In this document: piece after piece, positions 1 through 53,919 of the stretch
Layout of the letters: each line of letters opens with the position of its first letter
Numbering within the stretch: the first letter of the stretch is position 1
Origin: Firmicutes bacterium CAG:170
GTDB lineage: Bacteria; Bacillota; Clostridia; Oscillospirales; Oscillospiraceae
Reading direction: 5' to 3'
Length of the DNA: 53,919 nt
NCBI GenBank assembly: GCA_000436735.1
Contig: FR887093.1
Coordinates: forward strand, 1-53,919
The notes under the pieces: model-generated
What the model was told of the DNA's origin: nothing
The model's database searches: none
What the model saw: the letters and a program-made list of their open reading frames with translations, nothing else
Made by a program: the position numbers and the translations under genes

Positions 1-250
1 CTCCGGTGCGGCGATTCAGGAAGCCGTAGACGCAGCCGTCGAGGAATACATCGCTTGGCAGTCCGGCAAGCTCGGCCGCGATATTAACCCGGATAAGCTG
101 CGCGACCTCCTGTTCCACACGGGCGTCAAGCGGATCGTGCTGCGCTCCCCGACCTACAAGGTGCTGGAGGGCGGCAAAAACAACGCCGCGCCGCAGATTG
201 CAAAGCTGGGAACGAAAACAATCGTGAACGGAGGCTACGAGGATGAATGA
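1..250 (+). CDS. Baseplate J-like protein, C-terminal part (5' end outside window start)
   Basis: Frame 2 reads SGAAIQEAVDAAVEEYIAWQSGKLGRDINPDKL...VNGGYEDE*, a typical gpJ C-terminus. It overlaps the next gene, and the N-terminal part is at the window end. Confidence 0.85.
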   Translation, partial: SGAAIQEAVDAAVEEYIAWQSGKLGRDINPDKLRDLLFHTGVKRIVLRSPTYKVLEGGKNNAAPQIAKLGTKTIVNGGYEDE

Positions 251-911
251 GCAGTACGGCCTCACGGTTGAGAACCTGCTGAACGTCCTCCCCGATGTGC
301 TGCGGCAGGATGAAAAAATGCTCGCGCTCGCAACCGGCGTCGCGGAGATCCTGACGGCGCGGCCGGCCGAGATTGAGCAGAATATGCTCTATCAGCACAT
401 CGACACTCTGCCAGAAGATCTTCTCGACCAGCTTGCGCACGACTTCGGCGTAAGCTGGTGGGACAACGACTGGGATATTGAGCAGAAGCGCGCCACGTTC
501 CGCGAGTCCTGGCACGTTCGCCGTCACCTCGGCACGAAGTACGCCGTCGAGCTGGCGTTGTCCACCTCGTTCGGCTCCGGTAAGGTGCAGGAATGGTTTG
601 AATATGGCGGCGAGCCGAATCACTATCGCATCTTTGACGTTGACATCAGACAGGTCAACGACAATATCCGCACGTTCCTGCAGATCCTCGAAGTTGTCAG
701 CCGTAAGAGCGCGGTGCTGGACAGTATTCGTGCAATTTCCGTCCGTGAGCTGATTCTGTACTTCGGCGCGGTTATGAGCGTCACGAAGAAATTCAAGCTC
801 ACCACGGGCGAGGTCAATACGGACATTGACATCATGGGCGACGAAGCCGGGAACGCCCTGTGCGACTGGGACGGCGGTCTGATTATGATAGATAAGGAGG
901 CAACGGTATGA
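243..911 (+). CDS. Phage tail protein I (P2 gpI-like baseplate wedge)
   Basis: IDTLPEDLLDQLAHDF, HLGTKYAVE and EWFEYGGEPNHYRI motifs; follows gpJ. Confidence 0.85.
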   Translation: MNEQYGLTVENLLNVLPDVLRQDEKMLALATGVAEILTARPAEIEQNMLYQHIDTLPEDLLDQLAHDFGVSWWDNDWDIEQKRATFRESWHVRRHLGTKYAVELALSTSFGSGKVQEWFEYGGEPNHYRIFDVDIRQVNDNIRTFLQILEVVSRKSAVLDSIRAISVRELILYFGAVMSVTKKFKLTTGEVNTDIDIMGDEAGNALCDWDGGLIMIDKEATV

Positions 912-1957
912 CACACTGGTTGACCCCGGATGGGTACAACGTCATGCTTCGCGGGCTCATGGGCGACGCGATCAAATTCACACGCATCAAATACGGCAAC
1001 GGTACGCCGGGTGACGGCGCGAACGATCTGAAGAACCCGTTGCTCTCTCTGAAAATTGCTTCTGCGACGCGCAGCGAGAAGTACGTCACACTGTCTGTGT
1101 CGTTCAAGAATGTCGAGCTGGAGATCACCGGCTTCTGGGCAACCGAAATTGGCATTTACGTCGAGGACCCCGACGATTCCACGAAGGAACTCTGCTATTG
1201 CATCTGGGAGGAAACAGAGGTCGAGAAAGCCGACTATATCAACCCCAACGTCGAGCGCCTGCTTGCATCGCAGTACGACTTTGTGGTGTTCGTCAGTGAG
1301 GCCGAAAACGTGTCTGCGGCGCTCGGCGAAACGTTGGTCTACGCAACCGTTTCGGAGCTGAACAATCACAAGAACGACCATAACAATCCGCACAAGGTCA
1401 CCAAGGAGCAGATCGGCCTCGGCAATGTGGAGAACAAAGCCCTGATCGATCAGACGCCGACCTTTGTCGCGGCAAACGAGCTGTCCGACATTGCCTCCGG
1501 TGAGAAGATGGGTTCTATCCTCGGAAAGATTGCAAAGGCGCTGTCGCTGCTGAAATCGCACCTTTCCAACTTCAACAATCCGCATAAGGTAAAAGCCGCC
1601 GATATTGGCGCCGCTGCGTCGAAGCACTCGCACAACGCAAATGACATCAACGATGGCACGGTCATTGTGCAGCGCGGTGGTACTGGCCGCAACGAGTGGA
1701 CGAAGAACTGCATCGTTTTCGCGGACGGTGAGAAATCGCTTGGGCAGGTCTCGGCACCATCGGAGGTTTCGCTTCTGGCGCAGGGGCCTGATTCCGCCCC
1801 TGTCTTTATGAAGTTGTCCAGTCTGGCGTTGTTTGTCACCGGCAACACGCCGCCGACGCAGAAGAATCTTTTCTGGATTGATCCGACGCCTGTTACCGGC
1901 GGCTTGAAGTATTGGAACGGCACCGACTGGGAGCACGTTCCTGTTGCTTATTCTTGA
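908..1957 (+). CDS. Tail fibre / tail-collar fibre protein
   Basis: N-terminus with LTPDG..IKFTRIKYGNG..EIGIY; two NNPHKV repeats (HNNPHKVTKEQIGLGNVEN); C-terminal FWID..LKYWNGTDW; follows gpI. Confidence 0.8.
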   Translation: MTHWLTPDGYNVMLRGLMGDAIKFTRIKYGNGTPGDGANDLKNPLLSLKIASATRSEKYVTLSVSFKNVELEITGFWATEIGIYVEDPDDSTKELCYCIWEETEVEKADYINPNVERLLASQYDFVVFVSEAENVSAALGETLVYATVSELNNHKNDHNNPHKVTKEQIGLGNVENKALIDQTPTFVAANELSDIASGEKMGSILGKIAKALSLLKSHLSNFNNPHKVKAADIGAAASKHSHNANDINDGTVIVQRGGTGRNEWTKNCIVFADGEKSLGQVSAPSEVSLLAQGPDSAPVFMKLSSLALFVTGNTPPTQKNLFWIDPTPVTGGLKYWNGTDWEHVPVAYS

Positions 1958-1975
1958 TCTTAGGAGGACTCTCGC

Positions 1976-2269
1976 ATGAAAATTCAGATTGAAGCCGAAC
2001 TGTCCAATTACATCGAATCCCTGCATTATGACCGTAATTCCATTCAGGAGCTGCTGCTCATGGCGGCAAAGCAGGGCTTGAAGGACACCGACGCATACAA
2101 CGCATGGATGAAGGACTACCTCGGCAAGAGCAAGGAATACGAGATCGCAAAAGCGACGCTGGAACGTGAGTTTATCATTCCTGCCGTCGGCAATGCAGCG
2201 GTTGACTGGGTGCTTGATTTCTCGACCGCCACGGTGACGGTGACGCCGCGGGAGCAGACCGATGACTAG
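1976..2269 (+). CDS. Small accessory protein of a CXXX-repeat peptide modification system
   Basis: 97 aa with GGAGGA RBS, overlapping the rSAM start. Helical body with C-terminal WVLDFSTATV, resembling the CXXX-repeat-associated family as I recall it. Confidence 0.55.
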   Translation: MKIQIEAELSNYIESLHYDRNSIQELLLMAAKQGLKDTDAYNAWMKDYLGKSKEYEIAKATLEREFIIPAVGNAAVDWVLDFSTATVTVTPREQTDD

Positions 2270-3578
2270 GCCACAGGAAACCTTCACCGATATGCTGGCG
2301 CGGCTTTTCCCCATGCCGGGTATCCAGCTTGGCATCAACTCGCCGCACTCCAAGTGCATTACATTTCAGGTGACGGAAGACTGCAACCTGCGCTGCAGCT
2401 ACTGCTATCAGGGCTGCAAGACGCACCGGAAGATGTCGCTTGAAACCGCCAAGGCCGCCGTCGATATGCTGCTCGCCGCAGACGAGCGGACAAATCAGTA
2501 CATCACGTCCACGGAGGTTGCCGGGGTCGTTCTTGACTTTATCGGCGGTGAGCCGCTGCTGGAAGTCGAGCTGATCGACCAGATCCTCGACTACTTCGTG
2601 GCGCAGACCTTCCGCCTGCATCATCCATGGGCGACGCGCTGGAAAGCGTCGATGTCCACAAACGGAACGCTGTACTTCCGCCCGGAGGTACAGCGGTTTT
2701 TGGATAAGTGGGCAAAGCACCTGTCGCTCTCCATCAGCATTGACGGAGATAAGCAGCTCCACGATTCCTGCCGCGTCTTCCCGGACGGCTCTGGCAGCTA
2801 TGATCTTGCTATCGCGGCCGCGAAGGATTACATGACCAAGGGAAACGCCCTTGGCTCGAAGATGACGATTGCTCCCGGCAACGTCGATTATCTGTACCAC
2901 GCAGTAATCGGTCTGCTGGACGCGGGGTATCGGGCGATCAATCTGAACTGCGTTTACGAAAAGGGCTGGACGCTCGACAATGCGGCTACACTCTACACAC
3001 AGCTCAAACGGCTCGCCGATTTCGTCCTGCTCTCGGACGAGCAGCCGTATCTGTCGATCTTCAGCGAAAGCATCGGCCATCCGCTTCCGGAGGACGATAA
3101 TCAGAACTGGTGCGGCGGTACGGGGCTTATGCTGGCGGTTGACTGCGATGGCCTGTTCTTCCCGTGCCTGCGCTACATGGGAACCTCCCTCGGCCATGAG
3201 CAGCGGCCCTATACCATCGGCGATCTGGAACACGGCATCAACGTTCTTCCGGAACATCGGGCGCGGGTGGCAGAAATGGCCGCAGTCACGCGGCGCAGCC
3301 AGTCCACCGACGAATGCTTTGCGTGCCCGATCGCGTCCGGCTGCTCTTGGTGCAGCGCGTACAACTACCAATGCACAGGGACTCCGGATAAGCGCGTGAC
3401 GTACATCTGCCCGATGCACAAGGCCCGCGTCCTGGCGAACGCCTACTACTGGAACAATCTGTACCGAAAACGCGGCGACACCGCACGTTACCGGTTGGAT
3501 ATTCCGGACGCATGGGCGCTTGAAATCATCCCCTATGCAGAGCTGTCAATACTCAAATCAATCTCCAAGGAGGGCTGA
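2262..3578 (+). CDS. Radical SAM/SPASM peptide maturase, CXXX-repeat target type
   Basis: [16 protein letters not shown] (CX3CX2C), [22 protein letters not shown] cysteines [29 protein letters not shown]. Confidence 0.92.
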
Positions 3579-3580
3579 GT

Positions 3581-4303
3581 ATGGCATATATCGAGGCCGA
3601 ACGCTTCGCCGAATTGAAAGCGCGTGTCAAGGCCGAGTGCCTGCGGCGCTGCCATACCGGATCTGTTGCGGAATACGGCGGCGAAAAATACGAATACACG
3701 AACAGCCCCACCGAAGATCACACGGTCGATGTGGAGCACTACGAAAAGCTGGCACTTCCTCTGTCGAAGATCCACAGCGAGAAAGTGCCGAGCCTCGACG
3801 GCCGCAGAATCGTGTTTGACGAGGACATCACCGAGTTTGAAGCAGCGTTGACCCTCTTTGAAACACGCCCCATGACGGACAAGACGCGGGGTGACTGCGA
3901 AACTTCCTGCACGGGTGCTTGCTACACCGGCTGCTCTGGCGACTGCACAGGCGGCTGCGAAACAACGTGCTCCGGAGAGTGTCAAGGTTCCTGCACCGGC
4001 TGCGGAAGTGGCTGTGCGAACACCTGCGAAGGCTCCTGCTCCGGCGGCTGCTATGGCTGCGGCGGCAACTGCACGGGAGGCTGCTCTGGCTCCTGTGATG
4101 GTAGCTGCTCTGGTTGCTCTGGTTCCTGTTCTGGCGGCTGTTCCAGCAGTTGTTCTGGCGGCTGCAAATCGTCCTGCACAGTGACCTGCGGCAACACTGG
4201 CTGCGTCGGCTCGTGCCTTGGCCTTTGTTCTGCCGGCTGCACGACTTCGTGCCAGACGTCCTGCGGCTATTGCGGCACAAACTGCACAGCCGTATCGAAG
4301 TAA
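3581..4303 (+). CDS. Cys-rich CXXX-repeat protein, putative rSAM substrate
   Basis: About 105-aa N-terminal domain followed by 34 Cys in mostly C-x3 spacing with G/S/T fillers; starts 2 nt after the rSAM stop. Confidence 0.88.
3896..4290 (+). repeat. Degenerate 12-nt (CXXX codon) tandem repeat
   Basis: Recurrent TGC/TGT every 4 (sometimes 3 or 5) codons, e.g. TGCTCTGGCTCC-like units. Confidence 0.8.
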
Positions 4304-4315
4304 GGAGGTAGCCCT

Positions 4316-4864
4316 TTGGAAATTGCAAGTAAATACGAAATTGCTGCGGCGAACCTTGCAATCGCTTTACAGACGGACACGGTTTCCGTCGAGCAGCGAA
4401 GTGAGCTGCGAGCGGCAATCGGCAGCAGCATCGACAAACTCGTCGACGCGCTCAACATGATTATCGTCTGCTACAACAAGCGAATGTACGCTGGCGAGAT
4501 CGCGCCCGAAAAAGCCGCAAAGTGCGTCAAGGCAGAATACGCCGCCATCGGCCTTTCCAACGTGGTCGCATACGATTATTTCTCCGCGGCGGTCGGCGCG
4601 TTCTTCACGCGCAAAACCCTGATGGCGCTGTCGACCGATGAAAAGCTCGCGTGGGTGAAAACAATCTTCGAGCAGAACGAACGCTGCGGCTGTCAGCGCG
4701 TCAAAGACGCTCTGTTCATCTACTGCTTGCGGCTGCTGTCTCACATGGGCATCGTCACGGCGGATCTCTCTTTCACGAACCTTGTCATGCGTGAGATCAA
4801 CGCCATCACGGAAGACCGAAAGAACGCCGCGATCATGCCGCAGGCGCTCGTCACAGAATTGTAA
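4316..4864 (+). CDS. Hypothetical helical protein (last gene of the rSAM cluster)
   Basis: 182 aa, TTG start after AAGGAGGT RBS; no recognised motif. Confidence 0.6.
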   Translation: MEIASKYEIAAANLAIALQTDTVSVEQRSELRAAIGSSIDKLVDALNMIIVCYNKRMYAGEIAPEKAAKCVKAEYAAIGLSNVVAYDYFSAAVGAFFTRKTLMALSTDEKLAWVKTIFEQNERCGCQRVKDALFIYCLRLLSHMGIVTADLSFTNLVMREINAITEDRKNAAIMPQALVTEL

Positions 4865-4875
4865 GGGGTGATCGT

Positions 4876-5919
4876 ATGGCAGTAGAAAACGTAAATTCCA
4901 AGCCGATTGCCGCCTCTGCGGCAATTGCCGACTTTATCCTCGCATCGATCGGCGGCAAGGTACGCCGTGTTCCGATCAGCACCCTTGCTGAAACGCTCAC
5001 CGACGCCGAAGTTGAGCTTATCAGCGCCGCTGCGTCCGCGCTGGTGTCGGCTGCGGGCAGAGCCTGCTATATCGGCGAAAATGAAAACTGGTACGTGTGG
5101 GATGGCGCACAGGGCGCATTTGTCGATTCAGGCTATCCATCGCGCGGCACGCAGGGCAATCCTGGCGTAATCTTTACGCCACACGTGACCGACGCCGGTA
5201 TTCTGAGCTGGACGAACGACGGCGGTCTTCCGAATCCGGAGCCCGTGAGCCTGCTCGGACCCGCGGGCGGTGTAACTTCGTTCAATAACCGCTCCGGTGC
5301 AGTTATTCCGAAAAACGGCGACTATACCGCAGCGATGGTCGGAGCGGAAAAGAAAGACGCCGTCAAGAATCACAACGAGTCCGAGGCCGCACACAAAGCC
5401 CTGTTCGACGCGAAACTGAATACGGACGGCGACGGCGGCACTCTGAAACCCACCTTCACGCAGTCCGCGACGCGAACGCAGCTCGAATCCGGTCTGGAAA
5501 TGAAAGTCCTTCTCGGTCGCATTATGAAGTGGCTTGCGGATCTCGGAACAGCCGCGTTCAAAGATTCCAACAACTTTGAATCGAAAGGCGCTGGTTCGTC
5601 CGCAGTTACCGCGCACAACACCGCTGCGCAGGCCCACGCTGACCTGTTTGCAAAAAAAGCCGGCAAGGGCATCGCGTTCACGCTCACACTTTCTGTCGCA
5701 GGATGGTCGAACCTTGCACAGACGCTGGAAGACGCGCGCTTCCTTGACGCCGAGTATGCCTATATCGTGACGCCGACGGCCGACAGCCTCACGGCGTGGG
5801 GCGACGCAGGAATCCGCGTCGGTGACGTTACGGAGAACGGCAAAATGCCGTTTACCTGCACAGATACGCCGGCAAGCGCAATCACAGTAAATATTTACAG
5901 AGCGGAGGTCGCACAATGA
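4876..5919 (+). CDS. Tail fibre-associated protein
   Basis: NWYVWDG..VDSG..GTQGNPG, LSWTNDGGLPNPEPV, VTSFNNRSGAV and HN..AH repeats typical of fibre proteins. Confidence 0.7.
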   Translation: MAVENVNSKPIAASAAIADFILASIGGKVRRVPISTLAETLTDAEVELISAAASALVSAAGRACYIGENENWYVWDGAQGAFVDSGYPSRGTQGNPGVIFTPHVTDAGILSWTNDGGLPNPEPVSLLGPAGGVTSFNNRSGAVIPKNGDYTAAMVGAEKKDAVKNHNESEAAHKALFDAKLNTDGDGGTLKPTFTQSATRTQLESGLEMKVLLGRIMKWLADLGTAAFKDSNNFESKGAGSSAVTAHNTAAQAHADLFAKKAGKGIAFTLTLSVAGWSNLAQTLEDARFLDAEYAYIVTPTADSLTAWGDAGIRVGDVTENGKMPFTCTDTPASAITVNIYRAEVAQ

Positions 5920-7787
5920 GCAAAGTATTTCAGATGCTCGGCGGAAGCGGCGGCAGTATCAAGCTCGCGTCCATTGAGATCACAACGCCGCCCACAAAGA
6001 CCGCCTACAAGGCTGGTGAGCAGTTTTCGACGGCTGGCATGATTGTCAAGGCGACGTATTCCAACGGCGCCACGCTGATTGCAACAGGCGTTTCGGTCGA
6101 GCCGAGCGGCGGTCTGGAAGCAGGCCGCACCAGCGTCACGATCCGCTACACCGAGGGCGGCGTTTCCTGCACCGCGACGCAGGCCGTCACCGTCACCAAG
6201 ACGAACGTGACCGTGCCGAGCCAGAGCGGCAGCCTGACGTATTCGGGCAGCTCTCAAAGCCCGGCGTGGTACAACTACGATGCGGCAAAGATGACGCTCG
6301 GCGGCACGACCAGCGGCACGAACGCCGGCACATACAGCGCAAAATTTACGCTGAAAGATACGGCGCTCTACCAGTGGGCAGACGGCACGACGGTGCCGAA
6401 AACTGTCTCGTGGAAGATCGGCAAAGCGGATGGCTCACTGACGCTCAGCAAGACTTCGATCAAGCTGGAAGACGGAAAGCTGACAGATTCTTTCACGGTC
6501 ACACGGCTTGGCACAGGAACAATCACAGCCGTGTCCAACCGCCCCGATATTGCCAGTGTTTCCATTTCGGGAAATATTGTGACCGTCCACAGCGTCGATG
6601 AAAACTCCGGCACGGTTACGATCACGGTTTCCGTTGCCAGCGACACGAACTACAACGCGCCGGCAAGCAAGACCTGCACCGTGTCGTGCGTGTTCGTGAC
6701 AATCTTCGGCGTCTGCTGGACGTACAGCAACTCCTCTCCGGCTCTTTCCCGCCTGACGCCGAGCAACGACCCGAACGGCTATGTCAATGCCGCCGTGTCC
6801 TCGGAGCCGAGCGCGGCCATCGGCACAGGCGCTGGCAGCTCGCCGTTTGATGATTTCATGCCGTGGCAGGGCATGGAAGAATACAACATCATCAACGGCG
6901 CGGTGTCGTACAAGAAAGGCCAGTCCGGATTCTCCCGCACGTCCTACGATACGATGGTCTTTATCCCTGAGTTTTACTACAAGATCGTCTATAACAGCAG
7001 CCAGAGCAAGATCTATTACTACGTTGCAAACGCGCCGTTCACCGGCTTTGCCAAGCACCCCGGTTCCGGTCGCTATGTTGGACGATACAATACGATCTCC
7101 GGCTATGCTTCCAAATCTGGCGCAAATCCACTGACAAACATCACACGCGCCACAGCCCGCACAAACTCCCGGAAAAAGGGCAGCAAGTGGCAGCAGTACG
7201 ATTATGCGTCGTGGTGCGCGGTCTGGCTGCTCTATCTCGTCGAGTATGCAAACTGGGACAGCCAGAGCAAGATCGGCAACGGTATTGTCGGCAATTCCTC
7301 GCTGCAGAAGACGGGTACGACGGACAGCATGACCTACCACACCGGCACGGTCGCTTCCGCCAGGACAGGCTATGGCGGCGTACAGTATCGCGGCATTGAA
7401 AACCCGTGGGGCAATGTCTATGACTGGATTGACGGCATCAACTTCAACAACCGTGCGGCTTATATCTGCACCGATCCGTCGAAGTACGCAGACGATACGT
7501 CCACCAACTACACGGCGGCTGGGCTCAGCCTGCCGAGCAGCGGCAATATCAAAACGCTCGGAAACTGCACGGCCCTCCCATGGGCATTTATTCCGACGGG
7601 AACCGGTGGCAGCGGCACGACCTACGTGCCAGACTACGTGAGCTCGAATTCTGGCTGGTGTGTTCTCTGCGTCGGCGGCTACTGCAGGAATGATGCTGCG
7701 TACTGCGGCCTGTTCTTTTTCAATGGCTTCTACTATTCGTCCTACGCGTACTCGAACATCGGCGCGCGCCTCCTTTACGTCCCCTAA
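5916..7787 (+). CDS. DGR target: Ig-like domains plus C-terminal CLec-type receptor-binding domain
   Basis: N-terminal bacterial Ig-like (SIEITTPPTKTAYKAGEQF..VKATYSNG); GIENPWGNVYDW; ends SNIGARLLYVP; VR at its 3' end. Confidence 0.9.
   Translation: MSKVFQMLGGSGGSIKLASIEITTPPTKTAYKAGEQFSTAGMIVKATYSNGATLIATGVSVEPSGGLEAGRTSVTIRYTEGGVSCTATQAVTVTKTNVTVPSQSGSLTYSGSSQSPAWYNYDAAKMTLGGTTSGTNAGTYSAKFTLKDTALYQWADGTTVPKTVSWKIGKADGSLTLSKTSIKLEDGKLTDSFTVTRLGTGTITAVSNRPDIASVSISGNIVTVHSVDENSGTVTITVSVASDTNYNAPASKTCTVSCVFVTIFGVCWTYSNSSPALSRLTPSNDPNGYVNAAVSSEPSAAIGTGAGSSPFDDFMPWQGMEEYNIINGAVSYKKGQSGFSRTSYDTMVFIPEFYYKIVYNSSQSKIYYYVANAPFTGFAKHPGSGRYVGRYNTISGYASKSGANPLTNITRATARTNSRKKGSKWQQYDYASWCAVWLLYLVEYANWDSQSKIGNGIVGNSSLQKTGTTDSMTYHTGTVASARTGYGGVQYRGIENPWGNVYDWIDGINFNNRAAYICTDPSKYADDTSTNYTAAGLSLPSSGNIKTLGNCTALPWAFIPTGTGGSGTTYVPDYVSSNSGWCVLCVGGYCRNDAAYCGLFFFNGFYYSSYAYSNIGARLLYVP
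7636..7771 (+). repeat. DGR variable repeat (VR)
   Basis: 136-nt gapless match to 8016-8151 with 8 mismatches, all opposite A in the TR. Confidence 0.96.
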
Positions 7788-7892
7788 TGGGGGACCGGGG
7801 GCCGCAGCCCCCGTGGGCTTCCGTTTTCAGAGCGGCACGTTTTACGCTCTGGCGCGGCAGCGCCATTCCCTATATATCCGCGCGAAGCGCGG
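7779..7892 (+). promoter_or_regulatory. GC-rich hairpins downstream of VR (putative DGR homing elements)
   Basis: GTCCCC-TAATG-GGGGAC (7779-7795), CGGGGGC-CGCA-GCCCCCG (7796-7813) and CCGCGC-GAA-GCGCGG (7878-7892). Confidence 0.65.
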
Positions 7893-8015
7893 CGCGTATA
7901 TTTTTTCAAAATAACGCATTTCGTTATTTTCTCCCGTTTTCAGACCTTCTCAGCGCATAGACAGTATAATTCTCGACGGGATTGCCTGCGCAGCTTGTGC
8001 GGTGCTTTGGGCTTC

Positions 8016-8151
8016 ACGTGAACTCGAATTCTGGCTGGTGTGTTCTCTGCGTCGGCGGCTACTACAGGAATGATGCTGCGAACTGCGGCCTGTTCTTTTT
8101 CAATGGCAACTACAATTCGTCCAACGCGAACTCGAACATCGGCGCGCGCCT
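8016..8151 (+). ncRNA. DGR template repeat (TR)
   Basis: Copy of VR with ten AAC/AAT codons in the target frame, just upstream of the RT. Confidence 0.93.
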
Positions 8152-8285
8152 ACTTGTTTGTATGCTCCATTTTTTGCGCAGGCTCTCCCTCACCGCTTGG
8201 TGGAAATATTGCCGCTACAGGACGGGCTCTAGTACGGCCGAAAGGTATCTGGAAAGACCCCGATGGCAAACAAGGAGCGAGGCAT

Positions 8286-9383
8286 ATGCCAAAAAGAAAA
8301 GGATTCCTGTATGAATGGATGTGTGACAAAGAACACATCCGCGAAGCCATTGTGTTTGGCGCGAAAGACAAACACGATCGGCGTGACGTAAGACGGGTGC
8401 TGGCCGACGTGGACGGCTTCACGGACCGCGTCTATGATCTTCTGCAGACGCAGACTTTCACCCCGGCCCAGCCGAAGAAGCGCAAGATCTTCGACAACAG
8501 CAGCCGAAAGTGGAGAGAGATCGAATACGTTCCGTTCTTCCCCGACGGCATTGTCCACACGTTGATGGTCTTGGCGGCGGCGCCGGTCTTCCTGCGCGGG
8601 ATGAATTACTGGTGCTGCGCATCAGTACCGGGACGCGGCGGAAAGCACGCGCTTCGGCGCTGCAAGCGTGTCATTCACCACGACAAAAAAGGAAGCCGGT
8701 ACGTCTGCAAAATGGACGTTCACCACTTCTACCATTCTGTCGACCGCCGCAAGCTGATCTGGATGCTGGCGCACAAGATCAAGGACAAGAAGTATCTAAA
8801 GCTGACGTGGGAGATCCTGCAAACCTGCGAACAGGGGCTGGCCATTGGCTTTTTCATCTGCCAGTGGCTCGCAAATTTCTATCTTGAGCCGCTCGACCGT
8901 TACATTACGACGCTCGACGGTGTGAAGTACAGCGTGCGATACATGGATGATATTGTCCTCTTTGGCCCGAACAAAAAGAAGCTACACCGTGCGCGGAAAG
9001 CGATTGCCGAGTATCTGCAAAAGCGGCTGCGGCTGCAGATGAAAGGTAACTGGCAGGTGTTCCCCTTAAAAGCACGGCCGCTGGATTACGTCGGGTATCG
9101 CTTTTACCGCGATTATACTACCATGCGCCGAAAAAACTTCCTGCGCTTTACGCGCCAATGCCGCAAGGTGCGCAAGAAGATCGAGCGTCACCAGCGGATC
9201 GCGTATCGGACGGCATCGGGGCTTTTGAGCCGGATCGGCCAGCTCAAGCATTGCAATTCCGCTGCGGCGCGGAAAAAGTATGTTGACCCCATCGGGGTAC
9301 GAATCTTGAAGGAGGTTGTGCGAAATGAAAGTAAGAGGCGACAATGCGCCGGCAAATGCGTTCTCGCTGGAGGAGCAGCCTGA
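8286..9383 (+). CDS. DGR reverse transcriptase
   Basis: MPKRKG start after AAGGAG; KMDVHHFYHSV, GLAIGFFICQWLANFYL, VRYMDD and LDYVGY motifs. Confidence 0.95.
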   Translation: MPKRKGFLYEWMCDKEHIREAIVFGAKDKHDRRDVRRVLADVDGFTDRVYDLLQTQTFTPAQPKKRKIFDNSSRKWREIEYVPFFPDGIVHTLMVLAAAPVFLRGMNYWCCASVPGRGGKHALRRCKRVIHHDKKGSRYVCKMDVHHFYHSVDRRKLIWMLAHKIKDKKYLKLTWEILQTCEQGLAIGFFICQWLANFYLEPLDRYITTLDGVKYSVRYMDDIVLFGPNKKKLHRARKAIAEYLQKRLRLQMKGNWQVFPLKARPLDYVGYRFYRDYTTMRRKNFLRFTRQCRKVRKKIERHQRIAYRTASGLLSRIGQLKHCNSAAARKKYVDPIGVRILKEVVRNESKRRQCAGKCVLAGGAA

Positions 9384-9705
9384 CAAGCCCGGCTACTGCC
9401 TTGTGCGGTTCTATGAGAACGTAGCTCCGTTCTCGGAAACGCAGGGCGAGCTGACGATCTCCGGCTTCGAGTACGATGAGTATTATCTGGAACTGCCATT
9501 CTATGACGGGATCTATGATGATATTCTCGGCAGCTTCGACGGCTATTTCGCGCAGGCGAAGCTGGCCGAAGCCGAAAAGGAGACCATTCCGAAGCTGAAA
9601 CAGCAGGTAAGCGACCTGCAAAGCGTCAATGAAGGACTGTCCGCACAGATCACGCAGGCGCAGCTTGCGCTCTGTGACGTCTATGAGCTTGTGATCGGAG
9701 GTTGA
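9325..9705 (+). CDS. Hypothetical protein with C-terminal coiled coil (tail-fibre chaperone-like)
   Basis: AAGGAGG RBS; C-terminus QITQAQLALCDVYE of the kind found just upstream of CD1375/XkdX-like genes; overlaps the RT 3' end. Confidence 0.6.
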   Translation: MKVRGDNAPANAFSLEEQPDKPGYCLVRFYENVAPFSETQGELTISGFEYDEYYLELPFYDGIYDDILGSFDGYFAQAKLAEAEKETIPKLKQQVSDLQSVNEGLSAQITQAQLALCDVYELVIGG

Positions 9706-9710
9706 TGGAT

Positions 9711-9830
9711 ATGGCGAAAGTGTATGCCGAGCTGATTCGAAAGGGGCTGAAAACACTTGATGATGTGCCGGAACGACTGCGCGAGGAAGTCCGGCGTATC
9801 CTTGAAGAAGATGAGGTCGAGGGCGTATGA
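9711..9830 (+). CDS. Small CD1375/XkdX-like protein
   Basis: MAKVYAELIRKGLKTLDDVPERLREEVRRILEE; GGAGG RBS; too short for the ORF track. Confidence 0.75.
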   Translation: MAKVYAELIRKGLKTLDDVPERLREEVRRILEEDEVEGV

Positions 9831-9883
9831 AGCGCCTTCGACTTTTTCTTTTGACTATTCTGTGTGGAAAGGAGGTCGCTGAT

Positions 9884-10000
9884 ATGGCAATCGTGTATGC
9901 GACGTTGATCGTCAAGGGCAAAAAGACGCTCGACCAGGTGCCGGCTCTCATCAAGCCGCAGGTCGAGGAAATCCTGAAGGATCTCGAAGTAGAGATCTGA
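9884..10000 (+). CDS. Second small CD1375/XkdX-like protein
   Basis: MAIVYATLIVKGKKTLDQVPALIKPQVEEILKDL; AAGGAGG RBS; paralogous to the previous ORF. Confidence 0.75.
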   Translation: MAIVYATLIVKGKKTLDQVPALIKPQVEEILKDLEVEI

Positions 10001-10065
10001 CACGCAGCAGGAGGGGCGGCACGGTCTGCCTCTCCTGCATTTTGCAAGTAGAGGTGAAAGTGATT

Positions 10066-10407
10066 ATGACAATCAACGCTGGTGAGTTTCTGATCGCGTT
10101 TGTCGCGGCTATGGGGATTCCGTCCGCCATCATGGGCCTTATCGTCTGGAAACTGGAACGGAAAATTGCGGCGCGTGATAAGCGCGCCGAAGAGCAGGAT
10201 GAAGCGCAGAAAGACTTCTTTCTGCTCATGGTGCAGAGTACAGGCGCAGCAATCGCGCTCGGCGAAGCAACCGCCAAGGCGGTACAGCGCATTCCAGACG
10301 CGAACTGCAACGGCGATATGCACGATGCTCTGAACTACGCAGCCAACATCAAGCATAAGCAGAAGGATTTTTTGACAAAGCAGGGCATTCACGCCCTGTA
10401 TGACTGA
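10066..10407 (+). CDS. Membrane protein of the lysis cassette
   Basis: N-terminal transmembrane segment followed by a charged helix; precedes the holin. Confidence 0.6.
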   Translation: MTINAGEFLIAFVAAMGIPSAIMGLIVWKLERKIAARDKRAEEQDEAQKDFFLLMVQSTGAAIALGEATAKAVQRIPDANCNGDMHDALNYAANIKHKQKDFLTKQGIHALYD

Positions 10408-10422
10408 GGAGGAACACGATTC

Positions 10423-10764
10423 ATGGAATACAACATTACCACCATCATTCAGGCGGTATTTGCGCTGATCGCAGCAGTCATTACCGTCATTGTCATTCCG
10501 TACATCAAGAGCAAGACCACAGCCCAGCAGCAGGCAGAAATCAACGCATGGGTGAAGATTGCCGTATCTGCCGCAGAGCAGATTTACAACGGCTCCGGTC
10601 GCGGTCCTGAGAAGAAAGCGTATGTCTTGGAATGGCTCAGGCAGCGCGGCATTACGGTTGACGAAGCCAAACTGGACGCTATGATCGAGTCCGCCGTTTA
10701 TGAATTGAAAAGCGGCGTTTTGGCTGTCGGTGAGCTTTCGACCTCCGGGGGCGACGAAACATGA
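10423..10764 (+). CDS. Phage holin, LL-H-like
   Basis: N-terminal TM; AVSAAEQIY..GPEKKAYV..IESAVYE motif. Confidence 0.85.
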   Translation: MEYNITTIIQAVFALIAAVITVIVIPYIKSKTTAQQQAEINAWVKIAVSAAEQIYNGSGRGPEKKAYVLEWLRQRGITVDEAKLDAMIESAVYELKSGVLAVGELSTSGGDET

Positions 10765-11534
10765 GCGTACGCATCGGGCAGGCGTCGCTCGGCGAAACTG
10801 GCGCGCATGGGCAGAAACCCGGCAATCAGACCGGTCGCGAATTAAACTTCGCGTATTGGTACTCTGGAAGCTGGCTCGGTGTTCTCCGGTTCAAGGACCG
10901 CAGGAAAGCCGAGCTAGCCGCGCAGGCGTGCGAAGCTGGTGTCGGCAACAAGAACATCGGGTACGATCAGGACGGTCGCAACACGGCCTACGTCGCTGCG
11001 GAAGCGGTAGACTTCATTCTGAGCAAGATCGCAAAGCCCGTAGAAACGGACTGCAGCGCGTTTATGATGCTCTGCGCAATTTCCGCTGGCGTCGACGCCC
11101 TGAAAGAAACCTACCGCAAGCAGGGCAATTCCTGCACGACCTACTGCATGATGCGCTGCTTCCCTGCTACGGGAGAATTTGAATTGCTGACTGACCGGAA
11201 GCACCTGACATCTGACGCCTACCTGCGCCGGGGCGATATTCTGGTATCGTCCGGGCATACGGTCATGGTGTTGGAAAACGGAGAAAAGGAGGACGACGAT
11301 ATGGACAAGGCAACCTTCACCGAGCTTTTCCGCGAAATGCGGAAAGATCTTCAGGACAATGACTGCAGCGATTGGAGCGAAGCTGCTCGCCAGTGGGCAG
11401 TCAACAACGGCATCGTGCAGGGCGGCGCACCGCTGCCCGACGGCTCCGCGAACTTCATGTGGCAGGACATGATGACGCGCGAGCAGCTCGTCACGGTTCT
11501 TTACCGCTTCGCGCAGAAGCTCGGCATGATCTGA
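10761..11534 (+). CDS. Endolysin (CHAP/NlpC-like cysteine hydrolase with SLH-like C-terminus)
   Basis: NIGYDQ..ETDCSAF..GDILVSSGHT; C-terminal WAVNNGIVQG..MTREQLVTVLYRF; follows the holin. Confidence 0.8.
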   Translation: MSVRIGQASLGETGAHGQKPGNQTGRELNFAYWYSGSWLGVLRFKDRRKAELAAQACEAGVGNKNIGYDQDGRNTAYVAAEAVDFILSKIAKPVETDCSAFMMLCAISAGVDALKETYRKQGNSCTTYCMMRCFPATGEFELLTDRKHLTSDAYLRRGDILVSSGHTVMVLENGEKEDDDMDKATFTELFREMRKDLQDNDCSDWSEAARQWAVNNGIVQGGAPLPDGSANFMWQDMMTREQLVTVLYRFAQKLGMI

Positions 11535-11854
11535 TGGCTCAGAAAAAGCGCAGGAGAAAGAAGCTGGACACGAGCAAACTCGTCTGCTTCCTGCTGGTCG
11601 GGTCTGGCTTGCTTATCACGCAGGAATGTATTTACCTGATGCGCCTGTGCATCAAGTCCAACTATATGGCTTCTGCCGCTTGGTTGACAGCCGCGCTCAG
11701 TCTGGCGCAGGTTATCATCATCACGGGCGGCAAGTGCTATTTTGAGCTGGTCAAGTCCGACCACAAGCGTGGCGGCATCACGTTTGAAGCCGCCAAGGCA
11801 AACGGCTTTCAGGAGCAGGACGCATCGGACAACGTGGACAGCGCCTTTATCTGA
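11534..11854 (+). CDS. Two-TM membrane protein
   Basis: MAQKKRRRKKLDTSKLV.. with two hydrophobic stretches; coupled to the endolysin stop. Confidence 0.6.
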   Translation: MAQKKRRRKKLDTSKLVCFLLVGSGLLITQECIYLMRLCIKSNYMASAAWLTAALSLAQVIIITGGKCYFELVKSDHKRGGITFEAAKANGFQEQDASDNVDSAFI

Positions 11855-11864
11855 ACACATGAAC

Positions 11865-11910
11865 AAACCCCTCGCATGGCAGAAGTGTCATGTGAGGGGT
11901 TTTCTTTTTT
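11865..11910 (+). terminator. Intrinsic terminator ending the late operon
   Basis: AAACCCCTCGCATGGCA-GAAG-TGTCATGTGAGGGGTTT followed by a T-tract. Confidence 0.85.
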
Positions 11911-12028
11911 GCGCGGCTCTGGCGGCTCGCTACGCTGTTTTTATATCTGCCCATTGATTCTCTCGTCGCTTTGCGCTGCCTAAACTTGCAAGTCCAGCAG
12001 CGACGCGACAGATGGGCTTCGGCGGCAA

Positions 12029-12496
12029 CTAACGTTTCTTACGCACGCGAACGCGCTTCTTTGTGTTCCACTCGGCAATTACCGCGCTGATCCTGTCGGC
12101 GAGGAAATAGCTTCGTGAGCAGATCATGCGGTCGATACAGGCTATTTCTTCTTGCGATAAACTTCGCAAGGCATCGACCGCTTTGTATGACAGCCCCAGC
12201 TCATCCGCAGCAGCAGGAGTTCTTTCTGGTGCGCCCGTTAATCCGAGCAGCCAGTCAGATGATACACCGAAAAACTCAGACAGCCTTGCAAGGTACTCTG
12301 TTTTCAGATCGCGTGTACCGTTTTCCCATTGTGTGATAGTCTCCCGGCGAACGACCAAGCCGAGCTTTGCAAGCTCGTCGGACAGAGCTTTTTGAGATAG
12401 ACCGCGAGCTTCGCGGAGAAAGGTGATTCGTTCCCCGACTGCTTTTCTGGTTACAAACCTATCTTTGCCGCTAGGAGCAGATTCTTGATTGTCCAC
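12029..12496 (-). CDS. XRE-family HTH regulator
   Basis: LREARGLSQKALS..TITQWENGTR..FFGVSSDWLLG. Confidence 0.85.
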   Translation of the reverse strand: MDNQESAPSGKDRFVTRKAVGERITFLREARGLSQKALSDELAKLGLVVRRETITQWENGTRDLKTEYLARLSEFFGVSSDWLLGLTGAPERTPAAADELGLSYKAVDALRSLSQEEIACIDRMICSRSYFLADRISAVIAEWNTKKRVRVRKKR

Positions 12497-12525
12497 TTTT
12501 TTGATGCCTCCTATTCTTCAATGGC

Positions 12526-12840
12526 TCAGAACGGCCATGTGTCACGCTCCGGAACAAACTCAATGATAGTATTCTCTGGGATTGGGTCACACGGTTCGCC
12601 ATCAAAAGCGTTGCCCTGCTTCGTGCAGATGTCGGCCGGTCGGCTCTTGCGCGGATCGACGTCAACATACAGTCTTCCGTCGCACTCATACACGGGACGA
12701 TCCCAGCTATCACGTCCCAATAAGCGAAGCGTCAGCTTCGGTGCGGCACGAAACTCTTCGTAGCTCATGTTTCCTGCTGCTTTCATTACGGAGCTGGCTG
12801 CTGCCAGCTCCTCGGGTGTCCAGTCTCTGCTCATGCTCAA
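12526..12840 (-). CDS. Hypothetical protein
   Basis: GRDSWDRPVYE..FDGEPCDPI; member of the leftward early operon. Confidence 0.65.
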   Translation of the reverse strand: MSMSRDWTPEELAAASSVMKAAGNMSYEEFRAAPKLTLRLLGRDSWDRPVYECDGRLYVDVDPRKSRPADICTKQGNAFDGEPCDPIPENTIIEFVPERDTWPF

Positions 12841-13535
12841 TAATCCTCCTCAATACATTCGTCCGCTTCGGTGTAATATGCTCCGTCGTAGCCTTTTCCC
12901 ATAACCTTGTCGTAGCAATCGAAGCAGACCAACCGGTAAGTAATGCCGTGGCAGTCTCGTGTAAAAGTCATGTCCTCTCGCAGAAACTCACCCCTGCAGA
13001 CAGGGCATTCGATCTTCCGCGCTTTCTCCCACCCGGCGTCTTCCAGATCGTCGAAGCCGTTCCAGACGTCCTCCATGACGATCTGCTTTTCATCGTTCAC
13101 GATGAGACCTGCAGCATCCTCGCCGTAAAGCTCACTTTCAAGCAGGAACAGGTGCGCGGTGAGCGTTTCCGGTTTGCCGTCCACGTCCGGGGTAATCTGA
13201 AAATCGCCCTCGTCAATGACATACCACGTTCCCTCGTGACCGGCGATCTCGATGCCGTCGCTATTCCAGCTCAGCATACGCCACAACTCCGGTTCTTTTG
13301 TGATTGCCCACACGTTGAGCGAATTCTGCTTATGCGCAAAATCTTCGAGAGCTTCAACCGTTCCGCAGGTGTCGCAGATGTAGCAGCCAATGCGGCGGCT
13401 GAGGGCGTTGTGTGTGACGCTCTCTGCGTCCATCGTCATCTTCCCGCAGCGGGGACACGCGAAGTGTCCACCCGGCTGCTTTTGGGCAAAGCGTTCGATC
13501 AATGTCTTTGCCGGCTTATCGATCATCAGTCCCAT
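12837..13535 (-). CDS. Multi-domain Zn-ribbon protein
   Basis: CPRC/CDTC and CPVC/CFDC pairs flank a GHEGTWYVID..WNGFDDL domain; start after AAGGAGG. Confidence 0.65.
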   Translation of the reverse strand: MGLMIDKPAKTLIERFAQKQPGGHFACPRCGKMTMDAESVTHNALSRRIGCYICDTCGTVEALEDFAHKQNSLNVWAITKEPELWRMLSWNSDGIEIAGHEGTWYVIDEGDFQITPDVDGKPETLTAHLFLLESELYGEDAAGLIVNDEKQIVMEDVWNGFDDLEDAGWEKARKIECPVCRGEFLREDMTFTRDCHGITYRLVCFDCYDKVMGKGYDGAYYTEADECIEEDY

Positions 13536-13548
13536 GCTCTGAGCCTCC

Positions 13549-13770
13549 TTACCACTCTTGCCCCTCAAAGTCTTCCAGCGCATTCAGCGCGGCAAAGTGT
13601 TCGCGCATAAATTTGCCCGCATCTTCGTCCTGCCGATTTATCAGTTCCTCATCTGCACCGTTTTCTTCGTATTCGCGTTGAAGCCGTCTGGAGTTCTCGT
13701 AGACTTCTTTGCGCTTACGCTCATCCTCAATCAAGAGCGCGTGAATGTATTCCAACGTTTTGATCGTCAT
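13549..13770 (-). CDS. Hypothetical protein
   Basis: MTIKTLEY.. after AAAGGAG RBS. Confidence 0.6.
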   Translation of the reverse strand: MTIKTLEYIHALLIEDERKRKEVYENSRRLQREYEENGADEELINRQDEDAGKFMREHFAALNALEDFEGQEW

Positions 13771-13784
13771 AAGGCTTTCTCCTT

Positions 13785-14015
13785 TCACTCGATAGCAGCT
13801 TCGATGCTGCTGATAGCTTCTTCCAAACTGTCCACAGCACTGGAAAGATTGTCGCAGGCTTCATCGGCCTTTTCATAGCGTTCGCTTTCCTGCATATTCT
13901 CCGGGATATTGTCCCGGTATTCTTCTTCCTCAGCCTGGAGGGCTTCGAGGCTGCCTTTCAGCTCCTCCAACTGGTCAATGATGGCCTGCAAATTCTTGCG
14001 GCGAACCTTATTCAT
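13785..14015 (-). CDS. Coiled-coil hypothetical protein
   Basis: MNKVRRKNL..EEEEYRDNIPENMQESERYE, a common small phage protein type. Confidence 0.7.
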   Translation of the reverse strand: MNKVRRKNLQAIIDQLEELKGSLEALQAEEEEYRDNIPENMQESERYEKADEACDNLSSAVDSLEEAISSIEAAIE

Positions 14016-14217
14016 CGTCGTTATCCTCCCCATAGTTTTCTTCAAAGCGGCCTTCAACAATGCCGCCGTAGGTGTAGCCATTGTCGAAGCTCAGATAGAT
14101 TGGCGTATCTTCATCGTACTGCGCGAGGAAGTTGATCAACTCGCCAGCGGTCATTGTCCGGTTGATCTGGTCGACGCCGTAACCTTCGCGGGACGTGGAA
14201 TAAATCAGCTTTTTCAT
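14008..14217 (-). CDS. Hypothetical protein
   Basis: MKKLIYS..MTAGELINFLAQYDEDTPIYLSFDNGYTYG. Confidence 0.65.
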   Translation of the reverse strand: MKKLIYSTSREGYGVDQINRTMTAGELINFLAQYDEDTPIYLSFDNGYTYGGIVEGRFEENYGEDNDDE

Positions 14218-14230
14218 GATAATCCTTTCA

Positions 14231-14524
14231 GCCCTCGTGACCTCCGGGGCGGGCACTGTTCAAAGATAGTAAAACGTCGAGGTATCCCAGTGAATGAGCT
14301 CACGCGCTATATCGACGCAGATATTCCAGTAGACAAAGGGCTTTTGCTTGCGGCCGTGGAAGGCGTAAAGACCTACTCTCACATAATCGCTCTCATCGCT
14401 GCATTTCTCGATGATTTCAATTCTGTCTTTTGGGGCGATGCGTCCGGTACTGATAAGTGCAGTTTGTAACGCAGTTTTGATATCCATGGTTCTTTCCTGC
14501 GCCCTCGTAACCTCCGGGGCGGGC
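14231..14524 (-). repeat. 24-bp intergenic direct repeat, two copies
   Basis: GCCCTCGT(G/A)ACCTCCGGGGCGGGC at 14231-14254 and 14501-14524. Confidence 0.9.
14260..14487 (-). CDS. Hypothetical protein flanked by the repeats
   Basis: MDIKTALQ..WDTSTFYYL, with an RBS-like GGAAAG upstream. Confidence 0.6.
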   Translation of the reverse strand: MDIKTALQTALISTGRIAPKDRIEIIEKCSDESDYVRVGLYAFHGRKQKPFVYWNICVDIARELIHWDTSTFYYL

Positions 14525-14530
14525 TGTGAT

Positions 14531-15127
14531 TTAGCAGCAGTAGAAGCGGAGCTCGCCGTTGACCAGCTCGTACATGAAGCAGGCACAGTCGAAGCGAACA
14601 TAGTTCCAGTCAGTGGATTCGTACACAGGCGTGCGGTCGAAGGTTCCGGACTTGCGGAGGCGGCGGTGCTTGTTGACCTCGTAGGTGTGAACCTCGTGCA
14701 GAATGTGAATCTTTTCGGGAGCAAAGCCGCACTCGTCAGCGATGAATGTCTTGGCTTCTTCGTCGGTCATCAGCTTGCCACAGTTGGCAAGGTGGTCGTA
14801 GTCGCTCTGGCTCATGTTCGTTCCGGTGCCGGTGCTGGGCTTCCACTCAAGCTCACGATCCAACTCGGCAGTCAGGTCGTTGATCTGCTTCTCGCGAGCT
14901 TCCATCTCGGTCTTATGCTGCTTTTCCATCTCGACCAACTGGCTCTTGAGCTGTGCAATTTCTTCGGCTCTTGCCTTGTAGATTTTCTTTTCGCCGCCGT
15001 TCTTCACGAACGCCTTGCAGAATTCGTCTTTGTTGCCATTGAAGTCGTAGTAGGCTTTTTCAATCTTCGCATACTCGCTGGCGGTCGGCTCGAAGCCGGT
15101 GCGCTCGATAAACTCAGAAATCATCAT
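14531..15127 (-). CDS. Hypothetical protein
   Basis: MMISEFIERTGFEPT..; AAGGAGG RBS. Confidence 0.7.
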   Translation of the reverse strand: MMISEFIERTGFEPTASEYAKIEKAYYDFNGNKDEFCKAFVKNGGEKKIYKARAEEIAQLKSQLVEMEKQHKTEMEAREKQINDLTAELDRELEWKPSTGTGTNMSQSDYDHLANCGKLMTDEEAKTFIADECGFAPEKIHILHEVHTYEVNKHRRLRKSGTFDRTPVYESTDWNYVRFDCACFMYELVNGELRFYCC

Positions 15128-15253
15128 TTTGTGTTCCTCCTTGATATTTTTGCCTTACTCGGTTATAATCAAGGTGGCCGGGGTAAGGCTCCCGGCTCAC
15201 CTTTCGGGGTGTTTGAGTAGCGGGTCTGTGGAAGGGGCCGCTACTCTTTTTAT

Positions 15254-15367
15254 TTACTCATCCATGATGCGCTTGACGCTTTCGCGGAGTTCTTCGAGCG
15301 TTTCGCACTTCTCGATGAGTTCGAGGATCGCTTTCAGCAGCGCCTCGGTGACGTTCACGTCGTTCAT
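15254..15367 (-). CDS. 37-aa small helical protein, first gene of the leftward operon
   Basis: MNDVNVTEALLKAILELIEKCETLEELRESVKRIMDE; AAGGAG/GAGG RBS; followed by hairpin GAGTAGCGG..CCGCTACTC. Confidence 0.65.
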   Translation of the reverse strand: MNDVNVTEALLKAILELIEKCETLEELRESVKRIMDE

Positions 15368-15414
15368 TCACCTCGCTCCTTTCAAAAAGCTGTTCGGCTT
15401 TGCCTTACATGCTT

Positions 15415-15513
15415 ATATTACACTAATTCGTGTCATTTGTCAATATATAATTTACATTTTATCGTGAAATTTGCAAAAAAGTTTTTGACAATCGACACAG
15501 AATCGTGTATAGT
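15415..15513. promoter_or_regulatory. Divergent sigma-A promoters with twin ACAC-N6-GTGT operators
   Basis: Plus: TTGACA(15485)-17-TATAGT. Minus: TTGACA(15443)-17-TAATAT. Operators at 15420-15433 and 15495-15508. Confidence 0.75.
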
Positions 15514-15532
15514 GATGACAGGAGGCGATAGT

Positions 15533-15748
15533 ATGGATATTTCAGTTGCAGAGAAGCTGCGCCTAATTATGAAACGGCAAAATATGACGATGGGCGAATT
15601 AGCCGAAGCGTCCGGGCAGACGCGCCAGAACCTGTCGAATAAGATGACTCGCGGCAACTTCACGGAAAAGGATATTGAGTCGCTGGCAAGCGCCCTGGGA
15701 TGCAGCGTGAAGATCAGCTTCATTTTGCCAGACGGAACAGAAATTTAG
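15533..15748 (+). CDS. Small XRE/Cro-like HTH regulator
   Basis: MTMGELAEASGQTRQNLSNKM; GGAGG RBS. Confidence 0.85.
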   Translation: MDISVAEKLRLIMKRQNMTMGELAEASGQTRQNLSNKMTRGNFTEKDIESLASALGCSVKISFILPDGTEI

Positions 15749-15790
15749 GGAGGAACGCCATAGAGGTCTATACGATTCCCGCAAAAGGAG

Positions 15791-15823
15791 AAAGCCCGGA
15801 CGCATGGTAAGCGTCCGGGCTTT
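15791..15823. terminator. Hairpin between convergent HTH genes
   Basis: AAAGCCCGGACGC-N7-GCGTCCGGGCTTT. Confidence 0.7.
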
Positions 15824-15833
15824 GGGGAGCAAG

Positions 15834-16094
15834 TCAGCGTTTGGTATGTAATTCAAAGCCGGTCCGTGTCCGTACCCGCGGCTCACTATTCGGTATGCGG
15901 ATAATCAGATCTTCGAGATCACAGTCCAGTGCTTCGCATATCAAATCCAGATGCTCAAGGTTGACACGCTCGGCGAATTCGTGGTAGTAGTCGTTGATGG
16001 TAGACGGACGTATTCCGGTTGCCCGAGCGAGATCAGCCTGCGTCCAGCGCCTTTCGCCGAGGCGCGTGGACAGTAAAATCCTAATCATAGCCAT
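15834..16094 (-). CDS. Cro/C1-type HTH protein
   Basis: WTQADLARATGIRPSTIND..LDLICEALDC. Confidence 0.85.
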   Translation of the reverse strand: MAMIRILLSTRLGERRWTQADLARATGIRPSTINDYYHEFAERVNLEHLDLICEALDCDLEDLIIRIPNSEPRVRTRTGFELHTKR

Positions 16095-16169
16095 GCTCCT
16101 TTACGAGAAAATATAACAAGTATTTTCTCATTTTGCAGGAAGATGGTAGATTATAACGAACTTCGTTAT

Positions 16170-16206
16170 AAAAAGAGGCAGACGCATCAAACGTCTGCCT
16201 CTTTTT
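16170..16206 (-). terminator. Bidirectional intrinsic terminator at the integrase stop
   Basis: AAAAAGAGGCAGACG-N7-CGTCTGCCTCTTTTT. Confidence 0.8.
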
Positions 16207-17833
16207 TGCTGCATGGCAACGGACAAAGAAATACGAACCCAAATGCGGTGATGCGGATTTCTCCGTCGCCGTATTGCGTTCGTATAACTCTCTTATGGTG
16301 GAGCTCAAGAGAGTCTGTACGAACGTCCGAGGCATTACTTTCGTTTTCTGCTTTGCTCGTCAATTCTTCCAGCGAATATGAGAATTTGTGTTTGCCGGGC
16401 GTATGGTAGTAGTCGATCTGAATGCGGTCATCCCAAAGCGTCACCGATTTTACGAACGTGTCGATCAGCTTCTTTTGGTGCTCCTTGCTTCCGACGTTTC
16501 CCTCGCGCATCTGCTCCAGCGAGAAAACAACTCGTTCGCGTTCTATCGGCTGTGACGCTGCCTTTGCTATGGACAATGAACGCTCCAGATCGTGTATCGT
16601 TCCCTCGACTTCAAGCAGCCGGGCCTTGGTCGTTTCCGTGATGATTCCCTGTTCGATTGCCGCCATGATATTCTTCGCAACCTTGCGATTATCAGCCAGA
16701 TCGCGTTCGAGCTGAGCAACGCCCGATTCCCTCCGTGCCATGGCCTGAAAGCTCATGGTGCTGTCTGCAATCCACTCGATTGTATCGTCCTGCAAGATGT
16801 AATCCTGCGTCAGACGCGCGATCAACTTTTCAATGAAGTCGCGGCGCACGTTCTTCTTCTCACATCGGCCCTCTGCGTGACGCTTCTGGCATTGGTAGTA
16901 ATTATGCACGGTTCCGTTCTCCCCGGTGCCAGATACACCGATCATGTAGGAGCCGCAATAGCCGCAGAACAGCTTCCCTGTAAGCAGATATTCTCCGTTT
17001 GCCGACCGCCGCCCGGCGGTCTTTTTCTTGTTCGTAAGCTTTTCCTGCACGGCCTCGAAGACCTCCTTATCCAGAATCGGCGGGATTCCATCTTCAACAA
17101 CAACACCTGAATGGCGGTAAACGCCGATGTAGTTATCGTTTTTCAGTAGGATATGAAAGCTGTTCTTATTCCAGTCGCGCCCCAGCTTCGTCCGTATTCC
17201 GCGCTGGTTGAGCGAACGCGCGATCTCTGCAAGCGGAATGTCTTTAAGAACGCTGTCATAAATCTCTCTGACAACAGCAGCTTCATCAGCGGCGATGGCA
17301 TACTTCCCATCCTCGCCCTTAACATAGCCGAGCGGGAGCATTCCGTTCACCTTGCACTCTATAGCATTATCCACCATCCCGCGCTTGATGTCCTCGCCCA
17401 TGTTTTCGGAATAGAACTGGTTGACATTCATCATCGTCCGCAGCGCAAAGCGACCTGCGGCGGTGTTGCCAAATTCCTCTTTGGCATATAAGGTCTTGAT
17501 TCCGAACGAATCCAGCTTCGCTTCATACTGCAAAGCGTTCAGCATATTGCGGGCAATACGGTTGCTTTTGTACGCGACAACGATCTGGAAGTGCCGTTTC
17601 TCCGCATCGCGCATCATGCGCTGGAAGTTCGGACGTCGGTCAGAGCGACCGGACACTGCCTTGTCTGCATAAATGCCGATGATTCTGATTCCGTTCTTTT
17701 CGGCAAACTCCGTGCATTCAGCGATCTGCTGCTCAATGCTTTCTTCTTTCTGGTTGTGCGAAGAATAGCGGGCGTAAATCACGCCGATCTGTTCAGCGGG
17801 CGCGTATTCAATTTTCTTCGCTGAACGTGCCAT
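16187..17833 (-). CDS. Large serine recombinase (phage integrase)
   Basis: IYARYSS catalytic Ser, DKAVSG..RPNFQRM, recombinase domain, LFCGYCG..YYQC zinc ribbon, coiled coil. Confidence 0.95.
   Translation of the reverse strand: MARSAKKIEYAPAEQIGVIYARYSSHNQKEESIEQQIAECTEFAEKNGIRIIGIYADKAVSGRSDRRPNFQRMMRDAEKRHFQIVVAYKSNRIARNMLNALQYEAKLDSFGIKTLYAKEEFGNTAAGRFALRTMMNVNQFYSENMGEDIKRGMVDNAIECKVNGMLPLGYVKGEDGKYAIAADEAAVVREIYDSVLKDIPLAEIARSLNQRGIRTKLGRDWNKNSFHILLKNDNYIGVYRHSGVVVEDGIPPILDKEVFEAVQEKLTNKKKTAGRRSANGEYLLTGKLFCGYCGSYMIGVSGTGENGTVHNYYQCQKRHAEGRCEKKNVRRDFIEKLIARLTQDYILQDDTIEWIADSTMSFQAMARRESGVAQLERDLADNRKVAKNIMAAIEQGIITETTKARLLEVEGTIHDLERSLSIAKAASQPIERERVVFSLEQMREGNVGSKEHQKKLIDTFVKSVTLWDDRIQIDYYHTPGKHKFSYSLEELTSKAENESNASDVRTDSLELHHKRVIRTQYGDGEIRITAFGFVFLCPLPCSKKEADV
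16277..16325. other. Putative attP
   Basis: Imperfect inverted repeat CGTTCGTATAACTCTCTT / AAGAGAGTCTGTACGAACG around core ATGGTGGAGCTC. Confidence 0.65.
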
Positions 17834-17857
17834 AGTTCCTTACCTCAAAGATCAAAT

Positions 17858-18547
17858 TCAACTGTATGACTTTGCTTTTTCTGCAAGCCATTCTACGACA
17901 TAACCGTATAACGGCTCTGGAATAGTTTCAGCCGATGGAAGTTCATCTGGCAACTCAAAATCGTACATCCCGGTATTCTCTTTGTGAAGGTTTCCGACGG
18001 TTCCGTCTTCCCTCTTGTATTCATAAGTATCTTCCTGTGCGAGTGATGCTGAAACAGTAACTTTCCCATTGGCGAACGAATGGCGGCATTTGTCAAGTGG
18101 ACTGGACATGAAAACGAAAGAGATTGTTTTGCCGGAACTGAGCGATCCAAGGCGATATGCAGCATCAAAATCATACTCGTTCTTTTCGCTGGTAATATAC
18201 GCACTTACCGATAGATCTTCTTCTCGCAACCAATGAAACCCCGCATCGTCAAGTTCAGACGCATCAATATCAATGACAACATAAAGCGTATAGGCGTAAT
18301 TGCTTGTCTGCACTTCGTATGCGGAAACATCTTTTATAAAAACGTTACTCCCGTTGTATGAAATTGCAAATGGAAGACTCCCGGCGAACTCGGTGTCCCC
18401 CATCTCAGAGGTCGAATAAAAGTTCCCCGCTTCATTTAAGCCGCTCTCTATCGTAGATCCACTTCTCGCTCCGCTGCACCCTGTGCAAAATACGATAATT
18501 GCCAGAACAAAAGCAAAAGACGCCACCGTTCTCATCTTCATCTTCAT
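17858..18547 (-). CDS. Putative lipoprotein (lysogenic conversion / superinfection-exclusion candidate)
   Basis: Signal peptide ending FCTGC; visibly more AT-rich; lies between repressor and integrase. Confidence 0.65.
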   Translation of the reverse strand: MKMKMRTVASFAFVLAIIVFCTGCSGARSGSTIESGLNEAGNFYSTSEMGDTEFAGSLPFAISYNGSNVFIKDVSAYEVQTSNYAYTLYVVIDIDASELDDAGFHWLREEDLSVSAYITSEKNEYDFDAAYRLGSLSSGKTISFVFMSSPLDKCRHSFANGKVTVSASLAQEDTYEYKREDGTVGNLHKENTGMYDFELPDELPSAETIPEPLYGYVVEWLAEKAKSYS

Positions 18548-18661
18548 TTCCTCCTTGTCGAAATAACGAGATTGTTATATTCTCTCGAAATAGACCAATT
18601 ACCTATTTTTGTGCTATAATCAAAAATGCGCCGGCAGCCAAAAAGAAAAGGAGATACTGCA

Positions 18662-18823
18662 ATGTCGAGCAAGGAACTGTTGGCCGTACTATGCCTGTTG
18701 GGAAAGATGTCCGATACCGCAAAAAAGGAATGTCTTACGTTTCTTCGCTTGCTGCGAGAAACCGAAGAAACGAAATTGCTTGCTGCTTCTTCGCATCAGA
18801 CAAACCAGCCAGAAGTGAAATGA
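18662..18823 (+). CDS. Small antisense protein resembling the CI C-terminal domain
   Basis: TGCTATAAT extended -10 at 18612-18620, AAGGAG RBS, 53 aa. Confidence 0.55.
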   Translation: MSSKELLAVLCLLGKMSDTAKKECLTFLRLLRETEETKLLAASSHQTNQPEVK

Positions 18824-19112
18824 TCTCCATATCGACCGATGCCAGCCCGTCCTCTTCACTGAGGGCGGGCGTTTTTACGTCCACATCCATATCATCAACA
18901 AGCGTAAACAGTTCGTTCAGCGTTGTGTGCATCCCCGCAGCCAGCTTATTCAGCGCCTGAAGCGTTGGCGTGATCTTCGCGCCGGTACTCGGGTTAATCC
19001 CCTTTTCAAGCATACTGATATATCCATTTGAAAGGCCGCATTGCAGCGCAAATTGGCGCTGAGAAAGTCCATTGTCTGCCCTGTATTTAATTACAAGATC
19101 CTTGAGCGTCAT
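18735..19112 (-). CDS. CI-like repressor (XRE HTH)
   Basis: LSQRQFALQCGLSNGYISMLEKG; divergent from the cro-like gene. Confidence 0.85.
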   Translation of the reverse strand: MTLKDLVIKYRADNGLSQRQFALQCGLSNGYISMLEKGINPSTGAKITPTLQALNKLAAGMHTTLNELFTLVDDMDVDVKTPALSEEDGLASVDMEIISLLAGLSDAKKQQAISFLRFLAASEET

Positions 19113-19141
19113 GGTAGTGCCTCCGATGTTTTGTTAAAAAT

Positions 19142-19262
19142 ATTATACATTCGGCAATCAGCATCGTCAAGACGTCCGTAAAATTTTTTGAACATTTTTG
19201 TTCAATTTGCTTGACAGCCGTGGAATAACGTGGTAATGTGTTCGTGTCAAGCAAATTAAACA
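19142..19262. promoter_or_regulatory. Lysis/lysogeny switch promoters and operators
   Basis: Minus: TTGACG(19170)-17-TATAAT. Plus: TTGACA(19211)-17-TAATGT. 18-bp operators at 19199-19216 and 19245-19262. Confidence 0.8.
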
Positions 19263-19287
19263 CCTTGGCAGAAAGGAGGAACGCCCC

Positions 19288-19488
19288 GTGGGATACCGCA
19301 TCAAGGAAGTCCGTGAAGAAAAGCGCATGACGCAGGAAGAACTTGCAGCAAAAAGCGGCATCAGCCGCACAACGATCTCTGGTTTGGAGAACGGAACAGC
19401 TCGCTCCGCTTCGACAAAGACGTTGCTGAAAATTGCTGCTGCGCTTGAAACGACCGTGGACTGTATTTTTTTTGCCGATAGTGTTTAA
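19288..19488 (+). CDS. Cro-like HTH protein
   Basis: MTQEELAAKSGISRTTISGLENG; AAGGAGG RBS, GTG start. Confidence 0.85.
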   Translation: MGYRIKEVREEKRMTQEELAAKSGISRTTISGLENGTARSASTKTLLKIAAALETTVDCIFFADSV

Positions 19489-19523
19489 TCAGTTAAACAC
19501 TCAATGAGAAAGGGGGACAGAAC

Positions 19524-19721
19524 TTGCCGCCGACCATCAATGTCGATTCCATTCCAGAGTTCCAGAGGAACGCGCTGGCAGATATGGCGCTCGATCTCAC
19601 CCGAGCCTGCTTTGAGATTCCCGGCATGGAAGAACGCTACCAGCAATGGCTCATCGGTTATCGGGAACGGAAACGACAACGCGCCGCTGGGAAAGGAGAT
19701 GAAGCCACCAAGAAAAAGTAA
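19524..19721 (+). CDS. Hypothetical protein
   Basis: 65 aa, TTG start after AAGGGGG. Confidence 0.55.
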   Translation: MPPTINVDSIPEFQRNALADMALDLTRACFEIPGMEERYQQWLIGYRERKRQRAAGKGDEATKKK

Positions 19722-19822
19722 GGGGCCGCTCCGCTGGCACGGAAACGACCCCAGGCACAAATACCCATCTCGATCATAACAGCAGAAAATCGCGCAGTCA
19801 AGCGCGGAATGGAGGTATCGAA

Positions 19823-20221
19823 ATGCCGAACAGCCTGAAAGAGCTGCGGCTGAAAAAACAGATTCCAGCAAAAGAAATGGTTGCCCTTGTGCAGACCATC
19901 TACCCCAAGTACGACATGACGAGCCAGAGTAAATGCGAGAACACGGACGCATACGGGATCTGCTTGCCACAGAAAGCGATGAAAGCACTCTATGCCAAGT
20001 ATGACCCGGATGGCAATGTCCGCAAGCATCTTCGCACCGCTGACCAGCACCGTCTCAAGGACAGGCTGCACGGCAGAATCACCGCCGAAGAAGCCGCCCA
20101 GCTTCAGCGGCAGCTTGCAGCCGATGGCTACGATACGGTTCAGGACTGGCTGACAGATGTCGTGCGCGGATATATCCATAAAGATGAAGCGTCAATGATT
20201 TGTTCAAAAAGAAAGGAATGA
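19823..20221 (+). CDS. Hypothetical DNA-binding protein
   Basis: GGAGG RBS; HTH-like N-terminus and RHH-like C-terminus. Confidence 0.55.
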   Translation: MPNSLKELRLKKQIPAKEMVALVQTIYPKYDMTSQSKCENTDAYGICLPQKAMKALYAKYDPDGNVRKHLRTADQHRLKDRLHGRITAEEAAQLQRQLAADGYDTVQDWLTDVVRGYIHKDEASMICSKRKE

Positions 20222-20225
20222 TTTT

Positions 20226-20414
20226 ATGGCAAATGAAGCAATTCGAGAAAAAGCAAAGGAATCCGGCGTCAGGCTCTGGGAAGTCGCAGAGTGTATCGGT
20301 ATCGCTGATTCAACATTTTGCCGCCAGATGCGGCGTGAGTTGCCAGAGGCTCGGCAGCAGCTCATTCTTCGGGCGATTGATGAGCTTGCAGGGAGGAAAG
20401 GAGAACCTGAATGA
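20226..20414 (+). CDS. Small HTH protein
   Basis: GVRLWEVAECIGIADSTFCRQMR. Confidence 0.65.
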   Translation: MANEAIREKAKESGVRLWEVAECIGIADSTFCRQMRRELPEARQQLILRAIDELAGRKGEPE

Positions 20415-20713
20415 ATAAATACTACTTCACCTACGGCACGGATGGACAGCCGTTCGTAGGCGGCTGGACAGAGGTTGAAGCACCAACCGTCAATCTGGCT
20501 TGCGCGGCGTTCCGCGCTGTCCACCCCGACAAGGAGCCCGGCATTCTGAATTGCAGCAGCGCATACACCGAAGAATCGTTTCTGGGAAGCTGCATGGCGG
20601 GTCCTGACGGAAACTTCCGTAAGTTCTGCCATGAGCGTATCAGCTTCACGGTCGAGCCATGTGACCCGGATGAGCCGGTTGATTTTGAAAATTTGAAAGG
20701 AGAATCTACATGA
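20411..20713 (+). CDS. Hypothetical protein
   Basis: KYYFTYGTDGQPFVGGWTEVEA; coupled ORF. Confidence 0.65.
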   Translation: MNKYYFTYGTDGQPFVGGWTEVEAPTVNLACAAFRAVHPDKEPGILNCSSAYTEESFLGSCMAGPDGNFRKFCHERISFTVEPCDPDEPVDFENLKGEST

Positions 20714-20949
20714 TCGTAAATGTCTACTATCGCGACGAAGAAACCGGCAGCGTCCGCGCCGGACGCCCATACAGCTACCGCTGCAGCATTCCGAACGCCT
20801 CCGTTGGAATGGAGGTTATCGCCCCCACAGCCAAACGCGAAGCACGCGCTGTGATCTGCGAGATCAACGTGCCGGAAAGCCGCATCGACGAGCGGATCTT
20901 GCCGCTCCTGAAAGAAATCACGCAGGAGGCGCCAACCGATGGAAAATAA
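20710..20949 (+). CDS. Hypothetical protein
   Basis: Coupled ORF with AAGGAG RBS. Confidence 0.6.
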   Translation: MIVNVYYRDEETGSVRAGRPYSYRCSIPNASVGMEVIAPTAKREARAVICEINVPESRIDERILPLLKEITQEAPTDGK

Positions 20950-21799
20950 TCTGATCGTTGTCAAGCAGTTGCCGATTATCGAAGACCAACTGCGGCAGGT
21001 CAAAGCTTCTGTCGATGCTCGCGTTGCGCAGGTGCTGGCGCTGGCCTGTACCGAAGCTACCTACAAGGATGTCAAGAAGGCCCGTGCCGAGTTGAACAAG
21101 GAGTTTCAGGACTTGGAGGCTCGCCGCCGTGAAGTCAAAAATGCTATCCTTGCTCCGTATGAGGCCTTTGAAAAGCTCTACAAGGAATGTGCGGCCGACG
21201 CTTTTACCAAGGCAGACGCTGAGCTGAAAGCCAAAATCGCTTCCGTTGAGAACGGCATCAAAGGAGCCAAGCGCGAGGAAATTGTCGCGTTCTACAACGA
21301 ATACCGCGCCAGCTTGAATATCCCCGAAGACATCGCGCCGTTTGACCGCTGCGGCATCAATATCACGATGTCCGATTCTCTGAAAAAGCTGCAAGGACAG
21401 GCTTCCTTGTTCTTGCAGAACGTTTCAAACGATTTGCGGATGATCGAAACGCTGGAGCACAAGGATGAGGTCTTGGTCGAGTACCGCAAATCGCTTTCCG
21501 CACCGGAAGCGGCCCTGATCGTTGACCGGCGTCACAAGGAGATGGAAGAAGCCGCTCGCCGCCGCGCAGCTATGAAATCTGCGCAGGATATTCAGGAGGC
21601 CGCGCAGGCCAAAATCGAAGAAGTTCTGAACGAAGAACCGCCTGCCCCCGTTTCTGCACCCGTCGAGCAGCCCATTCCCACCGAGGTGCCTGCTGAAAAG
21701 ATCTATCAGGTTTCGTTCCGCGTCCGCGGCGGCATTGACAAGCTGAAAGCACTCAAAGAATTTCTCGTAAATGGAGGTTACGACTATGAGCAGTTCTAA
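20939..21799 (+). CDS. DUF1351-like coiled-coil protein
   Basis: KKARAELNK..RREVKNAILAPYEAFE; directly upstream of recT. Confidence 0.75.
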   Translation: MENNLIVVKQLPIIEDQLRQVKASVDARVAQVLALACTEATYKDVKKARAELNKEFQDLEARRREVKNAILAPYEAFEKLYKECAADAFTKADAELKAKIASVENGIKGAKREEIVAFYNEYRASLNIPEDIAPFDRCGINITMSDSLKKLQGQASLFLQNVSNDLRMIETLEHKDEVLVEYRKSLSAPEAALIVDRRHKEMEEAARRRAAMKSAQDIQEAAQAKIEEVLNEEPPAPVSAPVEQPIPTEVPAEKIYQVSFRVRGGIDKLKALKEFLVNGGYDYEQF

Positions 21800-22733
21800 C
21801 ATCGCGCCTGCGAAGAAGCAGACGTTCTCCGTCGCTATCACCACGGAAAACTACAGAAACCTTATAAACAACACGCTGAAAGAACCGGGGCGCGCAAACC
21901 GCTTCATCGCATCGATCACGTCCGCCGTCGCTATTACCCCGGCGCTTCAGACTTGTGACCCCGGCTCCATCCTCGCCGGTGGTCTGCTGGGCGAAGCCCT
22001 GAATCTCTCTCCTTCGCCGCAGCTCGGCCAGTATTATCTCGTTCCGTTCAAGCAGAAAGCCAAGTATGACCGTGAAGGTCACCTGCTTTCGCCCGAATGC
22101 TCCAAAGCACAGTTTGTCCTTGGTTACAAGGGATATATCCAGCTTGCGCTTCGCAGCGGCCAGTATCGGAAACTGGGCTGCATGGAGATTCGGCAAGGCG
22201 AATATTTGGGGAAAGATCCCGAAACGGCAGAACCGCGATTCAGATTCATTGAGGATGACGATCTGCGTGAAAGGCTTCCGATCGTTGGCTACATGGCGCA
22301 CTTCGAGTACCTGAATGGTTTCCGGAAGCGCATCTACTGGTCGCGTGAAAAGGTTCTCAACCATGCGGATACATATTCGCAGGCGTTCAGCAAGGATGCC
22401 TATGAAAAAATCCAGAACGGTCAAATTGCCGACAAGGATATGTGGAAGTACTCCTCGTTCTGGTACAAGGACTTTGACAGCATGGCTCAGAAAACGCTGC
22501 TTCGCCAGCTTATCAGCAAGTGGGGCATCATGTCCACAGAAATACAGCAGGCGTTTATTGATGACGGATCTGTCCTGACTGCTGACCCGAGGACTGGTGA
22601 AATCATTACCGACCATTCCGACGAGCTGGAGCTTACGACCGACGCCCCGCAGCCGGCCGTTGAGGGCAGCGCCCCGGCACAACTTCAGGAGAACGCCGGT
22701 GAACCGGAGCAGATTGACCTCAATTCGCTGTAA
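21786..22733 (+). CDS. recT: RecT-family single-strand annealing protein
   Basis: LGQYYLVPF, FVLGYKGYIQLALRSGQY, WYKDFDSMAQKTLLRQL. Confidence 0.92.
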   Translation: MSSSNIAPAKKQTFSVAITTENYRNLINNTLKEPGRANRFIASITSAVAITPALQTCDPGSILAGGLLGEALNLSPSPQLGQYYLVPFKQKAKYDREGHLLSPECSKAQFVLGYKGYIQLALRSGQYRKLGCMEIRQGEYLGKDPETAEPRFRFIEDDDLRERLPIVGYMAHFEYLNGFRKRIYWSREKVLNHADTYSQAFSKDAYEKIQNGQIADKDMWKYSSFWYKDFDSMAQKTLLRQLISKWGIMSTEIQQAFIDDGSVLTADPRTGEIITDHSDELELTTDAPQPAVEGSAPAQLQENAGEPEQIDLNSL

Positions 22734-23383
22734 TGAGTGTTCCGTACGAAGTCCTTGCAACCGGCTCTACCGGCAACGCCGTTGTGATCGACGGGCAGAT
22801 TCTCGTCGACTGCGGCGTTCCGTACAAGGTCGTGAAGCCAGTTGCAAAAGCTCTCAGGCTTGTTCTGCTGACACACTGGCACGGAGATCATTTCCGGAAA
22901 AGCACGCTCCACGCCCTCGCAGCGGACCGACCGGCGCTCCGTTTCGGCTGCTGCCGATGGCTGGTGCGGCCTCTGGTGGAAGCTGGCGTCAAGCCCGCAA
23001 ACATCGACCTGTACGATTTTGACCACCGATATAGCTACGGTAATTTTACGGTCGAGCCTGTGCCGCTGGTGCATGACGTTCCGAACTGCGGCTACAAGCT
23101 GCTGCTTCCGGCTGGAAAGGTCCTCTACGCCACTGACACAAACAACCTGAACGGGATCTCAGCGCCGAACTTCGACCTCTACCTGCTGGAAGCGAATTAC
23201 GAGGACGAAGAAATCCAAGCCAGAATCAGCGAGAAAAAGGCAAACGGCGAATTCGTCTATGAGCGGCGCGTACTCGGAACACACCTTTCCAAAGCCAAGT
23301 GTGACGATTTCATTTACCAGAACATCGGACCTGCTGGCGAGTACGTTTACCTGCACGGTCACGTCGAGGAGGAACAGGCATGA
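22733..23383 (+). CDS. Metallo-beta-lactamase-fold nuclease (RecT partner)
   Basis: TGSTGN, LVDCG, LLTHWHGDH, HDV, YATDT, LEANY. Confidence 0.85.
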   Translation: MSVPYEVLATGSTGNAVVIDGQILVDCGVPYKVVKPVAKALRLVLLTHWHGDHFRKSTLHALAADRPALRFGCCRWLVRPLVEAGVKPANIDLYDFDHRYSYGNFTVEPVPLVHDVPNCGYKLLLPAGKVLYATDTNNLNGISAPNFDLYLLEANYEDEEIQARISEKKANGEFVYERRVLGTHLSKAKCDDFIYQNIGPAGEYVYLHGHVEEEQA

Positions 23384-23919
23384 ACGGCTTTCTGAAAGAC
23401 ATCACCTATGCCCGGAGCGGCGAATATATCCTGTCGATCTACACGCGGGAAAGCTGCAAGGACCTTTGGAAAAACTTCGGCGAGCGGCCGATCACGTTCT
23501 CCATTGCAAAGAAAGCTGATCCTCGTGGGCTTCGCGCCAACAGCTACGCATGGGCACTCATTGAGCAGCTCGCGGCCAAGCTGAAAACCGACAAGGAATC
23601 CGTCTACGAGGAAATGATTCGGCGCTACGGTGTCGGTGAAAGCTACATCGACGAAGCTGGGAACGAATGCAAGGTGCTGTTTTCCCTGCGCGACGGTGTG
23701 CCGCCGCGGCTTGTGGCCAGACACTATGCCGAGATCGGCGTCGGCTACATCGAGGGCAAAAAATTCATCCACTACCGCGCCTTGAAAGGCACAAGCGAGT
23801 ACACCGCTGCCGAGATGGCTGCGTTCCTCGACGGTATCATCGCCGAGTGTGAGGAACAAGGTATTCAGACCGGCCCGCCCGAAAAAACAGATCAGTACAA
23901 GGAGGCGAAGAAGCCTTGA
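23380..23919 (+). CDS. NinB/Orf-like recombination protein
   Basis: RGLRANSYAWALIEQLA..GTSEYTAAEMAAFLDGIIAECEEQGI. Confidence 0.7.
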   Translation: MNGFLKDITYARSGEYILSIYTRESCKDLWKNFGERPITFSIAKKADPRGLRANSYAWALIEQLAAKLKTDKESVYEEMIRRYGVGESYIDEAGNECKVLFSLRDGVPPRLVARHYAEIGVGYIEGKKFIHYRALKGTSEYTAAEMAAFLDGIIAECEEQGIQTGPPEKTDQYKEAKKP

Positions 23920-24296
23920 CCGTTTATTGCGATTACTGCGGCCACAAAGCCGCGCTGGTCGATGATTCCGAGATCTATGGCCGCAGCTTCGGCCACACCG
24001 CGTATCTCTGCAGAAACTGCGGTGCATACGTCGGCTGCCATGGCCGAACAGACAAGCCCCTCGGCCGTCTGGCCGATGCCACGCTTCGGAAATGGAAAAT
24101 GGCAGCTCACGCCTCGTTCGACCCTCTCTGGAAAACCGGGCCGTTCCGTGGGCGGCGCAAAGCCGCCTACGGCTGGCTCGCTGGACAAATGGGACTTCCG
24201 GTCGAGAAGACGCACATCGGTATGTTTGACGTGCCTCAGTGTCAGGAAGTCATCAAGATCATTGAAAAAGGAGATTTCAAAAATGCTCAACTTTGA
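23916..24296 (+). CDS. DUF3268-like zinc-finger protein
   Basis: CDYCG..YLCRNCGAYVGCH..PLGRLA..HIGMFD. Confidence 0.8.
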   Translation: MTVYCDYCGHKAALVDDSEIYGRSFGHTAYLCRNCGAYVGCHGRTDKPLGRLADATLRKWKMAAHASFDPLWKTGPFRGRRKAAYGWLAGQMGLPVEKTHIGMFDVPQCQEVIKIIEKGDFKNAQL

Positions 24297-24540
24297 TAAG
24301 AAAGACGCTCATGTTTATCCGTTCGACGAATCGCCCGGCGCCGGTATCATCATGGACGTCGATCTGGAACAGCTCATCCGCGAGTCCGAGCGGCTGCGCG
24401 TCTGCCGGGCGATCCTCAATTCCACCAGCATTGATGTGCTCGACGCGCTCGAAGCAGTCCTCACAGAGCCGAACGCTTCCCCGGCCGGTGAGGATATTCC
24501 CGATCCGCGCGTTCCACCCGAGGAGGCCGATCATGCTTAA
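24283..24540 (+). CDS. Hypothetical protein
   Basis: MLNFDKK.. after AAGGAG. Confidence 0.55.
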   Translation: MLNFDKKDAHVYPFDESPGAGIIMDVDLEQLIRESERLRVCRAILNSTSIDVLDALEAVLTEPNASPAGEDIPDPRVPPEEADHA

Positions 24541-24946
24541 CCGCATTGTTCTCATGGGACGTCTGACGCGCGACCCAGAGCTTCGCCGAACGCAGAGCGG
24601 CACGGCGGTTGTCTCCTTCTCCATCGCCTGCGACCGCGATTACGCGGCGCAGGGCGCGGAGCGGGAAACGGATTTTATCGACATTGTTGCGTGGCGCGGT
24701 ACGGCTGAGTTTGTGGAGAAGTATTTCGGCAAAGGCCGCATGATCGTCGTGGGCGGTCGGCTTCAGATACGCAACTGGGAAGACAGGGACGGCAATAAGC
24801 GCCGCAGCGCCGAGGTCGTTGCCGACAGCGTTTACTTTGGCGATTCTAAGCGCGACGGTGACGGCGGCAAACCCAAGGGCGAGCCGACCTATGACCCGAC
24901 CGGCGGCTTCTCGCAGATTGAGGGCGAAGAAGAATTGCCGTTCTAA
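24533..24946 (+). CDS. ssb: Single-stranded DNA-binding protein
   Basis: MLNRIVLMGRLTRDPELR..; acidic EEELPF tail. Confidence 0.95.
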   Translation: MLNRIVLMGRLTRDPELRRTQSGTAVVSFSIACDRDYAAQGAERETDFIDIVAWRGTAEFVEKYFGKGRMIVVGGRLQIRNWEDRDGNKRRSAEVVADSVYFGDSKRDGDGGKPKGEPTYDPTGGFSQIEGEEELPF

Positions 24947-24957
24947 GGAGGTTTCTC

Positions 24958-25803
24958 ATGGCAACCGCAAAAAGATTCTATTGGATGAAGCTCAAGGAGA
25001 GCTTTATGACCTCCGACACCATTGACTACTTTATGTCACAGCCAGACGGTGCAAACTACGTTGTTCTCTATCAGATGCTTTGTCTCAAGACCATCAACAC
25101 CGATGGTCGCTTATCTCGACAGATCGGTGAGGTCGTTATCAAATACGACATTCCGAAAATCCAGCGCGATCTCAAATGGTTCTCTGCGGACACAATCCGC
25201 GTGGCTCTCAATCTCTATAAATCTTTTGGTCTTGTTTATGAAGACATTGACGGTGTTCTGGTTCTTGCGGACCACAACAATCTCGTTGGAAGCGAAACCG
25301 ATGCAGCTTCCCGCATGAGAAATGTCCGTTCTCGCAAGGCTGACGCCCTTCCCGAAAGTGTAACGCAAGGCGAACAGACTGCGAACATTGTTACACCAGA
25401 GATAGAGAATAGAGATAGAGATAAAGAGATTAGAGATAAGAGCTTAGATACAGATATAGAGGATACAGAAGATTCTTGCGCAGAGCCGGTAACCGTCTCC
25501 GCGCCGCCGATCATCAGCATCATTCTGAATGACAAGTCGTTCTTCGATGTGTCTCCGGAGGATTACAACCGCTGGTGCGAGCTGTACCCCGCTGTCAACG
25601 TCATGCAGGAACTCAGGAAGATGTCAAGCTGGAGCACCGACAATCCCAAGCGGCGCAAGACGAAATCAGGAATCCGCCGGTTCATCAATGCTTGGCTTTC
25701 CAAGGAGCAGGACAAGGGCGGGCAGTATCGTTATCAGGGTGGTAGCTCCAGCGGCAACGTATTTACCGACATTGCGGAGGGAATGAGAAATGGACAGGCT
25801 TGA
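24958..25803 (+). CDS. Phage replisome organizer / replication initiator
   Basis: RFYWMKLKESF N-terminal domain; C-terminal NPKRRKTKSGIRRFINAWL. Confidence 0.85.
   Translation: MATAKRFYWMKLKESFMTSDTIDYFMSQPDGANYVVLYQMLCLKTINTDGRLSRQIGEVVIKYDIPKIQRDLKWFSADTIRVALNLYKSFGLVYEDIDGVLVLADHNNLVGSETDAASRMRNVRSRKADALPESVTQGEQTANIVTPEIENRDRDKEIRDKSLDTDIEDTEDSCAEPVTVSAPPIISIILNDKSFFDVSPEDYNRWCELYPAVNVMQELRKMSSWSTDNPKRRKTKSGIRRFINAWLSKEQDKGGQYRYQGGSSSGNVFTDIAEGMRNGQA
25398..25468 (+). repeat. AGAGAT-type repeats inside the initiator gene (candidate origin)
   Basis: AGAGATAGAGAATAGAGATAGAGATAAAGAGATTAGAGATAAGAG.. Confidence 0.55.
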
Positions 25804-26347
25804 AACAGCTGACATTTTGGCAGTTCTGAAAGCCGCCTATCCCCAGTTTTACAACGGGCTTAGCCCCAAGGAGGCAAACAAGATCGTCGATCTCTGGGCT
25901 GAGATGTTCAAGGATGAGCCCGTCATGGTCGTTGCCGTTGCAGTAAAAGCCATGATCGCCTCACGGACAAACACGTTTCCACCGAACATCGGCGAAGTCA
26001 AAGAGCAAATCACGAAGATGCGTATGCCGAAGAAAATGACCGCCGCCGAGGCGTGGACGCTGGTCTACCGGGCGATTGCAAACAGCGGCTACAACGCAAA
26101 AGAGGAATACGACCGTCTGCCGCCAACAATTCAGCGGCTTGTCGGTTCGCCGCAGCAGCTCCGGGAATGGGGCATGATGAACGCCGAAACAGTGCAAAGC
26201 GTGGTCGCTTCCAACTTTCAGCGCTCCTACACGGTGCGCATCAAGAGCGATCGGGAGTATATGGCGCTCCCGTCAGACATAAAACAGATGATTTCCAGCG
26301 TCGCGCAGCAATTTGCGCTCGGCGACGGAAATGAGAATGGAGGATGA
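25790..26347 (+). CDS. Replicative helicase loader/inhibitor (G39P-like)
   Basis: ILAVLKAAYP..LWAEMF..FPPNIGEV; follows the initiator. Confidence 0.75.
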   Translation: MDRLETADILAVLKAAYPQFYNGLSPKEANKIVDLWAEMFKDEPVMVVAVAVKAMIASRTNTFPPNIGEVKEQITKMRMPKKMTAAEAWTLVYRAIANSGYNAKEEYDRLPPTIQRLVGSPQQLREWGMMNAETVQSVVASNFQRSYTVRIKSDREYMALPSDIKQMISSVAQQFALGDGNENGG

Positions 26348-26351
26348 GGAT

Positions 26352-27041
26352 ATGAAAAGATGGGCAAGGCGCAACCTGCCTACGGTTGTTCTTCTGGCGG
26401 CGCTGATCCTGCTCGCCGCGTTGGTGCTTGCGATTGCGATGCCACGCGAAACCGAAAATACGCCTGTTGTTTCCGCGGCAATTTCGCCGACGTTTGACGA
26501 AGCGGCCTATCAGAGCCGCTTGGAGGTCGAAGCCTACGCGGAGGTCGAACACGAAACAGCCGATATTCCCGGTACATACGATCTGCCAGAGCCTCCCCAA
26601 GAGGCAGACAGCGAGCCTTGCGGAAAGGGCGGCTTCGTAGACGCACAGGACAAACGTGACTTGGAGCTCCTTGCCATCACCTGTTATACGGAAGCCGGCG
26701 GCGACAACTGCTGCGACCTGTGCCGCTATCGCGTATGCGACGTTCCCCTTATGCGCAGAGCTGACCCGCGCTATCCCGACACGCTCGAAGGTGTTCTGAC
26801 GCAGCCGAAGCAGTACGGCACCTTTTCGGAAACTGGCGTTGTCTGGCCAGCTCGTGCATCTGAGCCCGGCGAGGCCCACGCCGTTGCGCGGGCATGGGCT
26901 GTAGCGGAAGATGTTCTTTCCGGAAATCACAGCGATCTCTGGGGCAAGGGTTACATCTTCCAGGCAGAGTTTCCGCAAGGCAACGACCCGGACAGCCGAA
27001 TCTACTGCGAGCAATGCGGTATGTGGTACTGCAAAGGTTAG
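26352..27041 (+). CDS. Membrane-anchored SleB/Hydrolase_2-like cell wall hydrolase
   Basis: N-terminal TM; LLAITCYTEAGG..R..YPDTLEGVLTQPKQY. Confidence 0.7.
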   Translation: MKRWARRNLPTVVLLAALILLAALVLAIAMPRETENTPVVSAAISPTFDEAAYQSRLEVEAYAEVEHETADIPGTYDLPEPPQEADSEPCGKGGFVDAQDKRDLELLAITCYTEAGGDNCCDLCRYRVCDVPLMRRADPRYPDTLEGVLTQPKQYGTFSETGVVWPARASEPGEAHAVARAWAVAEDVLSGNHSDLWGKGYIFQAEFPQGNDPDSRIYCEQCGMWYCKG

Positions 27042-27050
27042 GAGGCAGCT

Positions 27051-27557
27051 ATGGCAAAAGACCCGAAAAGACAGCTTCTCGGCAAAATCGCCCGCCAGAA
27101 GGGCCAGTATTTCGAGCAGCGGCTTGACGGCTCTTTCGATTACTACAGCGGCCGCGGCTATGCAGTGATCGAAAAGACGCCTGAGCCGATGAAAGTTATC
27201 AAGCCAGAGGGCAACGGTCGCTTCTTGGCCTGCTACACCAAGAAAGCGCAGGTTGACTACAAAGGCACGCTCAAGGGCGGCAGGACAATCCTGATCGAAG
27301 CCAAATTCACGTCCACGGACCGTCTGACGCAGGATCGCGTTCTGGATATTCAGGCGGCCTACATGGACAGGCACCAGCAGCTCGGCGCTCGCTGCTTCGT
27401 CGTTGCCGGTTTCTCGACCGGCGAGGTCTACAAAATCCCTTGGAGCGACTGGCAGAACATGAAAACGTTGTTCGGCCGAAAGTACGTAAAAGAAACCGAT
27501 CTACAAAATTACAGAGTGAAGACAGCTTGGAATGGAACGCTGTTTTTGCTCGACTGA
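27051..27557 (+). CDS. RecU-like Holliday junction resolvase
   Basis: GQYFE..IEKTPEP..VDYKG..IEAK. Confidence 0.85.
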   Translation: MAKDPKRQLLGKIARQKGQYFEQRLDGSFDYYSGRGYAVIEKTPEPMKVIKPEGNGRFLACYTKKAQVDYKGTLKGGRTILIEAKFTSTDRLTQDRVLDIQAAYMDRHQQLGARCFVVAGFSTGEVYKIPWSDWQNMKTLFGRKYVKETDLQNYRVKTAWNGTLFLLD

Positions 27558-27578
27558 TGACTGAAAGGAGTCACTACC

Positions 27579-28325
27579 ATGAGTGAAATCACGTTATATG
27601 AAGCGCAAGCCAAGAAAATGCAGGGTATTTGTGACGAACACAATCTGACCTATCGCTTCCTCAAAGACCGCTACCCCATCATCTTCATCATCCGCCCGAT
27701 TCAGGGCATGGACGCACAGATTTCCATGCTAGAAGCGGTTGAGGAAGCAGGCTATATCAGCCCCGAAGCCGAAATGATGTGGATCTTCAAAGACGGTGCG
27801 CTTGAAACGCGCGTCACCGGCGGCACGTTTACGATCTCAAAAACGCTCCGCACCAAGATCGAATCGATCTTGATGAAGATGATTACATACTGGCAGCAGT
27901 ATTTCTTCAAGGACGTCTTGGAAAAGCACTCGCTTGCCGCTGGCATGATGCCAGTCATCAGCGAGGAAGAAGCCGCAGACGATGAATACGAGGAAGACGC
28001 GGAAGGCATCAACGAGGAAGCAGAAGCTGAAATGGATGACGTAAACGAGCTGGAGGACGCGGATGATGAACTCGGCGATACTGCCGACAATTCTGGCGCC
28101 GCCGATGATGACCTCTACGATCAGGCTGTCAGCATTGTGCGCATGGAGAACAAGGCGACTGTTTCTCTCCTCCAGCGCCGCCTGAATGTCGGCTATGCCC
28201 GCGCCGCCCGCATCATGGAGCTGCTGGAGGAAAACGGCATCGTCGGCCCGTACGCTGGCTCGAATCCGCGCGAAGTGCTCCCGGCTGATGAACCGGACGA
28301 TATGGAGGACGCGGCTGATGAATGA
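27579..28325 (+). CDS. Protein with C-terminal FtsK-gamma domain
   Basis: DDLYDQAVSIV..SLLQRRLNVGYARAARIMELLEENGIVGP..PREVL after an acidic linker. Confidence 0.85.
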   Translation: MSEITLYEAQAKKMQGICDEHNLTYRFLKDRYPIIFIIRPIQGMDAQISMLEAVEEAGYISPEAEMMWIFKDGALETRVTGGTFTISKTLRTKIESILMKMITYWQQYFFKDVLEKHSLAAGMMPVISEEEAADDEYEEDAEGINEEAEAEMDDVNELEDADDELGDTADNSGAADDDLYDQAVSIVRMENKATVSLLQRRLNVGYARAARIMELLEENGIVGPYAGSNPREVLPADEPDDMEDAADE

Positions 28326-28509
28326 GTTGAAGCCGCCGATGCTCAAGCGCGAGGACTACAAGGCTATCAAACACATGAACCGTGAGGACATGACGAAGTA
28401 CCTCTATCGTGTCTACCGGCGCGGCTTCGATGCTGGCGTCGAGTCCACCAAGGGCAAAGTCACCAAGCGTTCCATCGTACCGCCCGAACCGGTGCAGACG
28501 GAGGAATAA
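28318..28509 (+). CDS. Hypothetical protein
   Basis: REDYKAIKHMNREDMTKYLYRVYRRGF. Confidence 0.6.
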   Translation: MNELKPPMLKREDYKAIKHMNREDMTKYLYRVYRRGFDAGVESTKGKVTKRSIVPPEPVQTEE

Positions 28510-28512
28510 GCC

Positions 28513-29373
28513 ATGGGAAGAAGTGTGCCGCACAATCTGAAAAGCACCCATCAGACGGAGTTTGTAAAGATCTTCAACTCCCTCTGCGGCCGATATGGAC
28601 GCTGGGAAATCTGGCAAGATTTCATAACACTCGCCGCAATCGCGATCTCAAATACCGTTGACCGGAGTCAAGCCGCTGAGCGCGAAAAGACGTACATGAC
28701 GATTGCCGGAAAGTACAAGCCCGAAGAAATGCTCAAATTCTCGCAGATGCTCCAAGAGGTCGTGATTGGTATGGATTTTAACCCGGACCAGGACTTTCTC
28801 GGTGAGCTTTACATGGCGCTTGATCTGGGCAATGACCACGCTGGACAGTTTTTCACGCCCTATAATGTCTGCCGTATGATGGCCGAGATCACCGGCACAG
28901 ACCTCCAAGCGCGTGTAGAGCGGGACGGCTGGATCTCCGTCAACGATTGTGCCTGCGGTGCAGGAGCGTTGCTGGTGGCGTTTGCAAACGCCTGTACGCG
29001 GCAGAAAATCAACTATCAGACCTCTGTGCTTTTTGTAGCACAGGACATTGACTACATCGTTGGTCTGATGTGCTACCTGCAGCTATCGCTCATGGGCTGC
29101 GCCGGGTACGTCGTGATTGGCGACACGCTTCTTCATCCCTCAACAGCACTTGACCGCCGGGGACTTATCCCCCGGCCAGACCAGAACATATGGTACACCC
29201 CGTTTTATTTCCGCGACATCTGGCACTACCGCCGCATTTGGGCGCAGATGGATTTACTGCTTCAGACAGACGAAAAACCCGCCGAGCAAGTTACCGGCAA
29301 GTTAAAATCGTCTGCCGCGCTGCCGCCCTTGCCCTTGCAGGAAACGAAAACCGGGCAGCTCACACTATTCTGA
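28513..29373 (+). CDS. N6-adenine methyltransferase-like protein (HsdM-type fold)
   Basis: DFLGELYM..GQFFTP..VNDCACGAG..QDID; no NPPY motif. Confidence 0.75.
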   Translation: MGRSVPHNLKSTHQTEFVKIFNSLCGRYGRWEIWQDFITLAAIAISNTVDRSQAAEREKTYMTIAGKYKPEEMLKFSQMLQEVVIGMDFNPDQDFLGELYMALDLGNDHAGQFFTPYNVCRMMAEITGTDLQARVERDGWISVNDCACGAGALLVAFANACTRQKINYQTSVLFVAQDIDYIVGLMCYLQLSLMGCAGYVVIGDTLLHPSTALDRRGLIPRPDQNIWYTPFYFRDIWHYRRIWAQMDLLLQTDEKPAEQVTGKLKSSAALPPLPLQETKTGQLTLF

Positions 29374-29397
29374 CAGAAAGGAGGAATCGCCTGACAC

Positions 29398-29745
29398 ATG
29401 GGAAAATGGACGGACGATCAACTTCAATATCTCCGCGAGCATAGTCGCTCACAGCCGGCAGCGGCTATTGCCGCAGCGCTTGGCCGGACGGGCGGAATCC
29501 GTCTCCCGGCAAACGTCGATGCTGTGTTGGCTGTGCTGGCGAAGCAGAAAGTCAAATGCGGCCGCGATCAGGCAGAACGCGTCGCTTGGAGAATCCTCAA
29601 AGATTGGGTAGCAGCACAAATGGCGATTCTGGAATCTGAGATGGTGCAAATGGACGAAGTTTTTCTGCCGTACATGGTAAACGATTCCGGGCAGACGCTT
29701 TTCCAGTGCTACAAAAACAAACAACTTGCGATCGGAGGATATTGA
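29398..29745 (+). CDS. Hypothetical, apparently chimeric protein
   Basis: WTDDQLQYLRE..IAAALGRT HTH-like start joined to IRLPANV..QAERVAWRILKDWV. Confidence 0.55.
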   Translation: MGKWTDDQLQYLREHSRSQPAAAIAAALGRTGGIRLPANVDAVLAVLAKQKVKCGRDQAERVAWRILKDWVAAQMAILESEMVQMDEVFLPYMVNDSGQTLFQCYKNKQLAIGGY

Positions 29746-30206
29746 TGGAAGCAGTTAATTGTTTGAGATGCGAATACAAAGACGCCGATAACGGAAATTG
29801 CACCGCTGCAGGCGGATTCTGTACGGCCGTTCCAGCAGCGTATTGCCCGTTGCTGCGGCGGTATTTAGGTACAGGGATGACACCGGAACAGGCGGCAAAC
29901 GCCAAGACTATCATCGAATCCGCATTTGCGGAGGACACTTCGAAAGCTGAACGAATCAGAAAGCTGCTGGCCGCTGATAAGGAGGGCCGTGTCCTGATTC
30001 TACCGTGCAAACGCGGGGACGGTATTTACATCTGCGGCGCTGGCCGCGCATGGAGATTCTGGGTGACCGACGTGAGTACTCTTAATGGGCGTACAGTGCT
30101 TAATGTGCAAGGGTTCGGAACGATTGCAGCGGATGACATCGGCAAAACCGCGTTTCTCAGCTTAGAAGAAGCCGAGCGGGCTTTGGAGGAACAGAAAAAT
30201 GTCTAA
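29745..30206 (+). CDS. Hypothetical protein
   Basis: Cys-rich N-terminus; GRVLILPCK..IGKTAFLSLEEAERAL, a common phage motif. Confidence 0.65.
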   Translation: MEAVNCLRCEYKDADNGNCTAAGGFCTAVPAAYCPLLRRYLGTGMTPEQAANAKTIIESAFAEDTSKAERIRKLLAADKEGRVLILPCKRGDGIYICGAGRAWRFWVTDVSTLNGRTVLNVQGFGTIAADDIGKTAFLSLEEAERALEEQKNV

Positions 30207-30921
30207 GCCGAAAAAGCTGGGTATGCCAGCCGCCTATACCTCGAACGCCAGAGCTGATTTTCTGCGCCGCCCAAAAGCGGCAGAACGCCGGAAATGGGCT
30301 GTCGCAAGCGATGATCGGCTGGCGCGTATGGAGCAGAAACGGATGGAACGTGAAAAGGAGGACATGAACAGTGACCAGAAAACGCGCAGTTAAGTTGCTG
30401 ATGGCTCGCGGGTATAGCCGAAATCATGCAAACGGACTTATGCGGAACAAGGCACCCGGCGACAGCAATTTCCAAGCATATAACGCATATCTGCGTTGTG
30501 AGAGAATCTGCGATGCATTTGACCGGCTCTCAAGCTGCTTTTACAATTATGGCGCTTCTGCGGACGTTCTCGCCAAAGCTCTTTTCTCTTTTGGCAAGTC
30601 TTTGACCGGGAGGTGACGGCATGAAGAGAAAAAGAGCGTTAAAGATGCTGATGGGCGCTGGCATGAGCAGAAACGACGCCAGCCGGTTCATCCGAGAACC
30701 TTTTGCAGTCGGGAACGATGCCAAAGTCTTCGTCGGTCTATACAGGATGGCGGTCAGGAAATCACATGTACACGTCATGGCCGACGGTGACGAAACGTTC
30801 ATACGTTTCATTCCAAAGAACGAGCAGCCTCATTGCTACTTTAACACGCACCTCGCGTGCCCCGCAGATCGCGTTTGCACGATCTGCCGAAATCTCAATT
30901 CTCAAGGTAGGGGGTATTGCG

Positions 30922-31107
30922 ATGCCGAGAACCGATGAATTGACCTGCCGATTTTGCGGTGCAGACAGTCGCTGCAAGATTGAGGAAGTATATCTGCGTC
31001 CAAGAACACCGCCCATGTTTTGCGTCAGGTGTTATAATTGCGGTAGAGCGGGTACACCGAAAGGCACAAAGAAAACCGCAATCCGTGCGTGGAAGAAGAC
31101 GAAATAA
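30922..31107 (+). CDS. Lar-like (restriction alleviation) zinc-finger protein
   Basis: CRFCG..VRCYNCG..AIRAW pattern. Confidence 0.6.
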   Translation: MPRTDELTCRFCGADSRCKIEEVYLRPRTPPMFCVRCYNCGRAGTPKGTKKTAIRAWKKTK

Positions 31108-31128
31108 CGATGGAAAGGGGCGGCGCAC

Positions 31129-31533
31129 ATGACTCTGGCACAGTTGAATGAGCATCTGGACGCGGTTCAGCAACTTGCAAGGACCGAGGAGACGCTTAAA
31201 AACCTTTGGGATGCTGCCGTCCCGGGTGCGCAGAAATTGACCGGAATGCCCCACGCAAGCGGCGTCAGAGACAAGGTTGGTGACTTTGCCGTAGAGATCG
31301 CAGACTTGGAATCTGAGATCGAGCGCGAAAAAGCCGTAATCGCGGAAAGTGAAGAACGCATCGCTGCTTGGATTTCCACCATCGAAGACGGAACGACCCG
31401 CATTATCTTCCGTCTCCGCTTCATTCGCGCAATGCAGTGGAAAGAAATTGCCGGGATTGTTGGCAAGTACAGCACCGAGTCCAGCGTGAAGCACGCCGTA
31501 TATCGCTGCCTGTCTGAACCGGCCCACGATTGA
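31129..31533 (+). CDS. ArpU/RinA-like late transcriptional activator
   Basis: LTGMPHASG..RIIFRLRFIRAMQWKEIA; last gene of the early block. Confidence 0.75.
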   Translation: MTLAQLNEHLDAVQQLARTEETLKNLWDAAVPGAQKLTGMPHASGVRDKVGDFAVEIADLESEIEREKAVIAESEERIAAWISTIEDGTTRIIFRLRFIRAMQWKEIAGIVGKYSTESSVKHAVYRCLSEPAHD

Positions 31534-31856
31534 TTGCGGATATACGCCATGGTATCTATTTGCACGTAATTGTACGTAATTGCACGCAATTAAATTTTGT
31601 CGCACGGCGTGGTGCTTTCATGTCCGCAGACAATATGCTAGTATTAGACTCGTAAAATTCCAAATCAAGCCGGGCGGCGCTCCTGATCGGGGGGCGCTGC
31701 TCATTTTATTCGGAAGGAGGACTTGCCTCCACGATGCTCCTTGCGTGGAGGATGGCTCGGACCTGCGGCGTATCGCCAACGCTGCCGGCTGCGGGTACAT
31801 CGAAAAAAAGGAGGAAACCCTATGTTGCTCACATGAGCGGCGCGGGGTCGGCAGCA

Positions 31857-32975
31857 ATGATCTACTTGCAAAACAACGTATTCGATGAAGCATTGGAACG
31901 GCTGCGGATGATCTTCGACGGCCACGACGATGTGATCGTCAGCATGTCCGGCGGCAAGGACAGTACAGTTCTTTTCCGCATGGCGCTTATGGTTGCGCAG
32001 GAGCGCGGGCGTCTGCCGCTCAAGGTATTCTGGCTCGATCAGGAAGCTGAGTGGCAAGCGACGGTGGACTATATGCAGCACATCATGGAGCTGCCGGAAG
32101 TCACGCCGTACTGGTATCAGATCCCCTTTGAATTCACAAACACGCTCTCCCCGGAGAAGAATTTCATCAGTGTTTGGAATCCGGAGGACAAAGCGATCTG
32201 GATTCACCCGCAGCACCCGCTCTCCATCAAGGAAAACCCCAGCAGCGAAAACCGATTCCATGAGCTTGTCAACGTCCTCCCGTCCTACTGCACCGATTCT
32301 GAGAATTGTGCCGTGCTGGTGGGAATGCGCATGACGGAAAGCCTGAACCGGCGCGTTGCTATCACGCAGCATGAAGCCCGATACAAAGGCGTGACGTGGT
32401 GCAAGAAGAAAGTTGGCAGGTGTCAGGTGTTCTGGCCGATCTACGATTTCACCAACGATGACATCTGGACAGCCATTGCCAAGAATCACTGGGCATACAA
32501 TCGCGTCTACGATCTGCAATACCAGTGGGGCTTGGCCAAGGAGGCCATGCGCGTCTCAGCGCTCATCCACGAAACCGCCTGGCACTCGATTGAAATGCTG
32601 CAGGAGTTTGAGCCGGACACCTACAACAAGTTCATCCGTCGCGTATCTGGCGTCGGTACATTCGCCCATACCTTTGACAGCGGTGACATCATCCCGCGCC
32701 AGCTCCCCTTTGCGTTCCGTTCGTGGCAGGAATACCGCGACTATCTGCTTGCCAATATCGTGAAGCCCGAATACCACGAGCTGTTCCGAAACCGCTGGAA
32801 GAATCAGACCGGAGACGAATGGTATCGTGTCCATGTCAAAGAGATCGTCCTGAATGATATTGATGGCACGAACAACGCAAATGCCCGCTCCCGTTTCCGC
32901 ATCCGGGAAAAGGCTCCCACCTATCGCAAACGCGACGCCGCGCAGTTTGAGCAATATATGGGCAGCAAGAAATGA
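31857..32975 (+). CDS. PAPS-reductase-family (IbrA-like) protein
   Basis: NVFDEALERL, SMSGGKDS PP-loop, WLDQEAE, VGMRMTESLNR, PIYDFTNDDIW, MRVS. Alternative start at 31833. Confidence 0.88.
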   Translation: MIYLQNNVFDEALERLRMIFDGHDDVIVSMSGGKDSTVLFRMALMVAQERGRLPLKVFWLDQEAEWQATVDYMQHIMELPEVTPYWYQIPFEFTNTLSPEKNFISVWNPEDKAIWIHPQHPLSIKENPSSENRFHELVNVLPSYCTDSENCAVLVGMRMTESLNRRVAITQHEARYKGVTWCKKKVGRCQVFWPIYDFTNDDIWTAIAKNHWAYNRVYDLQYQWGLAKEAMRVSALIHETAWHSIEMLQEFEPDTYNKFIRRVSGVGTFAHTFDSGDIIPRQLPFAFRSWQEYRDYLLANIVKPEYHELFRNRWKNQTGDEWYRVHVKEIVLNDIDGTNNANARSRFRIREKAPTYRKRDAAQFEQYMGSKK

Positions 32976-33544
32976 TTTCAGATCAGCCCATTCATCAGGT
33001 CGAGTGGATACCCATTGAAAAGGTCCACGCAAACGACTACAACCCCAACAGTGTCGCCACGCAGGAGATGAAGCTGCTTTATCGCTCCGTCAAAGCGGAC
33101 GGCTACACGCAGCCCGTCGTTACCATCTACGACGAAAAGAAAGACCGGTATGTTATCGTCGACGGCTTCCACCGATACAGCATCATGCGCAGATTCAAAG
33201 ACATCTACGTTTCATGCGAAGGGAAGCTGCCCTGTGTTGTGCTTCATGGCAAGACCATGAACGACCTCATGGCTTCGACAGTCCGGCACAACCGCGCCAG
33301 AGGCAAGCACTCCATTAACGGTATGTCCAATATCGTCATGGAAATGCTGATGAACGGCGCGACCGATCTGCAGGTCTGCAATGAGCTTGGCCTAGAACCG
33401 GAAGAGCTAGTGCGCCTCAAGCACATCACCGGATATGCGAAGCTCTACGAAAACAATTCATTCACACGCGCTGCGATCTCCGAGAATCAGGCACGTCAGC
33501 TTCAGAAGTATCGAAAGGAGGCTGGCACTGATGGAGATTGTTAA
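32972..33544 (+). CDS. ParB/Srx-domain IbrB-like protein
   Basis: ANDYNPNSVA..GYTQPVV..VDGFHRY..STVRHNRARGKH. Confidence 0.88.
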   Translation: MISDQPIHQVEWIPIEKVHANDYNPNSVATQEMKLLYRSVKADGYTQPVVTIYDEKKDRYVIVDGFHRYSIMRRFKDIYVSCEGKLPCVVLHGKTMNDLMASTVRHNRARGKHSINGMSNIVMEMLMNGATDLQVCNELGLEPEELVRLKHITGYAKLYENNSFTRAAISENQARQLQKYRKEAGTDGDC

Positions 33545-34190
33545 TCAGATCGTGATGAAGAAGATTTCCGAGGTCAAGCCCTATGTCCGCAATCCCCGGA
33601 AAAACGATAAGACGGTCAACCTGCTTGTCGAGATCATTCCGAAGGTTGGCTTCAACGTGCCGCTGGTCATCGACCGCAACGGTATCATCGTCAAAGGTCA
33701 TGCCCGTTATGCTGCCGCCATTCGGCTCGGCATGGAGGAAATACCCTGCGTCGTAACAGACGCCGACGAAGAAACGATCAAGCTCGACCGTCTGGCCGAC
33801 AACCGCATTTCCGAATTCTCCGAGTGGATCAACGACGAGCTGCTCCACGAGATCGATATGCTCAACCTTGACTTTGACTTCGATCTCGAATCCCTTGGCT
33901 TCCCCGCTCCCAGCGACGATTTTGACGCCGATGCTCTTTTCGATGATGGGGTGGTCGGTGAATCCGAAGAGGACCGCCGTGCCAGATACCAAGCCTATCT
34001 GGATAACGCCGCAAAGGAAGAAGCACAGAATGTTGCAATCACCACGCAGGAGCAGGTAGACCGCGCCAAAGCGTCCGCTCTGAGCGTAGCCGAGAAGCCG
34101 CCCAAGTATGCCAAGGTCGTTTGTGAGCATTGCGGCCACGTCATGTTCATCAAGGAGGGCGATGCACTTTTCTCCACCGAACAATCGTAG
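33531..34190 (+). CDS. ParB N-terminal domain protein with C-terminal Zn ribbon
   Basis: PYVRNPRKN..GFNVPLVID..GHARY..LADNR; CEHCG. Confidence 0.85.
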   Translation: MEIVNQIVMKKISEVKPYVRNPRKNDKTVNLLVEIIPKVGFNVPLVIDRNGIIVKGHARYAAAIRLGMEEIPCVVTDADEETIKLDRLADNRISEFSEWINDELLHEIDMLNLDFDFDLESLGFPAPSDDFDADALFDDGVVGESEEDRRARYQAYLDNAAKEEAQNVAITTQEQVDRAKASALSVAEKPPKYAKVVCEHCGHVMFIKEGDALFSTEQS

Positions 34191-34270
34191 CCCCGGTAAT
34201 TATTCGTAAGGGCTGGGTGGGTATGCAGCCAATCCCCTGTCAAATCCGTACAGATGTGAGGCGATAAACG

Positions 34271-34444
34271 ATGCAAGAACAAGAGAAGATTCCTGTCTGG
34301 GTGCAGATCGTCAATGGAAAGACGGTGTGCATCTGCCATCGAGGGCGCAAAGGCTGCAAGAAGCCCTGTGAAAAGGACGTTGTCACGCGCGATAAGTTTG
34401 CTGGGTGGCAGGGTATCATGCGTCGTGATCGATTCGGTCGCTGA
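34271..34444 (+). CDS. Small Cys-rich basic protein
   Basis: MQEQEKIPVWVQIVNGKTVCICHRGRKGCKKPC..; GAGG RBS. Confidence 0.5.
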   Translation: MQEQEKIPVWVQIVNGKTVCICHRGRKGCKKPCEKDVVTRDKFAGWQGIMRRDRFGR

Positions 34445-34734
34445 AAAGGTACTGTCGGGAGGGGGCGGCATCTGTTGCGGGCTCGACGACCCCATTTTTC
34501 GCCTAGTTAGTTTCCTGTTTTTCTGGTAATTTCGTTACGATTACCGCTGGAATGTGCGCAGGTATCGACGCAGATACCGCGCATTTTTCATACCACAGCG
34601 CGGGTGAGGCATACCGCGCTGACCTCCTAAGTTCATATGACCACATCGGGGTAAGGGTCACGCCCGTGCAGCACGGGTGCTGCGGTGCAATTCCGCTGAG
34701 CCCCATCAGAAAAAGCGTGAAAGGAGCTTGCTAT

Positions 34735-35301
34735 ATGGCTGAAACGAGACTCAAGATTGATGCTGAGGCGGAAGTCAGCACGACAGAGCTGGCCGCAATC
34801 CTCGGCGTGACGGCGCGGCGTGTGCAGCAGATGGCGCAGGACGGAACAATCGTTCCGGTGCGACGCGGCTACTTCCAGCTCGGCGACGCGGTTCAGCGAT
34901 ATATCAATTTCCTTTCCAAACCGCAGATCAGCGAGGCCGAGCAGAAGCTGGAAACAGCGAAGCGGCAGTCCGAAGCGCAGCTCAAGCTCTCCAAAGCTCA
35001 GCTTGCGAAGATGGAGGTCGAGGAGCTGAAAGGCAAGCTGCACCGCTCGGAAGATGTGGAGGGCTTCACGGAAGATCTAATTTACACCATCCGCGCTGCG
35101 CTGCTGTCGCTTCCGGGGCGGCTGTCGGTTGACGTCACCGCCGCGCAAAGCCCGGCTGAGGCTGCCGAGATCATCCGCAAGGAAGTCCATAAGGTCATGC
35201 GCGAGCTGGCTGCGCATCACTACGATCCTGAGAAATACGCCGAGAAAGTAAACGAGCGGCGCGACTGGAGCAATGCGGGGCGCAGCTATGACGAAGAATG
35301 A
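34735..35301 (+). CDS. Terminase small subunit (Nu1-like)
   Basis: N-terminal wHTH (ELAAILGVTARRVQQM) and coiled coil; upstream of terL. Confidence 0.85.
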   Translation: MAETRLKIDAEAEVSTTELAAILGVTARRVQQMAQDGTIVPVRRGYFQLGDAVQRYINFLSKPQISEAEQKLETAKRQSEAQLKLSKAQLAKMEVEELKGKLHRSEDVEGFTEDLIYTIRAALLSLPGRLSVDVTAAQSPAEAAEIIRKEVHKVMRELAAHHYDPEKYAEKVNERRDWSNAGRSYDEE

Positions 35302-37276
35302 GGCAGCGGCCGATGCGCTGAAAAAAGCCGAAGCCGAACGCCAAGCCAAACGTCGCGGCGCGGCACGTCTGAACAAGGCCATGCGCAAGGCGCTGGCTGG
35401 CATGACGCCGCCTGATGACCTTACCGTCACCCAATGGGCAGAAGCCAAACGCCGCCTCTCTGCTGAGAGCGCAGCCGAACCCGGCCCGTGGCGTACGGAG
35501 CGCACGCCCTATCTGCGCGAGCCGATGGACGCTTTTACGGACCCAAAGGTTCGGCACATCGTCATGGTGGCCGCATCGCAGGTCGGCAAGTCCGAGTTTC
35601 TGAATAACTGCATCGGCTACATCATTGACGAGGACCCCGGCTCTATTCTGTTCATTCATCCCACAACCATTGACGCGCAGGAGTATTCCAAGCTCCGTAT
35701 CGCGCCGATGCTGCGCGACAGTCCGGCTCTGCGGCAGAAGATCGCCGCACCGAAAAGCCGCGACTCTCACAATACGATTCTCCAAAAGGCCTATCCGGGC
35801 GGCATCCTTACGATGTGCGGCTCGACCGAGGCACACGCGCTGGCATCAAAGCCTATCCGCTATGTGTTCGGCGACGAACGCGACCGATGGGCAACGAGCG
35901 CCGGCAATGAGGGCGATCCGTGGGATCTGGCAATGGCCAGGCAGACCACGTTCTATAATGCGAAGGCCGTCGAAGTATCAACTACGACGATCAAAAATGC
36001 CAGCGCTATCGAAGCTGCCTACTACACAGGCACGATGGAGCGGTGGAACTCCAAATGCCCGCATTGCGGCGAGTACCACGAAATCCGCTGGTCTGATATT
36101 CGCTTTGAGTACGACGAAATCATCGTCTCTCACAAGAAGACCTACAAGGTCAAGAAGGTGTACTACACCTGCCCCGGCTGCGGCTGCATTTCCACGGAAG
36201 CGGAGATGAAACGCGCCCCGGCAAAATGGATTGCCGAGAATCCGGAAGCCTACGGCCAAGGAACCCGTTCTTTCTGGCTGAACGCTTTCGTCAGCCAGTG
36301 GGCTTCGTGGGAATCTATCGTCCTGAAATATCTCAATGCGCTTGGCAGCACGAAAAAGATGCAGGTCGTTTTCAACACCTGCTTCGGTGAGCCGTGGGAA
36401 GACCGCGGCGACATTGAGGATGAGGATTCGCTGCTCGCTCGCCGCGAGGACTACGGCAAGGACAAAAACGGCGAGCCGGTCGAGCTGCCGCCGGGCGTCC
36501 TCGTTTTGACGGCTGGCGTTGATACGCAGGATGACCGCATGGAGTATGAGATCGTCGGGCACGGGTTCTTCGGCGAAACATGGGGCATTGAAAAAGGAAT
36601 CGTCATGGGGCGCCCGGATGATGACGCCACATGGAACAAACTCGATGAAGTTGTGTTCGACCGTGTGATGCGTTTTGAGAACGGCGTCGGCCTGCGGGTG
36701 TCTATGTCCTTCGTGGATGAGGGCGGTCACTTCACGCAGAGCGTTCGCGCACAATGCAACGCCAGAATCAGCAAGAAAGTATTCTGCATCAAAGGTATGC
36801 CCGGACAGGATAAGCCTTATATCTCACCGCCGAAAAAACAGAAGATCTTCGTCAATCAGATTGCGGTCGGCACCTGCTGGCAATATCAGCTCGGCGTCGA
36901 TTCCGGAAAGGAAATCATCATGGACAATCTGCGCGTACAGACGCCCGGACAGAAATATTGCCATTTCCCGAAGCGCGACGATTACGGCAGCGCCTATTTT
37001 GCGGGTCTGCTGTCGGAAACGAAGGTTTATGATCCGAACAAGAAGCAGCCGTGGTCGTGGAAGAAGATTCCCGGACACGAGCGTAACGAGCCTCTGGACT
37101 GCCGCAACTACGCGCTTGCCGCATTTAAGGCGTTGCCGAAGAATCTCGATGAGATCGACCGCCAGATCAAGGCCGCTTCCGGTGTTCGCGTACCTGCTCC
37201 GCCCTCGGCGAACATTACGCCGCCGAAGCGCCGCCCGGCGCAGCGCAGCAGGCAGAAATACTACGACGATTGGTAA
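35288..37276 (+). CDS. Terminase large subunit, lambda GpA family
   Basis: RTPYLREPMD, AASQVGKSE (Walker A), VFGDERD, GVDTQDDR, RNEPLDC. Confidence 0.95.
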   Translation: MTKNEAAADALKKAEAERQAKRRGAARLNKAMRKALAGMTPPDDLTVTQWAEAKRRLSAESAAEPGPWRTERTPYLREPMDAFTDPKVRHIVMVAASQVGKSEFLNNCIGYIIDEDPGSILFIHPTTIDAQEYSKLRIAPMLRDSPALRQKIAAPKSRDSHNTILQKAYPGGILTMCGSTEAHALASKPIRYVFGDERDRWATSAGNEGDPWDLAMARQTTFYNAKAVEVSTTTIKNASAIEAAYYTGTMERWNSKCPHCGEYHEIRWSDIRFEYDEIIVSHKKTYKVKKVYYTCPGCGCISTEAEMKRAPAKWIAENPEAYGQGTRSFWLNAFVSQWASWESIVLKYLNALGSTKKMQVVFNTCFGEPWEDRGDIEDEDSLLARREDYGKDKNGEPVELPPGVLVLTAGVDTQDDRMEYEIVGHGFFGETWGIEKGIVMGRPDDDATWNKLDEVVFDRVMRFENGVGLRVSMSFVDEGGHFTQSVRAQCNARISKKVFCIKGMPGQDKPYISPPKKQKIFVNQIAVGTCWQYQLGVDSGKEIIMDNLRVQTPGQKYCHFPKRDDYGSAYFAGLLSETKVYDPNKKQPWSWKKIPGHERNEPLDCRNYALAAFKALPKNLDEIDRQIKAASGVRVPAPPSANITPPKRRPAQRSRQKYYDDW

Positions 37277-37288
37277 GGAGCGTGTTTT

Positions 37289-37546
37289 ATGGCAAGCAGA
37301 ATCATCATCGAGAAGCGGCTCGCATTCCGCGAAGCGGCGCTTGAAAAGCTCTATGACGCATACACGGCGCTGGTCGACGGCGGCGTGAAATCCTACATGA
37401 TCGATGACCGGCAGCTCACCCGTTTTGATCTCCCGGCGCTGTCGGAAGAAATTAAGCAGATGGAGAATGAGATCGATCAACTGACCTCGGAGCTGAACGG
37501 CAGCAAGCGCCGCAAGGCATTCGGCGTCATCCCCCGCGATTGGTGA
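37289..37546 (+). CDS. gpW-like head-tail joining protein
   Basis: VKSYMIDDRQLTRFDL; lies between terL and portal. Confidence 0.75.
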   Translation: MASRIIIEKRLAFREAALEKLYDAYTALVDGGVKSYMIDDRQLTRFDLPALSEEIKQMENEIDQLTSELNGSKRRKAFGVIPRDW

Positions 37547-37678
37547 GCATTTTCGTGAGGTCACGAAAATGATAAATACAGCAATTCGCCCGAAAGGGCT
37601 TTTGCACGGGCGCTCTGGCGGAGTTTTCTCCTTTCGCCGCCAGAGTGTCCGTTTTCTATTTCACAGGAGGCGAAAGCA

Positions 37679-39286
37679 TTGAGCAAGAGAAATCACAGCC
37701 GGAGCGCTGCTCCGTATGCCAAGGGCTATAGCGAAGCTGGTGCGAGCGTCACCCGGCGCGCGCTCAAAGGGTTCACCCCAGACAGCGGTTCGCCAAACGA
37801 AGACATTAACCGCAACAACGCCACGCTGCGCCAGCGGTCGAGAATGCTTTATATGGCGTCGCCCGTGGCCACGAGCGCCATCAACACCAACCGCACAAAG
37901 GTTGTCGGCACAGGCTTGACGCTGAAAGCGACCGTCGACCGCGACCTGCTGGGGCTTTCTCCGGAGGCGGCAAAAGAGTGGCAGCACAAAGCCGAGATGG
38001 AATTTCGGCTCTGGGGCGGTAAAAAGCAGAACTGCGACGCGCTCGGCCTGAACAACTTCATGGCGCTGCAGCAGCTCGCGCTCAAATCGTGGCTCATGTC
38101 CGGAGACGTGTTTGTCCTGGTGAAGCGTTACCCGGCGGCGCCGCTGAATCCCTATTCTATGCGGTTGCACGTCATTGAAGCAGACCGCGTTTCCACACCT
38201 ACCAACTTCAGCGGAGGCTACACCTACGGCGGCTTCATGGATGCCGTCGTTCCGGATGGGAAGCCCGGCGCCGGTCACCGCGTTTTCGACGGCGTGGAGG
38301 TCGACAAAAACGGCCGCGTCGTTGCCTATTACATCAGCAACACCTATCCGCACCAGATCACGACCGAGAAACAGGAATGGACGCGCGTCCCGGCCTACGG
38401 TGAGCGCACCGGCCTGCCGAATATCCTGCACATCATGGACAGCGAGCGCCCCGATCAGTACCGCGGCGTTCCGTATCTGGCACAGGTTATTGAGCCGCTG
38501 CTGCAGCTTCGCCGCTACACGGAATCGGAGCTGATGGCGGCGCTGGTGCAGAGTTTCTTTACGGCATGGATTGAAACGGAAACCGATCCGTCCGGTACGC
38601 CATTCAATGAAGTCGGCACAGGAGACATTGCCGGCGTTCCGACTGCCAGCCCGGATGGTGCTGGTGCAAGCAATATCTCTGACGATCCCAACGAGTACGA
38701 AATGGGGCCGGGTACGGTAACGCACCTTGCTCCCGGCGAGAAAGTCAACTTTGGCAGTCCGAACATCCCGACCGCAGGGTTTGAGACGTTCGTGAAGACA
38801 ATTTGCCGCTTGGTCGGCTCGGCGCTGGAACTGCCTTATGACGTACTCATCAAGGAATTCAACAGCTCCTACTCTGCAAGCCGCGGTGCGCTGCTGGAAG
38901 CATGGGAAGCGTTCAAAATGCGCCGGTCTTGGTTCGTGAACGACTTCTGCCAGCCGATCTACGAGCTGTTCATGGCCGAAGCTGTTGCGCTCGGACGCAT
39001 CAATGCTCCGGGCTTCCACACAGATCCGCTCTTGCGCGAGGCGTGGTGCGGCGCTCGCTGGATTGGCCCCGTTCAGGGTTCCCTCGACCCAAAGAAGGAG
39101 GCCGAGGCCGCTCTGATGCTGACCAACCGCGCCATCAAGACGAACGATCAGGTTACGCGCGAAATGTCTGGCGGCGACTGGGAAGAAAATGTCGATCAGC
39201 TTGCGCGTGAAAATGAATTGCTCGCAGCCATCGGGAGCGTACAGCAGCCAGCAGAAAACACACCGCCTGCGAGCGGTGAAGAGTGA
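37679..39286 (+). CDS. Portal protein, lambda family
   Basis: LRQRSR, GVEVDKNGRVVAYY, RPDQYRGVP, SYSASR, DPKKEAEA. Confidence 0.95.
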   Translation: MSKRNHSRSAAPYAKGYSEAGASVTRRALKGFTPDSGSPNEDINRNNATLRQRSRMLYMASPVATSAINTNRTKVVGTGLTLKATVDRDLLGLSPEAAKEWQHKAEMEFRLWGGKKQNCDALGLNNFMALQQLALKSWLMSGDVFVLVKRYPAAPLNPYSMRLHVIEADRVSTPTNFSGGYTYGGFMDAVVPDGKPGAGHRVFDGVEVDKNGRVVAYYISNTYPHQITTEKQEWTRVPAYGERTGLPNILHIMDSERPDQYRGVPYLAQVIEPLLQLRRYTESELMAALVQSFFTAWIETETDPSGTPFNEVGTGDIAGVPTASPDGAGASNISDDPNEYEMGPGTVTHLAPGEKVNFGSPNIPTAGFETFVKTICRLVGSALELPYDVLIKEFNSSYSASRGALLEAWEAFKMRRSWFVNDFCQPIYELFMAEAVALGRINAPGFHTDPLLREAWCGARWIGPVQGSLDPKKEAEAALMLTNRAIKTNDQVTREMSGGDWEENVDQLARENELLAAIGSVQQPAENTPPASGEE

Positions 39287-39300
39287 AGGAGGAATCGGGC

Positions 39301-40542
39301 ATGAAAATGAAAAATGCGCCGGCTATTTCGATCAGCAAAAAGGTCTATACCATGGCCACTACGGATGAATCTGGCAGCTCGGCCGAGATCACCATGTATG
39401 GTGACATCTATGAGCAGCAGCCGACAAACTGGTGGGGCGAACCCATCGAGGGGCAGTACATTCTACTTAGTGAGTTTTTGGAGGACCTCAAGCAGATTTC
39501 TTCCTGCAAGAACATCACAATCCGCATGAACAGCTACGGTGGCGACGCCGGAGCCTCAAATATGATTCATAACCGCCTGCGGGAGCTTTCCCGGAGCGGC
39601 GCAAAGCTCACCTGTATTGTGGACGGCGTAGCCATGTCGGGCGGCAGCATCATCATGTGCGCCTGCGATACGGTCAAGGTCAATCCGTCCAGCATCATTA
39701 TGATTCACAAGTGCTGGCAGTTTCTTTTCGGCGGCTATAACGCCGATGAGCTGCGGGAGCAGGCTACGCAGCAGGACGCATGGGATAAGATGCAGTCCGA
39801 GGTCTACAAGCGAAAAACCGGGCTTTCCGAAACAGTCATCATGCACATGATGGCAGATACAACCTACATGACAGGTCGTGAGGCCATCGAAAAGGGCTTC
39901 GCGGATGAACTGATTGAAGATGCCGAGCCTGTCGGTATCGCCGCTAGCGCGGATGGGCGCAGCCTGTTCGTGCGCGGCAAGCAGTTTCACCTCGCTCCGG
40001 GCATGTTTGCCCCGGACAACATTCCTACGGTCGATTCCGAGGCAGCGGCCCCGGTTGAGGCGAATAAAAACAAGCCGGAGAATCCCGGCGAAGAAGGAGG
40101 AAACTCTACTATGACACTGGAAGAGCTCCGGGCAAAATACCCGGACGAAATTGCTCAGGCTGAAGCTGCTGCACGGGCCGCTGTCGATCACACCGAAGCG
40201 GTCAATGCGGCGGTTCAGGCCGAACGGGAACGGATGCAGGAAATTGACGAAGTCGCCAGCCTGCTCGATCCTGCCGACGTGCGTGAAGCCAAGTACGGCG
40301 AAAAGCCTTGCACCGCCGCCGATCTGGTGATGGCTGACGCGAAGAAGCGCGCAAAGCAGGGCAAGAAATTCCTGTCCGACCTCAAGGACGATGCCGACGA
40401 GTCCAACGCCGAAGACGTTGGCGCAACGCCTCCCCCTGCTGAGGAAGAGGAAGAAGACGATGACGCGAAGAAGACCCCGGAAGCGCGGCTGGCCGATGCA
40501 AGGGCCAAGGTTTCTGCGCTGTTCGGCAAGAAGGAGGGCTAA
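39301..40542 (+). CDS. ClpP-type head maturation protease with scaffold C-terminus
   Basis: MNSYGGD, GVAMSGGS, IMIH, EAIEKGFAD. Confidence 0.9.
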   Translation: MKMKNAPAISISKKVYTMATTDESGSSAEITMYGDIYEQQPTNWWGEPIEGQYILLSEFLEDLKQISSCKNITIRMNSYGGDAGASNMIHNRLRELSRSGAKLTCIVDGVAMSGGSIIMCACDTVKVNPSSIIMIHKCWQFLFGGYNADELREQATQQDAWDKMQSEVYKRKTGLSETVIMHMMADTTYMTGREAIEKGFADELIEDAEPVGIAASADGRSLFVRGKQFHLAPGMFAPDNIPTVDSEAAAPVEANKNKPENPGEEGGNSTMTLEELRAKYPDEIAQAEAAARAAVDHTEAVNAAVQAERERMQEIDEVASLLDPADVREAKYGEKPCTAADLVMADAKKRAKQGKKFLSDLKDDADESNAEDVGATPPPAEEEEEDDDAKKTPEARLADARAKVSALFGKKEG

Positions 40543-40545
40543 GCT

Positions 40546-40953
40546 ATGACGAACCTGAGCAAGAAACTCGGTGAGATGAATTTCGACGGTCTGTTCACGG
40601 ACGTCGTGCCTGCCGTTCAGGTACGCGGCGGCACCATTCGCAAGCAGACCACTTCTGCTGTCACACTCAAGCGCGGCACGATCCTCGCAAAATCCTACGG
40701 CACGGCTGGCGACGGCAAGCTGGTGATCCTCGGCTCCACTGCCGCGACCAATGAAACGCTGACGCCGGATTGCGTACTCTGCGACGATGTTACCGTTGGC
40801 ACCGACGCCGACGAAAAGGTCGCAGTCTACACGGCTGGCTGCTTCGACCCCGACAAGGTGAGCGTCGCTGCCAGCTACAGCATCACCGAAACCGACAAAG
40901 ACAATCTGCGTATGCGCGGTATCGTCTTCAAGGACGCCGCTGCTGCCGACTAA
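40546..40953 (+). CDS. Head decoration protein
   Basis: LKRGTIL..VYTAGCF..LRMRGI; lies between protease and capsid. Confidence 0.8.
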   Translation: MTNLSKKLGEMNFDGLFTDVVPAVQVRGGTIRKQTTSAVTLKRGTILAKSYGTAGDGKLVILGSTAATNETLTPDCVLCDDVTVGTDADEKVAVYTAGCFDPDKVSVAASYSITETDKDNLRMRGIVFKDAAAAD

Positions 40954-40967
40954 GGAGGGAGTCAACT

Positions 40968-42053
40968 ATGAGTGCAGAACTGAACTTCTTTGATACCTAT
41001 ATCCTGATGGCGATTGTTGAGGAAATCGTGCCCAAGCAGACGTTCTTCAAGGATCGCTACTTCCCGACGGGCGATGACGACATCTTCGCTTCCGACAAGG
41101 TGCTGACCGAGTACCGCAAGGGCGACCGCAAGATGGCGGCGTTCGTGTCTTCCCGCGCCGGTGATATTCCGATGGAACGCCGGGGCTTTGAGATCCACGA
41201 ATACCAGCCCGCGTTCATCGCTCCTTCTCGTCTGCTGACGCAGGACGATCTGCGCAAGCGCGGCTTCGGCGAAGCCATCTATGCCAACAGCACCCCGGCC
41301 CAGCGCGCCGCCCGCCTGCAGCGTGACGATCTTTCCGATATGGACATTCGCATCACCCGTCGTGAAGAGTGGATGGCCGTCCAGACCATGATCAACAACT
41401 CCTGCACGATGCAGTCGTACATCGACGATAAGACCGAAGGTGAAAAGCTGTATGTGCAGTTTTATGACACGACGAGCGATCACGCCTACACCGTCAGCAC
41501 CAAGTGGAACGCAACTGACGAAAAGGGTGCGGCGTTCTTCTCCGACGTGAAGAATATGTGCCGCAAGCTGTCCAAGCGTGGCCTCCGGGCAGCAGACCTC
41601 GTGATCGGCTCCGACGTTGCAGACGCGATCCTCGCTCTCACGGACGTCAAGTCCCTGCTCGACCGCAACAGCGGCATCATCATCGGCACGATTGATCAGC
41701 AGCTCAGCCCCTATGACGGCGTTACCTATATGGGTACGCTGAACTTCGGCGGTTTCCGCCTCAACGTGATTTGCGTGGACGAAACCTATGTCGATGACAG
41801 CGGTGCGGAGCAGCGGTACTTCCCCGCGACCTCTGCAATGGTCACAGCTCCCGACTGCGGTCACATGATGTACGGCCAGATCACGCAGATTGATTACGGC
41901 TCGACCGACTTCTCCACCTACGTTGCAAAGCGCGTCCCGAAGTTTGTTCTCGACCAGCCCAACGACAGACGCAAGCTGCGCTTGGCTGCCCGTCCGCTGG
42001 CTGCGCCGAAAAACTACTGCCCGTACATCTACGCGGCAAACGTCGTGGCCTGA
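40968..42053 (+). CDS. Major capsid protein (lambda E family)
   Basis: FFKDRYFP..MAAFVS..RREEWMA; position after the decoration protein. Confidence 0.9.
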   Translation: MSAELNFFDTYILMAIVEEIVPKQTFFKDRYFPTGDDDIFASDKVLTEYRKGDRKMAAFVSSRAGDIPMERRGFEIHEYQPAFIAPSRLLTQDDLRKRGFGEAIYANSTPAQRAARLQRDDLSDMDIRITRREEWMAVQTMINNSCTMQSYIDDKTEGEKLYVQFYDTTSDHAYTVSTKWNATDEKGAAFFSDVKNMCRKLSKRGLRAADLVIGSDVADAILALTDVKSLLDRNSGIIIGTIDQQLSPYDGVTYMGTLNFGGFRLNVICVDETYVDDSGAEQRYFPATSAMVTAPDCGHMMYGQITQIDYGSTDFSTYVAKRVPKFVLDQPNDRRKLRLAARPLAAPKNYCPYIYAANVVA

Positions 42054-42076
42054 TCGGCGCGTGAAAGGAGTACGGC

Positions 42077-42529
42077 ATGAAAATTGAAATTATCAGCGGT
42101 TCCTACGGCTGGCGTAAGACCAAGGACGCCATGCCGAAGCTCGTTGAGCGCGGCGGCGTCTGCGAGGTAGACGAAGCCGAAGCAAGGCGTCTCGTCGCGC
42201 TCGGCGTCGCAGCGATCGTCCACGAAGCAGACGAAGCGCCTGTTGCAAGCAGCAGCACGGTCGAAAGCGGCGACACCCCCTGCGCCGATATGCCCAGCGA
42301 AGAAAACGGCGCAGAGAGCGGCGCAGAGGCCCATCTCGACGCGGAGCAGCTACAGGAAATGACGGTGGCACAGCTCAAAGAGCTTGCCGCCGAGCTTGGC
42401 ATTGAAACGGCGAAGCTCCGCAAGAAAGATGACCTGATTGCGGCAATCGTTGCCGTGCCCGTCGAGCCGGGCGAGGAAATCAGTGAGGATGATCTTCCTG
42501 ATCTGAGCGCCGCCGCGCCGGTGGTATGA
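42077..42529 (+). CDS. Head-associated protein with Rho-N/HeH-like motif
   Basis: EAEARRLVALGVA; MTVAQLKELAAELGI..KKDDLI. Confidence 0.6.
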   Translation: MKIEIISGSYGWRKTKDAMPKLVERGGVCEVDEAEARRLVALGVAAIVHEADEAPVASSSTVESGDTPCADMPSEENGAESGAEAHLDAEQLQEMTVAQLKELAAELGIETAKLRKKDDLIAAIVAVPVEPGEEISEDDLPDLSAAAPVV

Positions 42530-42906
42530 GCAAATTCAAGGACATGGTCGCGCGTGACAATGCGCGGACCTTTATGAACCTCGACGAGTTTGCAGAGAAG
42601 CGGGTCGTGGTCTACGACGGCGTGACATACGACGGCGAGGATCACGCTGGCATTCCGGTTGTGCTGTCCGGGCTGAAAGAGAAAGACCGCCGCCAGCTTA
42701 TGAGCGATCATATTCAGGGGCTGTTCCTCGTTTCGTCCGTGCTGCATTGCAGGATTCAGGATCTCGGCGGCAACCAACCGGAAAAAGGGATGCGCATGGA
42801 GATCAGCGATCCCGATGACGCTACCTTCTTCCGACGCTTCTACGTCGCCTCGTCGGTCTGCGAGCTGGGCCTGCTTCGCGTAGAACTGGAGGCGTTCAAC
42901 GAATGA
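42526..42906 (+). CDS. Head-tail adaptor/closure protein
   Basis: FKDMVARD..FMNLDEFAE; position in the head-tail block. Confidence 0.65.
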   Translation: MSKFKDMVARDNARTFMNLDEFAEKRVVVYDGVTYDGEDHAGIPVVLSGLKEKDRRQLMSDHIQGLFLVSSVLHCRIQDLGGNQPEKGMRMEISDPDDATFFRRFYVASSVCELGLLRVELEAFNE

Positions 42907-43553
42907 GCAGCTTCTACGTCGAATGCATCGGCGCTGAGAAATTCCAGAACGCAGAGCAGATGCTTGCTGATGTGCCGGGCGGCATGGAACGTGCGCTGAA
43001 ATCCGCGACAAAACGTGCCGTATCGTTCCTGCGAACGCAAAGCACGAAAGAAATCCGGCAGCGGTATGACATCTCGCGGAAGAATATCCGCGCCGAACAG
43101 AATATCCGCGTCAATTACCGCTATTTCAACGGTGTTGAAGCGCGTGTCTCGTTCCGCGGCAACAAAATTCCACTCTGGCGCTATGGCGGCTCGTCTCCAA
43201 AGACGCCGACCGTCAATCCCGATAAGACCATCATGGCCATTGTCAACGGCAATCTTCGCCCGGTTCATCCGGGCATTGCCGCGGCAGGCCATCAGCTCGT
43301 TTCAACTTCGCCGACCACGTTCTCCCGCGCGTTCGTTGCACAGATGAAATCCGGGCATATCGGCATTTTCGAGCGGACCGGCGGCAAGACGGCGACTGGC
43401 GACGCGGAGATCAAGGAAATCATGGGTTCGTCTGTCCCGCAGATGCTCGGCAACGAAGATGTTCAGGAAAGCCTCGCTGAAAAGACGATGGCAAAAATGG
43501 ATGAACGTTTAGAGCATGAAGTGAACCGAATCCTTGCAGGATGGGGAGGTTAA
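42903..43553 (+). CDS. Minor tail protein Z-like
   Basis: AFVAQMKSGHIGIFER..GSSVPQM..RLEHEVNRIL. Confidence 0.75.
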   Translation: MSSFYVECIGAEKFQNAEQMLADVPGGMERALKSATKRAVSFLRTQSTKEIRQRYDISRKNIRAEQNIRVNYRYFNGVEARVSFRGNKIPLWRYGGSSPKTPTVNPDKTIMAIVNGNLRPVHPGIAAAGHQLVSTSPTTFSRAFVAQMKSGHIGIFERTGGKTATGDAEIKEIMGSSVPQMLGNEDVQESLAEKTMAKMDERLEHEVNRILAGWGG

Positions 43554-43556
43554 ATT

Positions 43557-44048
43557 TTGACACGACTGAATTTACTGGACGCGCTTACGAGCTTCACGAA
43601 TGAGGTCATGCGCGAAATTCTTCTTCCCGTGCGGCGGCAGAAGGGCGACGAGGAAGAACCTGCCGAGCGCCCGCCGCTGGTCTACCGCCAGCGTCTGCCC
43701 GATGTCAAATCCGCGACCTCGAAAGCGCCGTACATTCTGCATCAAATCGTCACTGGCGAAGATGAGCAGAAGCCCGGCGAGCCGACGGACAGCAGCGTTG
43801 AGGTCCGCTCTCTTTTCTGCGTGTACGGTGAAGACGATCAGGAAGGTGCGCTGCGGCTGCTTACGACGGTCGAGCATTTCCGTCAAGAGCTTCTGATGCA
43901 CGGCGTAATCGCCAAGCAGTTTGCGCTGGATCTTTCACAGAAGCTATCCACACTCTACTACACCGACAACACCGCACCGTACTTCTGCGCGGAGCTGGTG
44001 TCGGTATGGAAAATCCCCAGTGTCAACAGGGAGGCATTTGCATGGTAA
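43557..44048 (+). CDS. Tail completion/terminator protein
   Basis: Position before the sheath; APYILHQIV. Confidence 0.55.
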   Translation: MTRLNLLDALTSFTNEVMREILLPVRRQKGDEEEPAERPPLVYRQRLPDVKSATSKAPYILHQIVTGEDEQKPGEPTDSSVEVRSLFCVYGEDDQEGALRLLTTVEHFRQELLMHGVIAKQFALDLSQKLSTLYYTDNTAPYFCAELVSVWKIPSVNREAFAW

Positions 44049-44323
44049 AAGCCAAAGGCAAGGCCGGTGCGAAAAGCGCCGGCTTTTGTATGTACATCGG
44101 GCCGAGCATCGTCGGCACGATCCAGCAGGCGCGTATCCTGTACGGTGACAAGCAGGACGCGCTCGCGCAGATCTCGGCAGCGGTTGAGAAATATCCGCTG
44201 ATTGCCACGCTGGTTATTCCCGGCGATCAGGTATCCGAGGCAAGAATCAAAGTCAAAACACCCGGTAATCTGCTCTATGTGAATTATCACAAGCTGGCAG
44301 ACCGGAGAAAGAAGGAGGAGTAA
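44042..44323 (+). CDS. Hypothetical pre-sheath protein
   Basis: MYIGPSI motif; GGAGG RBS. Confidence 0.6.
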   Translation: MVKAKGKAGAKSAGFCMYIGPSIVGTIQQARILYGDKQDALAQISAAVEKYPLIATLVIPGDQVSEARIKVKTPGNLLYVNYHKLADRRKKEE

Positions 44324-44326
44324 CCA

Positions 44327-45742
44327 TTGAAGCATGGCGTATATGTGCGGGAGCAGAAAACGAGCGTTTCGACGCCCGTTGTCGCTGAATCCGGTGTGCC
44401 GTTCGTTGTCGGCACAGCACCGGTTCACTCCGCAGAATCCCCGGCCGCGCTCTTTACCCCGGTGCTTTGCACCGACTGGGAAGACGCGGTAAAGAAGCTG
44501 GGCTATTCCGACGACTGGAAGACCTACACGATCTGCGAAGTCATGTACTCGCATTTCAAGCTGTTCCAGCGTCAGCCAATCATCTTCTGCAACGTGCTTG
44601 ATCCGAGCACCAACAAGGAGGCCGTCGCGGGCGCGGAAGTCACCCTTTCCGGCAAGCAGGCAAAGCTGCCGTTCGACGCGATCCTGTCCAGTCTCGTTGT
44701 CAAGACGGCATCTTCGTCCGAATCGCCGCTTGTCAAAGACACGGACTATGCCGCGTACTACTCGGACGGCAACCTTATCGTCGAGACGATCGAGGACGGC
44801 GCAGCCAAGGACGCGACCAAACTCTTTATCAGCTACGACAAGGTCAAGACGACTGAAATCGGCGACGATGATATTGTCAAGGGCATCGAGGCGATTGACC
44901 TCTGCATGGCAACCGTCAGCATCACGCCCGACCTCATCATCGCGCCCGGCTGGTCTCATACCAGCACCGTACAGGCTGTCATGGCTGCGAAAGCCGAAGT
45001 CATCAACGGCATTCTCGGCGCAAAGTCCATCTGCGATATTGACTGCTCCGCCAGCGGCGCGCGCAGCTATGACGCCGTCGCCGCGAAGAAGTCCGCGACG
45101 AACCTGATCGACCCGGCTCAGATTGCAGTCTGGCCGCAGGTGAAGCTCGGCAGCAAGCAGTTCCATCTCTCCACCCAGCTCGCGGGCCTGATGGCGAAGG
45201 TGGACAGCGGCAACGACGGTGTGCCGTATGAATCGCCCTCTAATAAGGCCCTCCAGTGCGACGGCGCTTGCCTGGAAGACGGCACAGACGTCACCCTCAC
45301 GCTGGAGCAGGCGAACATTCTGAACGCCAACGGCATTTGCACGGCGCTCAAGTTTATGAATGGCTTCGTGGCGTGGGGCAACTACACCGCCTGCTACCCC
45401 AGCAACACCGACATCAAGGACTATTTCATCCCGATCAGCAGAATGTTCAAGTGGGTCGGCAACTCCCTCATCAAGACGTTCTGGTCGAAGACGGACAGCC
45501 CCATGAACCGGCGCCTGCTGGACAACATCAAGGATTCCGCGAACAACTGGCTCGCAGGGCTTGTGGGCAGCGAGTATCTGCTCGGCGCCCGCGTTGAGAT
45601 CCTCGACTCCGAGAATCCCATGACGGACCTCATGGCCGGTATTGTGAGAATCCACATCTACATGACGCCGCCCAGCCCTGCACAGGAGATCGACTTCGTA
45701 CTCGAATACGACACCGATTACGTGCAGAGCGCGTTGGCGTGA
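44327..45742 (+). CDS. Contractile tail sheath protein
   Basis: KHGVYVRE..VGTAPV..PYESPSNK..WGNYT..PPSPAQEIDF. Confidence 0.92.
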   Translation: MKHGVYVREQKTSVSTPVVAESGVPFVVGTAPVHSAESPAALFTPVLCTDWEDAVKKLGYSDDWKTYTICEVMYSHFKLFQRQPIIFCNVLDPSTNKEAVAGAEVTLSGKQAKLPFDAILSSLVVKTASSSESPLVKDTDYAAYYSDGNLIVETIEDGAAKDATKLFISYDKVKTTEIGDDDIVKGIEAIDLCMATVSITPDLIIAPGWSHTSTVQAVMAAKAEVINGILGAKSICDIDCSASGARSYDAVAAKKSATNLIDPAQIAVWPQVKLGSKQFHLSTQLAGLMAKVDSGNDGVPYESPSNKALQCDGACLEDGTDVTLTLEQANILNANGICTALKFMNGFVAWGNYTACYPSNTDIKDYFIPISRMFKWVGNSLIKTFWSKTDSPMNRRLLDNIKDSANNWLAGLVGSEYLLGARVEILDSENPMTDLMAGIVRIHIYMTPPSPAQEIDFVLEYDTDYVQSALA

Positions 45743-45759
45743 CGAAGGAGGACTGAACA

Positions 45760-46281
45760 ATGGGAATGGTAGATCAGGCCGTAATCAACTTTGCCTGCTA
45801 CGAAGACGCCAAAGACTTCCTCGGTCTGGCTTCCGTGACGCTGCCCGATGTTGATTTCATTGTTGCGACCGTCTCCGGTGCTGGCATTGCCGGCAACGTG
45901 GAGGCGCCGATCATCGGCCATATGAACGCCATGACCGCGCAGCTCAAATTCCGCACCTTCAGCGCTGAGAGCCTGAAGCTGCAGGAGCCGCGCGAACACA
46001 ACATCGACCTGCGCGCGCCGCAGCAGGTGTATGACCCGATTGCGGGCGTTTACAAGACGCAGTCCGTCAAGCACGTCCTCGTGCTTGTTCCGAAGACGCT
46101 GTCGAACGGCAATATCGCCCCGGCGTCTCCCACGGACGGCTCTGGCAGCTACGCCGTGCGCCGCTGGGTGACGTACATCGATGACGCGAAGGTCATGGAG
46201 CTTGACCCGTACAACTACATCTGCGAGGTGAACGGTGTCGACTATCTTTCCGACACCCGCAAGGCCCTCGGCAAATCGTAA
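45760..46281 (+). CDS. Tail tube protein (P2 FII-like)
   Basis: VTLPDV..SGAGIAG..ELDPYNYICEVNGVDYL. Confidence 0.9.
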   Translation: MGMVDQAVINFACYEDAKDFLGLASVTLPDVDFIVATVSGAGIAGNVEAPIIGHMNAMTAQLKFRTFSAESLKLQEPREHNIDLRAPQQVYDPIAGVYKTQSVKHVLVLVPKTLSNGNIAPASPTDGSGSYAVRRWVTYIDDAKVMELDPYNYICEVNGVDYLSDTRKALGKS

Positions 46282-46338
46282 ATCTTTGGGGCGGCGCGCG
46301 ATGCGTCGCCCCGTCATTTTTGAAAGGAGCCTCGAATC

Positions 46339-46722
46339 ATGGAAAACAAGAAGCAGAACACCGCCGCAGAAGAAAGCGGCAACATCTTCGCAGTCGCGGA
46401 GAAGCAGGACGAAGCAACCGCCAACGATGGCGTCTTCACGCTGCATCTTACGCGCCCTCTGGAGCATGAGGGCAAGAGCTATTCCGACCTCACGTTCGAT
46501 TTTGACAGTCTGAGCGGCAGCGACTCTCTGGCGATTGAACGGGAGCTGCAGATGCTCGGCCATACGGTGATCGTTGCGAATTTCGACAGCGAATACCTCA
46601 TCCGCGTATGTGTCAAGGCGTGTACGGAACCCCTTGGCATTGATGCACTGGGCAAGCTCAGTATCCGCGATTTCAACCGTCTGCGGAACACCGTAAGAGG
46701 TTTTTTATCGCGCAAGGAGTGA
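46339..46722 (+). CDS. Tail assembly chaperone (with likely -1 frameshift extension to 46898)
   Basis: LTFDFDSLSGSD..LSIRDF; GGTTTTTT slippery site near the 3' end. Confidence 0.8.
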   Translation: MENKKQNTAAEESGNIFAVAEKQDEATANDGVFTLHLTRPLEHEGKSYSDLTFDFDSLSGSDSLAIERELQMLGHTVIVANFDSEYLIRVCVKACTEPLGIDALGKLSIRDFNRLRNTVRGFLSRKE

Positions 46723-46914
46723 TCGTCGGAGATGGCGGCGTATGGCTTCGCAGGCAATGCCTCGCCATGGCCCGGACGAACAACACTCCGGTAGATTTCT
46801 GGTTATCTCTACGTCTCGGCGAATTTTTGCAATGGGTGAAAGCCTCTAATGCGCTGATTGCCGAGGAAATGGAGAAGCGAAAACAAAAACGCAAGTGAAA
46901 GTGAGGCGGAGATA

Positions 46915-49900
46915 TTGGCATCGCGGAAAGAATATGAGATGCTATTTGCGCTTGAAGCGCAGCTTGGCCGCGAGTTTCGCACGACCTTTGCAAAGGCCCG
47001 CGGCGAGCTCGGCGACACGGCCGATAGTGCAGAATCTTTCGGCAGCCGCGCGACACAGGCCGTGGACGCGGTGTCGAGCGTTCTTGCTGCGGCTGGTATC
47101 TCCGCTGCGCTTAAAGAAATAAAGGAAGGCTTTGACGAGTGTGTGCAGGCGTCGATGGATTTCGAGTCTGCCATCACCGGCGTCGCCAAAACGACAGACC
47201 TGACAGACGAAGAACTGGCAGATATGTCGGACGCAATTAAAGCCATGTCCACGGAGATCCCGGCATCTACGACCGAGATCGCCGCCGTCGCTGAAGCTGC
47301 TGGCCAGCTTGGCATTCAGAAAGACGCGCTGCTCGATTTTACGCGCGTTATGACAATGCTCGGCACAGCGACGAACATGACAGCCGAAGATGCCGCAACC
47401 GCCCTCGCGCGGTTCGCGAACATTACAGGCATGTCCGCAGACAATTATGATCGTCTCGGCGCCGTGATCGTTGATCTTGGCAATAACTTTGCAACGACCG
47501 AATCTGAGATCACGCAGATGGGTACGCGCCTTGCCTCTGGCGGCAAGCTGGCCGGTCTGACGGAACCTCAGATCATGGCGCTTGCCGCAGCAATGTCCTC
47601 CGTCGGCATCGAGGCCGAAGCTGGCGGCACGGCCATGACGCAGACGCTCAATGCCATCGAAAAGGCTGTTGCAACCGGCGAAGATTCTTTACAGAGCTTC
47701 GCAGATGTTGCAGGAATGTCTGCGGATTCGTTCGCGGAAATGTGGAATACGGACGCGCTGGGCGCTCTGACAGCGTTTATCCGCGGGCTTGGCAATCTGG
47801 ACGAACAGGGCGAAAGCGCTGTTCTGGTGCTGGAAGACCTCGGCCTTACCGGCATTCGCCAGAGCAATATGCTCAAATCCCTCGCTCTGGCAGCAGACCA
47901 GATGGACAGCGCCGTACAGACGGCAAATACCGCGTGGGATGAGAATATCGCTCTGACGAACGAAGCCAACAAGCGATACGCCACCACGCAATCCAAGCTG
48001 GATATGATGCAGAACGCCTACAACAACCTCAAGGTTGCCGTAGGCGATGCTTTTACCCCGGCGCTGCGCGATGCCTACGACGCCGGTACGGACGTGCTGA
48101 ACGTCCTCGGCGAGTTTGTGCAGGAGAATCCTGCGCTCGTCAAGGGTGTTGTAACATTCACGGGCGTAGTCGGCGGTGCAACGGTCGCATTGACGGCATA
48201 CGCCGCAATCTCCAAAGTCATTAAAGCGCTCGACATGGCTACGATGTTCGGCGGTGCCGTCGGTCCTATCATGTTGGGCGTAACTGCCGTGGCCGCATTG
48301 ACGGCTGGAATCGTTGCGCTCAGTGACGCTTCCAAGGACGACGCTGTTCCGTCCGTCCGGGAGCTGACTGAGGCGGCGCGTGAACTTGACAGCGCCATGA
48401 GCGACGCCAGAGCCGCTTGTGATGATACCGTCACAACGACGGAAGCATCTGCGAATGTCGCGAACAATTACATCGACCGTCTCGATGAGCTGAACTCTCT
48501 GAGCAAACTGAGCGCGGAGCAGCAGCGAGAATATCATGGCATTCTCGTCATGTTGACGCAGACTGTTCCGGATCTGGCCAACTACATCGATCTTGAAACC
48601 GATACGATCAATGGCGGCACGGAGGCGCTGCGGGCCAATACGCAGGCTTGGAAGGATAACGCCATTGCTCAGGCCTATCAGGAACAGCTCACTGAGATTT
48701 ACAGCAAAAATGCCGACGTTCTGATTGAAGCAGAAAAGAACAAAATCGGTCTGCGCGACGCTGAGGGCAAGCTGGCTGTGGCGCAGAAAGCACAGAACGA
48801 CGAGTTTGAACGCCAGAATCGGCTCTATCAGGAAGCCAATCAGAAGGTTCAGGAATACTACGAGGAAACAGGCCTTGTCACCGACGCCAATATGTGGCTC
48901 GGCGAAACGACCGACGAGCTGAACTGGAAGCTGGAACAGAACGCGCAAGCGGTTATGGAGGCACAGGATGCTGTCGACGCCTACCAGAAGGCCATTGATA
49001 AAGACAACGACGCGCTGCAGGCCGCGCAGGACGAAATTGCACTCGCTGAGGAAGCTGTTCAAAACCTGACAACGGCCACTGAAGATTCCACCACCGCAAC
49101 CGAGGACGCGAGCCGCGGCTACGGTGAGCTGAACACCGAGATCAGCAGCGTCAAGGAACGTGTCGAGGCTCTCCAGCAGGCGTATCAGGAAGCCTATAAA
49201 GCTGCCGCAGAAAGCGTTCAGGGCCAATATGCACTTTGGCAGCAGGCAGACAGCATCGTTGCGACCTCTGCGTCCAGCATCAACAGTAATCTCCAAGGCC
49301 AGATCACGCATTGGCAGACCTACAACGATAATCTGGCCAGCCTGCGTGACAGGGCTGGTGATATTGAGGGCCTGACCGAAATGATCGGTTCTTTCGCAGA
49401 CGGCAGCTCCGACAGCGTGAATGCGGTTGCCGGCATGGCTGCGGCCAGCGATGAAGAATTGGCCGCGATGGTCGAAAGCTGGAATAAGCTGCGCGAGGAA
49501 CAGAATAAAGCCGCCGAGGACATCGCAGACTTCCGCACCGGCTTCTCTGAAACTATGGACGCGATCAGTGGAGACCTCGAAGCCACCATTGACGACATGG
49601 ATCTTGGCACGGAAGCTGCGGAAGCCGGTCGTGCGACCATTCAGGGCTTCATTGATGGTGCAACCGGAATGCTGCCGACAGTGCAATCGGCGTATTCCCA
49701 GCTCGGATACGCCGCCCTCGCTGCTCTCAGCCGAAACGTGCAGAACAATAATTCTGTTGCTTCGAGCCGTCGCATGAGCGGGTTCTCCCGATATGCCAGC
49801 GGCACAACCTCTGCCGAGACCGGTCTTGCCCTCGTCGGCGAAGAAGGCCCGGAGTTTGTGATGATGCACGGCGGCGAAGCGGTCTTGAACGCGGCCGACA

Positions 49901-50094
49901 CACACAGCGCCATCGAAGCTATGACTTCCACTTCGGACAGCTCCGTTCCAGTGCAGGTCAATATCACCGTCGAGGGCGATGTCAATGACGGCGTTATGGA
50001 GCGCCTTGAAACCTATGGCGAGGAATTTGCCGCACAGGTACGCGCGGTGATTCGAGAAGACAATATCAACGCGCAACGGGGGGCGTACAGATGA
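46915..50094 (+). CDS. Tape measure protein
   Basis: About 1060 aa, Ala-rich and helical; FESAITGVAKT core; C-terminal YASGT..VGEEGPE. TTG start inferred. Confidence 0.92.
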   Translation: MASRKEYEMLFALEAQLGREFRTTFAKARGELGDTADSAESFGSRATQAVDAVSSVLAAAGISAALKEIKEGFDECVQASMDFESAITGVAKTTDLTDEELADMSDAIKAMSTEIPASTTEIAAVAEAAGQLGIQKDALLDFTRVMTMLGTATNMTAEDAATALARFANITGMSADNYDRLGAVIVDLGNNFATTESEITQMGTRLASGGKLAGLTEPQIMALAAAMSSVGIEAEAGGTAMTQTLNAIEKAVATGEDSLQSFADVAGMSADSFAEMWNTDALGALTAFIRGLGNLDEQGESAVLVLEDLGLTGIRQSNMLKSLALAADQMDSAVQTANTAWDENIALTNEANKRYATTQSKLDMMQNAYNNLKVAVGDAFTPALRDAYDAGTDVLNVLGEFVQENPALVKGVVTFTGVVGGATVALTAYAAISKVIKALDMATMFGGAVGPIMLGVTAVAALTAGIVALSDASKDDAVPSVRELTEAARELDSAMSDARAACDDTVTTTEASANVANNYIDRLDELNSLSKLSAEQQREYHGILVMLTQTVPDLANYIDLETDTINGGTEALRANTQAWKDNAIAQAYQEQLTEIYSKNADVLIEAEKNKIGLRDAEGKLAVAQKAQNDEFERQNRLYQEANQKVQEYYEETGLVTDANMWLGETTDELNWKLEQNAQAVMEAQDAVDAYQKAIDKDNDALQAAQDEIALAEEAVQNLTTATEDSTTATEDASRGYGELNTEISSVKERVEALQQAYQEAYKAAAESVQGQYALWQQADSIVATSASSINSNLQGQITHWQTYNDNLASLRDRAGDIEGLTEMIGSFADGSSDSVNAVAGMAAASDEELAAMVESWNKLREEQNKAAEDIADFRTGFSETMDAISGDLEATIDDMDLGTEAAEAGRATIQGFIDGATGMLPTVQSAYSQLGYAALAALSRNVQNNNSVASSRRMSGFSRYASGTTSAETGLALVGEEGPEFVMMHGGEAVLNAADTHSAIEAMTSTSDSSVPVQVNITVEGDVNDGVMERLETYGEEFAAQVRAVIREDNINAQRGAYR

Positions 50095-50303
50095 GCAGAA
50101 TCTACACGACTGTGCAGGGCGATATGTGGGATATGATCGCCTACAAGGAGATGGGCAGCGTCGACTATACCGACGATCTGATGAACGCCAATAGCTCGCT
50201 GCTCAGTTATTTCTCCTTTCCCGCAGGCGTCATGCTGACAATCCATGATGTGGTGGAGCGCCGCGCATCTACGCTGCCGCCGTGGAAGCAGGTGCAGCGA
50301 TGA
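50091..50303 (+). CDS. Tail protein X (P2 gpX-like)
   Basis: YTTVQGDMWDMIAY..LMNAN..LPPWK. Confidence 0.88.
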   Translation: MSRIYTTVQGDMWDMIAYKEMGSVDYTDDLMNANSSLLSYFSFPAGVMLTIHDVVERRASTLPPWKQVQR

Positions 50304-51853
50304 GCAGCCGAAATCTCGCGAGACGCACAAAAGCCGAGGTTTCCTTCGGCGGCATCGACATCACAAAATCCATTCAGCCGTATCTTCTGTCGATCTCCTA
50401 TACGGACAACGAAGAAGACGAAACGGACGATCTGCAAATCAAAATTCAAGACCGCGACGATCTCTGGCTCACGCAGTGGCTCGATGAAATCTCTGAAAAG
50501 CTGTCCTGGGCATCACCCTCTGGCGGCAGCGCGTCTGGCGATGCTGTTGTCAGCGAAGCAAACAAATACCTCGGTACACCGTATGTTTGGGGCGGCAGCA
50601 GTCCGAGCGGCTTTGACTGCTCCGGTCTTGTCTACTACGCGCTCAACGAAGCCGGGATCAGCGTTCCCAGAACGACCGCGCAGGGCTACAAGGATATGGC
50701 TACACCGGTCAACGAAGCCACAGCGCAGCCCGGCGACCTCATCTTCTTCGGCACGCAGGGCGTTGTCGACCACGTAGGTATCTACATGGGCAATGGGCAA
50801 ATGGTCAATGCGACCGGTTCGTGCGTCCAGATCACAGACATCAACACCCGCAGAGCCGGGATTATCAGTTGGGGCAGAATTGGCGGCGCCACGCAGAGCG
50901 GCTCTGCTGCCTCTGCACAGGCAGGCACGCAAAGCAGCGGCTCAGGATCTTCTACTTCCTCTGGCGAACAGGGTGCATCCTCCGATGGCGGCGGCGCAGA
51001 AGAACGGCTCGCCATGGACGTTGTGTTTGTCCGTGAGAACTGGAACAGCGACGGCTCCGACGCGGTGCTGCCGTGCGGAGAATTTGAGCTTGACAACATC
51101 TCCTGCAGCGGACCGCCGAACACAGTCTGCATCAAAGGATCTTCGATTCCGTTTTCTTCGCAGCTCCGGCAGACCTGCAAGAGCAAGGCATGGGAAAGCT
51201 ACACGCTTAGCGGCATTGCGAATGAAATCGCCGGGAGCGGCGGTATGACCTGCATGTATGAATCGGACAGCGACCCATATTATGAGCGCGTCGAGCAGAT
51301 CGACATGAGCGACATTGAGTTTCTGTCGCAGCTTTGCCATGATGCCGGCATTTCTCTCAAGGCAACAAACCGGATCCTTGTACTGTTCGATCAGCGCAAG
51401 TATGAGCAGAAGCCAGAAGTCCGCACCATCAGACGCTATGACCACAGCTATAAGACGTACCAGCTCAGCACCAGCGCAGCCGATGCGCAGTATGCGTCGT
51501 GCCGGGTGTCCTACGTCAACCCCGAAACCGGACAGTGTATTGAGGGCATCGCCAAGGTCGAGGGATACACCGAAGACCCGAACAATCAGCAGCTTGAAAT
51601 CACCGCCAAGGTTGGAACAGTGGACGAAGCGAAGGAGCTTGCAGAAAAGAATCTCCGTCTTCGCAACAAATTCTGCCGCCAGGCACAATTCCTGCTGCCG
51701 GGAGATACCGACCTCGTTGCGGGCGTCAATGTTGCGCTCAAAGGCTGGGGCGGCTACGACGGAAAATACATCATCAAGCAGGCTGTCCACAAGCTGGACA
51801 GTGGCGGCTATACAACGCAGATCTCGCTGCGCATGGTATTGGAGGGATATTGA
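50300..51853 (+). CDS. Baseplate hub (gpD-like) with inserted NlpC/P60 domain
   Basis: SYTDNEEDETDDLQI..; insert YLGTPYVWGG..FDCSGL..PGDLIFF..HVGIY; then EQIDMSDIEFL..GKYII. Confidence 0.88.
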   Translation: MSSRNLARRTKAEVSFGGIDITKSIQPYLLSISYTDNEEDETDDLQIKIQDRDDLWLTQWLDEISEKLSWASPSGGSASGDAVVSEANKYLGTPYVWGGSSPSGFDCSGLVYYALNEAGISVPRTTAQGYKDMATPVNEATAQPGDLIFFGTQGVVDHVGIYMGNGQMVNATGSCVQITDINTRRAGIISWGRIGGATQSGSAASAQAGTQSSGSGSSTSSGEQGASSDGGGAEERLAMDVVFVRENWNSDGSDAVLPCGEFELDNISCSGPPNTVCIKGSSIPFSSQLRQTCKSKAWESYTLSGIANEIAGSGGMTCMYESDSDPYYERVEQIDMSDIEFLSQLCHDAGISLKATNRILVLFDQRKYEQKPEVRTIRRYDHSYKTYQLSTSAADAQYASCRVSYVNPETGQCIEGIAKVEGYTEDPNNQQLEITAKVGTVDEAKELAEKNLRLRNKFCRQAQFLLPGDTDLVAGVNVALKGWGGYDGKYIIKQAVHKLDSGGYTTQISLRMVLEGY

Positions 51854-52158
51854 TGGACGTAGAAAAAGTATTAAAGCGGCTCGTTCGCGTCGGAACTGTG
51901 ACGGACATCGATAATGCCAAGCGAAAAGCGCGAGTGAAGTTTCAGGACTGCAATATGACGTCCGGATGGCTCTATGTGCTGGACACGCACCCGCACATTC
52001 CAGCTTATGACCCTGCGCAGCAGAAGACAGAGTTGCAGGATGGGCATCAGCACGACCTCACGATCAAGCCGTGGATGCCGCTTGTCAACGACACCGTCCT
52101 CACGCTCTATCTGCCTGTGTTCAACGGGGATGGCTTCGTGCTGGGAGGTATCGGATGA
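51853..52158 (+). CDS. Short baseplate spike (gpV-like)
   Basis: VRVGTV..ARVKF..SGWL..WMPLVND..GFVLG. Confidence 0.8.
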   Translation: MDVEKVLKRLVRVGTVTDIDNAKRKARVKFQDCNMTSGWLYVLDTHPHIPAYDPAQQKTELQDGHQHDLTIKPWMPLVNDTVLTLYLPVFNGDGFVLGGIG

Positions 52159-52550
52159 TTGTAGGAGCACTTGGAGACGTTGTCTTTTCAGTTTCGTCGC
52201 GCACGCTGAAAACGATCAGCAATTTCGTATGGTCCGGTTCTGCGCGGTACGCCACGCATGATCTCCATGCCGGCAACAGCATTTCGGAATACACCGGCAC
52301 AGACCTTGCGAAGATCACCTTTGACATTCAGCTTCTTGCTTCCCTCGGCGTTGACCCAATGTCCGAGATTTGGCGGCTGTTCGATCTGGAACGGCAGGGC
52401 GTGACGCTGCCGCTTACGATTGGCAATCATGGATACGGCCGCTATCGCTGGACGATCCTGAGCCATAAGACCAAGGCGGAGCATTATGACGGGCATGGAA
52501 ACATCATCAGTGCGACGCTGAGCATTTCCTTGCAGGAATATCTACGATGA
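52155..52550 (+). CDS. gpU-like tail protein
   Basis: MIVGALGDVVF..LSISLQEY. Confidence 0.8.
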   Translation: MIVGALGDVVFSVSSRTLKTISNFVWSGSARYATHDLHAGNSISEYTGTDLAKITFDIQLLASLGVDPMSEIWRLFDLERQGVTLPLTIGNHGYGRYRWTILSHKTKAEHYDGHGNIISATLSISLQEYLR

Positions 52551-52562
52551 GGGGCGCACACT

Positions 52563-52886
52563 ATGGGCTACAAAATCACCATGTCGGAGATTGGGCCGAT
52601 CAGCCTGAACGAAACCGACCCTGTAAAATCCATTCTGCAGAACGTGTCCATCATCCTGCGGACGATCAAAGGCTCCTGCCCGATGTATCGCGGCTTCGGT
52701 ATTGACGCTACCTTGATCGACCGCCCGATTCCTGCGGCAAAGGTGCTGCTTTTCTCTCAAATCCGCGAGGCCATTGAGGAATATGAGCCGCGCGTCCGTG
52801 TCAAGAGCGTCGATTTTGATACGCAGGAAGAAATGCAGGGCGTTCTAAGCCCTATCGTGGAGGTGGAAATCGTCGATGAGTCGTAA
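52563..52886 (+). CDS. Baseplate wedge gpW/gp25-like
   Basis: ILQNV..GSCPMYRGFG..IEEYEPR. Confidence 0.85.
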   Translation: MGYKITMSEIGPISLNETDPVKSILQNVSIILRTIKGSCPMYRGFGIDATLIDRPIPAAKVLLFSQIREAIEEYEPRVRVKSVDFDTQEEMQGVLSPIVEVEIVDES

Positions 52887-53919
52887 TACCGAATTTCAGT
52901 TTGTTTCGACCGACGCTGCGGAAATCACAAATTTTCTGATTACCGTTTATGAGAACCTGACCGGAGTAAGCGTCCGCCCCGCCAGTCCGGAAAAGCTGTT
53001 CGCGCAATGGGTAGCCAGCGTCATCATTCAGGAGCGGGTCTACAACAACTACACCGCAAATCAGAATATTCCGAGCCGCGCCGAAGGCAAGAACCTTGAC
53101 GCGCTGGCAGAACTGTACTATCTGCAGCAGCGCCCACAGGCAAAACCCGCTTACTGCACGGAACGGTTTACGATCTCCGAGGCGCAGACGTTCGCCATCC
53201 TCGTCCCCAAGGGGACGCGCGTCACAGACGCCAGCAACACCCTGATCTGGGAAACTGTCGCCGACGCCTACATCAACGCTGGCGATACCTACGTCGACAC
53301 TGCCATCCGGTGCCAGACGGACGGCACGGTCGGCAACGGCTACGCCGTCGGCCAGCTCAACGTGATCGTTGATGTGTTCGACTACTACACGTCCTGCACC
53401 AATATCACGACTTCCGACGACGGTTCGGAGATCGCCAGCGACGAAGAATTCTACGAGCTGATGCGCGAATCCATGTTCGCGTTTTCGACGGCTGGCGCGG
53501 TTGGCTCCTACATCTACCACGCGAAATCCGTATCTACGGAGATTGCTGACGTACAGGCCGTTCGCCCGGCTGTCGTAAAGAAAGTGACGCTTGATCTCTA
53601 TACGAAAGGCGGCGCCAAGTACGCTTTTTGGGGCGGCGACACCATCGACCTGTCCTCTCTGGCGGTCTACGCCAAGGGCAGCAGCACGGCTGCGAGCGCC
53701 GACACAGATTATACCGTCACCTACGAAAACGGTCTGCTGCAAGTTGCAATCGCCGCAGACGGCGCGCTGGCAAGCGCGAGCCAGATCGACGTGTCGCTCA
53801 CCTTTGACGGTGCCGGGCACGTCGATATTTATGTCCTGATGAACGACGGAACGATTGCCACGACGGAGATCAAGAACGCCGTCCTTGCCGCCTGTAACGA
53901 AAGCAAGGTGCGGCCGCTG
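52876..53919 (+). CDS. Baseplate J-like protein, N-terminal part (runs off window end)
   Basis: MSRNTEFQFVSTD..AEGKNLDAL..FSTAGAVGSYIYHA..KVRPL; open to the last base. Confidence 0.88.
   Translation, partial: MSRNTEFQFVSTDAAEITNFLITVYENLTGVSVRPASPEKLFAQWVASVIIQERVYNNYTANQNIPSRAEGKNLDALAELYYLQQRPQAKPAYCTERFTISEAQTFAILVPKGTRVTDASNTLIWETVADAYINAGDTYVDTAIRCQTDGTVGNGYAVGQLNVIVDVFDYYTSCTNITTSDDGSEIASDEEFYELMRESMFAFSTAGAVGSYIYHAKSVSTEIADVQAVRPAVVKKVTLDLYTKGGAKYAFWGGDTIDLSSLAVYAKGSSTAASADTDYTVTYENGLLQVAIAADGALASASQIDVSLTFDGAGHVDIYVLMNDGTIATTEIKNAVLAACNESKVRPL

Follow-up and report, generated by a model that had tools for sequence, protein, structure and literature searches.

Why would a phage place a radical SAM (rSAM) enzyme and a cysteine-rich protein between two genes for its tail fibres? 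The question is raised by a 53,919-nucleotide stretch of DNA from Firmicutes bacterium CAG:170 (contig FR887093.1; here called the window), in which an initial annotation had proposed that RiPP-like machinery is expressed together with late structural genes of a phage. The host element is a temperate Oscillospiraceae myophage possessing a serine integrase and repressors, and a profile search of the genome contigs revealed it integrated in a 207-kb Oscillospiraceae contig.

Organization of the cassette

All four of the genes that the initial annotation had described were recovered as open reading frames on the + strand. These are acc97, a 97-aa accessory (1976..2269) that likely recognises the substrate on behalf of the maturase and distantly resembles TIGR04116; a 438-aa rSAM/SPASM maturase of the TIGR04115 family (2262..3578; phrog_1802); a 240-aa candidate substrate (3581..4303), in which an N-domain (residues 1-105; nt 3581-3895) is followed by a CXXX-repeat core (residues 106-235); and a 182-aa all-alpha protein with a TTG start (4316..4864), which is a frequent fourth member of the cassette. 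The genes are indeed flanked by two fibre genes: upstream, a + strand tail-fibre gene encoding 349 aa (908..1957) that matches phrog_2163 (1e-52) and the tail-fibre family phrog_7037 (3e-22), and downstream a second, fibre-like gene, fib347 (4876..5919). Packing is tight throughout, with 18 nt between the upstream fibre gene and acc97, an 8-nt overlap of acc97 with the rSAM gene, and gaps of 2 nt before the 240-aa gene, 12 nt before the 182-aa gene and 11 nt before fib347. Among the five gene starts between acc97 and fib347 inclusive, four are preceded by a GGAGG-like site; the exception is that of the rSAM gene, which overlaps acc97.

The placement among late structural genes also held, as the cassette lies within the late structural operon, with baseplate genes on one side and lysis genes (holin) on the other. 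DGR and lysis genes lie just downstream of the cassette. Of the elements that had been reported as lacking, transporters and peptidases were not detected in family scans of the eight proteins, and a consensus scan identified no sigma-70-like site on the + strand between 1976 and 4864. As to terminators, the same consensus scan returned two terminator-like hairpins within the rSAM open reading frame (2345-2357 and 2668-2695); these are weak evidence, since such matches numbered 28 over the 12 kb scanned, compared with 11.8 +/- 3.8 after shuffling.

The enzyme and its cysteine-repeat partner

The 438-aa protein matches TIGR04115, the NCBIfam model for the CXXX-repeat maturase, over profile positions 2-359 of 359 (473.8 bits, E 4e-142; curated cut-off 350 bits), and a genome-wide profile search returned the same model at 474.3 bits. 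This profile match places it in the CXXX-repeat rSAM family, as the initial annotation had suggested. The TIGR04114-04116 numbers given there were close: TIGR04115 denotes the enzyme, and the target repeat and the accessory are TIGR04114 and TIGR04116, respectively. The CX3CX2C motif is found at Cys41/45/48, within CNLRCSYC, and nine further cysteines lie towards the C-terminus (284, 295, 302, 352, 355, 361, 364, 371 and 383). Pfam matches were to Radical_SAM and Fer4_12, the SPASM assignment being read from the sequence together with the full-length TIGR04115 match. The next-best profiles were those of thioether-forming maturases, namely PapB (181 bits), CcpM and the SCIFF maturase, and the closest solved relative is CteB (5WGG/5WHY; E 1e-20). 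Scores for NF047865 (PapB-type ranthipeptide maturase; 180.8 bits), TIGR03974 (SCIFF/CteB sactipeptide-type; 102.3 bits) and TIGR04463 (CrpC-type, with large Cys-rich protein substrates; 68.1 bits) fell below their cut-offs of 340, 425 and 525 bits, respectively. The phage enzyme resembles PapB of freyrasin and CteB of SCIFF, its best-scoring characterised relatives, in rSAM/SPASM architecture and in that their substrates are Cys-rich and repeat-built, but it differs from both in scoring below their cut-offs and in being paired with a 240-aa protein where theirs are short peptides.

For the putative substrate, the CXXX register proposed initially was borne out, while the count of 34 cysteines proved to be that of the core alone, the whole protein containing 36. 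Among the 33 spacings between core cysteines, 28 are CXXXC, four CXXC and one CXXXXC; the two remaining cysteines form a single CXXXC in the N-domain. This gives 29 CXXXC in the whole protein, against a maximum of 15 in 10,000 core shuffles. The core is rich in Gly, Ser and Thr and has only six Asp/Glu residues. Position +4 from a core Cys is mostly another Cys, so that the PapB-type Cys-X3-Asp/Glu acceptor pattern is not general here. Precomputed Pfam annotation assigns the protein to PF27846 (tSAM_targ_Cxxx_rpt), its scores against the NCBIfam repeat models were below cut-off (TIGR04114, 10.1 bits with a cut-off of 20; TIGR04117, E 0.21), its sole PHROG match was to phrog_6085 (function not assigned; E 1.6e-5), and a PDB sequence search with the substrate profile gave no meaningful match. 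AF2 modelling yielded no confident fold (mean pLDDT 38; 50-65 in the N-domain).

The N-domain defines a family of 479 clusters at 50% identity. Among its best 150 members, 102 of the 114 proteins with a tail of at least 40 aa have a Cys-rich tail, and a single match joins the N-domain to a longer protein, probably through a gene-calling fusion. Judged by these comparisons, the N-domain and Cys-rich tail together are one coherent family. Strong purifying selection acts on all four cassette genes, with dN/dS of 0.01-0.15. The 240-aa protein (0.012-0.057) is as constrained as the baseplate protein, and the strong constraint extends to the residues that lie between the cysteines of the core (core dN/dS 0-0.065).

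By inspection, the 240-aa protein lacks an export signal, having a charged N-terminus with no RR motif and no hydrophobic stretch. This bears on whether the cassette might serve the prophage, through lysogenic conversion or anti-defence, for instance by encoding a surface-modifying or superinfection-exclusion factor. The phage is temperate and found integrated, as described above, and conflicts between phage and host can involve repeat proteins matured by rSAM enzymes, an example being the HXS system, which is reported to mature an HxS-repeat effector (PMC13128918). Such a function nevertheless appears highly improbable, given that the substrate has no signal peptide, that the cassette is co-stranded with and tightly packed among late tail genes, and that the linkage to a fibre motif described below would be left unexplained.

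Members of the acc97 family were present in all 12 of the divergent loci compared, and in five of these are fused to the N-terminus of the rSAM open reading frame. TIGR04116 (CXXX_rpt_assoc) gave no HMM match to acc97 itself at E <= 10 and matched one of the 12 family members (E 0.011), whereas hhalign aligned acc97 with a true TIGR04116 member over its full length (84 collinear columns; E 5e-4, probability 31%), the two having in common a C-terminal W-x-[LI]-[DN]-F motif. On this basis acc97 is only faintly like TIGR04116. Pfam gave no match for the accessory family, and the best hit of its profile in a PDB sequence search, the MecI winged helix (E 0.008), is a faint lead only. The 182-aa protein was modelled by AF2 as eleven helices (mean pLDDT 92.8) with no convincing fold match: the best Foldseek hit in the PDB had an E of 0.06, BFVD returned only the protein's own relative, and VIA gave a best Z of 7.8, these being generic helical-repeat similarities. 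Its family occurs in eight of the 12 divergent loci, two of which have it in duplicate. The proteins at the same position in L056, L108 and L103 were considered as further members, and hhalign showed no relation (E 0.24-0.52).

The bacterial CXXX-repeat system has been defined bioinformatically, and comprises a target (TIGR04114/04117), an rSAM enzyme (TIGR04115), an accessory (TIGR04116) and a second maturase (TIGR04119). The phage cassette resembles it in an enzyme above the TIGR04115 cut-off, in a Gly/Ser/Thr-rich CXXX-repeat target assigned to PF27846, and in an accessory gene of about 90-100 aa that adjoins the enzyme gene. It differs in its setting within a tail-fibre operon, in the additional, phage-specific 182-aa protein, and in lacking TIGR04119 (CXXX_matur), for which the whole 94%-complete genome, window included, gave no match at E <= 0.01. 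By comparison, a classical bacterial-type locus, L024, has TIGR04119 (235 bits) as well as TIGR04116, and its target, which starts ...RREFFKNAAKSVLPILG, carries a twin-arginine signal; two open reading frames that we read by eye as TatA and TatC then follow in the cluster. Unlike this target, the phage protein has no Tat signal and possesses a conserved 105-aa cytoplasmic N-domain.

Linkage to a fibre C-terminal motif

The 349-aa fibre upstream of the cassette terminates in a motif, NLLWIDT..TGGLKYYNGSxWxHVPVAY, which takes up approximately its last 45 residues (about nt 1823-1954) and ends ...NLFWIDPTPVTGGLKYWNGTDWEHVPVAYS. The upstream proteins of cassette loci are otherwise unrelated and have this C-terminal motif alone in common. 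A scan by the motif alone identified 55 viral loci, in which it always lies 3-21 nt from the stop codon. An rSAM gene and a Cys-rich gene were present in 42 of the 44 motif loci with at least 3 kb of downstream sequence, a proportion to be read with the origin of the scan patterns in mind: these were derived from cassette-linked fibres, so that any cassette-free fibre with a more divergent motif would have escaped the scan. The remaining two of the 44 carry two rSAM enzymes of other kinds, along with a repeat protein that differs from the Cys-rich one. L106 and L107 combine this fibre motif with other rSAM enzymes and with a repeat protein that has no Cys; the repeat protein of L107 was compared by hhalign with the N-domain and core profile as a possible relative of the substrate, and no relation was shown (E 0.12). 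The lineage of L023 and L056 has the cassette and an upstream fibre without the motif.

Within the phage's own lineage the cassette is fixed, being present in all 18 close relatives with enough downstream sequence, and among phages with a tail-I protein of only 29-52% identity it was absent from none (0/15). In about eight lineages it accompanies a single C-terminal motif of the fibre, and by these comparisons it goes with the fibre, not with the type of baseplate. Synteny thus speaks strongly for the association with fibre genes that had been proposed at the outset. Searching GenBank phages with the 60-aa fibre end (tblastn) gave no match at E <= 0.01, at the low sensitivity of so short a query. 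No cultured phage was found to carry the cassette, a close rSAM relative occurring, among GenBank phage records, in two uncultured scaffolds only. A predicted complex of three copies of the C-terminal 90 aa of the fibre with three of the substrate N-domain (score 0.01; mark 0.32) is evidence neither way.

Tail-fibre regions are common landing sites for morons, which counts against a role at the fibre. The cassette could be one of these, encoding a RiPP-like product (for instance a bacteriocin, a signal or a chelator of metals) that leaves the cell at lysis, or is released by the lysogen, to the benefit of phage or host and with no role in the particle: its gene content is RiPP-like, it is located just upstream of DGR and lysis genes, where accessory genes accumulate, and near-identical phages differ from one another by in-frame changes in the number of Cys repeats (171, 210 and 240 aa). 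We regard this as quite unlikely, however, because the cassette is fixed (18/18) in its lineage and not patchy, and keeps to one fibre C-terminal motif across lineages that differ in other tail genes. In addition, at 25 kDa and with a 105-aa N-domain that is conserved, the product would be protein-sized, the eight proteins scanned include no detectable leader peptidase or exporter, and the consensus scan identified no promoter-like site inside the cassette.

The same linkage invites comparison with classical fibre modules. In P2 (H/G), Mu (S/U), and T4 and T2 (gp37/gp38), the genes downstream of the fibre encode assembly or adhesin proteins that are cognate to it, and, as in the cassette described here, they travel with the C-terminal end of the fibre and are swapped as a unit. 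To our knowledge, none of these modules has an rSAM enzyme or a RiPP-like substrate, and searches of PHROG, the PDB (Foldseek), BFVD and VIA found no sequence or fold similarity between the cassette and known fibre assembly or adhesin modules. The gene directly after a fibre gene classically encodes a chaperone that moves together with the C-terminal end of the fibre (P2 H/G, Mu S/U, lambda stf/tfa), and the cassette shows this co-transfer, raising the possibility that the Cys-rich protein is not cross-linked into the virion but is a cytoplasmic assembly factor, or a metal- or Fe-S-binding scaffold, on which the motif-bearing fibre depends for folding or maturation and which, like a chaperone, is then discarded; the fibre itself may even be what the rSAM enzyme modifies. 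Metals could be bound by CXXXC arrays as dense and as rich in Gly/Ser/Thr as these, and the bacterial homologue is routed through Tat, which exports folded and often cofactor-bearing proteins, so that its export would also fit a cofactor- or metal-loaded protein instead of a cross-linked one. Moreover, the pairing of the same fibre motif with other rSAM enzymes and a Cys-free repeat protein at L106/L107 implies that the constant partner is the fibre and not the cysteines. Set against this are the clade of the enzyme, which consists of peptide maturases whose neighbours are their substrates, the co-occurrence of N-domain and Cys-rich tail (102/114 among the best 150), as seen for leader and core, and the strong constraint on the residues between cysteines. 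We therefore consider a discarded assembly factor unlikely.

A possible route to a stapled fibre component

Our preferred reading, which this analysis leaves about evenly poised, is that the cassette makes a cross-linked Cys-rich protein that acts on the tail fibre of the preceding gene or in concert with it. The product would most likely be a component attached to the fibre, and otherwise a fibre-specific assembly partner. Whether it is a virion appendage or is released at lysis, the two outcomes that the initial annotation had envisaged, is a choice narrowed by genomic linkage only.

Family membership, anatomy, fibre-motif linkage and selection are directly documented here; the mechanism by which we infer that the product might arise and reach the fibre runs as follows. 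All cassette genes would be transcribed with the late tail genes. The acc97 protein would hold the substrate by its 105-aa N-domain, and the fusion of acc97 to the enzyme in some phages would place it where other RiPP maturases carry their recognition element. The TIGR04115 enzyme would then cleave SAM to generate a 5'-deoxyadenosyl radical, leading to the joining of Cys sulfurs to nearby carbons in the CXXX repeats and to a ladder of small thioether rings; thioether formation is proposed here by analogy, as the literature yielded no biochemical paper on the chemistry of TIGR04114-04119. With no protease to remove it, the N-domain would be kept, so that the product would stay a protein of about 25 kDa, which could dock through this domain to the conserved C-terminal motif of the fibre and so become part of the virion. 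Thioethers would confer a disulfide-like rigidity, could form in a strict anaerobe despite its reducing cytoplasm, and would survive the gut lumen.

A protein-sized maturation substrate has a precedent in Methanococcus voltae, where CrpC is reported to install ranthionine crosslinks on CrpA, a Cys-rich protein of 28.8 kDa (PMC13692751). As described there, this system is like the phage cassette in that an rSAM/SPASM enzyme modifies a substrate the size of a protein, with recognition at the N-terminus and Cys repeats at the C-terminus, and in having no evident protease or exporter and no assigned biological role; it is unlike the cassette in that CrpC belongs to TIGR04463 and is archaeal and chromosomal, and the available text of the paper makes no mention of phage (PMC13692751). 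A literature search found no publication on a fibre-linked phage rSAM cassette, in agreement with the initial annotation, which knew of no characterised phage example.

RiPP-type chemistry has hitherto been viewed as a route to small secreted peptides, and the first documentation that it is applied to proteins is recent, a single archaeal case from 2026. In its most specific form, which we put forward tentatively and at somewhat less than even confidence, our proposal is that gut phages of anaerobes have as a fibre part a RiPP-like protein, stapled at its CXXX repeats by a phage rSAM enzyme into a thioether ladder that would replace disulfides in a redox-proof way, and plugged by its N-domain onto the motif at the fibre end. 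The second, unrelated rSAM cassette on the same fibre end at L106/L107, which would act on a Cys-free repeat protein, suggests a wider and so far undescribed class of enzymatically cross-linked virion appendages. More generally, the data suggest that the fibre-linked rSAM cassette makes a hitherto undescribed, enzymatically stapled part of the tail fibre. If true, no virion part or receptor-binding accessory cross-linked by an enzyme would precede it, and it would explain disulfide-like stability in phages of strict anaerobes and provide the uncharacterised TIGR04115 family with a tractable three-gene test system. Finally, the cassette family is large, as the clusters of its N-domain alone attest, and is common in human-gut viromes, so that such stapling would bear on the host range and persistence of abundant gut phages.

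The phage and its tail-fibre region

The window is an entire contig, one of 191 in a 2.46-Mb genome, and encodes a complete temperate myophage; the same phage was also found as an integrated prophage in an uncultured Oscillospiraceae MAG, on a contig of 207 kb. Genes for the small and large terminase, portal, protease and major head protein are present, and those for the sheath, tube region, tape measure and baseplate extend up to the 3′ end. The remainder of a baseplate-J-like ORF lies at the 5′ end, together with the gene for a P2-I-like tail protein (tail-I; 243–911), with the tail-fibre region and then a diversity-generating retroelement 3′ of it. A holin gene (10423), a probable lysin gene, a strong terminator-like hairpin (11865–11902), a lysogeny module that runs leftward and includes repressors and a serine integrase (16187–17833), and finally early genes complete the layout. 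Both contig ends (1–250 and 52876–53919) lie inside a baseplate-J-like gene (phrog_6), which fits a circularly permuted assembly of the whole phage genome; the two ends neither overlap nor join in frame, and a few bases may be missing. In the early region, a PAPS-reductase-like gene (phrog_2302; 31734–32975) adjoins two ParB-like genes; in phages, this gene family is usually tied to DNA modification, not sulfur metabolism.

The retroelement (5916–9383), which lies soon after the cassette, looks active. Its VR (7636–7775) forms the 3′ end of the gene for a 623-aa tail protein (phrog_5302) and is 94% identical to the TR (8016–8155), and at all nine positions that differ the TR has A and the VR some other base. 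The reverse transcriptase (phrog_1423) is encoded by the ORF at 8040, which ends at 9383; as the alignments with most relatives begin around residue 44, translation probably starts near that point.

The cassette and the bacterial CXXX-repeat system

Re-reading of the sequence bore out the initial annotation of a tightly packed, four-ORF cassette on the + strand (1976–4864), in which a GGAGG-like site lies upstream of every start except the overlapping one of the radical SAM gene. The HMM search that it had proposed placed the 438-aa enzyme (2262–3578) in TIGR04115 (NCBIfam; "radical SAM peptide maturase, CXXX-repeat target family"), with a full-length alignment that scored 473.8 bits (cut-off 350); the runner-up matches (PapB at 181 bits, CcpM, QHNDH maturase and SCIFF maturase) all fell well under their own cut-offs. 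The protein has a CX3CX2C motif and nine more C-terminal cysteines, and among solved structures the thioether-forming CteB is its closest relative. Judged by its sequence, it is a true member of a family known from bioinformatics, and its chemistry, predicted from that family, is most likely thioether formation from Cys to nearby carbons. A sample of 300 further genomes from the host's order contained no gene above the TIGR04115 cut-off, so that the gene belongs to the phage and is not a host staple. Within its ORF, on the coding strand, a hairpin with a 12-bp stem (2668–2695) is followed by GTTTTTGG; it may have arisen by chance or act as an internal attenuator, and the simple terminator scan that listed it over-calls such sites in this DNA.

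The putative substrate (240 aa; 3581–4303) combines a 105-aa N-domain, modelled by AF2 as three helices at low confidence, with a 130-aa core made up almost entirely of Cys (34), Gly (33), Ser (25) and Thr (17). CXXXC accounts for 28 of the 33 Cys spacings in the core, against at most 15 in 10,000 shuffles. The protein carries the precomputed Pfam label PF27846 (tSAM_targ_Cxxx_rpt, "modification target Cys-rich repeat" by its Atlas name); none of the local NCBIfam repeat models reached its cut-off. The 182-aa protein (4316–4864) is all-alpha, with eleven helices in a high-confidence fold (pLDDT 92.8), for which structure searches returned no convincing relative. Family searches likewise gave no match for the 97-aa accessory (1976–2269), which is at best a very distant relative of TIGR04116: an hhalign comparison was collinear over the full length (E 5e-4, probability 31%), the two have a C-terminal W-x-[LI]-[DN]-F motif in common, and one of 12 accessory-family members matched the TIGR04116 HMM (E 0.011).

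A complete classical CXXX-repeat system was present in L024 (GenBank MT837480), a 6.8-kb scaffold filed as 'Bacteriophage sp.' that is without phage genes and looks like a bacterial-type locus, not a viral one. The locus comprises genes for a Cys-repeat target bearing a twin-arginine (Tat) signal, for two SPASM maturases, TIGR04115 (630 bits) and TIGR04119 (235 bits), and for a 91-aa TIGR04116 accessory (105 bits), with two ORFs 3′ of the cluster assigned by eye as putative TatA and TatC. The phage cassette, in contrast, has an N-domain in place of the target's signal peptide, an accessory that is at best remotely related to TIGR04116, and an additional 182-aa protein; no TIGR04119 match was found in the whole phage-carrying genome.

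Conservation and linkage to the fibre end

Among 22 IMG/VR loci of the same phage (radical SAM identity 89–100%), the four genes occur in the same order in 19, the contig ending inside the radical SAM gene in the remaining three. The synteny survey suggested in the initial annotation found the cassette in 18/18 close relatives (at least 96% tail-I identity and at least 4.3 kb downstream) and in 0/15 phages with tail-I identity of only 29–52%. Pairwise dN/dS against three relatives was 0.01–0.15 for all four genes; that of the Cys-rich protein (0.012–0.057, N-domain and core alike) is comparable to the baseplate protein (~0.03). The Cys-rich protein also occurs in in-frame repeat-number variants of 171, 210 and 240 aa with identical N-domains (P0001, P0007 and P0020), the 210-aa form in 37 contigs. 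Either the repeat number is truly polymorphic or repeats were collapsed in assembly; the core DNA (3896–4300) contains short tandem repeats of period 33, 12 and 9.

The proteins encoded directly upstream of cassettes (92–443 aa) are otherwise unrelated, sharing only their last ~45 residues (...P..N(L/K)LWIDT...TGGLKYYNGS.W.HVPVAY). An IMG/VR scan with this motif alone, using patterns derived from cassette-linked fibres, gave 55 loci, many of them copies of one phage; in all 55 the motif ends 3–21 nt before the stop codon. TIGR04115-like and Cys-rich genes were found in 42 of the 44 with at least 3 kb downstream, representing about eight lineages with 43–100% radical SAM identity to the window's enzyme. 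In the other two, L106 (4358–8487) and L107 (3889–8913), the motif gene is followed by a 361–425-aa protein with a Gly/Ser/Asn/Asp/Thr-rich repeat tail lacking Cys repeats, 3′ of which lie two other radical SAM enzymes of ~450 aa that reach the cut-off of no curated family; this cassette also includes a 170-aa unknown. Thus, in 44/44 loci the fibre end is followed by a radical SAM cassette that includes a repeat protein. The fibre upstream of the cassette lacks the motif in one lineage (L023/L056).

A substrate-alignment scan added 13 more viral loci (substrate identity 33–66%), in all of which a TIGR04115-like gene adjoins the Cys-rich gene, the latter being seen in L050 only in the survey downstream of the fibre motif. 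Gene order differs by lineage, running accessory-enzyme-substrate-unknown or substrate-unknown-accessory-enzyme. The accessory family was present in all 12 loci examined, fused in five to the enzyme's N-terminus, which is where the recognition element of other RiPP maturases sits. The 182-aa family was found in 8/12, an unrelated 170–200-aa protein taking its position elsewhere; L043 (8741–9817) and L046 (8748–9826) carry tandem duplicates of it, ~180-aa paralogues 3′ of the Cys-rich gene. The N-domain profile, run in a full HMMER scan, returned 479 clusters (50% identity, E ≤ 1e-3); among the best 150, 114 had at least 40 residues beyond the N-domain, and the tail was Cys-rich in 102, with out-of-frame readings and chimeras among the other 12. 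In two divergent phage lineages (L108, 6581–8971; L113, 8039–10117) the TIGR04115-like gene contains an intein, inserted just before the third Cys of CX3CX2C (...C..C.Y|CLTGD...HN|CYQG...); the 796-aa L108 ORF also matches an intein-containing radical SAM model and DnaB-intein regions.

A proposed product acting on or with the fibre

Co-transfer of a fibre's C-terminal end with downstream genes is a signature of fibre-specific partners (assembly chaperones, tip adhesins), as known from P2, Mu, lambda and T-even phages. Scans of the cassette-region proteins detected neither a peptidase nor an exporter. Because of the co-transfer with the fibre end, the late-operon position, this lack of peptidase and exporter, and fixation in the lineage under strong constraint, we favour a product that acts on the fibre or together with it rather than a free RiPP. 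A protein as large as 28.8 kDa can be modified by a thioether-forming enzyme of this type, as shown by recent work on CrpC/CrpA, the text of which does not mention phage (PMC13692751). Searches, with most subscription journals outside their reach, found no literature on TIGR04114–04119 or "CXXX repeat" systems, nor on radical SAM enzymes in tail-fibre modules. As far as searched, the phage arrangement is unpublished, and it is widespread; as read from sequence, it is new relative to the known family in its N-domain target, its lack of a second maturase and of an export signal, and its linkage to the fibre-end motif.
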